From Acidiferrobacterales bacterium (GTDB lineage: Bacteria; Pseudomonadota; Gammaproteobacteria; Acidiferrobacterales; SPGG2), in assembly GCA_046760105.1 (NCBI GenBank), contig JBHIDJ010000008.1, forward strand, positions 1,712 to 65,711: a stretch of DNA of 64,000 bases. The letters run 5' to 3'. Positions 1 to 64,000 of the stretch are shown here, piece after piece. A model generated the notes under the pieces. That model saw nothing but the letters and a program-made list of their open reading frames with translations, searched no databases and was not told where the DNA came from. Each line of letters starts with the position of its first letter. Position 1 is the stretch's first letter. Both the position numbers and the translations under genes were made by a program.

Positions 1-1115
1 TTGCGCTCGATCAACATGGTGTGAAAATTCGGTGTACGTAGGGACTTGAACAGTTGCAACATGGAGTCTTCGTAGTGGCTTGAGTTTAGCGGCTTAATCT
101 CACCGTAACCAAAAAGATTGGCAACATCGCACAACTCCTTTGCTGCCTTCAACGCCGCGGCGTTGTCGTTGGGAAAATTATCGCCATCGGAGCAATGGAA
201 GGCATAGATATTCCATAAGCTTGGGTGGAAACGCGCCTGTGTGATCTCCAGCGCCTTGACGTATCCCGAGGATATATAGGTACCGCCCGACTCGCCTTTG
301 TGGAAGAACTCCTCTTCGCTCACCTCGCGTGCCCGTGTGTGATGGGCGATAAAAACCACCTGCACATTGTTATAGCGCGCACGTACAAATTGATAAAGCA
401 AAAAGAAAAAGCTGCGCGCCAGATACTTCTTTACGGTGTCCATGGAGCCGGAGGTATCCATGATGCACATGACCACCGCATTGGACTGCGGTTTGACGTC
501 ACGACGCAGCCGCCGAAATGTAATATCGTCGCGGTGAAACGGGAAACGCTCGCGCTCCGGCTCGTCCTCAGCGACTTGACTGTCGGCAACCCGGCGGCGC
601 ACACGCGCGATGGCTGTGCGCCGTTTATCCATGTGTACGCGCACGCCTACCTTACGGTATCCCTTGCGCTTGCTGGTGCGCTCGGCGAGCACCTCGCGGA
701 GCTTCTTGCGCTCCATGTCTGGGAGCTGGAGGTCTTCGAACATGATGTCAATTAACTCCTCCAGCGTTATGTCCGTTTCGTAGTAGTCCACGCCTGGCTG
801 GTCACCACCATGACCGCTACCTTGGCCGCGTCCTTCGGCCTTGCCCACCACCTGGCCCGGCTGTGAATCGCCGTTACCGGTACCGACGCCAGGCGTGTTG
901 TCGCCATAGATGAAGCGGTATTCTTTGATGCCGCGGATGGGAACCTTTATGATGCGGTCGCGGTTCCGACCGATTATGGACTCTTCGGCGATGATATCGG
1001 AGATGTTTTCGCGGATCGCTTGCCTCACCTTCTGGCGATGACGCAAACGGTCACCCGCGCTGCGATCGGAACGCAGGGCATCGGATGAGGAATAAGGACG
1101 AAAAATTGTAGTCAT
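1..1115 (-). CDS. yeaH: YeaH/DUF444 (UPF0229) protein, truncated at its 3' end by the window edge
   Basis: Absent from the ORF track because it runs off the window. Minus-strand ATG at 1115-1113 opens MTTIFRPYSSSDALRSDRSAGDRLRHRQKV. Further on it reads ..VVMCIMDTSGSMD.., matching the FCLMDVSGSM stretch of E. coli YeaH. It lies directly downstream of prkA, as in the conserved prkA-yeaH-ycgB operon. Confidence 0.85.
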   Translation of the reverse strand, partial: MTTIFRPYSSSDALRSDRSAGDRLRHRQKVRQAIRENISDIIAEESIIGRNRDRIIKVPIRGIKEYRFIYGDNTPGVGTGNGDSQPGQVVGKAEGRGQGSGHGGDQPGVDYYETDITLEELIDIMFEDLQLPDMERKKLREVLAERTSKRKGYRKVGVRVHMDKRRTAIARVRRRVADSQVAEDEPERERFPFHRDDITFRRLRRDVKPQSNAVVMCIMDTSGSMDTVKKYLARSFFFLLYQFVRARYNNVQVVFIAHHTRAREVSEEEFFHKGESGGTYISSGYVKALEITQARFHPSLWNIYAFHCSDGDNFPNDNAAALKAAKELCDVANLFGYGEIKPLNSSHYEDSMLQLFKSLRTPNFHTMLIER

Positions 1116-1217
1116 CGCGGTGCGTCTCGGCCGTCCAGCCAGCCCACCATGTACCTATCGTCCGGCGTGCGGCGCCGAAAACTTCAGGTTAACAATCGCA
1201 CCGTGCTCGCAGGCCTG

Positions 1218-3149
1218 CTAGTCCTTCCACAGATTGTTCGCGGCATACTTTAGGATCACCTCGGCGGAGTGTTCATTATATCCGCGTCCGATTAGGGCCT
1301 CTATAAGATCATTGTACTTCTTGGCCTGTTCTTCGTCTCGAGTACGGGCCTTTGTGATGACGCGGCTCATGTCACGCACCGAGCTCATGAGTTTCTTCTC
1401 GATGGCTTCTTTAAGCGGCTCATAGGACTTGTAGCTGACCTTAGTGCCCCGGCGCGAAGCTGCCCACAGATACGCCATCACCTCCTGCCGGAAACCGTCG
1501 GCAGCGGAGCCGATGATCGCGATCTGCTCCTCAACGGACTTCAAGAACCCTTCATCCGGCTGCAGCTCCTCGCCGGTATTACGGTCCTTAACGCGAGTCT
1601 TGTTCACATAGGCCTCGGCGTGATCCAAGTAATTCTGGAACAGGGCCTCGGCCTGCTCTTCGAACGCATAGACAAAGGCCTTGGTGATCTCTTTTTCTAG
1701 GATCTCCAGATAGACCTTGTGCAAGGTATCCTGCAAGAACTCGAGGTATTGCTTGCGCGTATCATCGGACAGGTCAGCCGCTTTGACCATGTTAATAAGG
1801 GCTTCACGCACATTGATCGGATTGATTCCTTCGGGGCTGTCTGCCAAGGCGTTGTCGAGCGCTTTCATGATAAAGCGCGTGGAAATGCCGGACATGCCTT
1901 CGCGCCGCGATTCGTCTTGAAGCTCGCGGACATTGATCTTGAGAGTCTTTCCTTTCTCTATAACTTCTTCCCCATCGTAGAGACGCAGCTTGGTCATAAG
2001 ATCGCATTTTGCGGTGGGCTCAAGCCTTGTGAGGATCGCAAACATACTAACGATCTCCAGGGTATGGGGTGCTATATGCTCACGGAAGTCCGAATACTGC
2101 AGCAATTTCCGGTAGATCTTTACCTCTTCCACGAGCCTCAGGTTGTAGGGCACCTTGACCACGACGATACGATCGAGAATCGCCTCGTTCGTATGGTCAC
2201 CCCTGAACTTTTGCCATTCAGCCTCGTTCGAATGCGCACAGATAACGGTGTCGACGTATACCGTGCCATGGCGGCCGGGGGCAGGAATAAATTTTTCCTG
2301 CGTGGCCGTAATCATGGTGTGTAGGTACTCGGCCTCGTTCTTGAAAACTTCGATGAACTCCACCATGCCGCGGTTACCGACGTTGAAGGCCCCATTAAGG
2401 TCGAGTACGCGAGGATCGCCTTCGGAATACATGTCCAATTTGGAAATGTCCTCCGATCCGATTAATACCGATGTGTCCTGGTTGTTGGGATCGACCGGCG
2501 GTACCACGCCAATCCCTCGACGGTCGTGCCTGGAAAACGGTACCATGACCACCGGCACGTCTTCATAGCGTCCCTTGAACTCTTCCTTGAGGCGGTAGCG
2601 GCACACGGGGCAAAGCTCGCCCTCTATGTGCACATCCAGCATTTTCTCGAATTCTTTACGAAGATGATTGGGGATCAGATGCAGCGGCTCTTCCGCCATG
2701 GGGCAACCTTGGATGGCATATACCGGGCTGCTGCGGTCAAGGCCACGCTGTAACTTCTCCATCAACGAGCTTTTTCCCGCGCCCACCGGGCCCATGAGAT
2801 AGAGCACCTGGCGGCTTTCCTCGCCGTGCAGCGCGGCGGAATGAAAATAACGGACAATTTGGGCTATGGCAGGCTCGATACCGAAGAATTCATGCTTAAA
2901 GAAGTCGTACACCTTGACCGGCTCGTCTCCAAAAAAACGCGCTACCTTGGGATCACCAGACTCGCTGGTATCCGAGACACCATCCCTTATGACTACATCA
3001 TACAGGCGTGCGTGCGCCAGTTTGGTGACTCTCGGATCCTCCTTGACCTGTTCAAGATAATCGATAAAGGTTCCGCGCCATTCCTCGCTTCCGCGTTCAG
3101 CGCGATCCTTCTCGATGAGCTCAGCAAACGTGCGTTTATCCTCTGCCAT
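1218..3149 (-). CDS. prkA: PrkA family serine protein kinase (YeaG-like)
   Basis: 643-aa ORF with P-loop GPVGAGKSS. The length and overall sequence look like PrkA/YeaG, and yeaH follows it. Confidence 0.95.
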   Translation of the reverse strand: MAEDKRTFAELIEKDRAERGSEEWRGTFIDYLEQVKEDPRVTKLAHARLYDVVIRDGVSDTSESGDPKVARFFGDEPVKVYDFFKHEFFGIEPAIAQIVRYFHSAALHGEESRQVLYLMGPVGAGKSSLMEKLQRGLDRSSPVYAIQGCPMAEEPLHLIPNHLRKEFEKMLDVHIEGELCPVCRYRLKEEFKGRYEDVPVVMVPFSRHDRRGIGVVPPVDPNNQDTSVLIGSEDISKLDMYSEGDPRVLDLNGAFNVGNRGMVEFIEVFKNEAEYLHTMITATQEKFIPAPGRHGTVYVDTVICAHSNEAEWQKFRGDHTNEAILDRIVVVKVPYNLRLVEEVKIYRKLLQYSDFREHIAPHTLEIVSMFAILTRLEPTAKCDLMTKLRLYDGEEVIEKGKTLKINVRELQDESRREGMSGISTRFIMKALDNALADSPEGINPINVREALINMVKAADLSDDTRKQYLEFLQDTLHKVYLEILEKEITKAFVYAFEEQAEALFQNYLDHAEAYVNKTRVKDRNTGEELQPDEGFLKSVEEQIAIIGSAADGFRQEVMAYLWAASRRGTKVSYKSYEPLKEAIEKKLMSSVRDMSRVITKARTRDEEQAKKYNDLIEALIGRGYNEHSAEVILKYAANNLWKD

Positions 3150-3258
3150 AGCTACTACCCCCGGATGCTGCTGGCCCGTTTACGGGCGTGTCCTTTCAGG
3201 AAACCTAAGATGGAAGACTTTCATATCCCCAGATAGTTCCTTCGATCTAATTCCTCCT

Positions 3259-3274
3259 TGCATATACTGTGCCA
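3259..3274 (-). promoter_or_regulatory. Putative sigma54 (-24/-12) promoter for prkA
   Basis: The minus strand reads TGGCACAGTATATGCA. GG and GC are separated by exactly 10 nt, as in the consensus TGGCAC-N5-TTGCA. It lies about 110 nt upstream of the prkA ATG. E. coli yeaG is reported to be NtrC/sigma54 controlled. Confidence 0.45.
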
Positions 3275-3952
3275 GTAGGGATTATTGTGCAGTTGCCGCA
3301 ATATGGCCATAAGCCACTGATAAATAGTGCCGTTATTTTTAGCAAGTGTTCCCTTACGTATGTCCTTTGCCACCGTCGGCACGTACCTACCGCCGCATCG
3401 CGCGTCCGTAAGCCGTAAACCCGGCAGACCATCGGTCATTCTAGACGGCCGCGGCGACAACAGCGTCGTACGTCGATCGCAACGCGAGCATTAACTGCTA
3501 AGCCGTTTCTTTCATACCAGTCGCATGCGCGTTTGGCATAACCATTGTCTCGAGAAACCGATGAGTGTGCCAGCTTACCGACAGCTTTCAACGCCACGCT
3601 CATATCACATGCTCAGCCAATCGATGCACCGACGAGATCCACCTCAGTATCGGCAATCGCACACATTGTCACCAGTAATTCTAGTCATTGCAGCTGGGAA
3701 CGCGAATCTAGCGTGGCAACGGGCGTTACCGCTGTAAACAACAACGAAATAGACCGCTCAGACAGTTTAACAGATGATAGAAGTTGGATTCTTGACGGTC
3801 GAAACGCCTGTGGTGGTTGGCCAACGCCAGTCACTGCGCTGAACTCAGACATCAGTCAGAAGGTAAGGTAGTCCATGAGTGAATATGCGGTCATCAACCA
3901 AAAATGCGAGCAGACTGCTTCCGAGGACCACCAAGCTCTGAATCGAATCCGC

Positions 3953-4363
3953 TTAACGGTCTTCCCAGCCTTCTATATCGTCGTCCTCGTCCTCTACTTC
4001 TCCGACGGAATCGACGTCGGAATTACCGCTCAGGCTGGCAGTATCGTCGGGCAGACCTTCGCGGGTTCTGATGACCTTGTCATGTGGGACAATCGGCTCA
4101 ATATCCCACTCATACCACGAATCGATATCAAGCTGTTCGACCTCGTCGTCGAGGTATTGAATCTCGACGATACCCTCATTCTCGTCCACCGACACGACCT
4201 TGAACTCGTAGCCTTTATCGAGGTGACGATACCACTGCCCAACAAGCGGTTCAGCGTCCCACGCCATAGCGTTTAACCTCTGATCCTGTTCTAGCCAGCC
4301 ACTCTCCCATGTGCCTGCTGTTAGCGGGATAAATCCCCAATCGTCATTATAAGTATGCGCCAT
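3953..4363 (-). CDS. Small acidic conserved hypothetical protein
   Basis: Internal ATG at 4363 of the 211-aa track ORF gives 136 aa: MAHTYNDDWGF..VGQWYRHLDKGYEFKVVSVDENEGIVEIQYLDDEVEQLDIDSWYEWDIEP.. with an acidic tail. The upstream 75 codons are Arg/Pro/Ala-rich and look non-coding. It resembles a small family seen in pseudomonads, from memory only. Confidence 0.55.
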   Translation of the reverse strand: MAHTYNDDWGFIPLTAGTWESGWLEQDQRLNAMAWDAEPLVGQWYRHLDKGYEFKVVSVDENEGIVEIQYLDDEVEQLDIDSWYEWDIEPIVPHDKVIRTREGLPDDTASLSGNSDVDSVGEVEDEDDDIEGWEDR

Positions 4364-4722
4364 GAAGTGCGTAACGGGTAGTGGGGCCGCTCGGCGCCCG
4401 GGTGCACGGGCGAGGAAGATCGGGTCCTTTGCGCAAACCGCAGGCCGCCTTTTCCGGTGGCAGCCATGTGGCGGTGCTTCCTGCCGTTGCCGCGGACGGC
4501 TGGTTAGCGGCGTCGAGGTATCTTCGCCCAACGAGTCGCCAGCGTCAGCAGCCAAGCTGATCGCTGGCTGTTTGGCACGACGCTGCAATAACGCACCCGC
4601 TTCACCGCTGGGCTTGATCGCGAACCCCCGGCGCCAGTGCTATAAGTAATAGTTGAACCCGCAGGTTGCGTCGTCGCGCCTCCACGATTGTAACTACACT
4701 GAAACCTCGAGCTGTGAGCAGT

Positions 4723-5022
4723 ATGCACATTAAAAAGCGCTCATCAAAAAGCTACGCGCATTCGGTATGCCTGTCGGCGATATTTGGATTCCTAGGCGTG
4801 CAACATTTCTATCTAGGTAGATACCTGGAAGGCCTGCTAGACGTTTGGTTAACAGCTGCTTGGATCTACTGCTTTTTCTTCGCAGACAAGCCGATGTTAG
4901 GAGCCATTGCGTTAGGCGCGGACTTAATCCATTCGTTCGTTGTCACGATTATGCTGTTAACAGGCAATTTCAAAGATGGCGAAGGCAGAATCGTCTGCTA
5001 TCCTGGACAAGAGCTGGGTTGA
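4723..5022 (+). CDS. TM2 domain-containing membrane protein
   Basis: ATG at 4723 within the track ORF 4666..5022. LSAIFGFLGVQHFYLGR plus a second hydrophobic helix gives the TM2 pattern. GC is low relative to the rest of the window. Confidence 0.7.
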   Translation: MHIKKRSSKSYAHSVCLSAIFGFLGVQHFYLGRYLEGLLDVWLTAAWIYCFFFADKPMLGAIALGADLIHSFVVTIMLLTGNFKDGEGRIVCYPGQELG

Positions 5023-5043
5023 ATTTCAGCAAGTGAGGTAACT

Positions 5044-5259
5044 ATGGAAAAGAGTCCGAAGGGTTTTGTACCCGCTATTTTACTGTGCTTTTTTCTGGGC
5101 GCTTTAGGTATACACAGGTTTTACGTCGGGAAGATAGGCACTGGTGTTCTTCAGCTGATAACTCTTGGGGGAATTGGCATTTGGGCTTTGGTTGATTTCA
5201 TCATGATTGTCACTGGGAACTTCAAAGATAAACAGGGCCTGGCTATTAAAGCCAGTTAG
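5044..5259 (+). CDS. TM2 domain-containing membrane protein
   Basis: 71 aa with the classic TM2 signature LLCFFLGALGIHRFYVGK..GIWALVDFIMI. GAGG lies upstream of the ATG. GC is about 43 %. Confidence 0.85.
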   Translation: MEKSPKGFVPAILLCFFLGALGIHRFYVGKIGTGVLQLITLGGIGIWALVDFIMIVTGNFKDKQGLAIKAS

Positions 5260-5406
5260 TCGCCCGCCGGGCCGACCAAACTTAACGAAGCAAGAACTGC
5301 ACACGATCCGCGACGCTGACATCGAGGCGATCATGCCTCGACAAAGCGTTGCGGGTCATATTTATCCCTGCGAGCTTACGCCGCCCCCACATCGGCGACT
5401 CGTGCT

Positions 5407-6174
5407 TTAAGGCACCTCATGCAAGCCTTTTCGCTTTTGACCGATTGTCCATAGCGCCTTAAGGACGGGCATCGTCTCCAGGTGAGCGTGCGTAATCCGC
5501 TCCCAATCGATCCCATCAGGAGGCGGTGGTGGCATTGCAACCTCGATGAGCTCGCTGGGCGTCACAATGTACGAGACCGGCAGATCGTGCGCCTCACGCG
5601 GAAACGAGCGCACCAGCTGGAGGGAATGCACGGTCGTCATCACCGGTACAGGCGGGTGTCCGAGCTCCCGCAGGATGGCATATTCGAGATCCCCGTAGCC
5701 ATGGCCCTTGCCGCAGCGAAAGCCTCGCCGTGTCACGGCAACTGATCCCGTTACAATCAGATCCACGGGCGGTAGCGCCTCAAGCGGGATGTCTGTCGCC
5801 CAGCGCTGGCCGCGGGAGAGACTCGCCGCTTCGGCGATCTTATCTTCAGGTATAGTCGCGGGATCCAGTCTCTTAAAACCGCCACGCAACTGCGGCGTCG
5901 GCAAATAGACGACAATCCCGCGTCGCAGGGCAGCCCCGCGCACGTAGCGTTGTGGTGCGTCTGGATTGACCTTGATGTTTTTCGCGTTCGCGAACAAAGG
6001 ATGCGCCAGTAGTCGCTCCGACGCCTCGCGTGCACCGGCGAAGTTCGGAATGCGGCCATGCGGCGGAAAAGGAAAACGCGCCACCTTTCGCTCGGCTAAT
6101 TGGTCCCATACGGCGTTGCGCGTCTCATGCTTACTGGAAAACTCATTGGTCAGCGCGTTGTCCATGACGTTCAC
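5407..6174 (-). CDS. 5-formyltetrahydrofolate cyclo-ligase family protein
   Basis: 255 aa. It shows ..IKVNPDAPQ..VVYLPTPQL.. and DLIVTGSVAVTRRGFRCGKGHGYGDLEYAIL, typical of the 5-FCL-like fold. Confidence 0.7.
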   Translation of the reverse strand: MNVMDNALTNEFSSKHETRNAVWDQLAERKVARFPFPPHGRIPNFAGAREASERLLAHPLFANAKNIKVNPDAPQRYVRGAALRRGIVVYLPTPQLRGGFKRLDPATIPEDKIAEAASLSRGQRWATDIPLEALPPVDLIVTGSVAVTRRGFRCGKGHGYGDLEYAILRELGHPPVPVMTTVHSLQLVRSFPREAHDLPVSYIVTPSELIEVAMPPPPPDGIDWERITHAHLETMPVLKALWTIGQKRKGLHEVP

Positions 6175-6183
6175 AACTCCACA

Positions 6184-6945
6184 TCACAACTGCGCATGAA
6201 GCGCTACATACGCTAAGAGCGCCATGGCAGCGGTCTCGATACGCAGAATGGCTGCGCCGAGACTGACTGTTTGCCCGCCGTTGGCAACGATCTGCGATAT
6301 CTCGGAATCGGTAAACCCGCCCTCTGGACCAACTATTAACAGCAATGGATCCGGAATCTTTCCGATATCACGTCCAGCCAGGGGCACTCCATCGGGATGC
6401 GCGACCCAAACGGCGCAACCGGCCTCGGTCGTCTGGGTGGCAACTGCAAGCAACGGTGCGGGATCATGGAGTGCAGGCAGGTATGGACGTCGACTCTGTT
6501 TGCACGCCTCAACGCAGATTCGTCTCCAGCGTAGGATGGCTTTTCTTCCAGGTTTGACGACACTGCGTTCGCACAAAAGCGGCCTGAACGCCCTCATACC
6601 TAACTGCGTCGCCATATCGAGAAGTACTGCCTGGCGTTCGCCTTTCGGCAGGGCACATGCAAGCTCTACCTGTGGACGCGGCACCGGCATCACGTCACGT
6701 GCTCGCAGCGTCACCTCCACTGCCCGCCGCTCGCGGGCGATGGTGCTTATGGTGGCACGCCCAACCATACCCTGGCCGTCAAATAGCCAGATGCTGTCAC
6801 CGACGGCCAACCGCCGCGAGCCACGCATGTGACGCGATTCATCCTGATCTAATGTTGCCGTCTGTGCCGCACTGGCAAGATCGGGGCAATAGAACAGCGG
6901 CTCGGAAAGGCTGTGTACATCTAGCGTCATCAGAGCGTGCGGCAA
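6184..6945 (-). CDS. rsmE: 16S rRNA (uracil1498-N3)-methyltransferase RsmE
   Basis: 253 aa. The C-terminal LLLIVGPEGGFTDSEI..VSLGAAILRIETAAMALLA is the RsmE SPOUT signature. The start may instead be the M at 6930. Confidence 0.85.
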   Translation of the reverse strand: MPHALMTLDVHSLSEPLFYCPDLASAAQTATLDQDESRHMRGSRRLAVGDSIWLFDGQGMVGRATISTIARERRAVEVTLRARDVMPVPRPQVELACALPKGERQAVLLDMATQLGMRAFRPLLCERSVVKPGRKAILRWRRICVEACKQSRRPYLPALHDPAPLLAVATQTTEAGCAVWVAHPDGVPLAGRDIGKIPDPLLLIVGPEGGFTDSEISQIVANGGQTVSLGAAILRIETAAMALLAYVALHAQL

Positions 6946-6948
6946 CCT

Positions 6949-7710
6949 TCAGCCTCGCGTGAGATAGACGTCATAACGCACGAGTTTGCCCTCGTAGCTC
7001 GTCGACGGGTTCGCTGGCAACGGCGGTGCATAATGCGGGCGTTTGACCACAACCCGCTGTTTCGCGTATCGCAGACACACCGACAACAACTCCATGGTAT
7101 CGTCGTTGTCCCCAACCAAATCGCGCAGTATACGAAGCGGCTTCTTCGCTAGCGCCGAGTGTTTGCGCTTGGGTGGAAACATCGGATCCATGTATATCGC
7201 GTCCGGCCGGGGGCGAGTCACCGGCAATACCTTCCGCACGTCACCTGTCATGATCCTTAAGCGGCCACCCAATATCTTGTGCAGTGCGTGATCGTCGTTC
7301 GCGCGTGACAGCCCGTCGCGCAATAACGCAGCCACAAGCGGGCACTGCTCTACGGCGACCACGGTATAACCCATGCCTGCCAACCGGAACGCATCCTGGC
7401 CCATACCCGCCGTCGCATCGACTACCGTCCTTGTGCGCACACCAACGGCGCGCGCGAGCGGTTGACGGCGTGAAAGGTTGCGCGCCTTGCAGCGCGCGAC
7501 GAGTTGGCCGGCATCGACGTAAAAGGGGCGTACGCGCCCATTACGATTATCCCGTAACTCCAGACGTCGCGGCGTCTTGACGAGGAGATATTGGAAAGGA
7601 CTCGCATCAGTAATGTCAACGAGCGGCAGGCTCAGCTCACAAGCGAGCGTTGCCGCGGCCACCTGCGATTGCGCGTCCGTTCCGGCCAAAACCGCTACCT
7701 TCACGCCCAT
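6949..7710 (-). CDS. rsmJ: 16S rRNA (guanine1516-N2)-methyltransferase RsmJ
   Basis: 253 aa with VVDATAGMGQDAFRLAGMGYTV and IYMDPMFPPKRKHSALAKK, which are RsmJ/YhiQ motifs. Confidence 0.85.
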   Translation of the reverse strand: MGVKVAVLAGTDAQSQVAAATLACELSLPLVDITDASPFQYLLVKTPRRLELRDNRNGRVRPFYVDAGQLVARCKARNLSRRQPLARAVGVRTRTVVDATAGMGQDAFRLAGMGYTVVAVEQCPLVAALLRDGLSRANDDHALHKILGGRLRIMTGDVRKVLPVTRPRPDAIYMDPMFPPKRKHSALAKKPLRILRDLVGDNDDTMELLSVCLRYAKQRVVVKRPHYAPPLPANPSTSYEGKLVRYDVYLTRG

Positions 7711-8057
7711 ACGGCGACTCTACTGGGCGTGTACTGACAGCGTCCGTGGTTTACTGTCCTTTTCAGCACAAGAAGATCATACATTATCATGTCATCATGC
7801 GTGCAGGCGTGCCAATATCAAACTTTGGAGTTCGCGAACCAGATGTTGAAACTGGGGATAGCAGAACAACGGCTTGCAGATGGCTCGTCCACCTGCTGTC
7901 CTTTCTTAGTGTAGAGTGCACTGAAAATGCCCGGTGGAAACTGGAAACTGTACCAGGTCGGTCACCCTGCCGATGTGCGCGAAGTGTTCATGTAAGGCCG
8001 TAAGTGAATATCGGGTGCGTGTATTGGGATTCACCAAAAAGTCCCACTCCTCACAAC

Positions 8058-8396
8058 TCACGTTTCGCCACTGGGGTTCACACACTTATAGACCGCAAAT
8101 GTTTGTTTGCCCTGTTCAATGTCGGTGGTCATCTGCACAATTGTGTCTCCGCCCATTTCCGCGGCGCTGTTACGACCGAGGATCGACAGTTCCTTCCTTA
8201 CTTTTTTCTCCTTTCGTTTCCAGATGCCAATCTTTGCTTTGAGCGATACATTCGTCTTTCCTAACCGCTTGCAGCTTGCAACCTCTTTGGGTTCCAGCAC
8301 CCGAACCTTTTCCCCTTCCGGGGTCAAGTTGACCCATTTGAGCCCCATGAGCGCAGGCGCGACTATCAATACCAATACAACAACGCTCTTTTTCAT
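8058..8396 (-). CDS. Small secreted protein, DUF4156-like
   Basis: Internal ATG at 8396 preceded by GGAGGA gives 112 aa: MKKSVVVLVLIVAPALMG (signal peptide) ...AEMGGDTIV...YKC. The upstream part of the 186-aa track ORF looks non-coding. Confidence 0.55.
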   Translation of the reverse strand: MKKSVVVLVLIVAPALMGLKWVNLTPEGEKVRVLEPKEVASCKRLGKTNVSLKAKIGIWKRKEKKVRKELSILGRNSAAEMGGDTIVQMTTDIEQGKQTFAVYKCVNPSGET

Positions 8397-8600
8397 GCCA
8401 TCCTCCTGGTAGTAGTGTCTCGAAAAGGCGATTGAGGGGAGAATGGTCATTATACAGGGCTCGTCGCAATACCGAAAAAGCTCGGCCAGTACTGTATTCG
8501 GCCTCTCGTTTTCACATAACGGAATCGGCGGGGTGGAAGTTGCCTTGCATCGATCTGATATCCTATTTTTAAGCTGAGATAAACAACTTCGCCCGAGCCG

Positions 8601-10484
8601 ATGGCGCCCAACAATCAATTTTCGCTACTCGGACAACGACGCTTTGGTCCGTTCTTTCTGACACAGTTCCTAGGCGCGTTTAACGACAACGTCTTTAAGC
8701 AGGCCTTGGTTACGCTCATCGCGTTCCATAGCGCAACCCTCATTGCCACAAACACCGATACGTTGGTCAACTTGAGTGCGGGGCTGTTCATCCTTCCGTT
8801 CTTCTTGTTTTCCGCGACCGCCGGACAGATGGCGGACAAATATGAAAAGTCGCGGTTGATTCAGCTGATTAAGCTGCTCGAGATTTTGATCATGATCTGT
8901 GCAGCCGCGGGTTTCTACCTGAAGAACGTGCCGCTGCTGATCGGACTGCTTTTCCTAATGGGCACCCAATCCAGTTTGTTCGGGCCGGTGAAGTACGGGA
9001 TCTTGCCGCAGGTGCTTAAGGACGAAGAGCTAGTCGGCGGCAACGGACTGGTGGAAATGGGCACGTTCCTCGCGATCCTGCTCGGTACGATGGCGGGCAT
9101 CATTCTGATCGGTCTGTCGGACGTCGGCATCGTGGCCGTTTCCCTTACCGTGATTGTGGTGGCGTGCCTGGGGTACCTGGCGAGCCGCCGCATTCCGTCC
9201 GTGCCACGCGTAGATACCGCGCTACAGATCAACTGGAATCCGTTCACCGAGACCTGGCGCATCATACAGTTCACGCGTCGTAATCGTACGGTATTTCTGT
9301 CCATCTTGGGTATCTCCTGGTTTTGGTTCTTGGGTGCCATGTACATCGCGCAGTTACCGAACTACGCCAAACTCACGCTCGGCGGTAACGAGTATGTCCT
9401 AATGGTGCTTATCACGCTGTTTACCGTCGGTATCGGTGCAGGCTCTTTGTTCTGCGAGCGTCTGGCCGGTCGTAAGGTAGAGCTGGGCTTAGTGCCCTTC
9501 GGTTCTATAGGGCTTACTGTGTTCGGCGTTGATCTGTTCTTCGCCGCGCCAACTCCGGCGAGCGCGGAGCTTATCGGGGCGGCGAGCTTCCTGCAATCGC
9601 CAGGCAGCTGGCGGGTGATGGCCGACATCACGCTGCTTGGTATGTTCGGTGGTTTCTACATCGTCCCGCTGTATGCCTTAGTGCAACAACGCAGCGAACC
9701 TAGTCACCGCTCACGCATCATCGCTGGTAACAACATCTTGAACGCCCTGTTTATGGTGGTATCGGCGGCAATGGCGATCATACTGCTGAATGCCGGTATA
9801 TCGATCCCCGGACTTTTCTTAACAACCTCGGTGATGAATGCCGCCGTGGCGATCTACATCTACACCCTCGTGCCGGAGTTTCTGATGCGTTTCATCGTGT
9901 GGATACTAATCCACACCATTTATCGCGTACAGGAAGAGGGGTTAGAGCGAATTCCCAATGCGGGACCGGCGGTCCTGGTCTGTAACCATGTCAGCTTTGT
10001 CGATGCGTTAGTGATCGCCGGCTGTGTACGCCGACCGATACGTTTTGTCATGTACCACACGATTTTCAAGTTGCCGGTGCTGAGCTTTGTGTTCCGGACG
10101 GCCAAGGCCATTCCCATCGCCCCCGCCAAAGAAAACCCGGACATGCTAGACCGTGCCTATGAACAGATTGCGCAGGCACTGGAGGCCGGTGATGTGGTCT
10201 GCATTTTTCCGGAAGGCAAGATCACTGATGATGGTGAGATGCGCCCGTTTCGGCCTGGCATCGAGCGTATTATTGAACGTAATCCGGTGCCGGTGGTACC
10301 GATGGCGTTACGGGGGTTGTGGGGTAGCTTCTTCAGCCGCAAAGGCGGGCCGGCGATGCGCGCACCGCCGACACGCTTCTGGTCCAAGATCGCGCTAGTC
10401 GTCGGCGCGCCAGTGCCAGCACAAACCGTCAACGCGACAGGCCTTCAGGAACTCGTGCTCACACTGCGCGGTGATTGGAAATAG
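8601..10484 (+). CDS. Fusion of a lysophospholipid transporter (LplT-like MFS) with a PlsC-type acyltransferase
   Basis: 627 aa. The N-terminal ~400 aa form a 12-TM MFS resembling LplT. The C-terminal ~200 aa carry the acyltransferase HX4D box (CNHVSFVDALV) and FPEGKIT. Confidence 0.85.
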   Translation: MAPNNQFSLLGQRRFGPFFLTQFLGAFNDNVFKQALVTLIAFHSATLIATNTDTLVNLSAGLFILPFFLFSATAGQMADKYEKSRLIQLIKLLEILIMICAAAGFYLKNVPLLIGLLFLMGTQSSLFGPVKYGILPQVLKDEELVGGNGLVEMGTFLAILLGTMAGIILIGLSDVGIVAVSLTVIVVACLGYLASRRIPSVPRVDTALQINWNPFTETWRIIQFTRRNRTVFLSILGISWFWFLGAMYIAQLPNYAKLTLGGNEYVLMVLITLFTVGIGAGSLFCERLAGRKVELGLVPFGSIGLTVFGVDLFFAAPTPASAELIGAASFLQSPGSWRVMADITLLGMFGGFYIVPLYALVQQRSEPSHRSRIIAGNNILNALFMVVSAAMAIILLNAGISIPGLFLTTSVMNAAVAIYIYTLVPEFLMRFIVWILIHTIYRVQEEGLERIPNAGPAVLVCNHVSFVDALVIAGCVRRPIRFVMYHTIFKLPVLSFVFRTAKAIPIAPAKENPDMLDRAYEQIAQALEAGDVVCIFPEGKITDDGEMRPFRPGIERIIERNPVPVVPMALRGLWGSFFSRKGGPAMRAPPTRFWSKIALVVGAPVPAQTVNATGLQELVLTLRGDWK

Positions 10485-10516
10485 ACGATGGCGCCGCACC
10501 TCAGAACACCAGTGCC

Positions 10517-10978
10517 TCAGCCTATCGTTTTCGGTGAGACCAAGACCGGCCGGTCGCGGTCGGCAGGCACCGTGCACAGAAATCCGAAGGGCTCCGGACC
10601 TTCAGGGTTTGCAAATTGATGGACCTCCCACGGGGCAATGTAGACCACGTCACCAAACGACAATGCGCTCTGCTGCTCCCCTAACGACACTTCACCACTG
10701 CCACGTATTACAATTACCACGTGTTCGTGTTCGTGTTTTTCCCGGCTGGAGAAACCGCCGACCTCGACTTCAAAGTAACGCACATAAAACGGCACCGTTA
10801 GTCCATCCGCACCGCCTACCAGGGAAGTGCGTGTCACGCCACGCCAGCTTTGCGGTTCGTCTTTGTAGATCTTGCGGATTGCGTCTTGCCAGACGAAGCC
10901 TTCGCGGTATCTCAGAATCTTGCTTTGGCCGGGCGTGACGCTATGCGCCGCCGTGTCCGCTGACTTCTCCTGCGTCAT
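10517..10978 (-). CDS. Cupin domain protein
   Basis: 153 aa with HEHEHVVIVIRGSGEV...GDVVYIAPWEVHQF, the two cupin motifs. Its start overlaps the stop of the upstream dehydrogenase by 4 nt. Confidence 0.75.
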   Translation of the reverse strand: MTQEKSADTAAHSVTPGQSKILRYREGFVWQDAIRKIYKDEPQSWRGVTRTSLVGGADGLTVPFYVRYFEVEVGGFSSREKHEHEHVVIVIRGSGEVSLGEQQSALSFGDVVYIAPWEVHQFANPEGPEPFGFLCTVPADRDRPVLVSPKTIG

Positions 10979-12018
10979 TGCGCTTGATCCTCGAACAGCA
11001 CAAGTACCTTTAGCACGTTACCACCACTCTTGGCGGTGTCATAGGCCTTCTGAATTTCATCGATCCGAAATCGATGGGTGATCAACGACGATACATCAAC
11101 CGCTCCGGTGCGCAGCAACTCATAGGCCCGACGCGTGTCCTCGGGCCCACAGGAGTAGGAAGGGACTAGACTCACTTCGCGAAAGTAGAGGTCACCCAGG
11201 TCAACGGAAGTTAGCGCACCCGTCGGCGTGGGCGTAAACAAAATAACGCTGCCGCCGTTTCGCACGTACGCCAACGACTGCTCAATCACTTGTGGGCTAC
11301 CCGGCCCTACGATCACGAAGTCTGCCCCCTCAAACCCGTGCTGGCTTGCCTTGCGTGCCAACTCCTCCGGTGTGAACACCTCGTCAGCGCCTAACTGGCG
11401 TGCGTACTCGCCTCGTGCTGGGTCCGGTTCGACCGCCCACAGCAGATCGGCGCCCGAGGCCTTGGCTGCCGCGAGATTCAACAGCCCCATCACACCGCAA
11501 CCGACAATCGCACCATGGCCGCCAGCGCGATCGCCGACACGCTCTAGCGCCTTCACCGAACATGCGAGTGGCTCGATAAGAGCACCCAACTCGGGGGCTA
11601 GATCATCAATGGGGAACGTGTCGCGCCGCGCATTAACCTGCGGGACCCGGATATACTCGGCCATCCCGCCTGGATCAAGCTTGCTCCTGCGCCAGGTAAT
11701 ACAGTGCACGTAGTCTCTAGCCCGGCAATAGCGACATTCCATACAGGGGGCATGATGGTGCACGAACACCAGCTGCCCGCGCCTGATGTGGTCGAGTTCC
11801 GGTCCTACCTCTTCCACGTAACCCACGACCTCATGCCCTAGCACGGTGTCGACCTTGCGTTCCAGATACCACTCCATGAGGTCCCCGGAACAAATCCCAC
11901 ATGCCGCCGTGCGTAGCAGGACTTCGTCCCCAGACTGCAAGGTGGGTCTGGGCACCTTCTGCACTTCAAAACTTGTTGGACCGCGAATGACCGCCTGAAG
12001 CATGTCAGATGCTAGCAT
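10975..12018 (-). CDS. Zinc-dependent alcohol dehydrogenase family (MDR) oxidoreductase
   Basis: 347 aa with catalytic-Zn C..GHE (CGICSGD..GHEVVG), a structural-Zn Cys cluster (CMECRYCRARDYVHC) and a Rossmann GCGVMG. Confidence 0.85.
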   Translation of the reverse strand: MLASDMLQAVIRGPTSFEVQKVPRPTLQSGDEVLLRTAACGICSGDLMEWYLERKVDTVLGHEVVGYVEEVGPELDHIRRGQLVFVHHHAPCMECRYCRARDYVHCITWRRSKLDPGGMAEYIRVPQVNARRDTFPIDDLAPELGALIEPLACSVKALERVGDRAGGHGAIVGCGVMGLLNLAAAKASGADLLWAVEPDPARGEYARQLGADEVFTPEELARKASQHGFEGADFVIVGPGSPQVIEQSLAYVRNGGSVILFTPTPTGALTSVDLGDLYFREVSLVPSYSCGPEDTRRAYELLRTGAVDVSSLITHRFRIDEIQKAYDTAKSGGNVLKVLVLFEDQAQ

Positions 12019-12080
12019 CTACCAACTGGCTCTGTAAGTAGCCTGTTGGTGTTGGACGAAAATTCTCCTCAACGGCGCCG

Positions 12081-13103
12081 CTACGCCCATGGATCTATAG
12101 CATACTTAATACCGGTACCCGCTTCCATTTGCCGCAGGGCAAGATCGAGTTCGTCTAGCCGCATATCCCCGCTTATAAGCTCGTCCACACGCAACTCACC
12201 GCGCTGCAGCAGTTCTGCCGCACGACGCACATCCGGCGGGCCGAAATGAAAGGCGCCGAACAAGCGTAATTCATGGTAATGCAATCGAAAACTGTCAATA
12301 TCGACAACGGTGTCCTTCGGCAAGCCGCCAAAGAACAGCACCTGGCCACCGGGGAGCACGAGATCCAGCGCTGTCCGCCATGCCGTCGTCCGTCCCGTGC
12401 ACTCGATCACACAGTCGAAGCCGTCATCATCTGCAAGCTGGGCCTCAAGCGGACCCTGCTCCGTATCCACCACCTCCGCAAGTGCATACGCGCGCGCGAT
12501 TTCGAGGCGTTGGCGGTTGCGACCCGCGGCAACCGCGGCTGCGTCCGTGAAGCGCGGTAACAGTTGGCAGAAGAGCAATCCCATCGCCCCCAGGCCGATA
12601 ACCAAGATCCGGTCGACCCCAGACCAGTCGATCCGTTCGAGCGCATGCACTACGCAACTTACGGGCTCGAGAAACGCTGCCGTTTGTGCCGACATCCCTG
12701 CGGGCCGCCGCAACAAGTTATGTGCGACCACCGGCGCCGGCAGCCGCAGAAACTGGGCAAAGGCGCCAAACGCCATGTCTTCTTGCAGGCGCGGACACAG
12801 GCTGTAGCGCGCCTTGGCGCAATAGCGACAATGTCCACAGGGGGCGCTGTGCACGCCCCATACGGACATCCCGGGTTCAAATGCACGCACACCTTTACCG
12901 AACGCATATACTGAACCCGCATACTGGTGACCGAGTGGCCCTGGCATAGGAATGAGGGGATGTCCGCGCCGATAGGCTTTCAGGTCGGTCCCGCAGGTGA
13001 GGGCACGCTCCACACGAATCATCACCTCACCCGGTCGCAGCACCGGATCACTTACATCACGAATCTCGATCTTTCGAGGTTCGACTAGATAGGCGGCTCG
13101 CAT
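12081..13103 (-). CDS. Zinc-dependent alcohol dehydrogenase family (MDR) oxidoreductase
   Basis: 340 aa with CGTDLKAY..GHQYAG, CGHCRYCAKARYSLC and GLGAMG. It is a paralog of the downstream gene. Confidence 0.85.
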   Translation of the reverse strand: MRAAYLVEPRKIEIRDVSDPVLRPGEVMIRVERALTCGTDLKAYRRGHPLIPMPGPLGHQYAGSVYAFGKGVRAFEPGMSVWGVHSAPCGHCRYCAKARYSLCPRLQEDMAFGAFAQFLRLPAPVVAHNLLRRPAGMSAQTAAFLEPVSCVVHALERIDWSGVDRILVIGLGAMGLLFCQLLPRFTDAAAVAAGRNRQRLEIARAYALAEVVDTEQGPLEAQLADDDGFDCVIECTGRTTAWRTALDLVLPGGQVLFFGGLPKDTVVDIDSFRLHYHELRLFGAFHFGPPDVRRAAELLQRGELRVDELISGDMRLDELDLALRQMEAGTGIKYAIDPWA

Positions 13104-13283
13104 CTGAGAAACGATGATAAAATCTTCTGCAGACCCAACATAAAACCGACAATGCTGTCACCCGGCGAACCGTGAGCTATTAGAGCTTAGCGCTACGGCG
13201 AGTGCGCGTCGGTTTGAGGACGGCTAAGTATAAACGCAATGCGGTGGTACAACCATGCAACCTCTGCTATGCGTTAGCGCCCG

Positions 13284-13299
13284 TGGCATTGCCGTTGCT
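13284..13299 (+). promoter_or_regulatory. Putative sigma54 (-24/-12) promoter for the GspE-like ATPase
   Basis: TGGCATTGCCGTTGCT, with GG and GC at the canonical spacing and a TTGC -12 element. It ends 27 nt before the TTG start at 13326, and the RBS AAAGGTGAG lies in between. Confidence 0.45.
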
Positions 13300-13325
13300 A
13301 CCCAACGCTGAAAGGTGAGTAAAAC

Positions 13326-15110
13326 TTGAAGCAGGCCAAAGGTACATCAACACCACGACAGCTAGAGTTAAAGGATCTATTGGCTGATCTCGTCGCCGAT
13401 GGATTACTCTCGACGGACGACGCGAACCGCGTCGCTATAAGTACCGGAAGAAAAAGCGATCTGCACCCGCTTGCCGCAGTTGCCAACCAAAACCTCAGGA
13501 GCGCTAAAAACCCAAACAAGGTGCTTACGCTTGAGGTCTTGACCGCGTGGTTGGCGCAAAACACTGGTCTCCCGTACGAGCGGATCGATCCATTAAAGCT
13601 GGATGTCGAGACCGTCACCAACGTCGTGTCATACGCCTACGCATCACGGCGCAAAATCCTGCCGATCGCTGTCACCGACGACACGGTAACGATCGCCACC
13701 AGTGACCCCGTTGCCAATGACTGGGAGGATGAGCTCAGCCGTGTTTTGCGCAAAAAGATCGTGCGGGTGCTTGCTAATCCCGCTGACATCGATCGTTACC
13801 TAGCGGAGTTTTATAGCGTAAGCCGTTCCGTAAAACGCGCCCTCAAGGATCCCTCGCGCGCGCAACTCGACGTCATCACGAATCTGGAGCAAATGGTTGA
13901 ACTAGGCCGCGCCGGAAGACTTGACGCCGACGATCATCATATCGTCAACATCGTGGACTGGCTGCTGCAATATGCCTTTGACCAGCGTGCGAGCGATATC
14001 CATCTGGAGCCTCGACGAGAAAAGAGTGATATCCGATTCCGGATCGACGGCGTGTTGCATATGGTGTACCAAGTACCAACGCTGGTGATGAGCGCCATCA
14101 TCAGTCGCATCAAGACGTTGGGACGTATGGACGTGGCCGAAAAGCGGCGTCCCCAAGATGGGCGGCTAAGGACCAAAACGCCGGTGGGAAACGAGGTCGA
14201 ACTGCGTCTCTCCACCATTCCAACGGCGCTCGGTGAAAAACTGGTGATGCGCATCTTTGATCCCAGTGTGCTCGCTAGGAGCTTCAAGGAACTCGGATTG
14301 AGTGAAAGCGATGTAGAGCGGTGGCAGACAATGGTCAAGCAACCGCATGGCATCATTCTCGTTACCGGCCCTACTGGGTCTGGCAAGACGACCACGCTTT
14401 ACTCGACCCTCAAGCAACTCGCGAAACCTGAGGTTAATGTCTGCACCATCGAAGACCCGATAGAGATGGTCGAACCTACTTTTAACCAGATGCAGGTGCA
14501 GCATAACATCGGTCTAGGGTTTGCGAGTGGCGTGCGGTCGTTACTTCGCCAAGACCCCGACATCATCATGGTTGGCGAGATTCGCGACCTGGAGACAGCC
14601 GACATGGCGGTGCAGGCAGCGCTCACCGGCCACCTCGTGCTTTCCACTCTGCACACCAACGATGCCGCGTCAGCGATCACGCGCCTGCTCGAGATCGGCG
14701 CACCTGCCTATCTGATCAATGCGACACTGTTGGGCGCCGTGGCTCAGCGGCTCGTGCGTACCCTCTGCCCGCACTGCAAACAAAGCGGCAATTTAGACGA
14801 CGATGCATGGCAAGCTCTGGTGCACCCGTGGAAGGCCACGAAGCCAGAGGCGGCTTATCTACCGAAGGGTTGTCTGGAGTGCCGCAATACCGGCTACTTC
14901 GGACGGATCGGTGTTTACGAGATTCTCACCATGTCGCCGGTGCTGTGCAAATTAACGCAGGCGGAAACCGAGGTTGCGGTCCTGCGCGAGCAGGCGGTCA
15001 AGGAAGGCATGGAACCCCTGCGGCTGAGCGGCGCGCGCAAAATCTATGCCGGGCTTACCACCATTGAGGAAGTGGCCAAAGTCGCACCGCCCCCAGAAGA
15101 ACCGTTGTGA
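13326..15110 (+). CDS. GspE/PilB family type II secretion / type IV pilus assembly ATPase (orphan)
   Basis: 594 aa with a TTG start. It has a T2SSE_N-like N-terminal region, Walker A GPTGSGKTT, Walker B DPDIIMVGEIRD, His box GHLVLSTLHTN and a tetra-Cys CPHC..CLECRNTGY. Confidence 0.9.
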   Translation: MKQAKGTSTPRQLELKDLLADLVADGLLSTDDANRVAISTGRKSDLHPLAAVANQNLRSAKNPNKVLTLEVLTAWLAQNTGLPYERIDPLKLDVETVTNVVSYAYASRRKILPIAVTDDTVTIATSDPVANDWEDELSRVLRKKIVRVLANPADIDRYLAEFYSVSRSVKRALKDPSRAQLDVITNLEQMVELGRAGRLDADDHHIVNIVDWLLQYAFDQRASDIHLEPRREKSDIRFRIDGVLHMVYQVPTLVMSAIISRIKTLGRMDVAEKRRPQDGRLRTKTPVGNEVELRLSTIPTALGEKLVMRIFDPSVLARSFKELGLSESDVERWQTMVKQPHGIILVTGPTGSGKTTTLYSTLKQLAKPEVNVCTIEDPIEMVEPTFNQMQVQHNIGLGFASGVRSLLRQDPDIIMVGEIRDLETADMAVQAALTGHLVLSTLHTNDAASAITRLLEIGAPAYLINATLLGAVAQRLVRTLCPHCKQSGNLDDDAWQALVHPWKATKPEAAYLPKGCLECRNTGYFGRIGVYEILTMSPVLCKLTQAETEVAVLREQAVKEGMEPLRLSGARKIYAGLTTIEEVAKVAPPPEEPL

Positions 15111-15136
15111 ATCGGTTGCTTGGCCGTCGTTGTTTC

Positions 15137-15535
15137 TCAGCCCTCGCGCGCGGGCACGACTCGCGGTTGGCGCTTGTCGTCTATGGCGACGTATGTGAGC
15201 GCCGCCTCGGTCACTTTCACACACTCCGTCGCGTGCAGACGACGCTCCGCATAGACATCGACCTTAACCGTAATTGACGTGCGCCCGACTTGTACCACAT
15301 CGGCGTAAAAACTGACTACGTCGCCGACCAGCACCGGCTTCTTGAATGCCAGCGCATTGACGGCAACGGTGACCACACGACCCCTTGCGCGGCGCGCGGC
15401 CGCGATGGCCCCGGCAACATCGACGTGCGACATGATCCAACCGCCGAAAATATCGCCGACACTATTGGTATCCGCTGGCATCGGAACCACACGAAGCGTG
15501 GCCTGCCGCTCGTCAGGAAGTGAGTCGTCTACCAT
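15137..15535 (-). CDS. Acyl-CoA thioesterase, YciA-like hotdog fold
   Basis: 132 aa. MPADTNSVGDIFGGWIMSHVD..VTVAVNALAFKKPVLVGD is the YciA pattern. Confidence 0.8.
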   Translation of the reverse strand: MVDDSLPDERQATLRVVPMPADTNSVGDIFGGWIMSHVDVAGAIAAARRARGRVVTVAVNALAFKKPVLVGDVVSFYADVVQVGRTSITVKVDVYAERRLHATECVKVTEAALTYVAIDDKRQPRVVPAREG

Positions 15536-15665
15536 GATCGTTCCTCCATGATTTGCGCGTTGTCGCGCGTCCGTTAGTGATTACATCTGTTACGGCCAAT
15601 TGCTGCTCGTGCGACTGAGGTGAACATCGATCTTGTCATATGCGAGCGGCAGCAAATCGCCGTTG

Positions 15666-15935
15666 TCATCGCGCACGTCGGACTGCGTGAAGATCCGTAA
15701 CGCGTGCAGCACCTTTGAGCGTCAACCACTGGCAGCCCGATATCTCTCTCACTCGAAGGGCAAGCCGCTGCGTGCGTAACGCATTATCGGGCAAGTCGAA
15801 ATAATGGTCACGGATCGTATTGGCCGCTCGCGGCAGAACCCGATAGCGACCGATCCACTCAAGCGCGCAGATCTCCTCCAGTACGGCCTGGGGCTTGTGA
15901 CCACAGACTATCATTGTGATTTCGATTTCCCGCAT
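15666..15935 (-). CDS. CYTH-domain N-terminal fragment, possibly a truncated gene remnant
   Basis: 89 aa starting MREIEIT (an ExExK-like opening), then ..DHYFDLPDNALRTQRLALRVRE...WLTLKG. It stops about halfway through a normal CYTH domain. The remaining 130 nt to the next gene hold no convincing continuation. Confidence 0.35.
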   Translation of the reverse strand: MREIEITMIVCGHKPQAVLEEICALEWIGRYRVLPRAANTIRDHYFDLPDNALRTQRLALRVREISGCQWLTLKGAARVTDLHAVRRAR

Positions 15936-16179
15936 GTCGCTGTATCGATCGGAAAAATCAGGGGTTTTATCCGAGGGCCGCTCCCGTTGTACTTTGAGGT
16001 AGTTTGCATCGTGCCCCTGAAGTCCGCTGTTGGCCGTCTACACATTGTAAGCCCTTGTTGAATTTAGCAAATATGGCGACTGTCCCATGTCGACGCGGGA
16101 AATTGTCACCGACACGGTTTACGATTACGATATACGGACAGTTACTTCGCTGATAAGAGATGATCGCGGAGGAGAAAAC

Positions 16180-17460
16180 ATGAAAAAAATCAAAGCACCA
16201 GCCCTTAGCACTCCAACTGGTGTCGAAGGCCGTGCTCTTGACGTAGAAAGGGCCCCCGCACGCGGTCGTGTGACGGCAGTCGACAGGTGGCTTGCGCGCC
16301 GCATGTTCCAAATTATGGGGGAACCGCCGATCAACGTGGTGCTTTGGAACGGCGAAGAATTGGCCGGCTCGCCGGCTACGCCGGTCGCGCGCGTTTGGAT
16401 TCGCGATCGCAAGACCTTCTACAGGCTGCTCATCCAGCCGGATTTGCATTTCGGTGATCTTTACAGCGTCGGGCGTATTGAAGTGGAAGGCAGCCTGGTC
16501 AAGTTCCTCGAGACGGTCTCCCGCAACGCCTCGCGAATCGGCGTGCTAAAGCGGCTCCCGCGCATACTGAGCCGGCGGCACCGAAATACGCTTACCGGTT
16601 CAAAAGACAACATTCACCACCATTATGACATCTCCAATGGGTTCTACGCGCACTGGCTGGACGACGAAATGCAATATACCTGCGCCTACTTTCCGGATCC
16701 GGAGATGACGCTCGAGCAGGCGCAGATCGCCAAGATGGACCATGTCTGCCGCAAGGTCCAGTTAAAACCCGGAGACAAGGTAGTGGAGGCTGGTTGTGGG
16801 TGGGGAGGCCTTGCCAGACACATGGCAAGACATTACGGCGCGCACGTCAAAGCCTACAACATTTCCCACGAACAAGTGACCTACGCCCGCGACCGCGCGA
16901 AGGCCGAGGGATTGGCTGATCGTGTGGAATATATCGAGGATGACTATCGCAACGTTTCCGGCGAGTGCGATGTTTTCGTCTCCGTGGGTATGCTGGAGCA
17001 CGTGGGCGTGGAGCATTACGCCGGGCTTGGCGAAGTCATTCACCGTTCGCTCACGGCGACCGGACGCGGACTCATCCACACCATCGGGCGTAACAGGCCC
17101 GGAGGGCTGAACGCCTGGATCGAGAAGCGCATCTTTCCGGGCGCTCATCCACCGTGTTTGCGCGAGATGATGGAGATCTTCGAACCGCGCGAGTTTTCCG
17201 TACTGGATGTCGAAAACCTACGTTTGCATTACGCCAAGACGCTCGAGCACTGGCTGGCACGGTTTGAACAGCATGTCGATCAGGTCACCGGTATGTTTGA
17301 TCCAGACTTCATGAGAGCTTGGCGTCTTTATCTCTCCGGCTCGATTGCAACATTCACGACCGGTTCGTTGCAGCTCTTCCAGATTACCTTCGCGCGTCCG
17401 CTGGATAACACGATTCCCTGGAGTCGGGCCCACCTCTACACCGAACAGCACCAATCGTAA
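16180..17460 (+). CDS. cfa: Cyclopropane-fatty-acyl-phospholipid synthase
   Basis: ATG at 16180 preceded by GGAGGAG, giving 426 aa. It shows HHYDISNGFYAHWLD, VVEAGCGWGGLARHMA and SVGMLEHVG, which are Cfa/mycolic acid methyltransferase motifs. Confidence 0.9.
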   Translation: MKKIKAPALSTPTGVEGRALDVERAPARGRVTAVDRWLARRMFQIMGEPPINVVLWNGEELAGSPATPVARVWIRDRKTFYRLLIQPDLHFGDLYSVGRIEVEGSLVKFLETVSRNASRIGVLKRLPRILSRRHRNTLTGSKDNIHHHYDISNGFYAHWLDDEMQYTCAYFPDPEMTLEQAQIAKMDHVCRKVQLKPGDKVVEAGCGWGGLARHMARHYGAHVKAYNISHEQVTYARDRAKAEGLADRVEYIEDDYRNVSGECDVFVSVGMLEHVGVEHYAGLGEVIHRSLTATGRGLIHTIGRNRPGGLNAWIEKRIFPGAHPPCLREMMEIFEPREFSVLDVENLRLHYAKTLEHWLARFEQHVDQVTGMFDPDFMRAWRLYLSGSIATFTTGSLQLFQITFARPLDNTIPWSRAHLYTEQHQS

Positions 17461-17538
17461 GAGCTAGCACCGCTTTTGCGCTGGTGATCTTGCTCACTCT
17501 TTGCAAAACGAGTGTGGCAGTGATGTGTCCCTTCTGGA

Positions 17539-18174
17539 TCACCCGTTGTTGATGGTTCCTGATTGTGCCGCACGCGAATAACCGTAGACGCGATGCGACA
17601 GCGTTTCGGCATTGGTCAACAACCGGTCTAGGAACTGGCTCGTGCGGACCGCGTTCCCAGACTCATCCCGCATCCAGTAAAAGAACGTCATCAAATAGAT
17701 GGTGGTGAGGCCAGTCTCCTCGAGCGCGCGACGCAAAAATGTGACATCACGATGTGCCGCCTCACGTAACCACTGCACCGTGCGACTGATACGCATAAGC
17801 GCTGGGATCTGCACGTGCAAATGCCCCGGCTCGAGCTTGCCCCAAATCATCTCGCGGGTTACTTTCCTGTGCGGCGCCAATGCTGCTAACCAAGTCATAA
17901 TCGCGCGATGCACGCGCTGGCGCGCCGGCAGCGCCTGAAACTCCGCCGTCGCCGCATCCTCAAGCATGGCGCGATCGGCCCGATCAAACCACGCCTCTAC
18001 CAACTCTTCCTTTTCGCGGAAATGGGCGCGAATGTCATTCAAACTAAGATCGAGTGCGGCGCCCACATCGTGTAGCCGTACTGCTTCCCAAGACCGTGCC
18101 TCCGCAAGTGCAAGCGCCGTGTCGATAATTCGGTCTTTAATATCAACTTTCTTCGGCATGGCCGTTTCCCACAA
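17539..18174 (-). CDS. TetR family transcriptional regulator
   Basis: 211 aa with an N-terminal HTH (IIDTALALAEARSWEAVRLHDVGAALDLSLNDIRAHF). The start may be the second M at 18159. Confidence 0.8.
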   Translation of the reverse strand: MWETAMPKKVDIKDRIIDTALALAEARSWEAVRLHDVGAALDLSLNDIRAHFREKEELVEAWFDRADRAMLEDAATAEFQALPARQRVHRAIMTWLAALAPHRKVTREMIWGKLEPGHLHVQIPALMRISRTVQWLREAAHRDVTFLRRALEETGLTTIYLMTFFYWMRDESGNAVRTSQFLDRLLTNAETLSHRVYGYSRAAQSGTINNG

Positions 18175-18287
18175 CCTGGCCCCAGAGATAACGGTGCTAT
18201 ATTACACTCGCTGCGCGCGTCCGCACGACAAAATAGGAGCGCGCACCGGACGAACGGCGCACATAGCACGTGTTGTTCCGTTGGAAC

Positions 18288-19217
18288 TTAGACCGTGGTT
18301 TCGACGGGTTGCAGGTAGGGTATCGGGGCTGGCCGGGAATCGTCGTAAGTCACTAACTCCCAGGCGTCGGTCTGCGCTAAGAGCGTGCGCAGCAGCCGAT
18401 TGTTCAACGCATGACCCGATTTGTGTCCGCTGAATGAACCGACCAAGCTGTGCCCCAGTAGGTAGAGATCACCGATTGCGTCAAGGACCTTGTGCTTGAC
18501 AAACTCGTCCTCGTAACGCAGCCCGTCCTCGTTGATGACGCGATAGTCATCCAGGACGATGGCGTTATCGAGGCTTCCGCCCAAAGCGAGGTTTTGGTCG
18601 TGCAAATGCTCAATATCGCGCATAAAGCCGAAGGTACGTGCGCGGCTGACCTCCTTGAGAAAGGACGTCGATGAGAAGTCCAGCTCCGCCTTGTGACAAC
18701 TGGTCTTAAAGACCGGATGGTCAAAGTCGATGCTGAAAGCGACCCTGAAACCTTCGTACGGATCGAATCGCGCCCACTTGTCGCCGTCTTCCGCCTTGAC
18801 GGTCCGCTCGATACGCAAGAACCGTTTGGCCGCGTCCTGCAGTGTGATACCGGCAGATTGGATCAAGAAGACGAACGGCGCGGCACTACCATCCATGATG
18901 GGGACCTCCGGGGCGCTTACATCGATGTAGGCGTTGTCGATGCCCAAGCCGGCCAACGCCGACAGCAGGTGCTCGACGGTAGAGATCCTAATTCCGTCTT
19001 TTACCAGGGTGGTCGACAGACTCGTGTCTCCGACATAATCGGGGTGTGCCTTGATGTCTACAGGCAGGTCGAGATCGGTGCGGCGAAAGACAATGCCGCA
19101 GTTCACGGGCCCAGGCCTCAGCGTGAGATACACCTTCTGGCCTGTGTGCAACCCGACACCAGTGGCCGTAATGACGTTTTTGAGAGTGCGTTGTCTGTAG
19201 TTAGTGGCGATGGCCAT
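18288..19217 (-). CDS. lpxC: UDP-3-O-acyl-N-acetylglucosamine deacetylase
   Basis: 309 aa with [41 protein letters not shown] and [14 protein letters not shown]. Confidence 0.95.
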
Positions 19218-19388
19218 GCAATTCCTTCTGCGCCGGCCACGCTGGCCTGGTAATGAGGGTTTTTAGCATTATGGTTTTCTTGTATTTGGCTTCGGTACGA
19301 GTACTACCCCGAATTTTGTTAAAACTGCTTGAGATTTTCAGTCTAGCACAGCATTAGCCGGACCCCAAACGTCACTCCTCATACGCCC

Positions 19389-20312
19389 TCAGGTGGTGAT
19401 TGGCTTGGTGGAAGGCTTCCGTCTGGCCCGCGGGTGTGCCTGGTCGTATACGCGCGCCAAGTGCTGAAAGTCCAGGTGCGTGTAAATCTGGGTCGTCGAA
19501 ATGTCGGCATGACCCAGGAGTTCCTGCACGGCGCGCAGGTCGCCACTGGACTCGAGCAGATGGCTCGCGAAGGAGTGGCGCAACATGTGAGGGTGTACGG
19601 GGACATACAAGCCCTGCTGCTGCGCCCAGCGTCGCACCCGCAGCTGCACCGCCCGGTGGCTCAGGCGACGCCCTTTGCGCCCAGTGAACAATGCTGGCTC
19701 GTCCTTGGGCGTGAGGCGCCGTCGCGCCACCAGCCATTGGCTGAGGGCATCACATGCAAAGCGGCCAATGGGCAGTACGCGGGTCTTCGCGCCCTTTCCA
19801 GTTACCCGCACCTGCTCCGCCCGCAGGTCTAGATCTCCCGCATCCAGGCTAACGAGTTCGCCCAAGCGCAATCCCGAGGAGTAGAGTAGCTCCAGGATCG
19901 CGCGATCGCGCACGCTCAACGGATCATCGCCGGCAATCGCGACAAAGCGGCTAGCCTGGTCTACGGTGAGCGCCTTCGGCAGCCTCTTCTTCGCCTTGGG
20001 CGCCGGGATGCCCGCCGCCGGGTTGCGTCTCACCAGGCGTTCCCGCAACAGATAACGGTAAAGCGATCGCGCCGCCGAAAGACAGCGCCGGACAGTCTTG
20101 CCCGAGCGACCCTGGCGATGAACGCTGGCAGCGAAGGCCCGCACATCATGCGGCGCAAGCGCCTGCCAATCGGCGATACCACGTGCGTCACAGAAGGCGA
20201 CTAGTTGCACGAGGTCCCTGGCGTAGGCGCTGATCGTCCTTGGCGACATCCGCCTTTGATCACGCAGGTAGGCCAGGAATTCACTTACCTGGCGTGTTGC
20301 GCGCGGTTGCAT
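19389..20312 (-). CDS. xerC: Tyrosine recombinase XerC
   Basis: 307 aa with catalytic R..HxxR..Y (HMLRHSFASHLL, GHADISTTQIYTH). It sits in dapF-DUF484-xerC synteny. Confidence 0.9.
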   Translation of the reverse strand: MQPRATRQVSEFLAYLRDQRRMSPRTISAYARDLVQLVAFCDARGIADWQALAPHDVRAFAASVHRQGRSGKTVRRCLSAARSLYRYLLRERLVRRNPAAGIPAPKAKKRLPKALTVDQASRFVAIAGDDPLSVRDRAILELLYSSGLRLGELVSLDAGDLDLRAEQVRVTGKGAKTRVLPIGRFACDALSQWLVARRRLTPKDEPALFTGRKGRRLSHRAVQLRVRRWAQQQGLYVPVHPHMLRHSFASHLLESSGDLRAVQELLGHADISTTQIYTHLDFQHLARVYDQAHPRARRKPSTKPITT

Positions 20313-20328
20313 AGTCGCTCTGGGACCG

Positions 20329-21027
20329 TTATCTGAGATAGCGCGCGACGCCGCGCATCAACAGCTCGCCGAGCCTTACCAGATACAGGGTCCCCATCTC
20401 GGGATGAAAACGGTGCGGGTCGCGGCTACCGAGGCACAGCACACCGCGCGGGATCTCGCCCCCGAGAGCGATCATCGCCGTGGATTTGATCTGCTTGGCG
20501 CCGGTGCCGAACAAGTAAGTTAGCATCTTGTCGTCGTACTTGCCGCCACATACGGGTCGGCCACCGACAAACTGCTTTAACAGCGAATTGAGCTGGCGGT
20601 CATCTTGCTTCGTGAACTCCGGCCGCCCCGCGGTGGCTGCCCCCCCGCCCTTGAGGCGGATCACCACCTGATCCAGCTTGAACTCTTGGCGCAGAAGGTC
20701 ATGGGCGGTACTCAACACATCGTCCAGAGAGGCCGCATCGATCATCGCTTGGCTGAAGTGGTGCAGCCGTTCGCCCAGAACCTCGTTTTCACGGGCGATC
20801 GCTACGAGTTCACGTAACTGCTGTTGTAAACGGTGATTCTGTTCGCGCAGCACTTGGACTTGGTGTTCCAGGAGCGAGATGGCGCTACCGCTTTCGGGAT
20901 GAGGTACTTTAAGTGTCGCCAGTACCTCGCCGTGACGCAGGAAGTAATCCGGATTGTCTTCCAGATAGCGAGCTACCGCCTCCTCCCAGGTGAGCTCTTT
21001 TTGTTGTCCTTCGCTTTTGTGAGTCAT
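20329..21027 (-). CDS. DUF484 (YigA) family protein
   Basis: 232 aa with N-terminal ..YLEDNPDYFLRH.. followed by a coiled-coil and a GAF-like region. It occupies the yigA position between dapF and xerC. Confidence 0.85.
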   Translation of the reverse strand: MTHKSEGQQKELTWEEAVARYLEDNPDYFLRHGEVLATLKVPHPESGSAISLLEHQVQVLREQNHRLQQQLRELVAIARENEVLGERLHHFSQAMIDAASLDDVLSTAHDLLRQEFKLDQVVIRLKGGGAATAGRPEFTKQDDRQLNSLLKQFVGGRPVCGGKYDDKMLTYLFGTGAKQIKSTAMIALGGEIPRGVLCLGSRDPHRFHPEMGTLYLVRLGELLMRGVARYLR

Positions 21028-21863
21028 AAACGCTCTACATCAAGGCTGCCTTCATACGTGGTGACGGCCGGGCCCCTCAAAAACGCCGGCTCGCCGTCCC
21101 CAGGCCACGACACGTGCAGCGTGCCCCCGGGTAGTGTCACCTCGACGGCCTCCGCGAGCAAGCCGCGCCGGCAACCCGAGATCACGGCTGCCGTGGCCCC
21201 AGTCCCACACGCCAGCGTCTCACCCACTCCGCGCTCGTGTACGCGCAGACGGATGTGCCGCGGATCCAGCACCTGCATGAATCCCGCATTCACCCGGTTG
21301 GGGAAGCGCGGGTGGTTCTCTACTAGGGGGCCGAGGGTCGCCACTATCCCGTCATCCACGTCCTCGACTATCTGCACTGCATGGGGATTTCCCAGCGAAA
21401 GCACACTGACAGCCACGTGTTTGCCCCCTATATCCAAATCATAGACGACCTCGGGTGTATTTGCCGCAAACGGGATCTTGACGGGATCGAATTCCGGTAC
21501 CCCCATATCGACGGTCACCTGGCCGTCCGTCTCTACACGGAGATGGACCACGCCACCCAGGGTCTGTATCGCCATCTCGCTCTTGTTTGTCAGCCCACAG
21601 TCGCGCACGAACCGAGCCAGGCAGCGCGCCCCGTTGCCGCAATGCTCAACCTCACCGCCGTCGGCGTTAAAGATGCGGAACTTGAAATCGACATCGGGCG
21701 TGTCGGCGCGTTCCAGCAACAGCACCTGGTCACACCCTACCCCGTAACGCCGCTGGGCGATACGGCGGATCTGCTCACGCGTCAGATCGACCCGCCGACG
21801 AATACAATCAAACACCGCGAAGTCATTGCCAAGGCCATGCATTTTGGTGAATGAAACACGCAT
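21024..21863 (-). CDS. dapF: Diaminopimelate epimerase
   Basis: 279 aa with FTKMHGLGNDF, both catalytic Cys contexts (VEHCGNGARC, LACGTGATA), and a 4-nt overlap with the next gene. Confidence 0.95.
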   Translation of the reverse strand: MRVSFTKMHGLGNDFAVFDCIRRRVDLTREQIRRIAQRRYGVGCDQVLLLERADTPDVDFKFRIFNADGGEVEHCGNGARCLARFVRDCGLTNKSEMAIQTLGGVVHLRVETDGQVTVDMGVPEFDPVKIPFAANTPEVVYDLDIGGKHVAVSVLSLGNPHAVQIVEDVDDGIVATLGPLVENHPRFPNRVNAGFMQVLDPRHIRLRVHERGVGETLACGTGATAAVISGCRRGLLAEAVEVTLPGGTLHVSWPGDGEPAFLRGPAVTTYEGSLDVERL

Positions 21864-21928
21864 ACACCAAGATTACCGCCTTGTGCACGGCAAGCAAACT
21901 AGTGTTTGAGCGCCAAGCGGAGTGTGGC

Positions 21929-22597
21929 TCAAGCGAGGTTACCCCAAACGATCAGATGGCGGTCGCTGACCACGTCGATCTGAAGGTAGCCCTCCAGACC
22001 CGCTGTCAGCAGCTGTGCGCGGATCTCGTCCGGGCGATAGCTGGCGAGCAGGGACTTAAAAAAATCGCGTTTCAGGAGCTCGGGTTCATTGCCGCTGTAC
22101 GCGTCGACCAATCGGCGCGCGACGGACCTCGAGTCGGGCCGCAGCAGATCCATCACAAAAATGCTTCTTCTCTGGGGCGGTCCGTTGTCCTTGAGCGTGT
22201 TCCACAGCACGAGCGGATCGGCAAGATGATGCAGCAGACTGTTGCTGATAACCGTATCGAACGTGCTGTGTGCCGGAAGCTCACCCGGCAAACGCACCCT
22301 GACGAGCCTGATCCGATCCTGCATGTCCGCGGCGTCTACAGCCTCTCGGCCTAAGGCCAGCATCGCCTCAGACCCATCAATGCCCGTCAATTCACAATTA
22401 GGATAGGCATGGGCAAAACGAATACTGATGTCGGCCGGCCCGCACCCGAGATCCAGCACACGCAGGGGACTGTGGTCGGGAAAGCGCTCGCGGAAACGCT
22501 CGATGAATGCCTGGTGCGGTTCGGAGAAGTCCGCCATAGCATAGGCGCGTGCCTGCTCGGGATCATCCATCAACTCTGGCTCGGGAATACGTTTCAT
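21929..22597 (-). CDS. Class I SAM-dependent methyltransferase
   Basis: 222 aa with motif I VLDLGCGPADISI. No Shine-Dalgarno is visible; the start lies 13 nt from repeat copy A. Confidence 0.8.
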   Translation of the reverse strand: MKRIPEPELMDDPEQARAYAMADFSEPHQAFIERFRERFPDHSPLRVLDLGCGPADISIRFAHAYPNCELTGIDGSEAMLALGREAVDAADMQDRIRLVRVRLPGELPAHSTFDTVISNSLLHHLADPLVLWNTLKDNGPPQRRSIFVMDLLRPDSRSVARRLVDAYSGNEPELLKRDFFKSLLASYRPDEIRAQLLTAGLEGYLQIDVVSDRHLIVWGNLA

Positions 22598-22610
22598 AAA
22601 ACGACACAGC

Positions 22611-22735
22611 TAGTAGCAAGTTACAAGTAGCAAGTAGCGAGGAGAAAGCAAAAAAGCTTCAGACTCGCCGGAGATTTCCCTTGATCCTTGCTACTTCGCA
22701 CTTACCTACTCGCAGTTAATTACTTGCTACTCGGG
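22611..22735. repeat. Heptad-array palindromic element, copy A
   Basis: Left arm: TAGCAAG TTACAAG TAGCAAG TAGCGAG GAGAAAG (22614-22648). Right arm: CTTGCTA CTTCGCA CTTACCTA CTCGCAG TTAATTA CTTGCTA CTCGGG (22687-22735). The arms are mutually reverse-complementary. Confidence 0.85.
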
Positions 22736-23992
22736 CAATATCGATTCCGTCGCCAGCATCTCATCGATCGTTTCCCGGCGACGGACGATATGGAAGCGAT
22801 CCTTATCAACCATGACCTCTGCCACAAGCGGACGACTGTTGTAACGCGAACTCATAATCGCACTGTAGGCACCAGCACAGCGCACCGCGAGCAGATCACC
22901 GGGGGCGACAGCTAATTCGCGATCGCATCCGAGAAAATCTCCGCTTTCGCAAACCGGACCAACGACATCGTAGACATGCATCTCATGCCCACCGTCCGTG
23001 GCGACCGGCACAATCTCATGCCAGGCATCATAAAGCGCGGGTCGCATGAGGTCATTCATGGCGGCGTCGACCACCGCGAAATTCTTCGCGTTGGTATGCT
23101 TTAGGTACTCCACACGCGTGAGCAGCACCCCGGCTTCACCCACGAGCGCCCGCCCGGGCTCAATCACGACGCGGATGTGCCGGTATCGTGAACCGTGGGC
23201 ATCCAGTCTGTTAATGAGTGCAAGCACGTAGTCACGCGGGCTCGGCGGTTGCTCACTGCGATACGTAATGCCAAGCCCGCCCCCCAGATTGACGTGTTCA
23301 AGTTCGAGTCCTTCCCGACGCAATGCTTCCACCAGCGTCAGCAAACGCTCAAGCGCATCGATAAACGGCGCCGTATCGGTGAGCTGCGAGCCGATATGGC
23401 AAGCCATACCTATGATCTTAATAGTCGGCAGACTGCGGGCATGAGTATAGACATCGCCTGCGCGCTCGATGGGCACACCAAACTTGTTGCGCTTACGGCC
23501 GGTGGCGATATAGGGATGCGTATTCGGATCAACGTCTGGATTCACGCGTAGCGCAACCGGTGCCGGCTTGCCGACCTGACTTGCCAGTTCGCTCAGACGC
23601 GCGAGCTCGCCCTCGGATTCGACGTCAAAACAGTGGATACCTGCTTCCAATGCACGCTGCATTTCGCGCTCAGTCTTGCCGACGCCCGAGAACACCACCC
23701 TCGAGGGGTTACCACCTGCGCGCAGTACGCGCTCGAGCTCCCCTCCGGACACGATGTCGAAGCCCGATCCGAGGCGCGCGAGTAGGTTCAAAATGGCCAG
23801 GTTCGAATTGGCCTTCACCCCGTAACACACCAAATGATCGCGCGAGCCGAAGGCCTCATCAAAGGCATACCATCGGCGCTCGATCATCGCTCGCGAATAC
23901 ACATAACACGGCGTGCCCACTTGCTCGGCAATGGTCGCCAGCGGGATATCTTCGGCAAAAAGTTGCCCGTTACGGTAAGCAAAGAGCGTCAT
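22727..23992 (-). CDS. lysA: Diaminopimelate decarboxylase
   Basis: 421 aa with PLP-site context ..YGVKANSN.., GGGLGI, and CESGD near the C-terminus. Its stop codon lies inside the terminal CTTGCTACTC of repeat A. Confidence 0.95.
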   Translation of the reverse strand: MTLFAYRNGQLFAEDIPLATIAEQVGTPCYVYSRAMIERRWYAFDEAFGSRDHLVCYGVKANSNLAILNLLARLGSGFDIVSGGELERVLRAGGNPSRVVFSGVGKTEREMQRALEAGIHCFDVESEGELARLSELASQVGKPAPVALRVNPDVDPNTHPYIATGRKRNKFGVPIERAGDVYTHARSLPTIKIIGMACHIGSQLTDTAPFIDALERLLTLVEALRREGLELEHVNLGGGLGITYRSEQPPSPRDYVLALINRLDAHGSRYRHIRVVIEPGRALVGEAGVLLTRVEYLKHTNAKNFAVVDAAMNDLMRPALYDAWHEIVPVATDGGHEMHVYDVVGPVCESGDFLGCDRELAVAPGDLLAVRCAGAYSAIMSSRYNSRPLVAEVMVDKDRFHIVRRRETIDEMLATESILPE

Positions 23993-24005
23993 CGGTGATC
24001 TACCG

Positions 24006-24182
24006 CTAGTACTGCTTGTTTGACTGCTTTTTGCTCTGCTCCTCTTCCCTGGAGTCGTCGGTCTGCTCTTGCTTCACGGGTTCTGGGAGGTACAAGGACC
24101 CCTTCTTGCCACAGCCCATCAGGGCTCCAGCAGCAGTCGCTAGCACTCCGACTACGAGCAACGGCAAGGCGATACGAGTCAT
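24006..24182 (-). CDS. lptM: LptM (YifL) family small lipoprotein
   Basis: Internal ATG at 24182 gives 58 aa: MTRIALPLLVVGVLATAAGALMGCGKKGSLYLPEP. It has the lipobox plus the CG.KG.LYLP signature and sits directly upstream of lysA/dapF, as yifL does in E. coli. Confidence 0.65.
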   Translation of the reverse strand: MTRIALPLLVVGVLATAAGALMGCGKKGSLYLPEPVKQEQTDDSREEEQSKKQSNKQY

Positions 24183-24304
24183 ACGCAAATCTACGATCCT
24201 CTGGAGATGTGTTAGCCGTAGGTTACCAGTTACTCGATGCGTGCAGAATGTCCAAAGATCGACGGGGGGGATTGGGACCGACCCGGGCTTTTTAACGTAC
24301 ACCA

Positions 24305-25375
24305 TCAAGACCGAATCAGCACAACGTCATGGTGCAGAAGTTCCGCCTTTAGCGCATCCAAGTTCAGCAGGCCGAGGCACGGCATGGCGCCGACATCGGC
24401 AATACCTTCGCGCACCCATTTCCTGATCAGCGCGATGGCCGGGCTACAAGCGATCGCCGCGTTGCCATTAGTACGTGCTATCAGACACGCCGCACGCATG
24501 ATGTCAGCGCCATTGCGCTCCCCGTGTACACGCACGCGAATGCCTGTGGTCATATCCAGCAGTCTTTGAACCTCGTCGCGCCGCATTGTACTTTCGTACT
24601 CCACAATATTATGAAGCCTCCGCAGGCGGCCAAGCCCAGCTAAGGCGTAGTTAAGCACCGCCTGGCTGACGCTGGCGCGAAATGTCACCGTCTGTGCGCC
24701 GTATCGTCCTGGAAAGAGATCAAGATCCACGACGTCGCAAAGATAAGTCCGCCGCCGACCAACGGGTGCGGGAAACCTGACCGTCTCTGGTTCCGACCAG
24801 TGGAACGTATCCCGCCAGAGTCCCCTGTGTTTGACGCGCATAGGGCGGCCCACGTAACGCATCATGTTCTGTAACGTCGCGAACCACGGTCTTTGCTCAT
24901 CCATCGGCGAGATCGCGGTGTGAATCTCGGTCACCCGATCGAACTCATCGAGCAGCGAGTCCACCAACGCCCCGGAGATGGCGGGCGCCAACGTCGCACC
25001 TGCTACGACTAGACAAGCACGGGCTTGCGCCTGCTTATTCAGGGCGGTGATGCCAGCAACATATTTCCGGCTAGCGGCGGTATCGACATAATGTACGGAG
25101 CCCTGCGCGCATTGTCGAGCTATCCGATAGTCGTTCGGCCGAAAAGGACCACCCGCATTGACCACGGCAAATACATCACGGAGTGCGTTTCGCACCGAGG
25201 TGGTGCTGTCGGCATCGACGGTGATAAACCCGACCCCGACCCTTTTCGCGAACGCCGGTTTCGCATCGGATCGCCTGACCCCCATCACGCACTCGATCGC
25301 GGAATCCGCCGCCAACGCCGCACTGATGCCCCTACCTGTGGCACTGTTTCCGAGGACCAAGACCCGCCTAGTCAT
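24305..25375 (-). CDS. Saccharopine dehydrogenase-like NAD(P)-binding protein
   Basis: 356 aa with an N-terminal Rossmann-like VLVLGNSATGRGI. The general look matches saccharopine dehydrogenase family proteins of unknown function. Confidence 0.6.
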   Translation of the reverse strand: MTRRVLVLGNSATGRGISAALAADSAIECVMGVRRSDAKPAFAKRVGVGFITVDADSTTSVRNALRDVFAVVNAGGPFRPNDYRIARQCAQGSVHYVDTAASRKYVAGITALNKQAQARACLVVAGATLAPAISGALVDSLLDEFDRVTEIHTAISPMDEQRPWFATLQNMMRYVGRPMRVKHRGLWRDTFHWSEPETVRFPAPVGRRRTYLCDVVDLDLFPGRYGAQTVTFRASVSQAVLNYALAGLGRLRRLHNIVEYESTMRRDEVQRLLDMTTGIRVRVHGERNGADIMRAACLIARTNGNAAIACSPAIALIRKWVREGIADVGAMPCLGLLNLDALKAELLHHDVVLIRS

Positions 25376-25402
25376 GCGGCGCGAATGATATCAAAGAAAA
25401 GA

Positions 25403-25501
25403 CAGATGCAAGATACAAGTAAAAAGATACAGGTTACGCTTTCAATGGTATTCGTCCTATTGAGGTTTTGCTTGTACCTTGGACCTTGAATCTTGTATCT
25501 G
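25403..25501. repeat. Heptad-array palindromic element, copy B (diverged)
   Basis: Left arm: ATGCAAG ATACAAG TAAAAAG ATACAGG (25406-25433). Right arm: CTTGTAC CTTGGAC CTTGAAT CTTGTAT (25471-25498), in perfect 7-nt phase. The right arm lies inside the last 14 codons of lon. Confidence 0.7.
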
Positions 25502-27922
25502 AATTTTCGGATAAACAGTCGTAACAACCTCTTTGTACTGCTTGACGAAATGTACGGTAAGGCCGTTGCGCACATGCTCTGGTAACTCTTCAAAATCGCC
25601 GCGGTTTGCCTCCGGCAGGATAAGCTCCGCGATGCGCACACGCCGTGCGGCGATCACCTTCTCACGAATGCCGCCAACCGGAAGCACCTGACCGGTCAGA
25701 CTCAGTTCGCCGGTCATGCCGATCGGGCGCGCGATCTTCTGCCCACGCGCCAGCGAAAGCAACGCCGTGGCCATGGTGATGCCGGCACTCGGGCCATCTT
25801 TTGGCGTCGCGCCGGCAGGCACATGTAGATGAACAAACGCCTTTTCGAAGTAGTCTGCCGGCGCGCCATAAGGTGCGCTGTGCGATGAGATATAGCTGTA
25901 AGCGATCTCGGCGGATTCCTTCATCACATCACCTAGTTGCCCAGTGAGCTTGAAACCACGTGTGTGCTCGTGCACGCGCGTAGCCTCCACATCGAGCGTC
26001 GCGCCGCCGAGCGGTGTCCACGCAAGACCGGTGGCGATACCCACACCGGTCATGGGCTTCTCCTCCCGAAAAACCGGCTTGCCGAGATAATCCTCGAGAT
26101 TTTTAACACCCACCTTGATCGGCGGTTTCTGTCCTTTGAGAATCTTGACTACCGCTTTGCGCGCAATCGTGCCGATACGCTTTTGCAGATGGCGCACACC
26201 CGCCTCACGCGCATAGCGCTCTATGATCTCGCGGATTGCGTTCTTTTCTATTCTCAGCTCAGTACGCTTAAGGCCCATCTTTCCCAGCTGTCGCGGTATC
26301 AGATGGCTGCGCGCGATCTCCATCTTCTCGAGGGTGATATAACCACCCAGACGTATGACTTCCATACGGTCCAATAACGGTGCTGGAATGGTATCCATTT
26401 GGTTGGCGGTACACATGAACAAGACCTTCGAAAGATCGAAACGTACATCGAGATAGTGATCCAGGAAGTCCTGATTCTGCTCTGGGTCGAGGACCTCGAG
26501 TAACGCTGATGCGGGATCGCCGCGATAGGACGCGCCCACCTTGTCAATCTCATCAAGCATGATTACCGGGTTTGCGGTGCCAACGTCCTTGATCGCTTGG
26601 ATAAACTTCCCCGGCATGGCGCCTATATACGTACGCCGATGCCCCTTTACCTCGGCCTCGTCACGCAAGCCACCCAATGAGAAACGATAAAACCTGCGCC
26701 CGAGCGCGGCCGCCACCGAACGGCCGATCGAAGTCTTGCCCACACCAGGTGGACCAACGAGCAACAGAATCGACCCCGCGACTTCGCCGCGCATAGCGCC
26801 CACGCCGAGAAACTCAATAATGCGTTGCTTTACGTCCTCGAGCCCTTCGTGATCACGGTCCAGTACCTCGCGCGCATGCTCAAGGTCGAGGTTGTCTTCT
26901 GAATACTTGCCCCACGGTAGCAAGGTTAGCCAGTCGAGATAATTGCGCGTTACGGCGTACTCAGGCGACCCCACCTCCAGCACTGACATCTTTTTCATCT
27001 CTTCATCGATACGCTTTCCCGCCTCCTCAGGCAAGTCCGCGTCCTTCAGTCGGGCACGGAATCTATCGAGCTCAGCCGTGCGGTCATCCTTAGCGATGCC
27101 GAGCTCTTTCTGGATCGCCTTGAGCTGTTCCCTAAGGAAATGCTCCCGCTGACGGGTGTGGATGCTTTCTTCCACCTGCTTGTGGATGCGCATCTGCGCC
27201 TTCGCTACCTCGACTTCTTTCTTCAATACCACCAACACCTTCTCTAACCGATCAAGGATGTGCGTGGTTTCTAACACCTCTTGGAGCTCTTCCTTGCTGG
27301 CGGTGGTTAGGCTGGCGGCAAAATCCGCAAGGCGTGACGGCTCTTCCGGGCCAAAGCGATTGAGGAAGAACTTCAGTTCTTCCCCGTAAAGGGGATTCAA
27401 AGGCAGCAGCTCCTTGATGGTATTGACGACGGCTACGGTATAGGCCTTGAGTTCTGTGACGTCCTTGTAGCTCGTCTCTGGAAAGTATTGTGCTCGTACC
27501 GCAAACGGGCGCTCGCTTGACACCCAATCCTCGATGCGGAAACGTTGTAATCCTTCAACGAATATCTGCAGCTTGTCCTCAAGCTTAACAACCTTGTGGA
27601 TCCGGCCAGCCGTCCCCATGGCGTAAAAGTCCGCTGGCTTGGCCTCGAGTGGATCGTCGGTGCGTGTCAAAACCAGGCCCACCACCTTGTGGCCGGCCTC
27701 CATCACTGACTCCACGGTGCGCATCCACGCCTCCTGCTCGAGCACGATCGGAATCATCTGCGCCGGAAAGAATGGCCGGTTAGCTAACGGCAAGACATAC
27801 AAGACGCCGGGTAAGACTTCGGAGGGCCGCGCGAGCGGTGTATGTTCGCGATCCATCAGTTCAGCAGACGGCGATGATTTTTGCTCGTCGTCTTGGTTCT
27901 CGTACGCCTCGATATCTCTCAT
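25457..27922 (-). CDS. lon: ATP-dependent Lon protease (LonA type)
   Basis: 821 aa with a Lon N-domain, Walker A GPPGVGKTS and protease-site PKDGPSAGITMATAL. RBS GGGGAGG. It is not next to clpX, so it is probably a second, AsrA-like Lon. Confidence 0.95.
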   Translation of the reverse strand: MRDIEAYENQDDEQKSSPSAELMDREHTPLARPSEVLPGVLYVLPLANRPFFPAQMIPIVLEQEAWMRTVESVMEAGHKVVGLVLTRTDDPLEAKPADFYAMGTAGRIHKVVKLEDKLQIFVEGLQRFRIEDWVSSERPFAVRAQYFPETSYKDVTELKAYTVAVVNTIKELLPLNPLYGEELKFFLNRFGPEEPSRLADFAASLTTASKEELQEVLETTHILDRLEKVLVVLKKEVEVAKAQMRIHKQVEESIHTRQREHFLREQLKAIQKELGIAKDDRTAELDRFRARLKDADLPEEAGKRIDEEMKKMSVLEVGSPEYAVTRNYLDWLTLLPWGKYSEDNLDLEHAREVLDRDHEGLEDVKQRIIEFLGVGAMRGEVAGSILLLVGPPGVGKTSIGRSVAAALGRRFYRFSLGGLRDEAEVKGHRRTYIGAMPGKFIQAIKDVGTANPVIMLDEIDKVGASYRGDPASALLEVLDPEQNQDFLDHYLDVRFDLSKVLFMCTANQMDTIPAPLLDRMEVIRLGGYITLEKMEIARSHLIPRQLGKMGLKRTELRIEKNAIREIIERYAREAGVRHLQKRIGTIARKAVVKILKGQKPPIKVGVKNLEDYLGKPVFREEKPMTGVGIATGLAWTPLGGATLDVEATRVHEHTRGFKLTGQLGDVMKESAEIAYSYISSHSAPYGAPADYFEKAFVHLHVPAGATPKDGPSAGITMATALLSLARGQKIARPIGMTGELSLTGQVLPVGGIREKVIAARRVRIAELILPEANRGDFEELPEHVRNGLTVHFVKQYKEVVTTVYPKIQIQDSRSKVQAKPQ

Positions 27923-27959
27923 ATCTCAATCCTCCCCCGCGTGGATCTGTGTGTGACAC

Positions 27960-27988
27960 ACATGAGGGCTTACGCCCTGGGGTTCAAG
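27960..27988 (-). promoter_or_regulatory. Putative sigma32 heat-shock promoter of lon
   Basis: The minus strand reads CTTGAA - 14 nt - CCCTCATGT, against the consensus CTTGAA-N13-15-CCCCATNT. It ends about 35 nt upstream of the lon ATG. Confidence 0.4.
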
Positions 27989-28289
27989 TCGGCGCGCCCG
28001 TGTCAGGGCCGGTTTGGGCGGTACCGAGTAGCAAACGAGGGGTTCCTCACGAGCAACCGTCCTCTCCCGCATGGATTTTTTTGCGGTGCCAAAATGAACT
28101 AGATACCTTTCAAACGGCAGCTTTTCGCTCAATCGTGTCAATGTATTCTAAAAGAATCCGGTACGGTGCTCCGATATCAAGACTGTAATGCCATTTTGTG
28201 CCGGGCCGGATGGCTTATTCCCTGAGACGGTTTTGTGCCCGAATTTTGCATGACCAGTGCAAAAGGCGCCAGTAACAGCGTAGGGTTCT

Positions 28290-28829
28290 ATGGGGCTACC
28301 GACTATCTATCAGTTCTTCCGTCACCAGGTGCAATACGGCTTCGACAGGCAGGGACTGGCGGAGCCAGCAACGGTAGATTATTTGAGTGACATGCTCGCG
28401 CGTTTTGCGCACACGCGTGCGCTTTACGCCATTCGCGACCAAGACGGCAAACCGTTGGAGCGCATAGCCGAGCTCGTAGCTGTTTTACATGGTACATCGC
28501 AGTTCGAACCTCGTGCATGGGACCGACATCGGCGAGCGTTTATCGCACGCCATATTGGTGAATACACGTTGTTTATGAGTGGATGGTTCCGAGAGCGCCT
28601 GCGGGCACGTGGTGAGCTCGATTACTATCTGCTGAATGGTCGCAGCGCCTTTTGGCAATGCGCCCATTACGAACCCAATCCCAGACACCAACGCGTGTTC
28701 CGCGGGTTACATCGCAATTTCGACCATATTGCCGACACGCTCGATAACATGGTTCGCTTCCAACTACCGTTCACGCCGGCGAACGTTAACGCGCAAACGC
28801 TGATCGCATCACTGTGGCGCGTTTACTAA
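28290..28829 (+). CDS. Hypothetical protein
   Basis: 179-aa ORF with normal composition, divergent from lon. I recognised no family. Confidence 0.5.
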   Translation: MGLPTIYQFFRHQVQYGFDRQGLAEPATVDYLSDMLARFAHTRALYAIRDQDGKPLERIAELVAVLHGTSQFEPRAWDRHRRAFIARHIGEYTLFMSGWFRERLRARGELDYYLLNGRSAFWQCAHYEPNPRHQRVFRGLHRNFDHIADTLDNMVRFQLPFTPANVNAQTLIASLWRVY

Positions 28830-28895
28830 ATATCCCGCGTATAATCACGATCGTGTGAGCAGAGATGCGATGAAATCGCCTGCGCCGAACACCCC

Positions 28896-29303
28896 ATGTT
28901 CTACCAGCGAGAAAAGTTGCGCTTTAAATGCACCGGCTGCGGTGCGTGCTGTACCGGCAACCCCAATGACTATTACGTCGCCGTTAACGAACCAGAACAG
29001 GAGCGGATCCGCCGCTTTCTCGGTATCTCCCGATCGTGGTTTCGGCGTCGTTACCTTGTCAAGGCCGACGCAGCGACCGTGGGTCTGAACAGCGACAGTG
29101 CCGGTCGCTGTGTATTCCTTGATGCGTCGAATCGATGCCGCATCTACCCAGTAAGGCCCAACCAGTGTCGCACCTATCCGTTCTGGCCTGAGCTGCTGCG
29201 AAGCCGTGCGGCGTGGCAGGCCGAGACCCATCGCTGCGAAGGCATTGGGCAAGGAAAGGTGGTTCCGCTGAGACGCATAGCGGGCGCACTCAAACGCTGT
29301 TAG
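28896..29303 (+). CDS. YkgJ family cysteine-cluster protein (UPF0153)
   Basis: 135 aa with FKCTGCGACCTG near the N-terminus, later CVFLD..NRCRIYPVRPNQCRTYPFWP, and a terminal Cys motif. Confidence 0.8.
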   Translation: MFYQREKLRFKCTGCGACCTGNPNDYYVAVNEPEQERIRRFLGISRSWFRRRYLVKADAATVGLNSDSAGRCVFLDASNRCRIYPVRPNQCRTYPFWPELLRSRAAWQAETHRCEGIGQGKVVPLRRIAGALKRC

Positions 29304-29513
29304 CCCGCATCGGCCGACAAGCGGCTGTTATTAAAGCCCGATGCCGCGCCACCCCTGGGTGCACTAGAAAATCCTCCCCAGCCTCTCGCCGCGATCATAC
29401 AAGCCCTTTGCACGTGCACGCATTGCTGGCACGCACACGACCCTGTCAACCGCAGCCCGCGACGGGCGTTAAAGCATATGAAAATAGCGGAAACGATGTC
29501 TGGAGGTACAAGC

Positions 29514-30077
29514 ATGACGACGAAAACATGGTTTGCAGCAGCTTTGTTGGTGTTGGTCACCGCAGCGCCCGTGTTTGCCGATGACGGTGATCGCGGAGAG
29601 TGGATCGAAGACCGCCTGGACCGGCGCGGTGACCGCATCGATCAACGCCTGGACCGCCGTGGCGAGCGGATTGATGAGCGGTTGGATCGGCGTGGTGAGC
29701 GCATCGATGGGCGTCTAAATCACCGCGGCGAACGCGTTGACAAGCGCCTCGACCGACGCGGTGAATCTATCAATGACCGTCTCGACCGCAAGGCCGAGCG
29801 CGCAGAAGAAGCCGGCAAGCAAGGTTTGGCAAAGCGGCTCGACCGCAAGGGCGATCGGATTGAACATCGATATGACCGCAAGGGCGACCGTGTCGAGAAC
29901 CGGCTGGATCGGCGCGGTGATCGGGTGAACGCACGCCTGGACCGGCGTGGTGATCGAATCGAGAATAGGCTCGATCGCCGTGGTGATCACGTTGACCACG
30001 GTTTGGATCGTCGGGGCGAACGTGCTCATCGCCGCGTAGATCGGCATCGTAGGCACGGGGGTGCCCGTCGCCGGTAG
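29514..30077 (+). CDS. Secreted Arg/Asp-rich protein built of 11-residue tandem repeats
   Basis: ATG at 29514 preceded by GGAGG. The signal peptide is MTTKTWFAAALLVLVTAAPVFA. About 12 units of xRLDRRG(D/E)R(I/V)(D/E/N) follow (33-nt period, 29610-30050), with one 19-residue insert. Confidence 0.7.
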   Translation: MTTKTWFAAALLVLVTAAPVFADDGDRGEWIEDRLDRRGDRIDQRLDRRGERIDERLDRRGERIDGRLNHRGERVDKRLDRRGESINDRLDRKAERAEEAGKQGLAKRLDRKGDRIEHRYDRKGDRVENRLDRRGDRVNARLDRRGDRIENRLDRRGDHVDHGLDRRGERAHRRVDRHRRHGGARRR

Positions 30078-30183
30078 ACCGAGACCTGGCCATGCAAAAA
30101 CCGGCTAGCTGCTACATTGGTAACAAGAAACAATACCGGGGAGGGCACCAAACCTGGATTCTACGCAGCCACTGGAACGTTTC

Positions 30184-30693
30184 TTGGCCAGCGTCGAGAG
30201 GCGCGCCTTTGTTGTGGCGCGCATGGCCACCGGTGACAACGAAGAGGCGCTCGACCTGGTACAGGATGCAATGCTGCGGCTTGTGAAACACTATAGTGCG
30301 CGTAGCCCGGATGAGTGGGCACCGTTGTTTCACCGGATCTTGCAAAGCCGGATCCGCGACTGGTATCGGCGCGCACGAGTTCGCAACCGCTTCCGTGTGT
30401 GGTTTGGCGCGCGCCGCGCGGACGAGCACGAAGATGCGCTCGAACAACAGCCCGACCACAGTGAGCGTGGTCCAGATGGGCGCATGATGGGCAGTCAAGC
30501 AGTGAGCGCGCTTCAAAGCGCCATTGCCGCATTGCCGCTGCGCCAGCGCCAGGCCTTTCTGCTGCGCGCGTGGGAAGGCCTGGACGTGGCGCAGACGGCG
30601 AACGCCATGGGCTGCAGCGAGGGCAGTGTAAAGACCCATTACTCGCGAGCGGTGCACACCCTGCGTCGCCTGCTGGATGAATATTGGTCATGA
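30184..30693 (+). CDS. ECF-type RNA polymerase sigma factor
   Basis: 169 aa as tracked (TTG start), with region 2 (EEALDLVQDAMLRLVKHY..DEW) and region 4 (LPLRQRQAFLLRAWEGLDVAQTANAMGCSEGSVKTHYSRA). The true start may lie a few codons upstream (..PLERFLASVE..). Confidence 0.85.
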   Translation: MASVERRAFVVARMATGDNEEALDLVQDAMLRLVKHYSARSPDEWAPLFHRILQSRIRDWYRRARVRNRFRVWFGARRADEHEDALEQQPDHSERGPDGRMMGSQAVSALQSAIAALPLRQRQAFLLRAWEGLDVAQTANAMGCSEGSVKTHYSRAVHTLRRLLDEYWS

Positions 30694-31049
30694 CCCAACG
30701 CGACGAAAAAACGTTTGTCGAGAATGTCAAGCACACGCTCGATGAACTGGAACGGGATCTGGACGCGACCACGTGCGCGCGGCTGCGCGCGGTGCGTCGA
30801 GCAGCACTGGCGCACGACCAGGGCCGCGGCGGGTGGCATACGCCGGCTCGGTGGCTGCCCGCGGGGGCGCTGACGGCGGCGCTCGCGGGTATGGTCATCG
30901 CTGCCGTTATATGGCTTTCGGCTCCCTCGCCAGGCTTATCTGCCGCCAGCATGGAAGATCTCGAGCTACTCGGCGCGGAAGACAGCATCGAGTTCTACGC
31001 TGACCTGGACTTTTACCAATGGCTCACCACCGAGAACGATGCCGGTTGA
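30684..31049 (+). CDS. DUF3619 family protein (probable anti-sigma / membrane partner)
   Basis: 121 aa: MTQRDEKTFVENVKHTLDE..ARLRAVRRAAL, then one TM helix. It overlaps the sigma stop by 10 nt. The sigma-DUF3619-DUF3106 arrangement is known from betaproteobacteria. Confidence 0.65.
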   Translation: MVMTQRDEKTFVENVKHTLDELERDLDATTCARLRAVRRAALAHDQGRGGWHTPARWLPAGALTAALAGMVIAAVIWLSAPSPGLSAASMEDLELLGAEDSIEFYADLDFYQWLTTENDAG

Positions 31050-31245
31050 GCCGTTAGTCATAGCGTTTGTGTTTATCGCGGCCGCCGAGCCGGGAATCGA
31101 CGACGCAGACCCGTTGCCGGACATCGAGATGCTCGAGTTCCTAGGCAACTGGGAAACCGCGTCGGGTGAATGGATCGACCCCAGCGCGTGGTCCGACGAG
31201 CCGGAGGTGGCGGCGGAACCGCAGGAAGAGGAAAAAAGTGAGTAG
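31039..31245 (+). CDS. Small membrane-anchored acidic protein (hypothetical)
   Basis: 68 aa with a hydrophobic N-terminus (PLVIAFVFIAAA) and an acidic tail. It overlaps both neighbours (11 nt and 8 nt), which suggests translational coupling. Confidence 0.4.
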   Translation: MPVEPLVIAFVFIAAAEPGIDDADPLPDIEMLEFLGNWETASGEWIDPSAWSDEPEVAAEPQEEEKSE

Positions 31246-31804
31246 TCGATTTTTAGTCATAGTCTTCAGCTTAGCCCTGCCGCTGACATGCTTTAGCGCT
31301 GATCCGCCGCGGGCGATTACGTGGGACGAGCTCGCGCCGGAAGAGCAGCAGTTGTTACGGCCGTTGCGCGATCGCTGGGATAACCTTCCGCTCGAACGCC
31401 GCCAACGGCTGCGCAAAGGCGCGGCGCGTTGGACGGCTATGTCACCAGACGAACGCCGACGGGCACGCGAGCGCCTAAAGCGCTGGCAAAAGCTTGGTCC
31501 GGAGGAGCGCAACCGCGTCCGCCGCCGCTATCAACAGTTTCGTCAACTGTCCCCGGAGCAACAAGAGCGCGTACGTCGCCGTCACAAGTGGTTCAAGAGT
31601 CTACCCCCGGAACAGCGCCGCCAGTTACGTCAGCGCTGGCGACACATGTCGCCTGAGGAACGTCAGCGGTTTCGTCGGCAGTTGCAGCGGCGCGCGAAGG
31701 TGCGGCAAATGTCGCCCGAGCAGCGCAAACAGTTGCGGCAAAAGCAAAAGCAACGCCGCCTCGATGCGCCAAAACGCCGACCCCCACCTCAGCCGTCGGG
31801 TTAG
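31238..31804 (+). CDS. DUF3106 domain protein
   Basis: GTG at 31238 gives a signal peptide VSSRFLVIVFSLALPLTCFSA followed by repeated W..L.PEE(R/Q)..LR motifs (RWQKLGPEERNRV, FRQLSPEQQERV, RWRHMSPEERQRF). The upstream part of the track ORF is Arg-rich junk. Confidence 0.7.
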   Translation: MSSRFLVIVFSLALPLTCFSADPPRAITWDELAPEEQQLLRPLRDRWDNLPLERRQRLRKGAARWTAMSPDERRRARERLKRWQKLGPEERNRVRRRYQQFRQLSPEQQERVRRRHKWFKSLPPEQRRQLRQRWRHMSPEERQRFRRQLQRRAKVRQMSPEQRKQLRQKQKQRRLDAPKRRPPPQPSG

Positions 31805-31847
31805 CACTTGCCTTAACGCGGACACGTCCATCCGCCCTAAAACTGCG

Positions 31848-32213
31848 TTAGCGCTTGGCGGCGCTGCCACGGACTTCGTCAGCGGGATATTTTTGTTCGT
31901 TTAGTTCGAGCTTGCGCCATGCTGAATCGAACAAATCTATACCTAGCTTGTCTGCAAGGCGTAACAGATAGATGAGTACGTCTGCCATTTCAAGGGCCAC
32001 CTGTGCCTTCTTATCCGGCGCTAAAGTGAAGCTTTCTTGCTCCGTTAGCCATTGGAAGTGTTCAACCAACTCGGCCGCCTCGACACTCAGTGCCATGGAC
32101 AAGTTCTTTGGCGAATGAAACTTATCCCAGTCACGCGCTTGTACGAATTCCCGCAGCTGCTGGATAAGCTGATCAATCGTTACAGCGTTACCCCGCAGCT
32201 CGCCCGATTTCAC
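31848..32213 (-). CDS. MazG-like nucleotide pyrophosphohydrolase
   Basis: 121 aa. [29 protein letters not shown]...[20 protein letters not shown] is the all-alpha NTP-PPase pattern. Confidence 0.8.
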
Positions 32214-33601
32214 TTGTCCATCTCGGCTAGCCGCTGGCGTGCGCGCTTGATCGCAGCCCGTACCTGCGCCGGCGCCGTACCGCCTACATGATCGCGTGCG
32301 TTCACTGAACCCTGAAGCGTCAGCACATCAAATACATCCTTGTCGATTCTCGCGCACACGCTCTGCAATTCTGCCAGCTCCATTTCGGAAAGATCTTTGC
32401 CTGTTTCAAGACCGTGACGTACGAGCTTGCCAACGATCTCGTGGGCATCACGAAACGCCACCCCTTTGCGTACGAGGTAGTCGGCAAGATCGGTGGCAGT
32501 AGGGAATCCCCGCTGCGCCGCGCGCAACAGCACATCGCGCTTCAATTCCATCGTGCTGATGAGCGCGGTAAACGCCTCCACGCAGGCAAGTGCTGTGTCG
32601 AGCGCGTCGAACAGCGGCTCCTTGTCTTCCTGATTGTCGCGGTTATAGGCCAGCGGTTGCGCCTTCATCAGCGTCAACAACGCCACGAGGTCGCCATTGA
32701 CCCGACCTGCTTTGCCGCGAATGAGCTCGGCGATGTCCGGGTTCTTTTTCTGCGGCATGATCGAAGATCCGGTACAAAAGGCATCTGCAAGCTCGATAAA
32801 ACCAAACGCACTGGATGCCCACAGCACCACCTCTTCGCAGAAACGAGACAGATGCGACATTAACAGCGCGATTGCTGACACAAACTCGATCGCAAAGTCC
32901 CGGTCCGATACAGCATCCAGGGAATTTTCCGCCGCTGCATCGAACCCCAGAAGCTTGGCCGTATACTCGCGGTCAATAGGGTACGTCGTACCCGCCAAGG
33001 CAGCTGCACCCAGTGGCATGATGTTAACGCGTACCCGACAATCCTTGAGGCGTGCATGGTCTCGCATGAGCATCTCGAGCCATGCCAACATATGGTGACC
33101 GAAAGTGATCGGTTGCGCGCTCTGCAGGTGTGTGAAACCGGGCATTATTGTTTCTGCCTCGCGTTGCCCGATGTCGAGTAGCACCTTTTGCAGCCGCGCG
33201 ATTACCGCGTACAACGTGTCGATGCCATCGCGCAAGAAAAGTCGCATATCAGTGGCCACCTGATCGTTACGGGAACGGCCGGTGTGCAGTTTCTTTCCGA
33301 CCTCGCCGATGCGATCGATGAGTCTCGCCTCGATGTTCATGTGCAGGTCTTCCAGTTCAGCGCTCCAAGCGAACTGACCGGAATCGATCTCTGCCTTGAT
33401 CACCTCCAGGGCATCGACAATTGTTTTGCACTCCTTTTCTGTAAGCACGTTCACGTGTGCCAACATGCGGGCGTGTGCGATAGAAGCAGCAATATCATAG
33501 GCGTAGAGACGCTGATCAAAACCAACCGAGGCGGTAAAGGTATCAACGAGGCGATCTGTAGGGTCGGCGAAGCGGCCGCTCCAGGGCTTTTCCTTGGGCA
33601 T
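32210..33601 (-). CDS. argH: Argininosuccinate lyase
   Basis: 463 aa with [17 protein letters not shown] and the fumarate-lyase signature [12 protein letters not shown]. Confidence 0.95.
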
Positions 33602-33843
33602 CAGTTAACTGGATTCTTGCTACACAATCGATGATCGTGCGGGCCATAAAACTGACAGTGGCACTACCGGGCATGCCCCGGCGCCGTGGCCACGCACCGC
33701 CCATCCGCAAACCCGCTCCGGCTGTCGGTAACTACCCCATGACGCGTTGTTGTCGCCCTGGTCCCGAGGTATTTTTATATCTTACCTGGCCCGGTTTGTC
33801 CTTTTGTGCACCCCCACCCCGAATACCGGACCAGGGTTTTCAG

Positions 33844-33872
33844 CCCCCCAGCCCCATGGGGGGTTTTTTATT
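33844..33872 (+). terminator. Intrinsic-terminator-like hairpin with no annotated upstream gene
   Basis: CCCCCC-agccccat-GGGGGG followed by TTTTTTATT. It is preceded by a second long hairpin, CCTGGCCCGG...CCGGACCAGG (33785-33835). Confidence 0.4.
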
Positions 33873-34121
33873 GCGCCACAGGGTGAAAAGTATACATGAC
33901 CAGACCCGTCAGACGAATGGGAATATTGTCTATTATTTATCCCATAGACAGTCATGGAAGCTACCGTCATGAGGCAACCCTTGCGGCGGCGTGGGGCGCG
34001 CGAGTGCTGGCGGTGGCCGGCCGGCCCGCGGGTCTCAAGAATACATAAACTGATCTGCCTTGCGAGTGCGCAGACCTTTGCGTAACAATAAGCGCTTGTT
34101 TTTCCGGGCTCCTAGCCACGT

Positions 34122-35261
34122 TTGGGCGGTAGAATGGCTGGCAGCCTTTGTCATTCACGCGAACACACGACCAATATGCGCCCCCTGACAACCCGCGCAA
34201 ACCGGCCTATGGCGAACACGACCGCTGCGGACCGACACTTCCTGCCGGACTTCGGATCGTTCGGCATCGCCGTTCGTATTGTCCTGCTTGCCGAGCTGCT
34301 CGCGGTAATCATTACGCTCGGGCGTAACCCCGCGCTCGACGAGCGCGCTTGGCAGGAGTTCAATGTCCTGTCCGCGTTCGCCCTGCTGGTGTCGCTTTGT
34401 AATGTCATCGTCTTAAAGCTGGTCTCGCCATTGATTCGGCGTATACCCCCCCTTGCCGGCTCGGCGCTGATATTCACGCTGCTCCTGTGCGTGACGGCGC
34501 TGGCTACAGAACTGATGATTCTGATGCTTTATGACCTGAGCATGATCGGGGAGCGCTGGCCAGACTGGCGCGAGTCGTTGCTGACCCGCAGCCTTATCAT
34601 TGCAGCGCTTATCGCCATACCGGGACTGCGCTATCTGTTCCTGCAGCATCGTGCCGAGATGGTTGCCAAAGCACAACAGGAGGCCAAGATGCAGGCGCTG
34701 CAGTCGCGTATCCGACCGCATTTCTTGTTCAACAGCTTGAACAGCGTCGCAAGTCTCACGCGCAGTGATCCCGACAAGGCCGAGTCTGTCCTGCAAGACC
34801 TGGCTGATCTCTTTCGGGTGCTGCTCGCGGATGCGCGCAAGCTCGTGCCGATATCGGCGGAGCGCGAGATCTCGCGGCAATACCTAGAGATCGAGAAGAT
34901 GCGCCTCGGTGATCGCCTTCGGGTGAGGTGGCACGTGAGCAACGTGCCACGTTACGCGATGATACCGGCCCTCACGTTGCAACCCTTGTTGGAAAATGCG
35001 ATTTACCACGGAATCGAGCCGCGTTTTGCCGGTGGCACGGTCAGAATAGAATTGTGGACCGAGGGTGAAACGCTGCACGTGATGATCACGAATCCACTAC
35101 CCGACGTACCTAATATCGCGCAGTCCCAAGGCAACCAGATCGCTCAGGATAACATCCAGCAACGGCTTGCCACACAGTTCGGCGACCGTGCCACCATGCA
35201 GGTCTTTGAACAAGGCGGACAGTATCACGTGAAGCTAGGCATGCCGATTGTCAAGGGCTGA
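34122..35261 (+). CDS. AlgZ/FimS-type (LytS/YehU family) sensor histidine kinase, copy 1
   Basis: It has FLPDF near the N-terminus, several TM helices, the His box RIRPHFLFNSLNSVASL and the N box LTLQPLLENAIYHGIEP. The start is uncertain (34134, 34176 or 34209 are alternatives). Confidence 0.85.
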   Translation: MGGRMAGSLCHSREHTTNMRPLTTRANRPMANTTAADRHFLPDFGSFGIAVRIVLLAELLAVIITLGRNPALDERAWQEFNVLSAFALLVSLCNVIVLKLVSPLIRRIPPLAGSALIFTLLLCVTALATELMILMLYDLSMIGERWPDWRESLLTRSLIIAALIAIPGLRYLFLQHRAEMVAKAQQEAKMQALQSRIRPHFLFNSLNSVASLTRSDPDKAESVLQDLADLFRVLLADARKLVPISAEREISRQYLEIEKMRLGDRLRVRWHVSNVPRYAMIPALTLQPLLENAIYHGIEPRFAGGTVRIELWTEGETLHVMITNPLPDVPNIAQSQGNQIAQDNIQQRLATQFGDRATMQVFEQGGQYHVKLGMPIVKG

Positions 35262-35262
35262 T

Positions 35263-36402
35263 ATGGAACTCTCGAGTAAGGCTGGTCTCAATGCCTGGCT
35301 GAAGAGCGTCGCCAAGCGTCTCGACACGAGCAGCATTATCGACGAAAGCCTCGCCGCTGAAGACCCGCAGTTCCTGCCGGATTTCTGCAAGGGCTGGATT
35401 ATCTTCAATGTGGCAGTGATCGCCGAGATGCTCGCGATCGTAATAACCTTGGTTGTGCCGCGAAACATCATCTCGCGGTTTGCACTCCAGGACCTGTTCC
35501 TGATCTCGCTCTTTGTTCAATGGATCGCCCTCGGCGGCACGGCGGTGCTGTGTCTCGTGCGCAAGTACCTGAACAGGCTACCCAACCTGTACGCCCTGGG
35601 GATGGCGTACCTGCTACTGCTCTGCACCACGTGGGTGGTAACAGAGGCGGCTGTATGGCTGCTCTGGTTGAGCGGTGAGGTCGCGTCGGCGCGCCCCGAG
35701 TGGTACAACCATTTGCACATCGTCACCATTACCATCAGCGCGTTTGTTTACGCATTGCTGCTTCGCTTCTTCGTGGCCAAACATCAGCTCAAGCAGCGCA
35801 CCCTCTCAGAGGAACGCACAAGAATGCAGGCAATGCTATCGCGTATCCGCCCGCACTTCGTCTTCAGTAGCATGAACATTATCGCCAGCCTCACGCGCAG
35901 CGATCCCGTCAGGGCAGAATCGGCCATCGAGGACATGGCCGACCTCTTCCGTATGATGCTTAGTCAAGAAGAGACCTTAGTGCCGCTTAAGCATGAGATC
36001 GAGGTGGCGGAGAAATACCTCGCGATGGAGGGTCTGCGGCTGGATAATCGTCTTAGGGTCGATTGGGACATCGGTAAGTTCCCCAGAAAGGCGGTGATGC
36101 CGGTGTTAACCCTGCAACCGCTGCTAGAAAACGCGATCCGACACGGAATCGAACCGATTCCCGCTGGCGGCATCATTACCGTGCGGCTTTGGGAACACGC
36201 CGATAAGATCTATATTAAAATTACGAACCCAGTACCACGAAAAAAGACAAGGAAAGCCGAGGACAGTCACAGCATGTCACTAGCGGACATTGACCTGCGA
36301 TTGCGTAGTCACTACGGGGATGCAGCAACATTGGACTTCGGTCGCGAGGAGGACCAGTTCATCGTTACAGTTGTGTTACCGATTCGTGGAGAGAAGACGT
36401 GA
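35263..36402 (+). CDS. AlgZ/FimS-type (LytS/YehU family) sensor histidine kinase, copy 2
   Basis: The ATG at 35263 follows one nt after the stop of copy 1. The layout is the same (FLPDF, RIRPHFVFSSMNIIASL, LTLQPLLENAIRHGIEP) but the sensor region has diverged. Confidence 0.85.
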   Translation: MELSSKAGLNAWLKSVAKRLDTSSIIDESLAAEDPQFLPDFCKGWIIFNVAVIAEMLAIVITLVVPRNIISRFALQDLFLISLFVQWIALGGTAVLCLVRKYLNRLPNLYALGMAYLLLLCTTWVVTEAAVWLLWLSGEVASARPEWYNHLHIVTITISAFVYALLLRFFVAKHQLKQRTLSEERTRMQAMLSRIRPHFVFSSMNIIASLTRSDPVRAESAIEDMADLFRMMLSQEETLVPLKHEIEVAEKYLAMEGLRLDNRLRVDWDIGKFPRKAVMPVLTLQPLLENAIRHGIEPIPAGGIITVRLWEHADKIYIKITNPVPRKKTRKAEDSHSMSLADIDLRLRSHYGDAATLDFGREEDQFIVTVVLPIRGEKT

Positions 36403-37148
36403 GGGTATTGATTGTAGACGACGAGAAGCTTGCACGTGATCGGCTGCGTGAGCTGCTATCCGATATTGGCGGCTACGACGTAATCGGCGAAGCCATGAAC
36501 GGCAATGAAGCAGTCGAGAAGACCGCCGAGCTTAATCCGGACGTGCTGCTGATGGACATCCGCATGCCAGGGATGGACGGCTTGGAAGCCGCTATGCACC
36601 TCATGGGCATGGACACCCCTCCCAGCGTGATCTTCACCACAGCCTACGACCAGCATGCACTCGATGCGTTCGAGGTCAACGCGGTCGATTACCTGCTTAA
36701 ACCTATTCGCAAGGATCGGTTAGCCAATGCGCTTACCAAGGCGCGCAAGCTAACCGCCAAGCAACTGCACGACATCAGTCAGGCTCGCCAGGAGCCACCG
36801 GCGCGGACCCATATCAGCGTCCACATGCGCGGGAATATCCGCTTGGTGCCGCTGCCGGAGATTGTCTACTTCTTGGCCGACAGCAAATACGTTGCCGTAC
36901 GCACCGCCGCCGAAGAACATCTGATCGAGGACTCGCTCGTGAATCTTGAACGCGAATTTGCCGACAAATTCATACGCGTCCACCGCAACGCCTTGGTATC
37001 CGCCACTCACATTAAGGGCATCGAAAAAAGCCCATCCGGCACCTGGCAGGTGACGCTAAAAGGGATCGATAAGCGACTGGATGTCAGCCGCCGACATGCA
37101 GCATCCGTGCGCCGCTGGGCTCGCAACCGGCCAGCCTTAGCCAGCTAG
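36399..37148 (+). CDS. algR: LytTR-family response regulator, AlgR-like
   Basis: The GTG start overlaps the kinase stop (GTGA). It has a receiver domain (VLIVDDE..DVLLMDIRMPGMDGLE) and a C-terminal LytTR domain. hemC lies downstream, as in Pseudomonas. Confidence 0.85.
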   Translation: MRVLIVDDEKLARDRLRELLSDIGGYDVIGEAMNGNEAVEKTAELNPDVLLMDIRMPGMDGLEAAMHLMGMDTPPSVIFTTAYDQHALDAFEVNAVDYLLKPIRKDRLANALTKARKLTAKQLHDISQARQEPPARTHISVHMRGNIRLVPLPEIVYFLADSKYVAVRTAAEEHLIEDSLVNLEREFADKFIRVHRNALVSATHIKGIEKSPSGTWQVTLKGIDKRLDVSRRHAASVRRWARNRPALAS

Positions 37149-37291
37149 CAGCTCGCTCATGACCACTCCTTAAACCGCGCGCGTTGCGAACAATAACCGG
37201 GCCACGGTAGCGCGTTATCGCGTGTTATTTGACTTGGCAGATCAGATTTACCACAGTACACGCCTCGATTGTAACCGTACCCCGCTGCAAC

Positions 37292-38230
37292 ATGTCGAGC
37301 ACGCTGCGCATCGCCACCCGTAAGAGCCAGCTGGCCCTTTGGCAGGCCGACTACGTGCGTACACAGCTGTTGCAACACCACCCGCAGCTGCGAGTAGAGC
37401 TGGTAAAACTAACCACCCAAGGAGACAAAATCTTAGACACCCCTTTAGCCTATGTCGGCGGGAAAGGGCTTTTTATAAAAGAACTCGAGCAGGCGCTGCT
37501 CGACGGTCGCGCTGACATCGCGGTGCACTCGATGAAGGACTTAACGGTAAGCTTGCCGGAGGGTCTGCACATCGCTGCTATTTGCGAACGCGAAGATCCG
37601 CGCGATGCATTCGTATCCAATAGCTACGAGGACTTTACACAGCTACCGCCGCGGTCACGCGTCGGCACGTCAAGCCTCAGACGACAGTGCCAGCTGCGCG
37701 CGGCGTTTCCGCACCTTAACGTCATGAACCTCCGCGGCAATGTAAACACGCGTCTGCGCAAACTCGATGCCGGTGAATTCGATGCGCTCGTGCTGGCGGT
37801 GGCCGGCTTGAAGCGCTTGGGGTTCGCGAACCGGATACGCGCCTACATAGAGCCCCATGAGATGCTGCCGGCCGTCGGTCAGGGTGCCGTCGGCGTTGAG
37901 TGCAGAACCGATCATGAGGCCAATGCTTTGCTCGCAGCCCTGGATCACCCCCTGACCCGACAGTGTGTGTACGCCGAACGTGCGCTCAACGAGTGCTTGG
38001 AGGGTGGATGCCAAGTACCGATCGCCGCTTACGCTCAGGTCGACAGTGACGCCATGCATCTTCGTGGCCTGGTCGGTTATCCAGATGGACGGAGGATCAT
38101 TCGAGGCGACTCACGCGGGCCGGCAGACCAACCGCGGGCGCTTGGCGAGAAACTCGCGATGAATCTCATCGACCAGGGTGCTCGAAAAATCCTCGATTAT
38201 GTCTATGGCCACACCCACCATGTATCATGA
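37292..38230 (+). CDS. hemC: Hydroxymethylbilane synthase (porphobilinogen deaminase)
   Basis: Internal ATG at 37292 gives [19 protein letters not shown].., with [16 protein letters not shown] and [10 protein letters not shown]. Confidence 0.95.
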
Positions 38231-39014
38231 GGGCAACCTCGCCAACATACGGGTGCTGGTTACGCGCCCAAGCCATCAGGCGGAAAATCTTGCCAGGCTG
38301 ATTGAAGCGGAAAGTGGAGAAGCCATACGCTTTCCGACGGTAGAAATTCTGGAACCACTCGATAGCGCTCGGCTGGCCGCACTCATCGACCGTCTGGAGC
38401 AGTTCGATATCGCCATATTCATCAGCCCCAACGCGGTAAATAGGGCGATGAGTATGATCACGGCACGCCGCGGTAAATTGCCTGATATGCTGGCGCTCGC
38501 GTGTGTCGGCCGCGGCAGTGCACGCGAGCTCAAACGCTTCGGTGTAAAGACGCCGCTCGTGCCCAACGGGCGCTATGACAGCGAGGCCTTGTTAGCGCTG
38601 CCTGTGCTCCATAACGTAGAGCATAAAAAGGTGGTCATCTTCCGCGGTAAAGGCGGCCGCGAGTTGCTTGACAACACCTTGCGCGAACGCGGGGCGCATG
38701 TCGAATATGCCGAATGTTATCGCCGCACAAAACCGACGACAGACATGACACGATTGTTGCGCCAGCGGCTGCGCGGTACGATCGACATCGTGAGCGTAAC
38801 CAGTGTCGAAGGCGTGCGACACCTGCTCGATATGGTCGGGAAAGCTGGAAAGCAGTGGCTCCTGAAGACCCCGGTAGTAGTCATCAGTGAGCGCATGGTG
38901 GCAGTCTGTCGTGAACTCGGCTTCGACGCCGGCATCTACGTCGCCGACGACGCTAGCGATGAGAGTATCGTGAGCGCGATCAAGGCGTGGCGCGCATCAC
39001 AAAATTCCCTATAA
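38220..39014 (+). CDS. hemD: Uroporphyrinogen-III synthase
   Basis: ..[21 protein letters not shown].. is the HemD pattern, and the gene occupies the hemD position. The start was chosen to minimise overlap with hemC; 38199 and 38205 are alternatives. Confidence 0.8.
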
Positions 39015-39047
39015 TCGAGCCAAGTGCTGACACACCGCAAATGACCG

Positions 39048-40151
39048 ATGACTGAAAACGACCAACAACAAGCACCACAAACCGAAGAACCATCCGTAGA
39101 AACCGCCGACGACCAGGTGGAAAAACCGGTGACCAAAGTGCGCACCGGCAGGGCGTGGGCGGCAATCGCGTTTTTGTTCTCGATTGCTGCGCTGGCGGCC
39201 AGCGGCTATCTAGGATACATGTACTACCAAAAGCAGGATCTTTTTGCTGCCGATGTGCTCGGGACACTCACCCAGCTTGAGACCAACACCGAGCAGATTC
39301 AACAAGGACGGTCTACGATCGAAAAAAACCTGCAGGGCTTTGAACAGAAGCTCAACGACCTCAAACAGATCCAGGATACGTTGGGTACGGCCATCGAAAG
39401 GATGGCTAACGACCTCGGACGCAACCGCAATGACTGGGTGTTATCGGAGACCGAACAGCTGTTGGTCATTGCCAATCACCGCCTGCAGCTCGCGCACGAT
39501 ATCGATACGGCTGTGACTGCGCTGCGCGCCGCCGATCGGCGGCTACAGCAACTCGCCGATCCGGGCTTGCTGTCGGTCAGAAAACTGATAGCTGCCGAAG
39601 TCGCCGAATTGCAGTCGCTCGAGCGTGCCGATGTCCCGGGGATCGCGCTTAGACTGGGCAGCCTGGCGAAGACGCTCGATCGGCTTCCGCTCGATGTTGA
39701 GCGAAGTTTTAGGCCGCCGGCTGTGCCCGTGCCGGCTGAGCCGCAAACGAGCGCTGAGAAATCTAGAGTGTGGAACGCGCTCTCGAAAATGTGGCGTGAC
39801 CTCATGGGGCAGATACGAATCCGCAAAGCCACGGACTTGCAAAAACCCTTGCTCGCGCCTGATCAAAGTTACTTCCTGCATGAAAATCTTCGGTTGATGT
39901 TGTATGGCGCACAGCTTGCCGTATTGCAAGCGGACGTTGCCACGTACGGGCAAAACCTGAAGTCGGCACAAACCTGGATCAACGACTACTTCGAGACCGA
40001 CAGTCAAGCGGTCGTACGCTTTCAGGAAGAACTGAAAGGGTTGGCTGGTGAAAAGATTGTCGTCGAGCTACCCGATATCTCTGCCTCGCTCGACGCGCTA
40101 CGGGCCGCGACGAGCAAGCAGGCCGGGTCGCAAATGCAGGCGGACCTGTGA
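39048..40151 (+). CDS. hemX: HemX family membrane protein
   Basis: 367 aa with an acidic N-terminus, one TM helix and a long coiled-coil periplasmic part. It sits between hemD and hemY. Confidence 0.8.
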   Translation: MTENDQQQAPQTEEPSVETADDQVEKPVTKVRTGRAWAAIAFLFSIAALAASGYLGYMYYQKQDLFAADVLGTLTQLETNTEQIQQGRSTIEKNLQGFEQKLNDLKQIQDTLGTAIERMANDLGRNRNDWVLSETEQLLVIANHRLQLAHDIDTAVTALRAADRRLQQLADPGLLSVRKLIAAEVAELQSLERADVPGIALRLGSLAKTLDRLPLDVERSFRPPAVPVPAEPQTSAEKSRVWNALSKMWRDLMGQIRIRKATDLQKPLLAPDQSYFLHENLRLMLYGAQLAVLQADVATYGQNLKSAQTWINDYFETDSQAVVRFQEELKGLAGEKIVVELPDISASLDALRAATSKQAGSQMQADL

Positions 40152-41392
40152 AGATACTCATCTTTTTCGTTTTGATCCTGTTTGTTGCGGTGTTCGGAAC
40201 GCTATACACCGTCGGGGATCCGGGCTACGTACTGATTGCGCGTGCACCCTGGACCATCGAGATGCCTCTGGTCATGTTTGTACCGTTGCTGATCGTCACT
40301 TTTATCGTGCTGCACTATTTATGGGGGTTCGTACGACGTATGTGGCACTTGCCGCAAGATGTCTCATACTGGCGGCTCGATCGGAATACTAAAAGGGCAC
40401 GTGACGCGCTGACGCAGGGTCTGATCACGCTGGCTGAGGGCGATTGGAGCAAGGCGCACTCGCGGTTGCTGGCGGGACTACAAAATGGTGATAGTCCGTT
40501 GCTCAACTACCTCGGCGCGGCATGTGCGAGCCAGGCCTTGGGCGATACGGAAAAACGCGACGAGTATCTGTCGGAAGCACAGAAGGCCGCACCGGATCAG
40601 AGCCTCGCGGTCGCAATGACGCAAGCCCACCTGTACTCGTGGACAGAGCAACACGAGCGGGCGCTGGCGACACTGTCAGAACTAAGAACGGTCGCACCGA
40701 AACACGTTCACATACTAAAGCTCCTGGTTAAGACCTATGTGGCACTGCATGATTGGACTAGTCTCGCCGAGCTGATACCCGATCTTAGAAAGAATAAAGT
40801 ACTAGACCCCGAAGCCATGGACCAATTGGAACTACAGGTACACTGTGAGCTCTTGAAACTATCCTTACCGTCGGGCTCGCCAAAACTGCTTCGACGTGCT
40901 TGGCATGCGGTTCCGCGATCACTACGGCATCACCCCAAGCTGCTTGCCATCTACAGCGATCACCTGATCAAGCAAAGTCAAATGAACGAGGCGGAAGTGC
41001 TGCTGAGCGACGCGATAAGGCGCGACTGGAACGAAGAGCTCGTGGCCTTATATGGGCTCGCCCGCAGCGAGAATCCCTCGGCGCAGTTGCGCACGGCCGA
41101 GGGGTGGCTTTCCGGTCGACCCGATGATCCCGCGCTGTTGCTTACGCTCGGGCGGCTTTCGCGTTACAACGAGCTTTGGGGTAAAGCGCGAAGTTATCTC
41201 GAAACATCCGTTAAGGGTCGCCCGACGGCGGAGACGTACCACGAGTTGGGTGGTCTGATGGAACAGTTGGGGGAAACCGACAGAGCGCTTGACTGCTACC
41301 GCCGCGGCCTCGACGCATTGGGTGCGGATACGCCCGCTTTGCCCTCACCTAAGCCGCGTGCATCCGCTCCGCGCCAGAGCGCGGCGGGCTAG
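40148..41392 (+). CDS. hemY: HemY family protein (HemY_N plus TPR)
   Basis: The GTG start overlaps the hemX stop. It has two N-terminal TM helices followed by TPR-like repeats. Confidence 0.85.
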   Translation: MKILIFFVLILFVAVFGTLYTVGDPGYVLIARAPWTIEMPLVMFVPLLIVTFIVLHYLWGFVRRMWHLPQDVSYWRLDRNTKRARDALTQGLITLAEGDWSKAHSRLLAGLQNGDSPLLNYLGAACASQALGDTEKRDEYLSEAQKAAPDQSLAVAMTQAHLYSWTEQHERALATLSELRTVAPKHVHILKLLVKTYVALHDWTSLAELIPDLRKNKVLDPEAMDQLELQVHCELLKLSLPSGSPKLLRRAWHAVPRSLRHHPKLLAIYSDHLIKQSQMNEAEVLLSDAIRRDWNEELVALYGLARSENPSAQLRTAEGWLSGRPDDPALLLTLGRLSRYNELWGKARSYLETSVKGRPTAETYHELGGLMEQLGETDRALDCYRRGLDALGADTPALPSPKPRASAPRQSAAG

Positions 41393-41456
41393 CACGAGCC
41401 CATACGCCAGCGATAAGGCATGCGTTTCACAGCGCCTTTGTCGGCGCCGTCAGCGC

Positions 41457-42467
41457 CTAATGGTTAAACTCAAACGAATCGAAGTAGAAACGATCCGTCG
41501 GCAGTCCGTGCGCGGCGAACGCCGTCTGTCCTGCCTCAATCATCGGCGGTGGGCCACTGGCATAGACCTCATAGTCGCCTAGATCCGGATAGTCCTGCAG
41601 CAACGCCTCGTGCACCCAACCCGTGCGACCATCCCAGTTATCTTCGGCCGGCGCTTCAGATAACACCGGCGTGTATTCGAAGTTGTGATGCTCTCGTGCC
41701 CACGACAATGCCAGTTCGTGCATGTACAAATCGCACTCGCCGCGTGCCCCCCAAAACAAATGCATGGGTCGGGTTTCACTCTTGGCAAACGCGTGCTCGA
41801 GGATGCTTTTGACTGGCGCGAAACCCGTGCCTCCTGCCATTAGCAAGATAGGGCGCTCAGAGTCATCGCGTAGGAAAAAGATTCCGTAGGGGCCCTGGAA
41901 ACGCAATAAATCCCGCTCCTTCATTCTATTGAAGACGTGGTCAGTGAAGTGCCCATCAGGTACTTGCCGCACATGAACCTGCAGAAATTCATCGTCATGC
42001 GGCGCGTTTGCGAGCGAAAAACTGCGGCGACGCCCATCGCGCAATAGGATGTCGATATATTGACCGGCCAAGAACTGCAAGCGCTCGGCTGCCGGCAGCT
42101 TAAGGTGTAAACCCATCACGTCATGCGTCAACTTTTCTAGCTGCATAACGCGACACGGTAACGTCTTGATAGCAATGCCCTCGGCAGCACTGACTTCGCG
42201 CGCCTCGAGCACCAAGTCTTCGCGCGGTACCGCCTGGCAAAACAGTGCCTTGCCAGCGGCTCTCTCAGCCTCTGGTAACGCCTTTTGTTGGTACTCGCCG
42301 TAATCAACGGTGCCGCTCAGAATCTTGCCCTTGCAGGCACCACAAGCGCCGTTGCGGCAGCTGTATGGCAGCGCCAGCCCGTGTCGTAGAGCAGCGTCGA
42401 GCACCCTTTCCTGATCCTCAACCACAAACTCATGGCCGCTGGGTTCGATACGTATTTTGAAGCTCAT
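41457..42467 (-). CDS. 2Fe-2S ferredoxin / FAD / NAD(P)-binding oxidoreductase (AscD/Fre family)
   Basis: 336 aa with N-terminal plant-type ferredoxin Cys (CRNGACGACKGK..C), then RRSFSLAN (FAD) and LLMAGGTGFAP (NAD). Confidence 0.85.
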   Translation of the reverse strand: MSFKIRIEPSGHEFVVEDQERVLDAALRHGLALPYSCRNGACGACKGKILSGTVDYGEYQQKALPEAERAAGKALFCQAVPREDLVLEAREVSAAEGIAIKTLPCRVMQLEKLTHDVMGLHLKLPAAERLQFLAGQYIDILLRDGRRRSFSLANAPHDDEFLQVHVRQVPDGHFTDHVFNRMKERDLLRFQGPYGIFFLRDDSERPILLMAGGTGFAPVKSILEHAFAKSETRPMHLFWGARGECDLYMHELALSWAREHHNFEYTPVLSEAPAEDNWDGRTGWVHEALLQDYPDLGDYEVYASGPPPMIEAGQTAFAAHGLPTDRFYFDSFEFNH

Positions 42468-42715
42468 TTAGACAGCAACGATATTTTCCGCACGGGCCAA
42501 TTTTAAACCGTCACATCACTCGACCGCACCCCCTATGGGTACGCACGAAAGCGCACGCGGTGGGTGTCGTCCAACACCCCATTTGGCAGGGCAATGCGTT
42601 ACACGTTTGCGGCAACGTGTTTCGTCCCCATTGTGTAACCATTGACAAACCACTAGCAGCTGCTTTTAATTGCGCAGCGTGCGCAACCACCCCACTAAAA
42701 TGGACTTGCCCCCTC

Positions 42716-43669
42716 ATGTGCAGTGACCTTTTGGTAGACGTACAAGGCGTCTCACGCTTCTACGGCGAAACCCAAGCAGTCAATCGCATCAGCTTTAAGA
42801 TCTTTCAGGGCGAGGTGCTCGGCTTCCTCGGCCCGAATGGTGCCGGCAAAACCACCACTATGCAAATCATTAGCGGTAACCTCGCGCCAAGCGAAGGCAC
42901 GGTTACCATTGCCGGCCACGACTTACGCGAACAACCGCGCGCGGCCAAAGCGGCGCTCGGCTACCTGCCGGAACAACCTCCTCTCCACCGTGAACTAACG
43001 GTCGATGAGTATCTGGATTACTGCGCCGCGTTGAATCGTATTCCACGCCGACAAAGCAAGGCCGCACGCGAGGCCTCGAAGGAAAAGTGTGGCCTACAAG
43101 ATATGGGTAGACGGCTCATCGGAAATCTGTCGAAAGGTTTCCAGCAGCGTGTGGGCTTGGCGCAAGCGATCATTCATCTGCCGCCGGTTGTGATCCTCGA
43201 TGAACCCACCATCGGGCTGGATCCAATCCAGATTCGTGAAATACGCAGCCTCATTCGCGAACTCGGAAAAGACCACGCAGTGATACTCTCGACCCATATC
43301 CTGCCTGAAGTGCGAACGAGTTGTGACCGCGTACAGATCATCAACAAGGGTTCGCTCGTGCTTAGCGAGAGTATCGAAGGGTTGTCCCGCTATATGAAGT
43401 CAACGACGCTGTCTGTGGCCTTCCGGCAGCCGCCGGCGTTGCCGGTACTACAACAAATCCCAGGGATAAAGACGGCACAGGCGGATGGCGAAAATCGGGT
43501 GCAGGTCTTTTGCGAACCGGCCCAAGATCCGACCGAACAGATCATCAGGCTGGCGGCTGAAAAAGGTTGGGGTCTATACGAGATCACACCACAAAGTGCA
43601 TCGCTCGAGCAGATCTTCGTTGAACTCACTACCGAAGAACCGACGTGCACCCAGGAGACGGAGGCGTGA
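42716..43669 (+). CDS. ABC transporter ATP-binding protein (GldA-like)
   Basis: Internal ATG at 42716. It has Walker A GPNGAGKTT, signature LSKGFQQR and Walker B VVILDEP. Confidence 0.9.
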   Translation: MCSDLLVDVQGVSRFYGETQAVNRISFKIFQGEVLGFLGPNGAGKTTTMQIISGNLAPSEGTVTIAGHDLREQPRAAKAALGYLPEQPPLHRELTVDEYLDYCAALNRIPRRQSKAAREASKEKCGLQDMGRRLIGNLSKGFQQRVGLAQAIIHLPPVVILDEPTIGLDPIQIREIRSLIRELGKDHAVILSTHILPEVRTSCDRVQIINKGSLVLSESIEGLSRYMKSTTLSVAFRQPPALPVLQQIPGIKTAQADGENRVQVFCEPAQDPTEQIIRLAAEKGWGLYEITPQSASLEQIFVELTTEEPTCTQETEA

Positions 43670-44421
43670 TATTCACGATCGCACTGCGCGAGCTCAGGAT
43701 ATTGTTCCTGTCGCCGCTTGCGTGGGCAATTCTCGCGGTTGTGCAGCTGATCTTGGCCTTTATGTTTCTAAGTCATATCGAGGGATACCTCGTCTTACAG
43801 CCACAACTGTTGACAATGAAGAACGCCCCCGGTGTCACCGAGTTGATTGTCGGGCGCTTATTTAGCGGCACCGCTATTGTGCTGTTGCTCGTTGTGCCGC
43901 TGCTGACGATGCGTTTGATCAGTGAAGAGCGGCGCAACCGTACGCTCACACTGTTGTTCAGTGCACCAATCTCAATGACCGAAATCGTACTCGGCAAGTA
44001 TCTTGGCGTGCTTGCGTTCTTGCTGCTGCTGGTGGCCTTGATAGCGCTCATGCCGTTGTCCCTACTCGCAGCCGCGGCCCTCGATGTAGGCATGGTCTTG
44101 TCTGGAGTGCTCGGTCTAACGCTAGTACTTGGTGGCTTCGCGGCGGTGGGGCTATTCATGTCAACCCTCACCCAGCATCCCACGGTCGCGGCGATCAGCA
44201 CGTTTGGTGTGCTGTTGTTATTCTGGCTGCTGGATTGGTCAGGCGAGGGGCTATCGGAAGGCGGTAACTGGCTCGCCTATCTATCGTTGCTCAACCACTA
44301 TGAGCCGTTCCTTCGCGGCGTTTTCGACAGCGCCGATGCGGTCTACCACCTATTGTTTATCTTGACGTTTGTCGTGTTGAGCGTGCGTCGCTTGGACAGC
44401 GACCGTCTCGGGGGTTGGTGA
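43666..44421 (+). CDS. ABC-2 type transporter permease (GldF-like)
   Basis: The GTG at 43666 overlaps the ATPase stop (GTGA) and is preceded by GGAGACGGAGG. It has six predicted TM segments. Confidence 0.85.
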   Translation: MIFTIALRELRILFLSPLAWAILAVVQLILAFMFLSHIEGYLVLQPQLLTMKNAPGVTELIVGRLFSGTAIVLLLVVPLLTMRLISEERRNRTLTLLFSAPISMTEIVLGKYLGVLAFLLLLVALIALMPLSLLAAAALDVGMVLSGVLGLTLVLGGFAAVGLFMSTLTQHPTVAAISTFGVLLLFWLLDWSGEGLSEGGNWLAYLSLLNHYEPFLRGVFDSADAVYHLLFILTFVVLSVRRLDSDRLGGW

Positions 44422-45761
44422 TGCGCGCGTCACCGCCGTCGAAATGGCAGTTGCGTCTAGTCAATACAATGTTTGTGCTGCTGCTGCTGGTTGCGATCGG
44501 GTTGCTGCAGTGGCTCAGCCGCGACCATCCGCTGCGGTTCGACTGGACACAAAACGCGCGCAACTCTATATCCGAGGCCAGTATCGCCGCCATCGAACGC
44601 CTCGATAAACCCATCAAAATCACTGCCTTCGCTAGTCAGCGCGCTAACCTGCGTGCTGCAATTCGCGAGCTGATCAGCCGCTATCAGAAGCACAAGTCGG
44701 ATATTGAACTCGAATTTGTCAACCCCGACCTTGACCCGGAACGGGCGCGTGCGGCCGGTATTCGCTTCGAGGGCGAGCTGATGGTCGAATACGAAGGTGT
44801 GACCGAAACCTTAGCACAGCTCAGCGAAGAAGATATTACCAATACATTTGTCCGTCTGGGTCATCGCGGCGAGCGCTGGTTTGTATTCCTGGGGGGGCAT
44901 GGGGAACGCAGTCCTGATGGGCGCGCTAACTTTGATTTGGCTGACTGGGCAACTGAACTGCGCAAACGTGGGTTCCAGACGCGCGTGTTGGTGCTCGCCG
45001 AGCATCCACAAATACCACAAAACACCGCTGCCATAGTGATCGCTGGTCCGCGCGCCGCGCTGCTGCCCGGCGAGGTCAAGGCTATCGAGAGTTACATCGT
45101 TGCCGGCGGCAATCTCTTGTGGTTGGCAGACCCCGGGCCGCTGCACGGCCTGGAGCCGATCGCCGAGATGCTCGGGATCGAATTCCAGCCCGGCGTCATC
45201 GTCGATCCCGGGTCGGAGGTGGTCACCGGCAACGCGACCGCTGTGGTCGCCACCCGCTACAGCGCCCATCCAGCCGTCAAGAACTTCCGCAACGTCACCC
45301 TTTTCCCAAGCGCGGTCGGCATTCGCCTGCAGGCACCCGCGGGTTGGCGCGGGGCGGCCCTGTTTAACACGCGTGACTCGGCGTGGGCCGAAACCGGTTC
45401 CCTCAGCGGCCCCGTCCAGTTAGACAAAGGTAAGGATACCGCCGGCCCGCTGAGCCTTGCGGTGGCGCTTGCCCGCGAACACTCGGACACCGAGCAACGG
45501 GTGGTCGTTCTGGGCGATGGCGATTTCCTTTCCAACCGCTTCCTGGGTAACGGCGTCAACCTCGAACTTGGTCTGAGCGTCGCCAACTGGATCAGTCGAG
45601 ATGACGCCTATGTCAGCATACCAGTGAGAACCAATCCGGACCGCAACCTGGAGCTGACGCAAACAACGCGGTTGTTCATCGCCGGTGGGTTTCTGTTTCT
45701 GCTCCCAGTTCTGCTGATCGTAGCTGGCACCCTCATCTGGTCACGGCGGCGCAAGCTCTGA
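44421..45761 (+). CDS. GldG-like ABC-transporter auxiliary protein
   Basis: The ATG overlaps the previous stop (TGATG). It has N- and C-terminal TM anchors around a large periplasmic domain, and it follows the ABC-2 permease in the usual gene order. Confidence 0.75.
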   Translation: MRASPPSKWQLRLVNTMFVLLLLVAIGLLQWLSRDHPLRFDWTQNARNSISEASIAAIERLDKPIKITAFASQRANLRAAIRELISRYQKHKSDIELEFVNPDLDPERARAAGIRFEGELMVEYEGVTETLAQLSEEDITNTFVRLGHRGERWFVFLGGHGERSPDGRANFDLADWATELRKRGFQTRVLVLAEHPQIPQNTAAIVIAGPRAALLPGEVKAIESYIVAGGNLLWLADPGPLHGLEPIAEMLGIEFQPGVIVDPGSEVVTGNATAVVATRYSAHPAVKNFRNVTLFPSAVGIRLQAPAGWRGAALFNTRDSAWAETGSLSGPVQLDKGKDTAGPLSLAVALAREHSDTEQRVVVLGDGDFLSNRFLGNGVNLELGLSVANWISRDDAYVSIPVRTNPDRNLELTQTTRLFIAGGFLFLLPVLLIVAGTLIWSRRRKL

Positions 45762-45780
45762 TACACGGCTGGCCGGACAC

Positions 45781-46644
45781 ATGCGTAGTCGGTGGCTGTT
45801 GAACCTGGGTCTGCTGGCGTTAGTGATGTTGCTCGTCGTTGTCGTCCTCTATGAGGACGGTGCAGACAACGCACAACCGAACGCACCGTTAACAACGCTA
45901 GACACGGAGAAGATCAACAGCATACGCATTCAAAAAGAAAACAACGATCAGCTTCGATTGGAAAGAAACAAAGACGGATGGTTTTTGGTAGCACCTCTGC
46001 GGGCGCGGGCTGATCGTTTGCGCGTACAAAGCTTGCTGCGTCTCGCCATTGCCAGCAGCGAGCTGCGCCGTCCGGCCACCAGCGATAATATCGGTAAGTA
46101 TGGCCTCGACAAGCCAAAGGCGCGTGTGTGGTTTGATAACGAGGAAATCCAACTGGGAACACACCACCCGTTCAAGAAGGCTCGATACGTACTTTACAAC
46201 GGCGAGCTACACTTGGTTCGCGCACTTGATTTCGATCCGGCATCACAGCGGCACACCGATCTTATCAGCCACCGCCTATTTGCAGAGGGCCGGCGACCGG
46301 TGACTTTTGAGTTGCCAGAGCTGACGTTGCGGCGAACGGATGGGAAGTGGCAGATGCGGCCCGCGAATGACGACATCACGCCTGACCGCATCAATCAACT
46401 GGCAGATGAATGGCGCTTTGCGCGCGCACTGGCGGTCGAGCGCTACGGCGGGCAAGACGTACGTGGCTGGATCCGCGTAACACTCAAAGATGTAAGCGGC
46501 GGCGAAAAGAACGACCAACAACTCGTTGAGCTGGGCATCCTGAGCGACGATCCGGGGTTTGTCCTCTACCGCAAAGACGAAGGGCTCACATACCGGTTCA
46601 CCGAGCATACGGGGAAGCGGCTAATGAATATAAAAAGCGAGTAG
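45781..46644 (+). CDS. DUF4340 domain protein
   Basis: 287 aa with an N-terminal TM helix. It sits downstream of gldG-like, the typical DUF4340 context. Its stop codon TAG is the first heptad of repeat C. Confidence 0.65.
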   Translation: MRSRWLLNLGLLALVMLLVVVVLYEDGADNAQPNAPLTTLDTEKINSIRIQKENNDQLRLERNKDGWFLVAPLRARADRLRVQSLLRLAIASSELRRPATSDNIGKYGLDKPKARVWFDNEEIQLGTHHPFKKARYVLYNGELHLVRALDFDPASQRHTDLISHRLFAEGRRPVTFELPELTLRRTDGKWQMRPANDDITPDRINQLADEWRFARALAVERYGGQDVRGWIRVTLKDVSGGEKNDQQLVELGILSDDPGFVLYRKDEGLTYRFTEHTGKRLMNIKSE

Positions 46645-46798
46645 CAAGTAGCAAGAAAAACAACTAAAGGCAAAGTTGATCGATTTGACGTCTTTGCTGG
46701 ACTTTACCGCTGTGACTTAGAACTGCTACCGGACGTACCAGTATTCCTAACTTGTTACTTTCACTTGCTACTTGTCACTTGCTCCTTGCAACTTGTTT
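46639..46798. repeat. Heptad-array palindromic element, copy C (asymmetric)
   Basis: Left arm: GAG TAGCAAG TAGCAAG (46639-46655). Right arm: CTTGTTA CTTTCA CTTGCTA CTTGTCA CTTGCTC CTTGCAA CTTGTTT (46751-46798). The 95-nt spacer has its own hairpin GCAAAG..CTTTGC (46670-46697). Confidence 0.85.
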
Positions 46799-46805
46799 AT
46801 AAGAA

Positions 46806-47621
46806 ATGCCCGAACTACCCGAGATTGAAACCACGCGTCGCGGTATCGCCCCACATGTAATCGGGCAGCCCGTTGATGCGGTCGTGGTAAGGCAGCGGCA
46901 ATTGCGTTGGCCGGTACCCAAGGCACTGATGCGAGAGCTACCTGGCCAGACAATCGAGTCCGTCGATCGTCGCGGCAAATACCTGTTGCTCAACACAGCC
47001 ATCGGTAGCGTCATCTTGCACCTCGGTATGTCCGGCAGTCTGCGCATCGTGCCGCAAGCAAAAACACCGGAGAAATATGATCATGTGGATCTGGTATTCG
47101 CCAACGGTGATTGTCTACGGCTGCGGGACCCACGCCGCTTCGGGGCGGTATTGTGGACCAAGGGCGATGTCACACGACACCGGCTACTCGCGAACATCGG
47201 TCCCGACCCACTCGCACACAGCTTTGGCGGCGACTATCTGTATCGTAAATCGCGCGGGCGCACCCGTGCGATACGGGACTTGTTGATCGACAGTCGCATC
47301 GTGGCGGGCGTTGGAAACATTTACGCGAATGAGGCACTGTACGGCGCCGGCATCCACCCACGGCGTGCCGCCGGGCGTATCAGCCGTCGGCGCTATCAAC
47401 GGCTCACACAAGCGATCCGTACGACCCTGAAACGTGCGATCGCCGCCGGCGGCACCACACTGCGCGACTTTCGTGGCGCCAGCGGCAATCCCGGCTACTT
47501 CCAGCTCACCATGCAGGTCTACGGTCGGGAGGGGGAGCCCTGTCGACGGTGCCGACGCCCGATTCGGGCCGCCCCGTTGGGGGGACGGCGGGTGTTCTAT
47601 TGTTCCCGGTGTCAGTTGTAA
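46806..47621 (+). CDS. mutM: Formamidopyrimidine-DNA glycosylase
   Basis: It starts MPELPEIETTRRG and ends with the zinc finger CRRC..CSRCQ. Confidence 0.95.
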   Translation: MPELPEIETTRRGIAPHVIGQPVDAVVVRQRQLRWPVPKALMRELPGQTIESVDRRGKYLLLNTAIGSVILHLGMSGSLRIVPQAKTPEKYDHVDLVFANGDCLRLRDPRRFGAVLWTKGDVTRHRLLANIGPDPLAHSFGGDYLYRKSRGRTRAIRDLLIDSRIVAGVGNIYANEALYGAGIHPRRAAGRISRRRYQRLTQAIRTTLKRAIAAGGTTLRDFRGASGNPGYFQLTMQVYGREGEPCRRCRRPIRAAPLGGRRVFYCSRCQL

Positions 47622-47845
47622 GCGATACTTCAACTCACCTCTAATTTTTGCGATACAAGTAATTGATTATATTGCGATTTCTCTTATGCTAATATTTTAG
47701 AGAACGCTATCAGTAAAGACCGGCGGTCGGAGGCGCGGCACCGATTGTCCACGCATCCCTCAACTTTCGCCCGGTCTTGGTCTAAATGAACATATTAGCG
47801 CCCTGAACTTACTACAATTCAGCAGTCCAACAGCGTAGAGCGACG

Positions 47846-49819
47846 ATGAAGAACCAAGGCATCGAAAAACACTTTGAGGCCTATAGCCTTTGGCGCAACG
47901 GACTCGCCGACAACATCAGCCAATTCCACGACTGGCTGCACACGCAGCAGCTCAGTGACACGCAGATCGATCAAAGGCTCGACCACATCCTCACCACGCT
48001 TCGTGACGACAAGCTGTACATCGCGTTCGTTGCCGAGTTCGCGCGCGGCAAGTCGGAACTGATCAACGCAATATTCTTTTCCAAATTCGGTCAACGCATT
48101 CTGCCGTCAAGCGCCGGGCGGACGACTATGTGTCCGACCGAGCTGATGTACGATGCGGATGGCCAACCGAGCCTAAGGCTCCTGCCGATTGAGACGCGCA
48201 AGAGCGGCACTACTATTAGCGAGTACAAAGGGTTCAACGACGAGTGGCAAACCGTATCACTCAACCTCAAGTCGCCGAAAAAGATGGCCGAGGTGCTGCA
48301 GCACATCGCCGAGCTCAAATTGGTAGACCGCGAAGAGGCGCAGACACTTGGCTTACACATCGCGGAGGATGAATCGCAGCTCGGCATGCGCCTTACCGAA
48401 GAAGGGCAGGTCGAGATTCCGAGGTGGCGCTATGCCATGATCAACTTCCCACATCCGCTGCTCGAGCAGGGCTTGGTGATCTTGGACACGCCCGGCCTAA
48501 ACGCGCTCGGCGCTGAGCCGGAACTCACGTTGAATCTGCTGCCAAGCGCCCATGCGGTGTTGTTTGTGCTCGCCGCCGACGCAGGTGTCACCAAATCCGA
48601 CATTGAGGTCTGGCGCGACCATATCGGTACACATAAGGACAGCGCCAACAAAGGCCGCCTTGTAGTGTTAAACAAGATCGACGGGCTCTGGGATGAGCTG
48701 CGGGACTGGGACGAAGTACAGCGCGAGATCGATCGCCAGATTCGCGAAACCGCCAAGCACCTGATGATTCCGCAGCACAACATACATCCGGTATCGGCGC
48801 AAAAAGCACTTTACGGCAAGATCAAAGGCGAGCACAAGACGCTGGAGCGCAGTCGCATTATGGCGCTGGAAGAAGCGCTCGGCAAAGAGCTGGTACCGGC
48901 CAAGCGCGAGATCGTTCGCGAAAACATCAAGGATGACCTCGAGGATATTATCAAGGCGATGCGTGCGCTGACCGCGCAACGGCTGAAGGGCGTGCACGAG
49001 CATATGGAGGAGCTCTCCAGCCTGAACGGCAAAAACATGGATGTGATCGAACACATGATGAAGAAGGTGAAAGTCGACAAGGAGGTGTTCGAGAAAAGCC
49101 TGCAGCGTTTCCAGGCGACGCGCAGTATTTTCTCTAAACAGACCAACGAGCTCTATTCACACCTCAACATGAAGAGTCTCAACACCGTCATCGCCGAGAC
49201 CAAGAAGGACATGGACATCAGCATGACCACGGGCGGCTTAAAGACGTGCATGCAGAAGTTCTTCAAGTACGCGCGTAAGACCATGGAGCAGGTGGCGAAG
49301 CACACCCAGGAAATCAAGGAACTGATGGACGGGGTCTACAAGAAGTTCCAGGAGGAGCATGGTTTATCGAAGGTCAAACCGGGGAGTTTCTCGGTCATGC
49401 GCTACCTTCGCGAGATCAAGCGCCTGCAGGCGAAACATGAGCAGTTTACCAAGAGCATCTCGCTGGTGTTCACCGAGCAAAAGGGAGTTAGCAAGAAGTT
49501 CTATGAATCGTCTGTGGCAAAAGTACGCGCGATCTACAAGATGGCCAACCGCGACGCGGATAGCTGGCTGCGCAACATCATGAATCCAATGGAAGCGCAA
49601 GTGCGTGAACGACAAATCCAGTTGCGCCGGCGTCTTGAAAGCATCAAGCATATCCACCAAGCAAGCGACACGCTCGAAGACCGCATGCACGAGCTCGAAC
49701 ACATCACCGACGGTATTCAGGAACAGGCGCGCGCGCTCGAGAAGCAGGTCAAGATCATTCTCTACGCCCTGAACACCGACGAGACCGCGGTGGACGTGCC
49801 GGCGAAAAAATCCGCCTGA
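47846..49819 (+). CDS. Bacterial dynamin-like GTPase
   Basis: 657 aa with G1 AEFARGKSELINA, G2 region GRTTMCPTE, G3 LDTPGLNA and G4 VLNKID. A long helical stalk region follows. Confidence 0.85.
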   Translation: MKNQGIEKHFEAYSLWRNGLADNISQFHDWLHTQQLSDTQIDQRLDHILTTLRDDKLYIAFVAEFARGKSELINAIFFSKFGQRILPSSAGRTTMCPTELMYDADGQPSLRLLPIETRKSGTTISEYKGFNDEWQTVSLNLKSPKKMAEVLQHIAELKLVDREEAQTLGLHIAEDESQLGMRLTEEGQVEIPRWRYAMINFPHPLLEQGLVILDTPGLNALGAEPELTLNLLPSAHAVLFVLAADAGVTKSDIEVWRDHIGTHKDSANKGRLVVLNKIDGLWDELRDWDEVQREIDRQIRETAKHLMIPQHNIHPVSAQKALYGKIKGEHKTLERSRIMALEEALGKELVPAKREIVRENIKDDLEDIIKAMRALTAQRLKGVHEHMEELSSLNGKNMDVIEHMMKKVKVDKEVFEKSLQRFQATRSIFSKQTNELYSHLNMKSLNTVIAETKKDMDISMTTGGLKTCMQKFFKYARKTMEQVAKHTQEIKELMDGVYKKFQEEHGLSKVKPGSFSVMRYLREIKRLQAKHEQFTKSISLVFTEQKGVSKKFYESSVAKVRAIYKMANRDADSWLRNIMNPMEAQVRERQIQLRRRLESIKHIHQASDTLEDRMHELEHITDGIQEQARALEKQVKIILYALNTDETAVDVPAKKSA

Positions 49820-49849
49820 TAGCACCCCTCAAAACGCTAGCATCGATCC

Positions 49850-51526
49850 CTATTGCCCGACCCATGCCTCGCCTTCGCCGCGCGGGTCGGCTGCGGCCTC
49901 GAGCCTATTGCTCCGCTTGTACCAGGCGACCACCTGCATATTGCCGTAGGGTCGCGCTCGACGTCGCAGTTCGTGGCCGCGTGCGTGCAGGGCGTCAATC
50001 TCCGCCTGACTAAACGCGCCCGGTTCATACACAACGACGTCGGGCAAATACTGGTGATGAAACCGCGGCAACGCCACCCAATCCGTGGGATCACCACGGC
50101 CGTGGGCAAATTCGAGCGTCGCTAACAACACCATGGAAATAATGCGACTGCCGCCGGGCGTGCCCAGGATGACGACCGCCTTATCGTTTTCTAGAAAAGT
50201 TGGAGTCATGCTGGATAGTGGTCTTTTTCCCGGCGCGATGGCGTTCGCCTCGGTACCCACAAGACCATAGGCATTGGGTACACCCGGTTTTACAACGAAA
50301 TCGTCCATCTCGTTGTTGAGCAACACCCCGGTCCCCGGCGCCATGAAACCAGAGCCGAACGCATAATTGATGGTCAATGTGGCCGCCGCCCGGTTACCGT
50401 CCCGATCGATCACGGAAAAATGGGAGGTCTGACTGCCGTGCTCGCGTGGCGCACCACCGGGCAGCGGTTCACTGGGTGTCGCCCGCTCCGGATCGATGGT
50501 GGCGCGCAGTTGATCAGCGTAGTCGGGCGCGAGCAGCCGTGCGACATCGACCGCCACGAAATCGGGGTCGCCAAGATAGCGGGCGCGATCGCGGTACGCT
50601 CGGCGCATAGCCTCGATGACCACGTGCGCCTGCGCTGCCCCCGATGTTCGCGCAAGAGCCGTGCGCTGTAGGACATTTAGCATCTGCAGCAGGACTATAC
50701 CGCCCGAGGAGGGCAGTGAGGCCGAGGTGATGTGCAGGTCACCGTAGCGCCCGCGTACCGGCGTGCGCTCGGTAACTTGGTAAGCAGCAAGATCATCCAA
50801 AGTCCAAATCCCGCCCGCGTCGCGCACCCCGCTCACCAACTGCTGTGCCACGCTACCGGCATAGAAGCCGCGGCGCCTTTGCTGAGCAATGCGCGCGAGC
50901 ACGGCCGCCAGCGCGGGTTGGCGCACGAGATCGCCCTCCTGCGGCACCTCTCCGTCTTCGAGGAACACCTGTGCCGCCGCCGGCGAGGCCTGCAGCGCCG
51001 ACCGCCGCAAACGTGCCAACCGGCGATAGCGCGGTGTCACCGGAAACCCCATGCGCGCCAAACGGGTGGCGGGCGCGAGACTCTTGGCGAGCGCTAGGCG
51101 TCCGTAGCGCTCGGCGATGTGCGCGAGTGCCGCTGGGGTCCCGGGAATCGCGGCGGCAAGCGGCCCGTCAAGCGAGAGCCGTGGAATTGGTTCGCCGTTA
51201 CGGTTGAGGTACATGTCGCGGCTGGCGCCTAAGGGCGCACGCTCGCGCGCATCGATCATGATCTCAAAGCCGTCATCAGCACGGTGTAGCAACCAAAAGC
51301 CACCACCCCCAAGACCGGAACCGGCCGGCTCCACCACGCCAAGTGCGGCGGCGACCGCCACCGCGGCATCAAAGGCGTTACCTCCCTGACGCAGGACTTC
51401 GCGACCAGCTTGGGTCGCAAGGGGGTGTGCAGTGGCGATCGCGGCTGCACCGGGTTTGAGCTCCGCCCCCAGTCCGACCAACGGCCATAGCACAAACAGT
51501 AGCGCAACATGAAAAAGGCGGGTCAT
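49850..51526 (-). CDS. ggt: Gamma-glutamyltransferase
   Basis: 558 aa with a signal peptide, the autoprocessing-site context ..GSQTSHFSVID.. and the C-terminal GG..DPRGEG motif. Confidence 0.95.
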   Translation of the reverse strand: MTRLFHVALLFVLWPLVGLGAELKPGAAAIATAHPLATQAGREVLRQGGNAFDAAVAVAAALGVVEPAGSGLGGGGFWLLHRADDGFEIMIDARERAPLGASRDMYLNRNGEPIPRLSLDGPLAAAIPGTPAALAHIAERYGRLALAKSLAPATRLARMGFPVTPRYRRLARLRRSALQASPAAAQVFLEDGEVPQEGDLVRQPALAAVLARIAQQRRRGFYAGSVAQQLVSGVRDAGGIWTLDDLAAYQVTERTPVRGRYGDLHITSASLPSSGGIVLLQMLNVLQRTALARTSGAAQAHVVIEAMRRAYRDRARYLGDPDFVAVDVARLLAPDYADQLRATIDPERATPSEPLPGGAPREHGSQTSHFSVIDRDGNRAAATLTINYAFGSGFMAPGTGVLLNNEMDDFVVKPGVPNAYGLVGTEANAIAPGKRPLSSMTPTFLENDKAVVILGTPGGSRIISMVLLATLEFAHGRGDPTDWVALPRFHHQYLPDVVVYEPGAFSQAEIDALHARGHELRRRARPYGNMQVVAWYKRSNRLEAAADPRGEGEAWVGQ

Positions 51527-51536
51527 ATGCGCACAG

Positions 51537-51629
51537 CTTCAAGCTTCAAGTAGCAAGAAAAAACAAGAAAAGAAACTCGAACTCGGTCTCCTTGCTACTC
51601 GGGACTTCGCGCTTGCTACTTGCCACGTG

Positions 51630-51632
<3 letters not shown>
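51537..51632. repeat. Heptad-array palindromic element, copy D
   Basis: Left arm: CTTCAAG CTTCAAG TAGCAAG (51537-51557), followed by an A-rich spacer. Right arm: CTTGCTA CTCGGGA CTTCGCG CTTGCTA CTTGCCA CGTGCTA (51591-51632), six units in phase. Confidence 0.85.
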
Positions 51633-52431
<799 letters not shown>

Positions 52432-52471
52432 TCAATGCTTAGTGATCACAAAGGGCACCGGCACGTCTGCG

Positions 52472-53098
52472 TCAGCCCTGCTTTCTCGCCAGATGGTACC
52501 CGACCTGGCCGGCAGTGCGGCTGCGGACAAGTTTCCACGAATCGGGAATAGGCAGTACGGTCATGTCCCGCGGGGCTTCAAGATAGACCAGGCCCCCGGG
52601 CTTAATCCAGCGTTGATCGTCTAGCAGTCGGCTGCTTTTCTCAATCAAATCGCTGCCAAACGGTGGATCCAGGAAAACGATATCGAACACCTGGGCGGGG
52701 CCGGCGAGGTAATCGAGTGCATCAGCCTCGATGACATCGGCGTTGGTGGCGGCGAGTTCCGCTACGTTGTGACGCAGGACGGCAGCCACCTGGGGCGCCG
52801 CCTCTACCATCACGACATGGGCCGCATCGCGCGAGAGCGCCTCCAGACACAGCGCCCCCGTCCCGGCAAACAGGTCGAGACAGCGGGCACCGGGTAACCA
52901 CGGCCGCAACCAGTTGAACAGTGTCTCTCGTACCCGGTCGGGGGTCGGGCGTAGGCCCTCAATGTCGGGGACGATCAGCCGGCGGCGGCGCCAGCTGCCG
53001 CCAATGATCCGTAGAACACCAGGATAACCGCTGGCCGGGTGGTGTTTTTTGCCGGAGCCTCGGCCGGCGGCGCGGCGATTGTGAGGGGCCATGGCCAC
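52472..53098 (-). CDS. rsmD: 16S rRNA (guanine966-N2)-methyltransferase RsmD
   Basis: 208 aa with LRIIGGSWRRRRL, LDLFAGTGALCLEALSR and FLDPPF. Confidence 0.85.
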   Translation of the reverse strand: MAMAPHNRRAAGRGSGKKHHPASGYPGVLRIIGGSWRRRRLIVPDIEGLRPTPDRVRETLFNWLRPWLPGARCLDLFAGTGALCLEALSRDAAHVVMVEAAPQVAAVLRHNVAELAATNADVIEADALDYLAGPAQVFDIVFLDPPFGSDLIEKSSRLLDDQRWIKPGGLVYLEAPRDMTVLPIPDSWKLVRSRTAGQVGYHLARKQG

Positions 53099-53127
53099 AG
53101 TGTGGAGCCGCGGGTGTGGGTCGGCTC

Positions 53128-54444
53128 TCAGCTCTGGCCACCGAGAATCACGGTGGCCAGCTTCTGCGGATTCACCCGCCGCCTAAACGCATCGCGGATC
53201 TGCTCCACGGTAACGGCCTCTATCTTGGGAATGAAGTCGTCGAGGTAAGTCAACGGAAGTTGATAGAAGCCGATGATCGCAAGGTAGTTGACAATTTTGC
53301 CATTGCTGTCCACGCGCAGCGGAAATCCTCCGGTGAGATGCTTTTTCGCCGCCTGAAGCTCTTCCCCCGTTGGTCCGCTTTCAATAAAGCGCATCAGCGT
53401 CTGTTGTACCAATTCGAGCGCCTTATCGCGTTGCGAGTTTTCCGTCTGTAGCCCAACGGTAAAGGGCCCTTTACGGCGCATCGGAAAAAAATAGCTGTAG
53501 GTGCTGTAAGCGAGGCCACGCTTTTCCCGTACCTCCTCGAACAAGCGCGATATCATGCCCCCGCCCCCAAGGATGTAATTGCCGACGTAAAGCGCGAAAT
53601 AATCAGGATCGTCACGCCGCATGGCGGGCTGACCGACGCGGATATGTGTCTGCGTCGACGGGAATTCGATCCCATGCCGCCGCGGCTTATCAAGATCGGC
53701 AACGGGGGGGATCGGCGCCGGTTTCTGTCCGCGTGGCAACGTCCCGATCAATTGTCGCGCAACGGCCTTCGCCTGGCTCACGCTCAGGTCACCGACAATG
53801 GCCAATACCGCGTTGGCGCCCACGTAATAGCGCTTGCGGTAACTCTCCAAATCCTCGCGCGTGATCGCATTCAATCCGGATTTGTCGCCGCGCGGGTGGT
53901 GGGCGTACGGGTGATCGCCATAGAGAGTACGATAAAACGCCTTGCTAACGGTAGCAGACGCCGATTGCGCATCCCGTTGCAACGCCACCAACACGCGTTC
54001 CCGTTCCCGGGTCAGGCTCTCATTGGGGAATGTGGGCGCAGCTAACAACTGCCCGAACACGTCTAACGCGGGTTTCAATATCTTGCGGCTTGAGAGGCTA
54101 CGCAGACCGAGGGTTGCCATATCGCGTCCGCAACCCGAATCCAGCTCCGCGCCGATCCGATCGAGGCGACTCGCTATTTCGTCGGCATCCCATTTGCCCG
54201 CGCCCTCGTCGAGCATCGTATTGGCGAAACAAGCCAAACCATATTTGCCTGCCGGGTCACGTGCACTGCCGGCGTCAAACACGACTTCAACTTGCACCAT
54301 CGGTAATGCTGTGCTGCGCACAAAATACACGCGCGCGCCGTTAGGCAACGACCAGTGCGTAATACTGGGTGATGCCACCGCCGTAACCGAAGCAAGCAGC
54401 AGGCTAATGGCTAGCAAAAAGCGACTAGTTGCCATGGCGGCCAC
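53128..54444 (-). CDS. M16 family peptidase-like protein (no HxxEH, probably the non-catalytic partner)
   Basis: 438 aa with a signal peptide and an insulinase-fold look, but no zinc motif. It overlaps the upstream M16 gene by 20 nt. Confidence 0.8.
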   Translation of the reverse strand: MAAMATSRFLLAISLLLASVTAVASPSITHWSLPNGARVYFVRSTALPMVQVEVVFDAGSARDPAGKYGLACFANTMLDEGAGKWDADEIASRLDRIGAELDSGCGRDMATLGLRSLSSRKILKPALDVFGQLLAAPTFPNESLTRERERVLVALQRDAQSASATVSKAFYRTLYGDHPYAHHPRGDKSGLNAITREDLESYRKRYYVGANAVLAIVGDLSVSQAKAVARQLIGTLPRGQKPAPIPPVADLDKPRRHGIEFPSTQTHIRVGQPAMRRDDPDYFALYVGNYILGGGGMISRLFEEVREKRGLAYSTYSYFFPMRRKGPFTVGLQTENSQRDKALELVQQTLMRFIESGPTGEELQAAKKHLTGGFPLRVDSNGKIVNYLAIIGFYQLPLTYLDDFIPKIEAVTVEQIRDAFRRRVNPQKLATVILGGQS

Positions 54445-55813
54445 CTACACCTGCGCGCGGGCGTTTTTTGCCCGGCTCTATCGGAAGCGGGTCAAGTACC
54501 GCAACCGTCAAATTAGCATCTACCAAGTAACGTCGGGCCACCCCTTGCACCTGTTCCGCCGTCACCGCACGAATGCGGTCGACGTATTCCTGCATCCGGT
54601 CCCACTCAGCGCCCGTTGTCTCCAGTATGCCTATCCGCATCGCCTGATAGAACACCGAATCCAGGCTGTAAATGTCCCCGGCGACGACCTGGGCCTTCAC
54701 CCGATCTAGCTCGTCCTGGCTGACAAGTTCCTTTTTCAGGCGTTCGATCTGATCGCGGATGGCTCGTTCTAACTCCGCTATGGTATGGCCATTCCCCGGT
54801 ATGCCATCGAACACCAGTAGTGTCGCCGAACGCGAGGCAGGGCTGTACCCGGTATCGAGTTTAGTCGCGATACGCCGATTGCGTATGAGCTCGCTCGGAA
54901 AGCGTGCGCTGCGCCCGCCGTCGAGTATCCCCACGAGAACGGCGAGCGCATACGGCTCCCACGGCACGTCATACTCACCATACGCCGGCACATGATAACC
55001 GAGGGTGACGTATGGTACCTTTGCCGGCGCCTCCACGCGCACACGTCGCGCTGCCGTCTGCACCGGTTCAACAGGTGGATCATTTCGCGTTATCGGTATC
55101 GGTTCAATAGGTCCAAAATATTGCTGCGCCAACGCAAGCACTTCGCGTCGCTTGACATCCCCAACGATCACCAGAGTGGCGTTGTTAGGGGTGTACCAGC
55201 GCTCGTACCAGGCACGCGCGTCATCCACCGTCATCTTCTTTAGGTCATCCCACGTGCCGATAATGGGCTGCTTGTAGGGATGCACCTTATAGGCGGTGGC
55301 CATGAACGTCTCGTGCAAGCGTCCCTCCGGCCGGTCATCCGTACGCAGCCTGCGCTCTTCCATCACGACCTTCACTTCTTTGCGAAACTCCTCCTCATCC
55401 AGCAGGAGGTTTTTCATCCTGTCGGCCTCGAGCTTAAAGGCGATCGCAAGCCGCGATTTCTCCAGTCGCTGGAAGTAGGCTGTGTAGTCGGCACCGGTGA
55501 AAGCATTGTCGCGACCGCCGTTCTCGGCAATGATGCGCGAAAACGCGCCCGGTCCGTAACGTTTAGTCCCTTTGAACATCATGTGCTCGAGCACATGGGA
55601 CACGCCGGTTAGCCCATCAGGTTCGTAACTACCCCCTACCTTGTACCAGATCTGCGAGACCACGACGGGCGAGCGATGATCTTCCTTGACGATCACCTTA
55701 AGGCCATTTGGCAGGGTAGTTTCGTGGACGTCCTTGCATCCTAATAGCAACAGACTGGCAAGCGCTGCTGCGATCAATCCTCTAGGCACCTGTTCTCCTT
55801 TAATCTTCCACAA
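54425..55813 (-). CDS. M16 family zinc metallopeptidase
   Basis: 462 aa with the inverted zinc motif HVLEHMMF and a downstream E. The signal peptide is lipobox-like (LLLLGC). Confidence 0.9.
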   Translation of the reverse strand: MWKIKGEQVPRGLIAAALASLLLLGCKDVHETTLPNGLKVIVKEDHRSPVVVSQIWYKVGGSYEPDGLTGVSHVLEHMMFKGTKRYGPGAFSRIIAENGGRDNAFTGADYTAYFQRLEKSRLAIAFKLEADRMKNLLLDEEEFRKEVKVVMEERRLRTDDRPEGRLHETFMATAYKVHPYKQPIIGTWDDLKKMTVDDARAWYERWYTPNNATLVIVGDVKRREVLALAQQYFGPIEPIPITRNDPPVEPVQTAARRVRVEAPAKVPYVTLGYHVPAYGEYDVPWEPYALAVLVGILDGGRSARFPSELIRNRRIATKLDTGYSPASRSATLLVFDGIPGNGHTIAELERAIRDQIERLKKELVSQDELDRVKAQVVAGDIYSLDSVFYQAMRIGILETTGAEWDRMQEYVDRIRAVTAEQVQGVARRYLVDANLTVAVLDPLPIEPGKKRPRAGVGGRHGN

Positions 55814-55864
55814 CCTGAATGTTAGGATAACTTAACTGGAAAGCGATGTTGATGTTGTAACAAA

Positions 55865-56815
55865 GTGCCGCTCTTCGGCAAGCCTACAGCTACTGACCAT
55901 ACCGAGCCGCGTGGCCTGCTCGGCCGACTCACTCGGCAACCCCTCGGTGAGCGTCTCACCGACCTATTCTTAGGCAAACGCGTCATCAATGATGACATTC
56001 TCGAAGAACTGGAAACGCTCCTACTCACCGCGGACGTCGGTGTCGAAGCCACCAGGGCCTTGATCGCGGATATCAGCGCGCGGCTTGACCGTAAGGAGCT
56101 GTCCGATGGCCGTGCCGCATACTCTCAGCTAAGACAGAGTATGCTTGAAATCGTTCAGCCCTGCAGCCGGCCGCTGGTCATCCCGGACTCGGTTCGCCCG
56201 TTCGTCATCATGGTGGTCGGGGTGAACGGGGTCGGCAAGACCACGACCATTGGCAAGCTTGCACAGCGGCTGTTGAATGCAGGCTTGCGCGTCATGATCG
56301 CTGCCGCCGATACCTTTCGTGCCGCTGCTATCGAGCAGTTGAAGAGCTGGGGCGAGCGTGCCGGTGTCCCTGTCATTGCCCAACACACCGGCGCCGATGC
56401 CGCTGCCGTGGCGCACGACGCCTTCAACGCCGCGCGTGCCCGTCAGCACGACGTGCTGATCGTGGATACCGCCGGGCGCCAGCACACCAATCTCGGGCTC
56501 ATGGACGAACTCAAAAAGATCAAACGTGTGCTTAACAAAATTGATCCGCATGCGCCACACGAAGTGCTGTTGATCCTGGATGCGGTGACCGGCCAGAACG
56601 CACTCTCACAGTTCGATCATTTTCACAATGCTGTGGGCGTAACCGGCCTATGTACGACGAAGCTTGACGGGACGGCAAAGGGCGGCATCCTGATCGCGCT
56701 GGCAAAGAAGGCGGGTCTTCCTATTCGCTATATCGGCGTCGGCGAAGCTCTGGATGACCTGATCGACTTCAATGCGGAAGAGTTTGTGGATGCGCTAATA
56801 CCTAAAACGGAGTAA
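55865..56815 (+). CDS. ftsY: Signal recognition particle receptor FtsY (short form without acidic A domain)
   Basis: GTG start, 316 aa, with an NG domain carrying GVNGVGKTTTIGK, DTAGR and TKLDGTAKGG. Confidence 0.9.
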   Translation: MPLFGKPTATDHTEPRGLLGRLTRQPLGERLTDLFLGKRVINDDILEELETLLLTADVGVEATRALIADISARLDRKELSDGRAAYSQLRQSMLEIVQPCSRPLVIPDSVRPFVIMVVGVNGVGKTTTIGKLAQRLLNAGLRVMIAAADTFRAAAIEQLKSWGERAGVPVIAQHTGADAAAVAHDAFNAARARQHDVLIVDTAGRQHTNLGLMDELKKIKRVLNKIDPHAPHEVLLILDAVTGQNALSQFDHFHNAVGVTGLCTTKLDGTAKGGILIALAKKAGLPIRYIGVGEALDDLIDFNAEEFVDALIPKTE

Positions 56816-56941
56816 CAAGTAGCAAGCATGATGTAACAAGGAATAGCCAGATGGGGTTCACCAGCTTGTCTTTCGCGTCCCGTTGCTTGCTGCTACTTGC
56901 TACTCACCCCTTGCCACTTGTAACTTGTAACTTGCTACTCG
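56810..56941. repeat. Heptad-array palindromic element, copy E (between ftsY and ftsE)
   Basis: Left arm: GAG TAACAAG TAGCAAG CATGATG TAACAAG. Right arm: eight in-phase heptads GTTGCTT GCTGCTA CTTGCTA CTCACCC CTTGCCA CTTGTAA CTTGTAA CTTGCTA (56882-56937) plus CTC. Confidence 0.9.
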
Positions 56942-56945
56942 AATC

Positions 56946-57620
56946 ATGATTGACTTCAACAATGTCTCGAAGCGCTATCCCGGTGGTCACGATGCCCTCA
57001 AGAATGTCAGTTTCAGTCTCGCGCGAGAAGAGATGGCACTGCTCACCGGCCATTCCGGCGCCGGCAAGAGCACGCTGCTAAAGCTCATTACCTTGATCGA
57101 GCGGCCCACGCGAGGACAGGCCATCGTTAACAATAAGAACCTTACGCGCGTTTCACGCCGACGGGTCCCGAACTTCCGCCGCGACATTGGTATTGTGTTT
57201 CAAGATTACAAGCTCTTGTACGACCGCACTGCTTTCGACAATGTTGCGCTGCCGTTGGTTGTTGCAGGATTGCATCACAAGGAGATCGGCCGGCGCGTGC
57301 GGGCAGCGTTGGACAAAGTCGGTCTTTTGAGAAAGGAGCGTGCCTACCCCATCACGCTGTCCGGCGGCGAGCAACAGCGGATTAGCATTGCCCGCGCGGT
57401 TGTCCATAAACCCGCTTTGCTGCTGGCGGATGAACCGACGGGCAATCTGGACCAGGCATTATCCGATGACATCATGGACCTGTTTCACCAATTCAACCAG
57501 GTAGGTGTCACCGTCCTGATCGCCACCCACGATCAACGCCAGATCCAACGGTTGGGCGGACGCGTACTGGAGCTCCGGCAAGGCGAGATGATCCATGACA
57601 CGGGAGCGGCCACCGTATGA
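56946..57620 (+). CDS. ftsE: Cell division ATP-binding protein FtsE
   Basis: 224 aa with GHSGAGKST, LSGGEQQR and LLLADEPTGNLD. No Shine-Dalgarno; the ATG lies 5 nt after repeat E. Confidence 0.95.
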   Translation: MIDFNNVSKRYPGGHDALKNVSFSLAREEMALLTGHSGAGKSTLLKLITLIERPTRGQAIVNNKNLTRVSRRRVPNFRRDIGIVFQDYKLLYDRTAFDNVALPLVVAGLHHKEIGRRVRAALDKVGLLRKERAYPITLSGGEQQRISIARAVVHKPALLLADEPTGNLDQALSDDIMDLFHQFNQVGVTVLIATHDQRQIQRLGGRVLELRQGEMIHDTGAATV

Positions 57621-58531
57621 AGGCCTACCTGCTTCGCCATTTGCAGGTTTTTTTCTATACCCTCGGACAACTGCTGCGCACGCCGTTTGCGTCTGTGATG
57701 ACGGTTGCCGTCATCGGCATCACCCTGGCGTTGCCCAGCGGCCTCTATGTTGCGATTGACAATCTCCAACGGCTGAGCGCTGGCTGGGATGGAAGCGCCA
57801 AGATCTCGCTGTTCCTGAAGCGCGAAGCCGGCGATGAGGTGGCGCAGCTACTCGGCCAAACGATCCGCCGCATGCCTAAGGTGGCGCGCGTCGAGTACAT
57901 ATCGCCGGCCAGCGCGTTGGCGGAATTCAAGCAGCTTTCGGGCTTCGGCGAGGCGCTCGATGCGCTCGACCACAACCCGTTGCCGCCCGTGTTGATCGTG
58001 CAGCCCGCTGACGGGTTTGACAATCCGGCGAGCCTCGAGGAGCTCGTCCAGCAGCTCGAGCGACACGGGGAGGTTGACCTCGCGCAACTGGACCTGGACT
58101 GGGTCAAGCGTCTACATGCATTGTTGCAGATCGCCCGGCGGGGTGTCTGGATTCTCGCCACCTTGTTAGCCCTGGCGGTGGTGCTGATTATCGGCAATAC
58201 CATCCGTCTGGCAGTGCTGAATCGACGCGACGAGATCGAGGTGATCAAACTCGTAGGAGGAACCAATGCCTTTATCCGGCGTCCGTTTTTGTATACCGGG
58301 CTCCTACAGGGCGTAGCCGGCGCCTTGGCGGCTTGGTTGCTGGTGAGTCTGTCGCTCAGCCTTTTAGCCGGACCCGTGCGTGAGCTGGCGAGCCTCTACG
58401 CCAGCAGCTTCCACACAAAAAGCCTAGGCATACAGGGTACGGCTGTCCTGCTGGTGGTGGGAGCCATTCTCGGCTGGCTCGGCGCGCGGATCGCGGTTGG
58501 CCGTCATCTGCGTGACATAGAACCAAGATAA
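57617..58531 (+). CDS. ftsX: Cell division permease-like protein FtsX
   Basis: 304 aa. It overlaps ftsE by 4 nt, has four TM segments and the periplasmic domain typical of FtsX. Confidence 0.9.
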   Translation: MKAYLLRHLQVFFYTLGQLLRTPFASVMTVAVIGITLALPSGLYVAIDNLQRLSAGWDGSAKISLFLKREAGDEVAQLLGQTIRRMPKVARVEYISPASALAEFKQLSGFGEALDALDHNPLPPVLIVQPADGFDNPASLEELVQQLERHGEVDLAQLDLDWVKRLHALLQIARRGVWILATLLALAVVLIIGNTIRLAVLNRRDEIEVIKLVGGTNAFIRRPFLYTGLLQGVAGALAAWLLVSLSLSLLAGPVRELASLYASSFHTKSLGIQGTAVLLVVGAILGWLGARIAVGRHLRDIEPR

Positions 58532-58563
58532 GTAGTTGAAATATAAAATAACAATGGGATATC

Positions 58564-58591
58564 GGAACCTTTTGCCCTGCTAGCACTCTAA
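58564..58591 (+). promoter_or_regulatory. Putative sigmaE (RpoE)-type promoter of rpoH
   Basis: GGAACCT - 16 nt - TCTAA, against the consensus GGAACTT-N16-TCNAA. It lies about 70 nt upstream of the rpoH ATG. rpoH P3 is sigmaE-dependent in E. coli. Confidence 0.45.
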
Positions 58592-58657
58592 TGGCTCGAG
58601 TGCTAAAATAATCACAAATTTGAACCCCTTTAGCGATTGGGAGGAGGTTTCCCGAGG

Positions 58658-59512
58658 ATGATACGAAGTTTACCGATTCCGGTTCCGGTAAATGCGGACA
58701 CGGGATTGGCGACCTATATTCAGGCGGTCAACGCCCAACCTATCCTGAGCGCCGACGAAGAGCGAGATTTGGCTTTGCGGTATCTCCGTGAAGGTGATCT
58801 CGAGGCGGCGCGACAGCTGGTGCTTTCGCACCTGCGCTACGTCGTGCGCATCGCGCGTGGGTTCACCGGATACGGGCTGCCCCAGGGCGACCTGATTCAA
58901 GAGGGCAATATCGGGCTCATGAAGGCCGTTAAGCATTTCGATCCCAAACGCGGTGTACGCCTCGTCTCGTTTGCCGTTCATTGGATCCGCGCGCAGATTT
59001 ACGACTACATCCTGCGCAATTGGCGCATGGTCAAGGTGGCGACCACCAAAGCGCAACGCAAACTATTCTTCAATCTGCGCAAGAATCGGGCGCGGCTCGA
59101 GTGGATGAAACCCGATGAGATAGACGCGCTCGCCGAAAATCTCGACGTTCCGGTTGAAACCGTGCAGGAAATGGAGTCGCGCATGACCGGTGCCGATGTC
59201 CCGTTCGACGCAGACACCGACAGCGACGACGATGAGCTGCGAGTGGCGCCCGCCGGCTATCTACAAGACATGCGCTATAACCCGGAAGCGCTGGCGACCG
59301 AGGCCGATGAAGAGACGACGCGTCATGAGAATCTCGATCAGGCGTTGACGTCCCTGGACGAGCGCAGCCGCGATATCGTCAAACGCCGCTGGTTGGACGA
59401 AGACAAACCAACTCTGCACGAACTCGCCAAAGAATATGGTGTCTCGGCCGAGCGCATCCGCCAGATCGAGAAGAAAGCGCTCGGCATCATGAAAAACAGA
59501 CTTGTCGCCTGA
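58658..59512 (+). CDS. rpoH: RNA polymerase sigma-32 (heat-shock sigma factor)
   Basis: ATG at 58658 downstream of GGAGGAGG. It carries the RpoH box QRKLFFNLRK, region 2.4 IQEGNIGLMKAV and a region 4 HTH. Confidence 0.95.
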   Translation: MIRSLPIPVPVNADTGLATYIQAVNAQPILSADEERDLALRYLREGDLEAARQLVLSHLRYVVRIARGFTGYGLPQGDLIQEGNIGLMKAVKHFDPKRGVRLVSFAVHWIRAQIYDYILRNWRMVKVATTKAQRKLFFNLRKNRARLEWMKPDEIDALAENLDVPVETVQEMESRMTGADVPFDADTDSDDDELRVAPAGYLQDMRYNPEALATEADEETTRHENLDQALTSLDERSRDIVKRRWLDEDKPTLHELAKEYGVSAERIRQIEKKALGIMKNRLVA

Positions 59513-59535
59513 GACTAATTGACCCCAATTAAAAA

Positions 59536-59560
59536 GGCTCCCATCCGGGAGCCTTTTCTG
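59536..59560. terminator. Bidirectional Rho-independent terminator (rpoH / HAD hydrolase, convergent)
   Basis: AAAAA-GGCTCCC-atcc-GGGAGCC-TTTTCT. A perfect 7-bp GC-rich stem is flanked by an A-run and a T-run. Confidence 0.75.
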
Positions 59561-59599
59561 CTTTCAAGGGATCTCTTCTAAGGCGTCACGCCCCGTGCA

Positions 59600-60277
59600 T
59601 CACTTCTCAATGATTTCCCATCCCTTTTTCTCTGCGATTCGTCGCAGACGGTGATCTGGATGAACAACAACAGGTTTGTCTACCTGTTGCAGCAGCGGGA
59701 AGTCGTAAATGGCATCCGCATAGGCAATGCACTGCGATAGATCGTAGCCAAGTTCTGTGCAAACGTGCCTTGCACACTTTGGCTTCTCCTTGTAGAACGG
59801 ATGGACAGCAGGCGGGCGGGCGGTAAACACACCATTCTCCCGAGCACACACAGTGGCGGCGAATCCTTGTACACCTAACCAACTGACAAGCGGTCGGATG
59901 ATAAAATCAGGTGCGCCAGTCAACAATGCTACCGGGTCGCCCGCTTTCTTGTGTTGCTGCACGCGATCGACCACCGACCGTCTCAGACGCTCGAGAACGA
60001 TCTCGCGCACAAAAGCGTCCGCCAAGCCTTCTACGTCCTTTATCTTTAAGCCCGCCAAGTAGGCCTTGTTCTTGTTCGCTGTGTACAAGCCATAGCGGAA
60101 CACCCAGCGAGGAAAAAATGCAAGTCCCGCCGCCACCTGGCGAGGACCGAGCATATGCCGTTTCCATAGGTACGACACAAATAGCCGTTCGGTGCTGGGC
60201 CCCTCGATGAGGGTGCCGTCAACATCAATCAGAACGCACGCCACCCATTTGGACCCGTGTTTTGCAACATCATCCAC
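59600..60277 (-). CDS. HAD-IB family hydrolase (phosphoserine phosphatase-like)
   Basis: 225 aa with motif I LIDVDGTLI and a later YADAIYD motif. Confidence 0.8.
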   Translation of the reverse strand: MDDVAKHGSKWVACVLIDVDGTLIEGPSTERLFVSYLWKRHMLGPRQVAAGLAFFPRWVFRYGLYTANKNKAYLAGLKIKDVEGLADAFVREIVLERLRRSVVDRVQQHKKAGDPVALLTGAPDFIIRPLVSWLGVQGFAATVCARENGVFTARPPAVHPFYKEKPKCARHVCTELGYDLSQCIAYADAIYDFPLLQQVDKPVVVHPDHRLRRIAEKKGWEIIEK

Positions 60278-60332
60278 GCCGTGCTAATGGCACCAGATCG
60301 ACTCGTCCCTCGTGCGAGCTACCAATACCGGT

Positions 60333-61265
60333 TTACAAACCCGCCGCGTTCGCCAGAAAGCGGTTCAACCCGTCTTCGTAGCGTTTGCCCGTAACGACAA
60401 AACCATCATTGTGAGTGCCCTGGATTACGAGAAACTCTTTCGGCGGGCGTGCAGCCTCAAACAATCTGCGTCCGTGCGAAAAAGGAATAATGTCATCCTC
60501 CTGGCTATGTACGACGAGAATCGGACAGTTCAATCCCGCCACATAGTCTATGGTTGCGTAATTAAACCTTGTGAGCCACTGTACCGGCATGAAGGGATAA
60601 AACTTCGCAGCCAGGTCCGGCACACCCGTAAACGCCGACTCGATGATTACGGCACGCGGTGTGTGCTTTTGCGCTAGCCAAGTAGCGACAGCAGCACCGA
60701 GCGAACGGCCGAAGAAGACAATGCGTGACGGATCCAGCTTGCGCGTCTGCACGAGGTAACGCCAGGCGGCCTCGGCATCGTGGTACGTTCCCACTTCAGT
60801 TGGCTTGCCTTCGCTTTCCCCGTAACCGCGATAATCAAATATGAACGTGCTCAAGCCGAGCTTTTGGAAAAGCTGTAGGGATATCATGCGGTGAGAGATA
60901 TTGCCGGCGTTGCCATGAAAGAACAGGACAACGCCCCGCTGCTTTGCCACCGGCAGATACCAGCCGGACAGGGCGAGCCCGTCCCGCGTGGTAAACGATA
61001 CCGGCTCATAGGTGAGCCCATAGTCCTTGGGCGTAGCGACAAGCTTCCGTTGCGGATAATAAATAAGACTACCCTGGAAGGTGTAAAGCAGCCCCGCGAA
61101 AAGAACGTAAGCCGCCACCAATGTCAGAACAATTAATGTGATGCCGTTCCACATATGGCCGTGTTTCCGCCTTGGCCAGTAAGAACTCGCATACCCCAGT
61201 TCGCGCACTCCCAGCGACCCAGGGCGCATACGCAATATCTTCTCGATCGTGGGGGCTCGCATCAA
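60333..61265 (-). CDS. Membrane-anchored alpha/beta hydrolase
   Basis: 310 aa as tracked. It has a TM helix (ITLIVLTLVAAYVLFAG), HGNAGN and the nucleophile elbow GRSLG. The start may be an internal M. Confidence 0.8.
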   Translation of the reverse strand: MMRAPTIEKILRMRPGSLGVRELGYASSYWPRRKHGHMWNGITLIVLTLVAAYVLFAGLLYTFQGSLIYYPQRKLVATPKDYGLTYEPVSFTTRDGLALSGWYLPVAKQRGVVLFFHGNAGNISHRMISLQLFQKLGLSTFIFDYRGYGESEGKPTEVGTYHDAEAAWRYLVQTRKLDPSRIVFFGRSLGAAVATWLAQKHTPRAVIIESAFTGVPDLAAKFYPFMPVQWLTRFNYATIDYVAGLNCPILVVHSQEDDIIPFSHGRRLFEAARPPKEFLVIQGTHNDGFVVTGKRYEDGLNRFLANAAGL

Positions 61266-61344
61266 GCCCCCGGCGCAAGACGCAGGCTTCTATTGTCGCA
61301 AAATGCCAGTATAGTTACCTAACGCGAGGTACTTGTAACCACAG

Positions 61345-62478
61345 ATGAGCGGGGTCTCAATGGAGCGCTTCAAGGCTGGGCATGCCTGCGGGGCTGATTG
61401 GTATCAGGCGGCTGAAGCCTGTCTTGAGCAAGTAGGGCACATTCCGGCACGTGCCAATCTCGGGTTTCTGTACGTTACCGACACCTTGGTATCTCAGCTG
61501 CGCGAGATCCTCGCATACTTTAAGGACGTTACGGGCATCGAGCAGTGGGTCGGCACCGTGGGTATGGGCGTTTGCGGCAACGGGCGAGAGTATTTCGATC
61601 AACCGGCGGTCACGGCTATGGTGGCGACGTTTCCGGACGACTCGTTCCGCGTGTTCTCTACTATCAAATCGAGCGTGGACGATTTCGTACACAACAATCA
61701 GAGCTGGTACGTAAAGGTCAATTCACGCTTCGGCATCGTGCACGCGGATCCGCGCAACACAAAGATACCGGCATTCATCGCTCAGCTTGCCGATGAGATC
61801 ATGGGCGGCTTTCTCGTCGGCGGCTTGACCTCATCACGCGGCGCTTACTCGCAGATCGCAAAAGAGGTCACCGAGGGCGGTATTTCCGGCGTATTGCTCG
61901 CCGGTGACATCGCGGTCACAACCGCGCTAACCCAGAGTTGCGCGCCCATCGGGGGTAAGCACGAGATTACCGAATGTCAGAGCAACGTCGCCATCACCAT
62001 CGACGAGCGGCCGGCATTCGATGTATTCCACGAAGATGTCGGTGACTTAATTGCCCGCGACCCGCACGGGTCAGTCGGTTACGTCTTCGCGGCGCTCCCG
62101 ATAAAAGGGTCGGACACGGGCGACTATCTGGTCAGACATCTAGTCGGCTTCGATCCCGAAAAGAAGTTGTTAGCCGTGGGAGAGAAGCTCGAGCCCGGCG
62201 ATTCAATCATGTTCTGCCGGCGGGACACCGACAGCGCCTACAAAGATCTGCTGCGGATGCTGCGGGATATCGAAGGCCGTGCCAATGGAACACCTAAAGG
62301 CGGGGTCTATTATTCCTGTGTTGGGCGGGGACCAAGCTTGTTCGGTCAGAACTCGGAGGAACTCAAAGTCATCCAACAAGAGCTCGGTGACTTCCCCCTT
62401 GTCGGATTTTTCGGTAACGGCGAGGTATCCCACAACCGGCTCTATGGCTATACTGGGGTATTGACCCTGTTTCTTTAG
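61345..62478 (+). CDS. FIST N/C domain-containing sensor-like protein
   Basis: 377 aa with the general FIST_N/FIST_C layout (..FLYVTD.., ..GGLTSS.., ..LVGFFGNGEV..). The start may be 61360. Confidence 0.75.
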   Translation: MSGVSMERFKAGHACGADWYQAAEACLEQVGHIPARANLGFLYVTDTLVSQLREILAYFKDVTGIEQWVGTVGMGVCGNGREYFDQPAVTAMVATFPDDSFRVFSTIKSSVDDFVHNNQSWYVKVNSRFGIVHADPRNTKIPAFIAQLADEIMGGFLVGGLTSSRGAYSQIAKEVTEGGISGVLLAGDIAVTTALTQSCAPIGGKHEITECQSNVAITIDERPAFDVFHEDVGDLIARDPHGSVGYVFAALPIKGSDTGDYLVRHLVGFDPEKKLLAVGEKLEPGDSIMFCRRDTDSAYKDLLRMLRDIEGRANGTPKGGVYYSCVGRGPSLFGQNSEELKVIQQELGDFPLVGFFGNGEVSHNRLYGYTGVLTLFL

Positions 62479-62506
62479 CGAATCACTGGCGCAGGTGGAG
62501 TAAACG

Positions 62507-62914
62507 ATGGAGCTCGTGCTGCCCCCCATTTATCTTTTTGACAAGTACGGCGACGCGAAGCGGGAGCGCCTCGCTGAGGAAAAGGTAGAAAACTCCGCCA
62601 AAGAGGAACGGCGTTTGTTCTGCGCCTCATGCCGGAATGCGATTACCAGTCAGGACGACCGGATCAGCGTCCAGGGCGGTCAAGAACACACGTTTACCAA
62701 CCCTCATGGTTATATGTTTCACATTGGGTGCTTCCACCATAGCCGCGGATGTGCGCACGTGGGCGACGCAACGTCGGCGTGGAGCTGGTTCAGGGGATTC
62801 ACCTGGCGTATCGCGCTGTGCGCGAATTGCAATGCCCACCTGGGCTGGCTCTTCCAGGCTCCGGACGAACAGTTCCACGGACTCATCCTCAACCGCCTGA
62901 CGTCGGTACACTAA
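62507..62914 (+). CDS. Bacterial cereblon-isoform (CULT domain) protein
   Basis: 135 aa with a CxxC...CxxC zinc site (CASCRN, CANCNAHLGW) and the three cage tryptophans (SAWSWF, FTW, LGW), as in the thalidomide-binding domain. Confidence 0.75.
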   Translation: MELVLPPIYLFDKYGDAKRERLAEEKVENSAKEERRLFCASCRNAITSQDDRISVQGGQEHTFTNPHGYMFHIGCFHHSRGCAHVGDATSAWSWFRGFTWRIALCANCNAHLGWLFQAPDEQFHGLILNRLTSVH

Positions 62915-62929
62915 CCGCCTCCACCCCCA

Positions 62930-63100
62930 CCTCACCCTCCCCAACAAGTGGGGGAACGCCCCTCCCCGGCCCTCCCCGACAAGCGGGGAGGGAGCGAACG
63001 GATAGATTCAGTGCGACATCCGGCTGCTCTAAACGCTCAGTTGTAGCTCAAGAACGCAATTCCCCCTCCCCTTGTGGGAGGGGGCTAGGGGGAGGGGGCT
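62930..63100. repeat. GC-rich REP-like hairpin cluster
   Basis: Three hairpins of the type CCCTCCCC-loop-GGGGAGGG: 62937-62956 (weak), 62970-62992 (8-bp stem) and 63062-63084 (9-bp stem). An extra GGGGGAGGGGG copy follows at 63088-63098. Confidence 0.65.
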
Positions 63101-64000
63101 TTGTAGATCTCGCTATCCGGACGGAAAGCAAGCCAAGCAAAGGCGAAGTGCACACCGTTGTCTACCCCTGACAAACGCTCACCTTTGAGCGGGCCGGTCA
63201 CCGCTTGTCCCAGTTGGTTCCACTGCGTACCGGTCTCTTGGTCGACGATCTTGCCATCGGCGAGTTGAAAGTGCAGCACGCGGTCGCCAACGCGGCGGTC
63301 AAATCCGTTTGCAGCTTGAATCAAACGGGAGTTCTTGATATTAGCCTTATCCAGGACAGACAGTGTGGAGCGTTTATGAATGATGACGAGCGGTAAACCC
63401 GCGAATTCGTCATTCACCACGCCCTCGTCCTTGAACTGGCTAAACGGATAGATCCGGCTCTTGCCATCACGCATCACTCCCAATACTCGCTCCATCGCCG
63501 GGAGCCGGTCATCCACGGGATCAAAGAATAGAAACGGCCTGTCGCCCACCTGATCATAACCGCGGTAGGGATTGTTCCCATAGGGGCGTAAATAGCCAGT
63601 GCTTTTTGAGAGCACCTCTCCTGACGGGTAGGCGGCCTTGAACTCTTTATACGCTACAATCTGAGAAGGAATTTGCCGCAACTCGGTATTCAGGTATTCG
63701 CCGACGATGCTCTTTCCGATGAACTGTTGCCACCAGCTCTCGGTCTGACGGTCATACATGACAAGATCGCTCTTTCGTAATTTGCCGGTTGTGCCGAAAT
63801 CCAACACCTTTCCTCCTACACGGCGGTCGAACACGATCGAGGCGTTACATAAAGGACAAAAGGTGACCGAGATAGACAAATCCTCAAATGTGTCGTTAAC
63901 GATCTCGTGGTAGATCAGAATCTGTAACGGGTAGGCCCTGCCACGCCCTTGTCGTTGGACAACGATCACGGGCTCGCGTGGATCCAGCCAAGCGTCTGCT
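63085..64000 (-). CDS. DUF3179 domain protein, 5' end beyond the window
   Basis: The ORF stays open to the window edge (..ADAWLDPREPVIVVQRQGRGRAYPLQILIYHEIVND..TFCPLCN..YDRQTESWWQQ), which is the DUF3179 pattern. The track start at 63969 is only an internal GTG. Confidence 0.75.
   Translation of the reverse strand, partial: ADAWLDPREPVIVVQRQGRGRAYPLQILIYHEIVNDTFEDLSISVTFCPLCNASIVFDRRVGGKVLDFGTTGKLRKSDLVMYDRQTESWWQQFIGKSIVGEYLNTELRQIPSQIVAYKEFKAAYPSGEVLSKSTGYLRPYGNNPYRGYDQVGDRPFLFFDPVDDRLPAMERVLGVMRDGKSRIYPFSQFKDEGVVNDEFAGLPLVIIHKRSTLSVLDKANIKNSRLIQAANGFDRRVGDRVLHFQLADGKIVDQETGTQWNQLGQAVTGPLKGERLSGVDNGVHFAFAWLAFRPDSEIYKAPSP

Follow-up and report, generated by a model that had tools for sequence, protein, structure and literature searches.

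In bacteria, dispersed, extragenic and multi-copy palindromic DNA at the 3' ends of genes and within operons is known from the REP/BIME elements. Each REP is itself an imperfect palindrome of 20–40 nt, with GTAG as a feature of its 5' foot. Copies of REP/BIME elements are combined into inverted pairs or clusters whose linkers vary, they are RAYT-associated, and a role as RNA stem-loop near stop codons, affecting mRNA stability and translation, has been proposed. The cyanobacterial STRR are intergenic tandem 7-nt arrays with the classical units CCCCAGT, TTGGTCA and CAACAGT. Integron attC sites are characterised by RYYYAAC/GTTRRRY core sites, a cassette context and an integrase nearby.

Among the long SSRs of many prokaryotic genomes, heptanucleotide repeats were reported to be the commonest class (Mrazek-type surveys, cited in PMC4679880), and polymerase slippage was proposed as their cause. 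Neither a function nor a mechanism of spreading is known to have been established for them. Direct repeats of TAACTGA were described in marine Beggiatoaceae, Cyanobacteria and Bacteroidetes (MacGregor, 2015; PMC4679880). They form sets of 2–6 repeats that are nearly all intergenic and patchy over distant phyla, the sets immediately precede start codons and are oriented forward (1 of 170 inverted), and a regulatory RNA role was proposed, not shown (PMC4679880). In Geobacter metallireducens, paired "global regulator binding sites" of classes 1–3 are composed of 3–5 tandem 7–9-nt repeats forming opposite-strand pairs at variable distance; they are present in dozens of copies, some are used as IS targets, and IHF/HU was proposed for these paired repeats, which were read as global-regulator sites (Aklujkar et al., 2009; PMC2700814). 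Finally, HutP reads XAG three times with U4 spacers, with cleavages at U498/U505/U512 (PMC2425495).

The heptad elements of an Acidiferrobacterales genome described here are a lineage-specific form, so far without a detailed description, of these bacterial heptanucleotide repeats, a class that is known but little understood. They were analysed in a stretch of 64 kb, referred to as the window. As REP/BIME, they are dispersed, extragenic and multi-copy, they lie at gene 3' ends and within operons as inverted pairs and clusters with variable linkers, and an RNA stem-loop role near stop codons is proposed for both. However, a single heptad arm is a direct array and not a palindrome, the arms are 7-nt tandem arrays that are A/T-richer than REP stems, the spacers are long and unrelated, and no RAYT gene was found among the 65 genes of the window. 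The STRR share the intergenic tandem 7-nt arrays, but the cyanobacterial arrays are mostly long and one-directional, whereas the window copies are short, inverted pairs anchored at stop codons. TAACTGA is likewise a stop-bearing repeated heptamer, intergenic and patchy across phyla; it differs in the unit, and the window arrays begin at stops and always form inverted pairs. Compared by description, the paired-array architecture of the G. metallireducens sites matches that of the heptad elements (PMC2700814), and the class-1 unit GTTGCTYN resembles CTTGCTA. In two classes, however, the units have 8–9 nt, alignments are given only as supplement, and stop relation and polarity are undescribed. 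The likeness to HutP/TRAP sites lies in RAG triplets spaced by exactly 7 nt in the 5' half of the stem, between a stop and the next start, yet HutP acts on the leader of a single operon, where two XAG sites are in direct orientation, whereas the second heptad array is the complement of the first and the sites are genome-wide. An identity as attC sites was rejected, the flanking genes being syntenic housekeeping genes and the arms multi-unit arrays.

Five paired heptad arrays in the window

Five intergenic loci of the window carry paired opposed 7-nt arrays. The initial annotation had listed five copies, and each was found where it had been placed, with offsets of 1–5 nt. Allowing one mismatch at most on both strands, CTTGNNNCTTGNNNCTTG was matched 18 times, of which 17 fall into the five loci, compared to 0.27 ± 0.53 expected from 100 dinucleotide-preserving shuffles, none of which reached 18; the triple-heptad arrays thus exceed composition. 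In a self-match scan over lags 4–12, segments with at least 16/21 matches were obtained at lag 7 only. All six of these fall within four of the five loci, and the mutM element reaches a maximum of 15/21. A lag-7 score of at least 14 is present in 5 of 38 intergenic gaps (≥40 nt), which are exactly the five loci, and TRF independently reported the period-7 arrays AGCAAGT, ACTTGCT and TGCTACT at heptad loci. All five elements sit between co-directional genes, and none of the nine convergent gaps of the window carries one. Shuffles and lag-7 scan therefore support the earlier description of a non-random multi-copy family of opposed heptad arrays between co-directional genes. Furthermore, every strongly periodic segment in 266 kb of related sequence is paired, except for one coding false positive, three arms with a sub-threshold partner and one arm at a contig end.

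Each element starts with a purine-rich 7-nt array, followed by an unrelated spacer and a complementary array (CTTGCTA). The unit consensus of the purine arm is T-R-R-C-R-A-G, mostly TAGCAAG, with 2–5 units per copy; C4, A6 and G7 are strongly conserved and positions 2–3 are variable. The spacer is locus-specific, about 30–95 nt long, and is followed by one or two complementary arrays; among the copies no common spacer sequence was found beyond one A-run 8-mer. Two sub-types are present in the window, TAGCAAG (type A) and ATACAAG (type B). The outer ends of type A read GAGTAG and contain the GTAG of the REP 5' foot, whereas the ends of type B, at the lon junction and in the closest relative L229, are CAGATG/GATACAAG without GTAG. 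Terminal inverted repeats of the form GAGTAGCAAG...CTTGCTACTC are present at three loci, and no direct repeat indicating a target-site duplication was found in the flanks of the five window copies. The proposed terminal inverted repeats are thus real at three loci, but they are not those of a classical TIR/MITE, as the spacers are unrelated and no target-site duplication is visible; a MITE was rejected on the same grounds. The ggt–ferredoxin junction is empty in L125 and L129, though too diverged for a filled/empty alignment.

Between lysA and a methyltransferase gene (both −), the left arm at 22607..22644 reads CAGCTAG TAGCAAG TTACAAG TAGCAAG TAGCGAG GAG and the right arm at 22680..22732 reads CTTGATC CTTGCTA CTTCGCA CTTACCTA CTCGCAG TTAATTA CTTGCTA CTC. 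The lysA stop TAG (22727–22729, −) lies within the last unit of this right arm, and the downstream gene has its start codon at 22595–22597 (−). The copy between lon and a saccharopine-dehydrogenase-like gene (−) is of type B, with GAAAAGACAG ATGCAAG ATACAAG TAAAAAG ATACAGG at 25396..25433 and CTTGTAC CTTGGAC CTTGAAT CTTGTAT CTGAATTTTC at 25471..25508. It had been counted as a copy of the same architecture (25403–25501). The opposed heptad arrays are indeed present, but they represent the distinct sub-type ATACAAG/CTTGTAT, and the upstream gene reads through the arm, the lon ORF crossing the right arm and stopping at 25457–25459 inside the spacer. On the sense strand, TCTTTTCTTT comes after this copy.

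Between a DUF4340 gene and mutM (+), the left arm AAGCGAG TAGCAAG TAGCAAG (46635..46655) is followed by an A-run, and the stop TAG of the DUF4340 gene (46642–46644, +) is part of the unit GAGTAGC. The right arm (46751..46798) reads CTTGTTA CTTTCA CTTGCTA CTTGTCA CTTGCTC CTTGCAA CTTGTTT, and the mutM ATG lies downstream at 46806 (+). At the junction of a 4Fe-4S ferredoxin gene and ggt (−), CTTCAAG CTTCAAG TAGCAAG at 51537..51557 precedes an A-rich run, and the right arms CTTGCTA CTCGGGA CTTCGCG CTTGCTA CTTGCCA CGTGCTA GCTGCTA TCTTGTT occupy 51591..51646. The ferredoxin stop TAG (51630–51632, −) is within a unit, the array entering the last codons of the gene, and the ggt start codon is at 51524–51526 (−).

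The fifth element is flanked by the stop of ftsY (Pfam SRP54; TAA, 56813–56815, +) and the ATG of ftsE (56946, +), as stated in the initial annotation. Its left arm GAG TAACAAG TAGCAAG CATGATG TAACAAG (56810..56840) includes the ftsY stop in the first unit. The first right arm, GTTGCTT GCTGCTA CTTGCTA CTC (56882..56905, 24 nt), ends in CTTGCTACTC and pairs with 56810–56824 over 15 nt at 93% complementarity; the second, extra right arm, CTTGCCA CTTGTAA CTTGTAA CTTGCTA CTC (56910..56940, 31 nt), also ends in CTTGCTACTC and lies 5 nt before the ftsE ATG, upstream of which no obvious Shine-Dalgarno sequence was found. The right side had been taken as one eight-unit array in exact 7-nt phase. The phase is kept except for an ACCC linker, but the array resolves into two tandem right ends. 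Such tandem extra arms resemble BIME clusters.

The ftsY–ftsE junction and proposed copying between loci

A heptad-periodic element with a purine arm followed by a pyrimidine arm is present between ftsY and ftsE in nine relatives (L124, L125, L127, L129, L150, L151, L152, L153 and L229). In the window and seven relatives, the ftsY stop at this junction is TAG in six of eight cases and TAA in two. With the two strongest copies excluded, the pooled lag-7 match fraction is 0.372 (z = 7.3), whereas other lags are mostly at about 0.25, lags 3, 4 and 10 reaching 0.29–0.30. The four-fold degenerate sites of ftsE are 31–41% identical in the clade, showing that the element persists across a clade with saturated synonymous sites. 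In outgroups (FtsE identity ≤71%) the gap measures about 0–45 nt and is without the element; the tight junction is therefore the outgroup state, in line with the earlier remark that ftsYEX is normally tightly packed, and the spacer is derived. A recent insertion in the window genome was dismissed because the junction is occupied clade-wide.

In the closest relative, L229, the element is replaced by the second sub-type. In L230 and L231 only one unit pair is left of it, with the genes 1 nt apart and, in L230, a junction reading GATACAAG|CTTGCAC; it is therefore dispensable there. Unit numbers differ between species at this junction. Three metagenome samples have an identical junction, and the strains L129 and L130 differ by point substitutions only, so that no unit-number slippage variation between close strains was found in these comparisons. 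The elements are without hypervariability, and a contingency locus or phase variation was rejected on the basis of the stable repeat numbers among samples and strains and the housekeeping nature of the genes.

Moreover, arms are shared between loci that are not orthologous. The 31-nt right arms of the lon junction in the window and of the ftsY junction in L229 are identical at 30 of 31 positions, and the likeness extends into a GGTTTT flank, while the four-fold sites of the two genomes are 53% identical. The order of the variable triplets TAC-SAC-AAT-TAT is kept between the non-orthologous arms. The multi-unit word CTTGCCACTTGTAAC is shared by L129, the window, where it belongs to the ftsY junction, and the Muproteobacteria contig L088, where it follows tuf, and the word CTTGCTACTTGAAACTTG is common to L013 and L114. 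A pattern search for the RAYT motif gave no match in any of the sampled loci, which represent a sparse sample.

Gene context and distribution

The first unit often provides the stop codon of the upstream gene, as for lysA, the DUF4340 gene, the ferredoxin gene and ftsY, and the next gene starts 5–25 nt beyond the last unit; the observation that the elements touch just the last codons of the upstream gene was confirmed. Across phyla, 37 of 121 arrays (31%) adjoin an open frame of 100 or more codons that has its stop in the first units, compared to 6% for random TAG triplets. The polarity is strict: CAAG/CTTG pairs are convergent in 12 cases and divergent in none, and a motif-agnostic scan resulted in 18 purine-first and no pyrimidine-first pairs. 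Owing to the inverted layout, both strands begin with the purine-rich arm, and with a period of 7 this arm gives TAG, TAA or TGA in all three frames within three units. In L047 an element between convergent genes contains both stop codons within its arms. In a Muproteobacteria contig, elements are located after tuf and after nusG. The elements are also relevant to annotation, in that they set true ends of genes, introduce TAG stops and separate the genes of operons that are otherwise coupled, ftsYEX being one of them.

A 17-mer of the repeat is also present in Cyanobacteria, Bacteroidota, Nitrospirae, Planctomycetota and other phyla, and arrays of the unit GTAGCAA/GAGTAGC with up to 22 copies were found in Rivularia, Calothrix parasitica and Pleurocapsales genomes. 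In Cyanobacteria and Bacteroidota, many different heptads make up long mosaic arrays that run in one direction. The conserved core is CAAG in Acidiferrobacterales and GTAG in Cyanobacteria, Elusimicrobia and Omnitrophota. Searches of Rfam yielded no match at the gathering threshold and, at E ≤ 5, one chance match to mir-354 (E = 3.1); the ftsY element had no blastn match in plasmids or E. coli genomes, and 12–16-nt strings of the repeat had no exact match in the open, searchable literature. The family had been called unrecognised. This holds for Rfam and for literature strings, but not for the repeat class to which it belongs. Carriage by phages was rejected, as three viral contigs contain the 17-mer, and two controls made of scrambled tandem heptads gave 1 and 14 contigs, so that there is no enrichment.

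Arm pairing and competing explanations

A single arm is not palindromic, and pairing is possible only between two arms, which are 21–122 nt apart. The CAAG/CTTG core pairs at about 97%, compared to 71% at the variable triplets. Four of the five elements have folding z-scores between −0.8 and −2.7 and the lon-junction copy has −4.9, and several copies have a weak stem-loop (z −0.4 to −1.2). Arms from different elements pair no worse than cognate arms, and in-register pairing of variable positions (81/114) is no better than after permutation of the unit order (79.9 ± 2.1; p = 0.38), which speaks against a specific helix being under selection. The long stem suggested earlier is thus weak, with low z-scores in four of five elements, equal pairing of non-cognate arms and variable positions without covariation. 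Arm mismatches comprise 24 transitions and 22 transversions, so that the idea of mostly transitions was dropped. Selection on the sense-strand RNA, considered from a G-U versus A-C asymmetry, was dropped as well, as the stabler strand tracks the GC skew of the chromosome and not gene direction. The stems are A/U-rich and interrupted, most of them without U-tract. A terminator scan was negative for all five elements, and promoter sites at the elements did not exceed chance.

Judged from sequence, we tentatively favour, at somewhat short of an even chance, a dispersed REP/BIME-like palindromic family with heptad arms that would be renewed by copying and slippage and tolerated, and that would likely form an intercistronic RNA stem-loop. 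This reading is supported by the non-random, exclusive lag-7 periodicity, the stop codons within the first units, the polarity, the persistence at the ftsY–ftsE junction and the tight outgroup gaps, the arm and words shared between loci, the tandem extra arms and the lack of hypervariability. Copies would be renewed between loci by transposition through a putative enzyme or by conversion, in addition to 7-nt slippage. The elements would persist at the 3' ends of genes since, with their stop codons in front, translation terminates at their edge whichever way they are oriented, which would leave the neighbouring proteins intact. In polycistronic mRNA the arms may pair to a long imperfect stem-loop with the stop codon near the next start, and this REP-like 3'/intercistronic structure, not a canonical terminator, could tune mRNA decay and translational coupling. 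Against this stand the missing target-site duplication, the unrelated spacers, the weak stems without covariation, the loss in L230/L231 and the stabler strand that follows GC skew instead of gene direction, and no enzyme or autonomous partner was found among the 65 window genes and the sampled loci.

It appears rather improbable that the elements are functionless by-products of slippage, i.e., heptad SSRs in tolerated spacers inverted by an occasional template switch. Heptads are the commonest long SSR class with slippage as proposed cause (as summarised in PMC4679880), the one-directional mosaic arrays of Cyanobacteria and Bacteroidota are in agreement with such an origin, arm mismatches and strand asymmetry fit compositional skew, and the element was lost in one lineage (L230/L231). 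Against slippage, however, stand the purine-first polarity of 18:0 and 12:0, a non-periodic 31-nt arm with 30/31 identity at non-orthologous loci at a four-fold identity of 53%, spacer and periodicity persisting through saturated synonymous divergence, a unit number constant among samples and strains, and periodic segments that are nearly all paired in 266 kb. Bidirectional gene-end hairpins that terminate transcription without canonical U-tract would agree with the start of the elements at stop codons, with their place in other lineages after tuf and nusG, where E. coli has terminators, with the copy between convergent genes in L047 that has both stops in the arms, and with TCTTTTCTTT behind the lon-junction copy. 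They are highly improbable in view of the negative scan, the A/U-rich, interrupted, mostly U-tract-free stems, the nine convergent window gaps without element and the co-directional position of all five copies 5–25 nt before the next start, one of them inside ftsYEX. In L230 a canonical GC-rich terminator with T-run follows the element, suggesting that the element is not itself a terminator.

Position-specific conservation at C4, A6 and G7, the contrast in pairing between core and triplets and the lack of compensatory covariation would be consistent with putative binding sites of a protein that reads a short core each 7 nt, which we consider unlikely. Such a protein could be an oligomeric RNA-binder on the 5' arm controlling pairing with the 3' arm, similar to HutP, or a DNA-binder coating the convergent arrays, of the ribbon-helix-helix (omega repressor-like) or IHF/HU type. 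RAG at exact 7-nt spacing is the geometry read by HutP (PMC2425495), the paired tandem 7/8-nt repeats of G. metallireducens were interpreted as global-regulator sites (PMC2700814), and the orthologous junction keeps its periodicity despite sequence turnover. Protein binding leaves the 30/31 identity in variable-triplet order at non-orthologous loci unexplained, a dsDNA binder would not account for the association with stop codons, and the conserved core varies by lineage (CAAG versus GTAG). No candidate protein, HutP-like or other, was seen among the window genes. Most known members of the HutP family are from Firmicutes. It is very doubtful that the arrays are cis-sites of a trans-acting system common to distant phyla, in which a putative ring-shaped RNA-binding protein of the HutP/TRAP type would read RAG/UAG every 7 nt and thereby open or close the stop-to-start stem genome-wide or, alternatively, a mobilising enzyme would recognise the 7-nt-phased arms; if true, the elements would be a global control layer over translation termination and coupling and not passive repeats.

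The REP/BIME-like family tentatively favoured here shows regularities that are absent from earlier descriptions, namely the strict stop-first polarity on both strands, the donation of upstream stop codons, a 7-nt period kept at an orthologous junction through saturated divergence, sub-type replacement and near-identical arms at unrelated loci. They offer a handle on selfish DNA tolerated by design as opposed to RNA structures or protein-binding arrays. Among the 65 genes of the window, all housekeeping, no candidate factor or enzyme was found; the sole tyrosine recombinase is a Phage_integrase-family gene adjoining DUF484 and dapF, which is read as xerC.

Anatomy and pairing of the heptad elements

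On re-reading, the sequence at the ftsY-ftsE junction (56810-56940) is as described in the initial annotation. Four 7-nt units (TAACAAG TAGCAAG CATGATG TAACAAG) lie directly after the stop region of ftsY (TAA 56813-56815; identified by Pfam SRP54), and a 41-nt spacer separates this left arm from two right arms in tandem (56882-56905 and 56910-56940), both terminating in CTTGCTACTC. The ATG of ftsE (56946) lies 5 nt from the stem. A recognisable Shine-Dalgarno sequence is absent at 56941-56948, and at orthologous sites CTGAAG/TTGAAG is conserved in most relatives 2-5 nt 5' of the ATG.

The same build was found at four further loci, and all five copies lie between co-directional genes, as had been proposed (lysA/methyltransferase, lon/saccharopine-dehydrogenase-like, DUF4340/mutM, ferredoxin/ggt and ftsY/ftsE). 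The arrays are far above chance: CTTGNNNCTTGNNNCTTG with at most one mismatch gives 18 matches compared to 0.27 expected, 17 of them within the five loci. In a self-match scan over lags 4-12, segments with at least 16/21 matches occur at lag 7 only, and all six fall within the four elements other than the one at mutM, whose maximum is 15/21. Period-7 arrays at the five loci are also called by TRF, and of the 38 gaps that measure 40 nt or more, no others score high at lag 7. The consensus from 117 units of the window and related genomes, oriented by the purine-rich strand, is T-R-R-C-R-A-G, with C4, A6 and G7 conserved most and positions 2-3 variable. Within the window, sub-type A (TAGCAAG/CTTGCTA) occupies four loci and sub-type B (ATACAAG/CTTGTAT) the lon junction. 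The five spacers are mutually unrelated in sequence, and the downstream start codon follows 5-25 nt past the last unit. Extra tandem arms, which look like clustered REPs, are present in the ftsY, ggt and lysA elements and in the closest relative, L229. The extra arms of the window elements sit at the right on the + strand, and an A-run lies 3' of the left arm in 4/5 copies.

Of the long stem claimed initially, the ability of the arms to pair stands, but the helices are imperfect, with folding z-scores of -4.9 for lon, -2.7 to -1.6 for lysA, mutM and ggt, and only -0.8 for ftsY (relatives: -0.4 to -3.9). Among the four type-A copies an arm pairs no better with its own partner than with an arm from another copy, and in-register pairing at variable positions is not above that of permuted unit order (81/114 vs 79.9 +/- 2.1), showing that the complementarity comes from the shared consensus and not from compensatory evolution. 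The more stable strand is in most copies the G-rich strand of the chromosome, irrespective of gene direction; in the window the - strand folds more stably in 4/5 copies, and along the whole + strand the GC skew is negative. The strand-following features (extra arms, A-run, fold stability) may reflect replication-linked polarity or plain compositional bias; we read the fold-strand preference as compositional bias and not as transcript evidence.

Stop codons, persistence and loss

The stop codon of the upstream gene lies within a unit at lysA, DUF4340, ferredoxin and ftsY. The units at the lon junction carry no stop triplets, so that the lon ORF continues through the arm. Since 7 and 3 share no common factor, three repeats of a TAG-bearing unit place a stop in each reading frame; no frame is closed by the complementary arm (CTTGCTA)n. 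The inverted symmetry also means that, whichever strand is read, the stop-bearing arm is met first. Polarity is absolute by motif among the matches listed (12 convergent vs 0 divergent), and a motif-agnostic scan gave 18 purine-first vs 0 pyrimidine-first. Among the matches listed, 37 of 121 arrays adjoin a reading frame that is open for 100 codons or more and has its stop in the first units, the control with random TAG triplets yielding 6% in the same test.

Syntenic loci were compared in relatives with FtsE identities of 73-90%. At this divergence the four-fold degenerate sites of ftsE, with 31-41% identity, are saturated, L229 (53%) being the exception. A ftsY-ftsE spacer of 70-157 nt is retained in all in-clade genomes examined but one; these spacers start at the stop codon (TAG in 6/8), and are purine-rich in the first third (0.51-0.75) and pyrimidine-rich in the last. 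Pooled over these spacers, self-match reaches 0.372 at lag 7, most other lags lying near 0.25 (z = 7.3), even with the two strongest copies taken out. The architecture outlives the sequence, and therefore selection or continual regeneration is needed. The tight junction presumed to be the usual state is seen in outgroups with FtsE identity of at most 71%. Of the orthologous junctions compared, ftsY-ftsE is nearly always occupied in-clade, DUF4340-mutM in most relatives, and the ggt-ferredoxin junction is variable. In L230/L231 the ftsY-ftsE junction has collapsed to GATACAAG followed by CTTGCAC (L230 6700-6860), the FtsY frame runs through to a TAA and 1 nt is left before the ftsE ATG, showing that the element can be lost.

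Origin and possible role

The ftsY-ftsE junction is of sub-type B in L229 and of sub-type A in the window, with the first unit TAACAAG common to both. The L229 right arm (CTTGTACCTTGCACCTTGAATCTTGTATCTG) is identical to that of the window lon junction at 30/31 positions, and the similarity extends into the flanking GGTTTT. Multi-unit words also recur among unrelated loci and genomes. Independent slippage cannot explain a non-periodic order of four different units at non-orthologous loci of two genomes, and this shared arm makes purely neutral slippage an unlikely origin. Our tentative reading is a dispersed REP/BIME-like palindromic family with heptanucleotide-array arms. Copying between loci plus slippage would renew it, and its stop-first design would make it tolerable at gene ends by terminating translation at the element edge whatever the strand. 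In RNA it would probably form an intercistronic or 3' stem-loop that draws the next start close to the stop.

A protein reading a core once per 7 nt is somewhat less doubtful than neutral slippage, though still improbable: HutP, recognising XAG with 4-nt spacers, offers a precedent (PMC2425495), and IHF/HU were proposed for Geobacter sites (PMC2700814). All 65 window genes are ordinary chromosomal genes, with no transposase, RAYT, cold-shock protein or HutP-like protein among them. Non-canonical terminators are the least likely alternative: a promoter or terminator consensus was not found at the five elements, and in L230 (1440-1640) a type-B element upstream of ggt is followed by a canonical GC-rich terminator with a T-run.

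The initial annotation had recognised no named family, and an Rfam search with the elements likewise gave no match. Plasmids and E. coli genomes do not match the element, phage contigs are not enriched for the repeat, and its exact sequence is absent from the searched open literature. Cyanobacterial intergenic heptamer arrays go under the name STRR. Beggiatoaceae, Cyanobacteria and Bacteroidetes have TAACTGA repeats (PMC4679880), Nostoc heptamers upstream of genes have reporter effects, their binding partner not being identified (bioRxiv 10.1101/2022.06.06.494920), and Geobacter metallireducens carries tandem 7-9-nt repeats paired on opposite strands (PMC2700814). The class of heptamer arrays is thus known, whereas these papers describe neither the present unit and its anchoring on stop codons nor the polarity rule and the orthologous persistence.

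Distribution and further repeats

Source-named FtsE homologues place the window in Acidiferrobacterales, Gammaproteobacteria. A scan with GAGTAGCAAGTAGCAAG of one genome per species returned at least 120 matches; about 70 would arise by chance in the whole collection by our own calculation under a uniform model. The matches listed are clustered: one Rivularia genome has 8 and Calothrix parasitica 7, and there are several in Pleurocapsales, a Ratteibacteria MAG and Omnitrophota. They are embedded in longer arrays of maximally 22 units, on contigs with a G+C of 0.29 to 0.68, which therefore come from different organisms. Paired, hairpin-type versions were found, among the matches listed, in Acidiferrobacterales, Muproteobacteria, Sulfuricaulis, Nitrospirae, Actinomycetota, Thermomicrobiales, Elusimicrobia, Omnitrophota and others. 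On a Muproteobacteria contig (L088), one heptad hairpin immediately follows the stop codon of tuf, ahead of tRNA-Trp (149-227), and another that of nusG, ahead of rplK (1225-1303); E. coli operons have terminators at these positions.

A contig labelled Nitrospirae (L029) carries a type-A and a type-B-like element less than 1 kb apart (790-870 and 1490-1556), the latter reading GATGCAA GATACAG ... GTATCCT GAATCCT; either both were transferred across phyla or the contig is mis-binned. Gut 'cleanbin' MAGs (L005, L006, L017, L031, L033, L039, L040, L042, L052, L054, L062, L064, L065, L090, L112), labelled as Acutalibacteraceae, Segatella copri, Leyella stercorea, Paludibacteraceae and Erysipelotrichaceae, have a near-identical context of ~30 nt, AGT(C/A)GCAAGAT(G/A)TGAGTAGCAAGTAGCAAG, followed by heptad mosaics (AGGAGTT, GTGAAAG, AACATAG, CAATTAT), suggesting a single organism across several bins or mis-binning.

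The lysA element is immediately followed by a class-I methyltransferase gene lying between lysA and dapF (gene order at 19389-23992: lysA, methyltransferase, dapF, DUF484, xerC). A convergent intergenic gap (62915-63084) contains three small hairpins rich in G+C, built as CCCCTCCCC-(N)-CAAG/CTTG-(N)-GGGGAGGG, which look like a second small palindromic repeat unrelated to the heptad elements; TRF also flags 62960-62978 in this gap. Finally, a tandem repeat of 33/66 nt (29592-29764) lies within ORF 29478-30077, whose weak apolipoprotein-like Pfam match, under the family cut-off, marks it as a repetitive helical protein.

Follow-up and report, generated by a model that had tools for sequence, protein, structure and literature searches.

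Between ftsY and ftsE the window (the whole stretch of 64,000 nt analysed here) carries a run of CTTGNNN heptads directly ahead of the ftsE start codon. What is this array, and does it serve to pass ribosomes from one gene to the next? The original prediction had taken it for one arm of a five-copy element whose stem would bring an upstream stop codon and a downstream start without Shine-Dalgarno (SD) sequence together, allowing termination-reinitiation across 100–160 nt or providing a standby site. We concluded that the flagged array is very probably one arm of a dispersed "heptad foldback", belonging to the described class of intergenic heptameric repeats in convergent inverted pairs. The element is most likely not a dedicated device for handing ribosomes from gene to gene.

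Five paired heptad arrays in the window

Each of the five elements (E1–E5) begins with a CAAG-heptad arm and closes with a CTTG-heptad arm, the two enclosing an unrelated spacer. All five occupy co-directional stop-to-start gaps, and the identities of the surrounding genes were confirmed by Pfam. The parts are as follows.

E5, stop-proximal arm: 56810–56840, plus strand; GAG-TAA-CAAG-TAG-CAAG-CAT-GATG-TAA-CAAG, with the last ftsY codon and its TAA (56813–15); conserved in the ortholog of relative L124
E5, spacer: 56841–56885, plus strand; not related to any other copy's spacer; differs from L124 by a 25-nt indel
E5, start-proximal arm (the flagged region): 56886–56941, plus strand; about eight CTTGNNN units; ftsE ATG at 56946, 4–5 nt further on
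E3, stop-proximal arm: 46638–46655, plus strand; CGAG-TAG-CAAG-TAG-CAAG, holding the DUF4340 TAG (46642–44)
E3, spacer: 46656–46749, plus strand; indel of about 70 nt relative to L124
E3, start-proximal arm: 46750–46798, plus strand; six CTTG cores; mutM ATG at 46806
E1, stop-proximal arm: 22680–22733, minus strand; holds the lysA GAG-TAG (cta at 22727–29); interior degenerate
E1, spacer: 22643–22679, minus strand
E1, start-proximal arm: 22610–22642, minus strand; methyltransferase ATG (cat at 22595–97) about 13 nt downstream
E2, upstream arm: 25470–25501, minus strand; CAAG-ATT/GTC/GTA units without a stop triplet, lying within lon as its last 14 codons
E2, spacer: 25434–25469, minus strand; contains the lon stop (cta at 25457–59)
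E2, start-proximal arm: 25403–25433, minus strand; ATG of a saccharopine-dehydrogenase-like gene (cat at 25373–75) about 27 nt downstream
E4, stop-proximal arm: 51590–51644, minus strand; ferredoxin stop (cta at 51630–32) in a degenerate unit; the arm reaches about 12 nt into the ORF
E4, spacer: 51568–51589, minus strand
E4, start-proximal arm: 51534–51567, minus strand; ggt ATG (cat at 51524–26) about 10 nt downstream

The pattern CTTGN3CTTGN3CTTG with at most one mismatch gave 18 matches in the window against 0.27 expected, and ACTTGCTACTTG with at most two mismatches gave 23 against 2.9; neither count was attained by any shuffled sequence. TRF placed the flagged array at 56891–56939 with a period of 7 and 7 copies. 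These results bore out the predicted five-element layout. The unit is an invariant CAAG followed by three variable bases, mostly TAGCAAG in this Acidiferrobacterales-like genome.

Apart from one 8-mer, the spacers of the five copies had nothing in common, and no flanking direct repeats or target-site duplications were found at these copies. Rfam 15 gave no match in the window at gathering thresholds and none in the flagged region at E up to 10; at 12 other loci the sole families returned were 6S RNA and the cspA thermoregulator, neither of them at an element. In same-species metagenome contigs (99.9% identical) the heptad copy number of E4 and E5 was unchanged.

Stop codons, start codons and SD sites at the window copies

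The stop contacts described in the original prediction were all recovered. The stop codons of ftsY, DUF4340 and lysA lie inside the array with CAAG directly after them (on the minus strand for lysA), and that of ferredoxin falls in a degenerate heptad. LysA, DUF4340 and FtsY all close with GAG-stop. The lon stop sits inside the spacer while the arm encodes the final codons; the Lon_C domain extends to residue 802 of 821. The stated arm-to-start distances (about 5, 7, 10, 13 and 27 nt) were likewise correct. Tight stop/start geometry is present in four of five copies; four of the five gene pairs are functionally unrelated.

None of the five element-adjacent starts has an SD sequence, as had been claimed, and the ftsE and mutM starts are secured by conserved N-termini (MIDF... 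and MPELPEIE...). The claimed contrast with other genes of the window was weak (p ∼0.01–0.2) because SD sites are also missing from many genes that do not adjoin an element: an SD-like site was present in 7 of 12 non-adjacent genes (independently called, window positions 49.7–63 kb), and a crude estimate for the whole window was 11–24%.

A consensus scan of E3–E5 found no promoter- or terminator-like sites beyond chance. The original prediction had named promoters of the downstream genes' own, inside the spacers, as an outcome that would count against it; none was seen on the relevant strand of E3–E5. An intrinsic (Rho-independent) terminator was considered and rejected: E3–E5 gave no terminator-like match, only 79 of 308 arms in the wider survey were followed by a T-rich window, and the stems (20–40 nt) are not G+C-rich.

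Predicted folds

The proposal that stop and AUG meet at the base of one stem did not hold for the flagged ftsY-ftsE copy, whose predicted fold is different. Here the 3–4 units of the 5′ arm anneal to the proximal section of the ∼8-unit 3′ array, which accounts for 82% of that arm's pairing probability; a register setting stop and AUG side by side is less favourable by 7.2 kcal/mol. The 40 nt preceding the ftsE AUG are predicted to be 74% unpaired. For the other four copies the AUG is predicted to lie 8–27 nt past the stem base. Stop-start proximity was predicted for E1, E3 and E4 (8–24 nt) but not for E5 or for E2, where the lon stop sits in the loop. The z-scores of the folds are modest throughout, at −0.55 for E5 and −1.6 to −2.6 for the others.

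Orthologous junctions in relatives

We compared the window with L124, a relative with 85% FtsE protein identity. At its orthologous ftsY-ftsE and DUF4340-mutM junctions the arms have been kept and the spacers turned over. What separates the orthologous copies is indels in their interior; in neither genome is the whole unit missing at these two junctions. The ggt junction of L124 has no element; it carries GAGG at −14, the position occupied by the arm in the window. The element has displaced the SD-like GAGG there. The alternative offered in the original prediction was a mobile element that targets stop codons and displaced native initiation regions. A stop-associated element displacing native initiation regions is closer to the evidence than a stop-start reinitiation device.

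In close relatives without the element the ftsY-ftsE spacer is just 3–40 nt long and has no SD. Judging from these short SD-less spacers, ftsE was probably coupled translationally already before the element arrived. Heptad arrays of four different unit types occupy the ftsY-ftsE junction in 6 of 14 proteobacterial relatives.

Distribution and placement in other genomes

A survey of copies relative to flanking stops and starts had been suggested in the original prediction. Scans of genome collections yielded ∼290 hairpins, 233 of which were classified by junction, with genomes taken as 8–20-kb fragments and genes as crude longest-ORF calls. The layout of CAAG arm first and CTTG arm second occurs in Acidobacteriota, Bacteroidota, Chloroflexota, Planctomycetota and Actinomycetota, as well as in Gamma-, Beta- and Deltaproteobacteria and candidate-phyla-radiation (CPR) lineages, and the identical TAGCAAG unit turns up in distant phyla. 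The order bias is 21:1 and 9:1. Pseudomonas units are CAAGCTN; the GTAG within GTAGCAA is lineage-specific and absent there. Cultivable candidates that make the family open to experiment include Pseudomonas putida, P. fluorescens or P. kitaguniensis, Thiobacillus denitrificans DSM 12475, Thioalkalivibrio sulfidiphilus and Halomonas fontilapidosi.

Across the ∼290 hairpins the elements lie on or within ∼20 nt of stop codons, irrespective of the direction of the neighbouring gene. Stop and core are separated by a median of 10 nt, on either side where the pair is convergent; the median start distance is 18–24 nt. The 233 classified hairpins comprise 137 co-directional, 84 convergent and 12 divergent junctions. 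One set contained 74 tandem, 38 convergent and 8 divergent junctions, the background of the same loci being 442/145/125 (p = 0.001), and the TAGCAAG set had 63, 46 and 4. Convergent and co-directional junctions are filled and divergent ones avoided because the element attaches to gene 3′ ends. There is a strong case for a gene-3′-end element, with an arm on the stop codon or no more than ∼20 nt from it wherever a gene ends. At 28 of 74 co-directional junctions outside the window (∼38%) both flanks are within 20 nt.

Where an array TAG serves as the host stop, it belongs to heptad 1 in 25 flanks, to heptad 2 in 20 and to heptad 3 in 20. The original prediction had placed the ftsY and DUF4340 stops in the first heptad; the 25:20:20 split led us to reject a first-heptad register and resembles a frame lottery instead. 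The stop lies inside the array because the unit itself carries TAG at a 7-nt period; a TAG every 7 nt closes all three frames within three units, and therefore any ORF entering the array ends there. Where a genome's units carry TAG, TAA or TGA, the host gene takes its stop codon from the array in ∼38% of stop-adjacent flanks, and the array also encodes a few C-terminal residues. This bears on genome annotation.

SD sites were missing from all 40 starts located 0–12 nt from an arm, and the loss is restricted to copies at this distance. Overall, 16–18% of element-adjacent starts have an SD compared with 21–24% of other genes, a difference that is not significant. In Pseudomonas and other genera a normal SD stands between arm and start, which argues against a dedicated device. 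Starts abutting an arm lack an SD, which start-prediction tools can be expected to penalise.

Stem mismatches on the sense strand comprised 66 G·U and 78 A·C (31:41 and 35:37). Since G·U is not in excess over A·C, there is no positive sign of selection on RNA structure. Arm length showed no asymmetry with gene direction. Neither result is what a dedicated reinitiation device would predict. Complementarity at the variable positions was weakly register-specific (68% vs. 52%). All-against-all clustering of 634 flanking ORFs recovered ABC ATPases and SRP GTPases only, and no transposase or DNA-binding family.

Relation to described repeat systems

Literature searches by literal sequence and keyword found no description of CAAG heptad hairpins. 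The closest class is that of the Xanthomonas heptamers. It was reported previously that (GGGANTN)n occurs at ∼180 sites per genome with 70–75 convergent inverted pairs, that the GGGAATC unit follows stops at 0–50 nt on the coding strand, in some cases overlapping them, and precedes starts at 0–50 nt on the non-coding strand, that 16% of placements are convergent and 7–8% divergent, that there is evidence of transcription, and that sites are shared between species with varying length and sequence (Rehm et al., 2015, PMC4692102). The Xanthomonas GGGAATC and Nostoc GGGGA(C/T)T repeats are tandem 7-nt units with a core at positions 1–4 and 6 and a variable remainder (PMC4692102). The CAAG elements likewise have tandem 7-nt units (period 7 by TRF, CAAG invariant, NNN variable), closely spaced opposed convergent arrays in five of five window copies, and the unit after stops with its complement before starts, divergent junctions being under-represented. 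CAAGNNN units, however, have no G runs. The architectural class is therefore shared and the GGGAATC sequence family is not, and the G-quadruplex explanation offered for Xanthomonas is inapplicable to a heptamer repeat without G-tracts. The CAAG family also differs in that it is found in many phyla and not in one genus, and in that its TAG/TAA/TGA forms provide the stop codon of the host gene.

Geobacter metallireducens carries opposite-strand pairs at variable distance, each of 3–5 tandem 7–9-nt repeats (units GTTGCTYN, TCTCCGTS[Y] and MTYCTGA), with dozens of pairs per genome, for example at proB-proA (Aklujkar et al., 2009, PMC2700814). These were named "global regulator binding sites", with IHF/HU sites as the authors' untested reading, and insertions of ISGme8 and ISGme9 keep a constant distance from similar repeat pairs (PMC2700814). 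They resemble the CAAG elements in the paired opposite-strand layout, also within operons, and differ in units and periods (8–9 nt besides 7). The report gives no analysis of stop or start positions.

REP/BIME elements (REPINs) of enterobacteria and pseudomonads are extragenic, hairpin-forming and present in hundreds of copies. They too sit at gene 3′ ends in convergent or operon-internal junctions, many 1–20 nt past the stop, and are rare between divergent genes. They stabilise upstream mRNA, and REPs <16 nt from a stop are described as stalling terminating ribosomes and reducing expression of the gene upstream (Liang et al., 2015, cited in PMC12306157). The CAAG elements share the extragenic 3′-end bias and the rarity at divergent junctions. 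They lack the palindromic unit with a GTAG head: REP units are imperfect palindromes of 20–40 nt mobilised by RAYT, whereas CAAG arms are tandem heptads around unrelated spacers and are not known to be connected with a RAYT.

TAACTGA direct heptamers occur in marine Beggiatoaceae, cyanobacteria and Bacteroidetes, and a role in translation was proposed for them upstream of SD-poor Beggiatoaceae starts (MacGregor, 2015, PMC4679880). Like these and the cyanobacterial STRR heptamers, the CAAG units are 7 nt long, can contain a stop triplet, and are intergenic, multi-copy and patchy across phyla. The TAACTGA repeats differ in forming 169 direct sets vs. 1 inverted, in forward orientation upstream of starts, and in having no stop-anchored hairpin pairs. 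Classical translational coupling by ribosome unfolding offers a further likeness at tight junctions, with a stop at the stem base and an SD-less start just beyond the complementary strand. In the CAAG elements, though, stop and start are 100–160 nt apart in primary sequence, any coupling is putative, and the element is also found where there is nothing to couple.

Mode of action and alternatives

Any explanation must account for two-sided stop anchoring, the CAAG-then-CTTG polarity and mismatches that bear no RNA-strand signature. Most likely this is a gene-end heptad hairpin that is REP-like in action, with any translational coupling a by-product. The arrays would be generated and kept alike at the DNA level by slippage and template switching between arms. 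We assume that the element is transcribed along with its flanking genes. A long hairpin at the stop could then block 3′ exonucleases, segment the operon mRNA and hinder the terminating ribosome. At a co-directional junction the second arm necessarily falls on the initiation region of the next gene and can overwrite its SD. Where the junction is tight, as at ftsY-ftsE, a stop-bound ribosome may melt the stem base and release a leader poor in G and rich in pyrimidines ahead of the SD-less downstream gene, and downstream translation would remain tied to upstream translation as a by-product rather than a purpose. Taken as a whole (heptad foldback identity and REP-like action), our confidence in this explanation falls slightly short of even; the REP-like mode of action is a tentative proposal. 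Counting against it are the missing G·U excess, arm lengths that ignore gene direction, modest fold z-scores and a complementarity at the variable positions that is weakly register-specific.

A rather unlikely alternative is neutral or selfish DNA, with arrays grown by slippage and arms homogenised by template switching, kept without function where harmless, past stops and off promoters. Stop and start contacts would then be side effects of growth into short spacers. The lack of G·U bias and of gene-direction dependence, the unrelated and indel-rich spacers, the missing element at ggt of L124 and the frame lottery of the host stops all fit, and depletion at divergent junctions is what promoter avoidance predicts. 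Other cores (GACA, GTTCAAN, GGAGTGA and GAGGATT) build the same architecture, and no other long simple repeat is as common in prokaryotes as the heptamer, which has been put down to polymerase slippage (Mrazek, 2007, summarised in PMC4679880). Since 2007 heptamers have also been recognised as the long simple repeat most over-represented in prokaryotes. Slippage alone, however, is insufficient for one unit family at many loci per genome and an identical unit in distant phyla. Nor does neutrality sit well with arms kept at two orthologous junctions despite spacer divergence, with ftsY-ftsE holding four unit types among its relatives, or with a 4-nt core that stays constant while 3 nt vary within a single array. 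A neutral or selfish origin alone fits most of the data behind the REP-like explanation.

DNA-level binding sites arrayed in each arm, on double- or single-stranded DNA (IHF/HU-like as conjectured for Geobacter, for gyrase as in BIMEs, or for a RAYT-like spreader), would derive the polarity from dimerisation or cutting. Strict polarity independent of gene direction, the absent RNA-strand signature and an invariant core at fixed 7-nt spacing are consistent with this, as are units that are lineage-specific in the way REPs are to their RAYTs, and the ISGme8/ISGme9 insertions in G. metallireducens (PMC2700814). We regard it as unlikely: the 634 flanking ORFs contain no candidate protein, placement 0–20 nt from stops is more naturally a transcript or translation constraint, and a 7-bp spacing sets successive sites on different faces of B-DNA.

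The translational device of the original prediction, in which the stem joins the upstream stop to an SD-less AUG for reinitiation over 100–160 nt or a free arm acts as a standby site, is improbable. The recurring stop/start geometry on which it was built does exist, in four of five window copies and, outside the window, at 28 of 74 junctions between co-directional genes; for ftsE and mutM the start is secure and SD-less, and an SD is also missing from all 40 starts within 12 nt of an arm. A stop-bound ribosome would melt the basal pairs that hold the start-proximal units, and the Beggiatoaceae heptamers were read similarly (PMC4679880). A dedicated reinitiation function is opposed by the 84 of 233 hairpins at convergent junctions, which have no downstream start, by an SD deficit that is not significant and SD sites that are present where spacing permits, and by arms that are not asymmetric with gene direction. 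In the window, the preferred fold of the flagged copy keeps stop and AUG apart, the lon stop lies in a loop, and four of the five gene pairs are unrelated in function.

The arrays could also form a pan-bacterial code read by a conserved single-strand binder with a 7-nt footprint (cold-shock-domain or S1-like) that contacts each unit of the pyrimidine-rich CUUGNNN arm in turn, which would decide hairpin formation and so gate 3′-end stability, read-through and SD-less hand-over across 100–160 nt. This is very doubtful. The fixed 7-nt period, invariant 4-nt core, fixed polarity and wide distribution are compatible with such a code.

A MITE inserting at stop codons is scarcely credible and was rejected: inverted arms at both ends in a fixed polarity, a motif that recurs at the termini (CGAGTAGCAAG ... 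CTTGCTACTCG) and an identical unit in distant phyla, suggestive of horizontal spread, speak for it, but the five copies showed neither target-site duplications nor a conserved interior, the 634 flanking ORFs revealed no associated transposase, arm length and unit number vary at each locus, and it is indels inside the element, not gain or loss of a whole unit, that set orthologous copies apart.

Arm order in other heptamer families

We also considered whether the purine-rich arm always comes first. This fits the CAAG pairs, the published GGGAATC pairs, and the GGAGTGA, GTGAAAC and GAGGATT pairs; the rule is not universal, since the GACA control gave 21 vs. 10. A seemingly reversed GAAC family with 101 matches proved to be (GTTCAAN)n...(NTTGAAC)n, that is, CAAG-type units in which NNN is GTT.

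Heptad foldbacks at five gene junctions

Element E5 fills the 130 nt between ftsY and ftsE with a CAAG-heptad arm (7-nt unit, CAAG plus three variable bases), an unrelated spacer and a CTTG-heptad arm; its start-proximal arm is the flagged stretch, 56882-56948. The layout is repeated at four further junctions in the window (E1 to E4), and the identities of the flanking genes were upheld by Pfam. The original prediction's observation of these elements is real, and its positions for the stops, Glu-stop endings and arm-to-start distances were all correct on recheck. In two pattern counts, the heptad pattern gave 18 matches in the window vs. 0.27 expected and 23 vs. 2.9. TRF on the window found essentially no period-7 arrays beyond the elements.

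Parts of E5 and predicted folds of the window elements
E5 short arm, 56810-56840: GAG-TAA-CAAG-TAG-CAAG-CAT-GATG-TAA-CAAG
E5 spacer: 45 nt between the short arm and the CTTGNNN array
E5 CTTGNNN array, 56886-56941: approximately 8 units; 4-5 nt separate its end from the ftsE ATG
E1, lysA to methyltransferase: fold z-score -2.6; AUG 17 nt past the stem base
E2, lon to saccharopine-dehydrogenase-like: fold z-score -1.7; AUG 27 nt past the stem base; the loop contains the lon stop
E3, DUF4340 to mutM: fold z-score -2.4; AUG 24 nt past the stem base
E4, ferredoxin to ggt: fold z-score -1.6; AUG 8 nt past the stem base
E5, ftsY to ftsE: fold z-score -0.55; ~40 nt ahead of the AUG mostly unpaired

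Placement relative to stop codons and gene direction

We surveyed the register of 156 CAAGNNN and 134 TAGCAAG hairpins among the matches listed, with genes taken from a simple longest-ORF call.

Junction classes (hairpins: among the matches listed)
CAAGNNN hairpins: co-directional 74, convergent 38, divergent 8
Element-free gene pairs at the same loci: co-directional 442, convergent 145, divergent 125
TAGCAAG hairpins: co-directional 63, convergent 46, divergent 4

The CAAGNNN classes differ from the element-free background (p = 0.001). The distance from stop to first perfect core had a median of 10 nt among the matches listed, and in convergent pairs it was short on both sides (10 and 10, 3 and 3, 8 and 9, etc.); anchoring is thus to gene ends in general, with no restriction to stop-to-start junctions. 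Where arrays among the matches listed carry TAG, the array TAG is the host stop in 65 of 171 stop-side flanks, supplied by heptads 1, 2 and 3 at 25:20:20, and another 72 host stops lie 1-21 nt upstream. Such a split is expected if reading frames run into arrays at random. Because a TAG every 7 nt closes all three frames within 21 nt, finding the stop inside an array calls for no extra explanation. The Glu codons before the stops derive from the degenerate unit CGAG-TAG.

Predicted folding and the two arms

The original prediction placed the upstream stop and the downstream AUG at the base of one stem. The predicted fold of E5 is different: 82% of the short 5' arm's pairing probability goes to units at the proximal end of the long 3' array, the 40 nt preceding the ftsE AUG are 74% unpaired, and the juxtaposing register is 7.2 kcal/mol costlier. 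Selection on an RNA helix would favor G·U mismatches. In transcription-oriented stems at co-directional junctions, G·U and A·C mismatches numbered 31 vs. 41, and 35 vs. 37 in a second set. Arm length was independent of which arm faces the start in the surveyed hairpins, and complementarity at variable positions was only weakly register-specific. These results suggest that each arm is an array in its own right, both being built from a single unit family and kept alike at the DNA level.

Shine-Dalgarno motifs and orthologous junctions

Starts adjoining the elements in the window do lack a Shine-Dalgarno (SD) site, as noted originally; the contrast with other genes is weaker than was claimed, since only 7/12 independently called genes away from elements have an SD-like site, and a rough estimate over the whole window gives an even smaller share. 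SD usage looks modest in the source organism (about half of independently called genes at 49.7-63 kb), and the ftsY, ferredoxin, rsmD-like and HAD genes have no SD despite no element nearby. Among the matches listed, SD motifs occurred at 16-18% of starts ≤40 nt from an arm vs. 21-24% of other genes called the same way, which is not significant; by distance, they occurred at 0/40 starts within 12 nt and 12/35 at 21-40 nt. Pseudomonas has a normal GGAG between arm and start. SD loss is a local effect, because the arm occupies the SD position.

Metagenome contigs 99.9% identical to the window were found; its best relative is an Acidiferrobacterales metagenome-assembled genome (FtsE identity 85%). 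There the CAAG/CTTG element is present at ftsY-ftsE and DUF4340-mutM; the arms align well with those of the window, and indels of 25 and ~70 nt, respectively, set the spacers apart. At ggt the element is absent from this relative, which has GAGG at -14, the position occupied by the arm in the window. The ftsY-ftsE junction bears a heptad array in 6/14 relatives. Some more distant relatives have a 3-40 nt spacer and no SD, and other, proteobacterial ones carry different heptad/octad inverted arrays (GGAGTGA/TCACTCC with a nested CACGGAAG hairpin, GAGGATT/AATCCTC) at these loci:
L131, ~7830-8076
L132, ~4019-4404
L136, ~9850-10000
L129, upstream of 10001
A Sedimenticola genome has TAACTGA-like units there. 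The junction may be a hot spot, or hold an old element with unit turnover.

Spread of the heptad hairpins

Scans of 185,579 species genomes used one single-arm and two hairpin patterns, the hairpin pattern expecting <1 chance match. Among the matches listed, the CAAG/CTTG layout occurs in Acidobacteriota, Bacteroidota, Chloroflexota, Planctomycetota, Actinomycetota and candidate-phyla-radiation lineages, and in Thiobacillus, Thioalkalivibrio, Halomonas and many Pseudomonas species. The CAAG arm leads in 21/22 listed pairs found via a single arm, and in viral contigs in 9 loci vs. 1. The CAAG unit is not unique; GACA and GTTCAAN units build this architecture about as often or more often. None of the three has an Rfam family, and the CAAG family was not found described by literal-sequence and keyword searching of the literature.

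Inverted pairs of the identical TAGCAAG unit occur at many loci per genome (L464-L581) in Acidiferrobacterales, Muproteobacteria, Burkholderiales, Acidobacteriota, Actinomycetota, Nitrospirota, Ardenticatenaceae and Thermomicrobiales, a distribution that may stem from either horizontal spread or convergence. Hairpins of (GTTCAAN)n ... (NTTGAAC)n, CAAG-type units with NNN = GTT, are very dense in L367, L401, L370, L432 and ~100 other viral-collection contigs (up to 6 sites per 13 kb, 4 per 2.8 kb), some with a short GC hairpin (gccccttcggggc) ahead. Locus L320 (196-411) has two complete CAAG/CTTG hairpins in tandem, both with the same ~25-nt module (gaaaaggccCAAGtttcaacatt) ahead of them; this looks like duplication of an entire hairpin together with its flank.

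Interpretation and comparison with known repeats

The stop-meets-start geometry follows from gene-end heptad foldbacks occupying short spacers between co-directional genes. Mechanistically, our best but tentative reading is that the elements are transcribed and act as REP-like hairpins at the stop codon; since the terminating ribosome would melt the stem base, a downstream gene that already lacked an SD would stay coupled as a side effect. REP elements <16 nt from the stop stall ribosomes, according to work cited in PMC12306157, and CAAG elements have the same positional bias. The Xanthomonas (GGGANTN)n repeats share the anatomy of CAAG elements: ~186 sites with 70-75 convergent pairs, coding-strand units that begin 0-50 nt past stops or in some cases overlap them, non-coding-strand units shortly ahead of starts, convergent placement in 16% and divergent in 7-8%, and transcribed sites kept between species with varying lengths (Rehm et al., 2015, PMC4692102). 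Paired opposite-strand tandem 7-9-mers, some within proBA, are known in G. metallireducens (Aklujkar et al., 2009, PMC2700814), and TAACTGA direct repeats at SD-poor starts (MacGregor, 2015, PMC4679880).

A neutral or selfish origin and a putative DNA-level protein-binding role are serious rivals to the REP-like reading; no transposase or binding protein was found recurring beside the elements among flanking genes. Dedicated termination-reinitiation, the role originally proposed, is improbable as the family's purpose, with the elements anchored at gene ends, convergent junctions included. A MITE was rejected for the window elements (unrelated interiors, no target-site duplication), as was a canonical terminator (no terminator-like hit at E3-E5, and most arms lack a U-tract), and a promoter scan of E3-E5 predicted none inside the elements.

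In a Pseudomonas putida strain (L204, 4430-4465), a canonical terminator-like hairpin (ccccggccacgcaccgggg + tttt) lies directly upstream of a CAAGCTG hairpin, which there adds to a terminator rather than replacing one. In the window, a single isolated GTAGCAAG unit (...CTTGCTAC... on the plus strand), outside any array, occupies 33602-33630, the 29-nt gap separating divergent ORFs 32210-33601(-) and 33631-33972(+). The 199-aa ORF at 29478-30077, the "repeat protein" of the original prediction, contains a 33/66-nt tandem repeat at 29592-29764 (2.6-3.2 copies, 71-75% matches).
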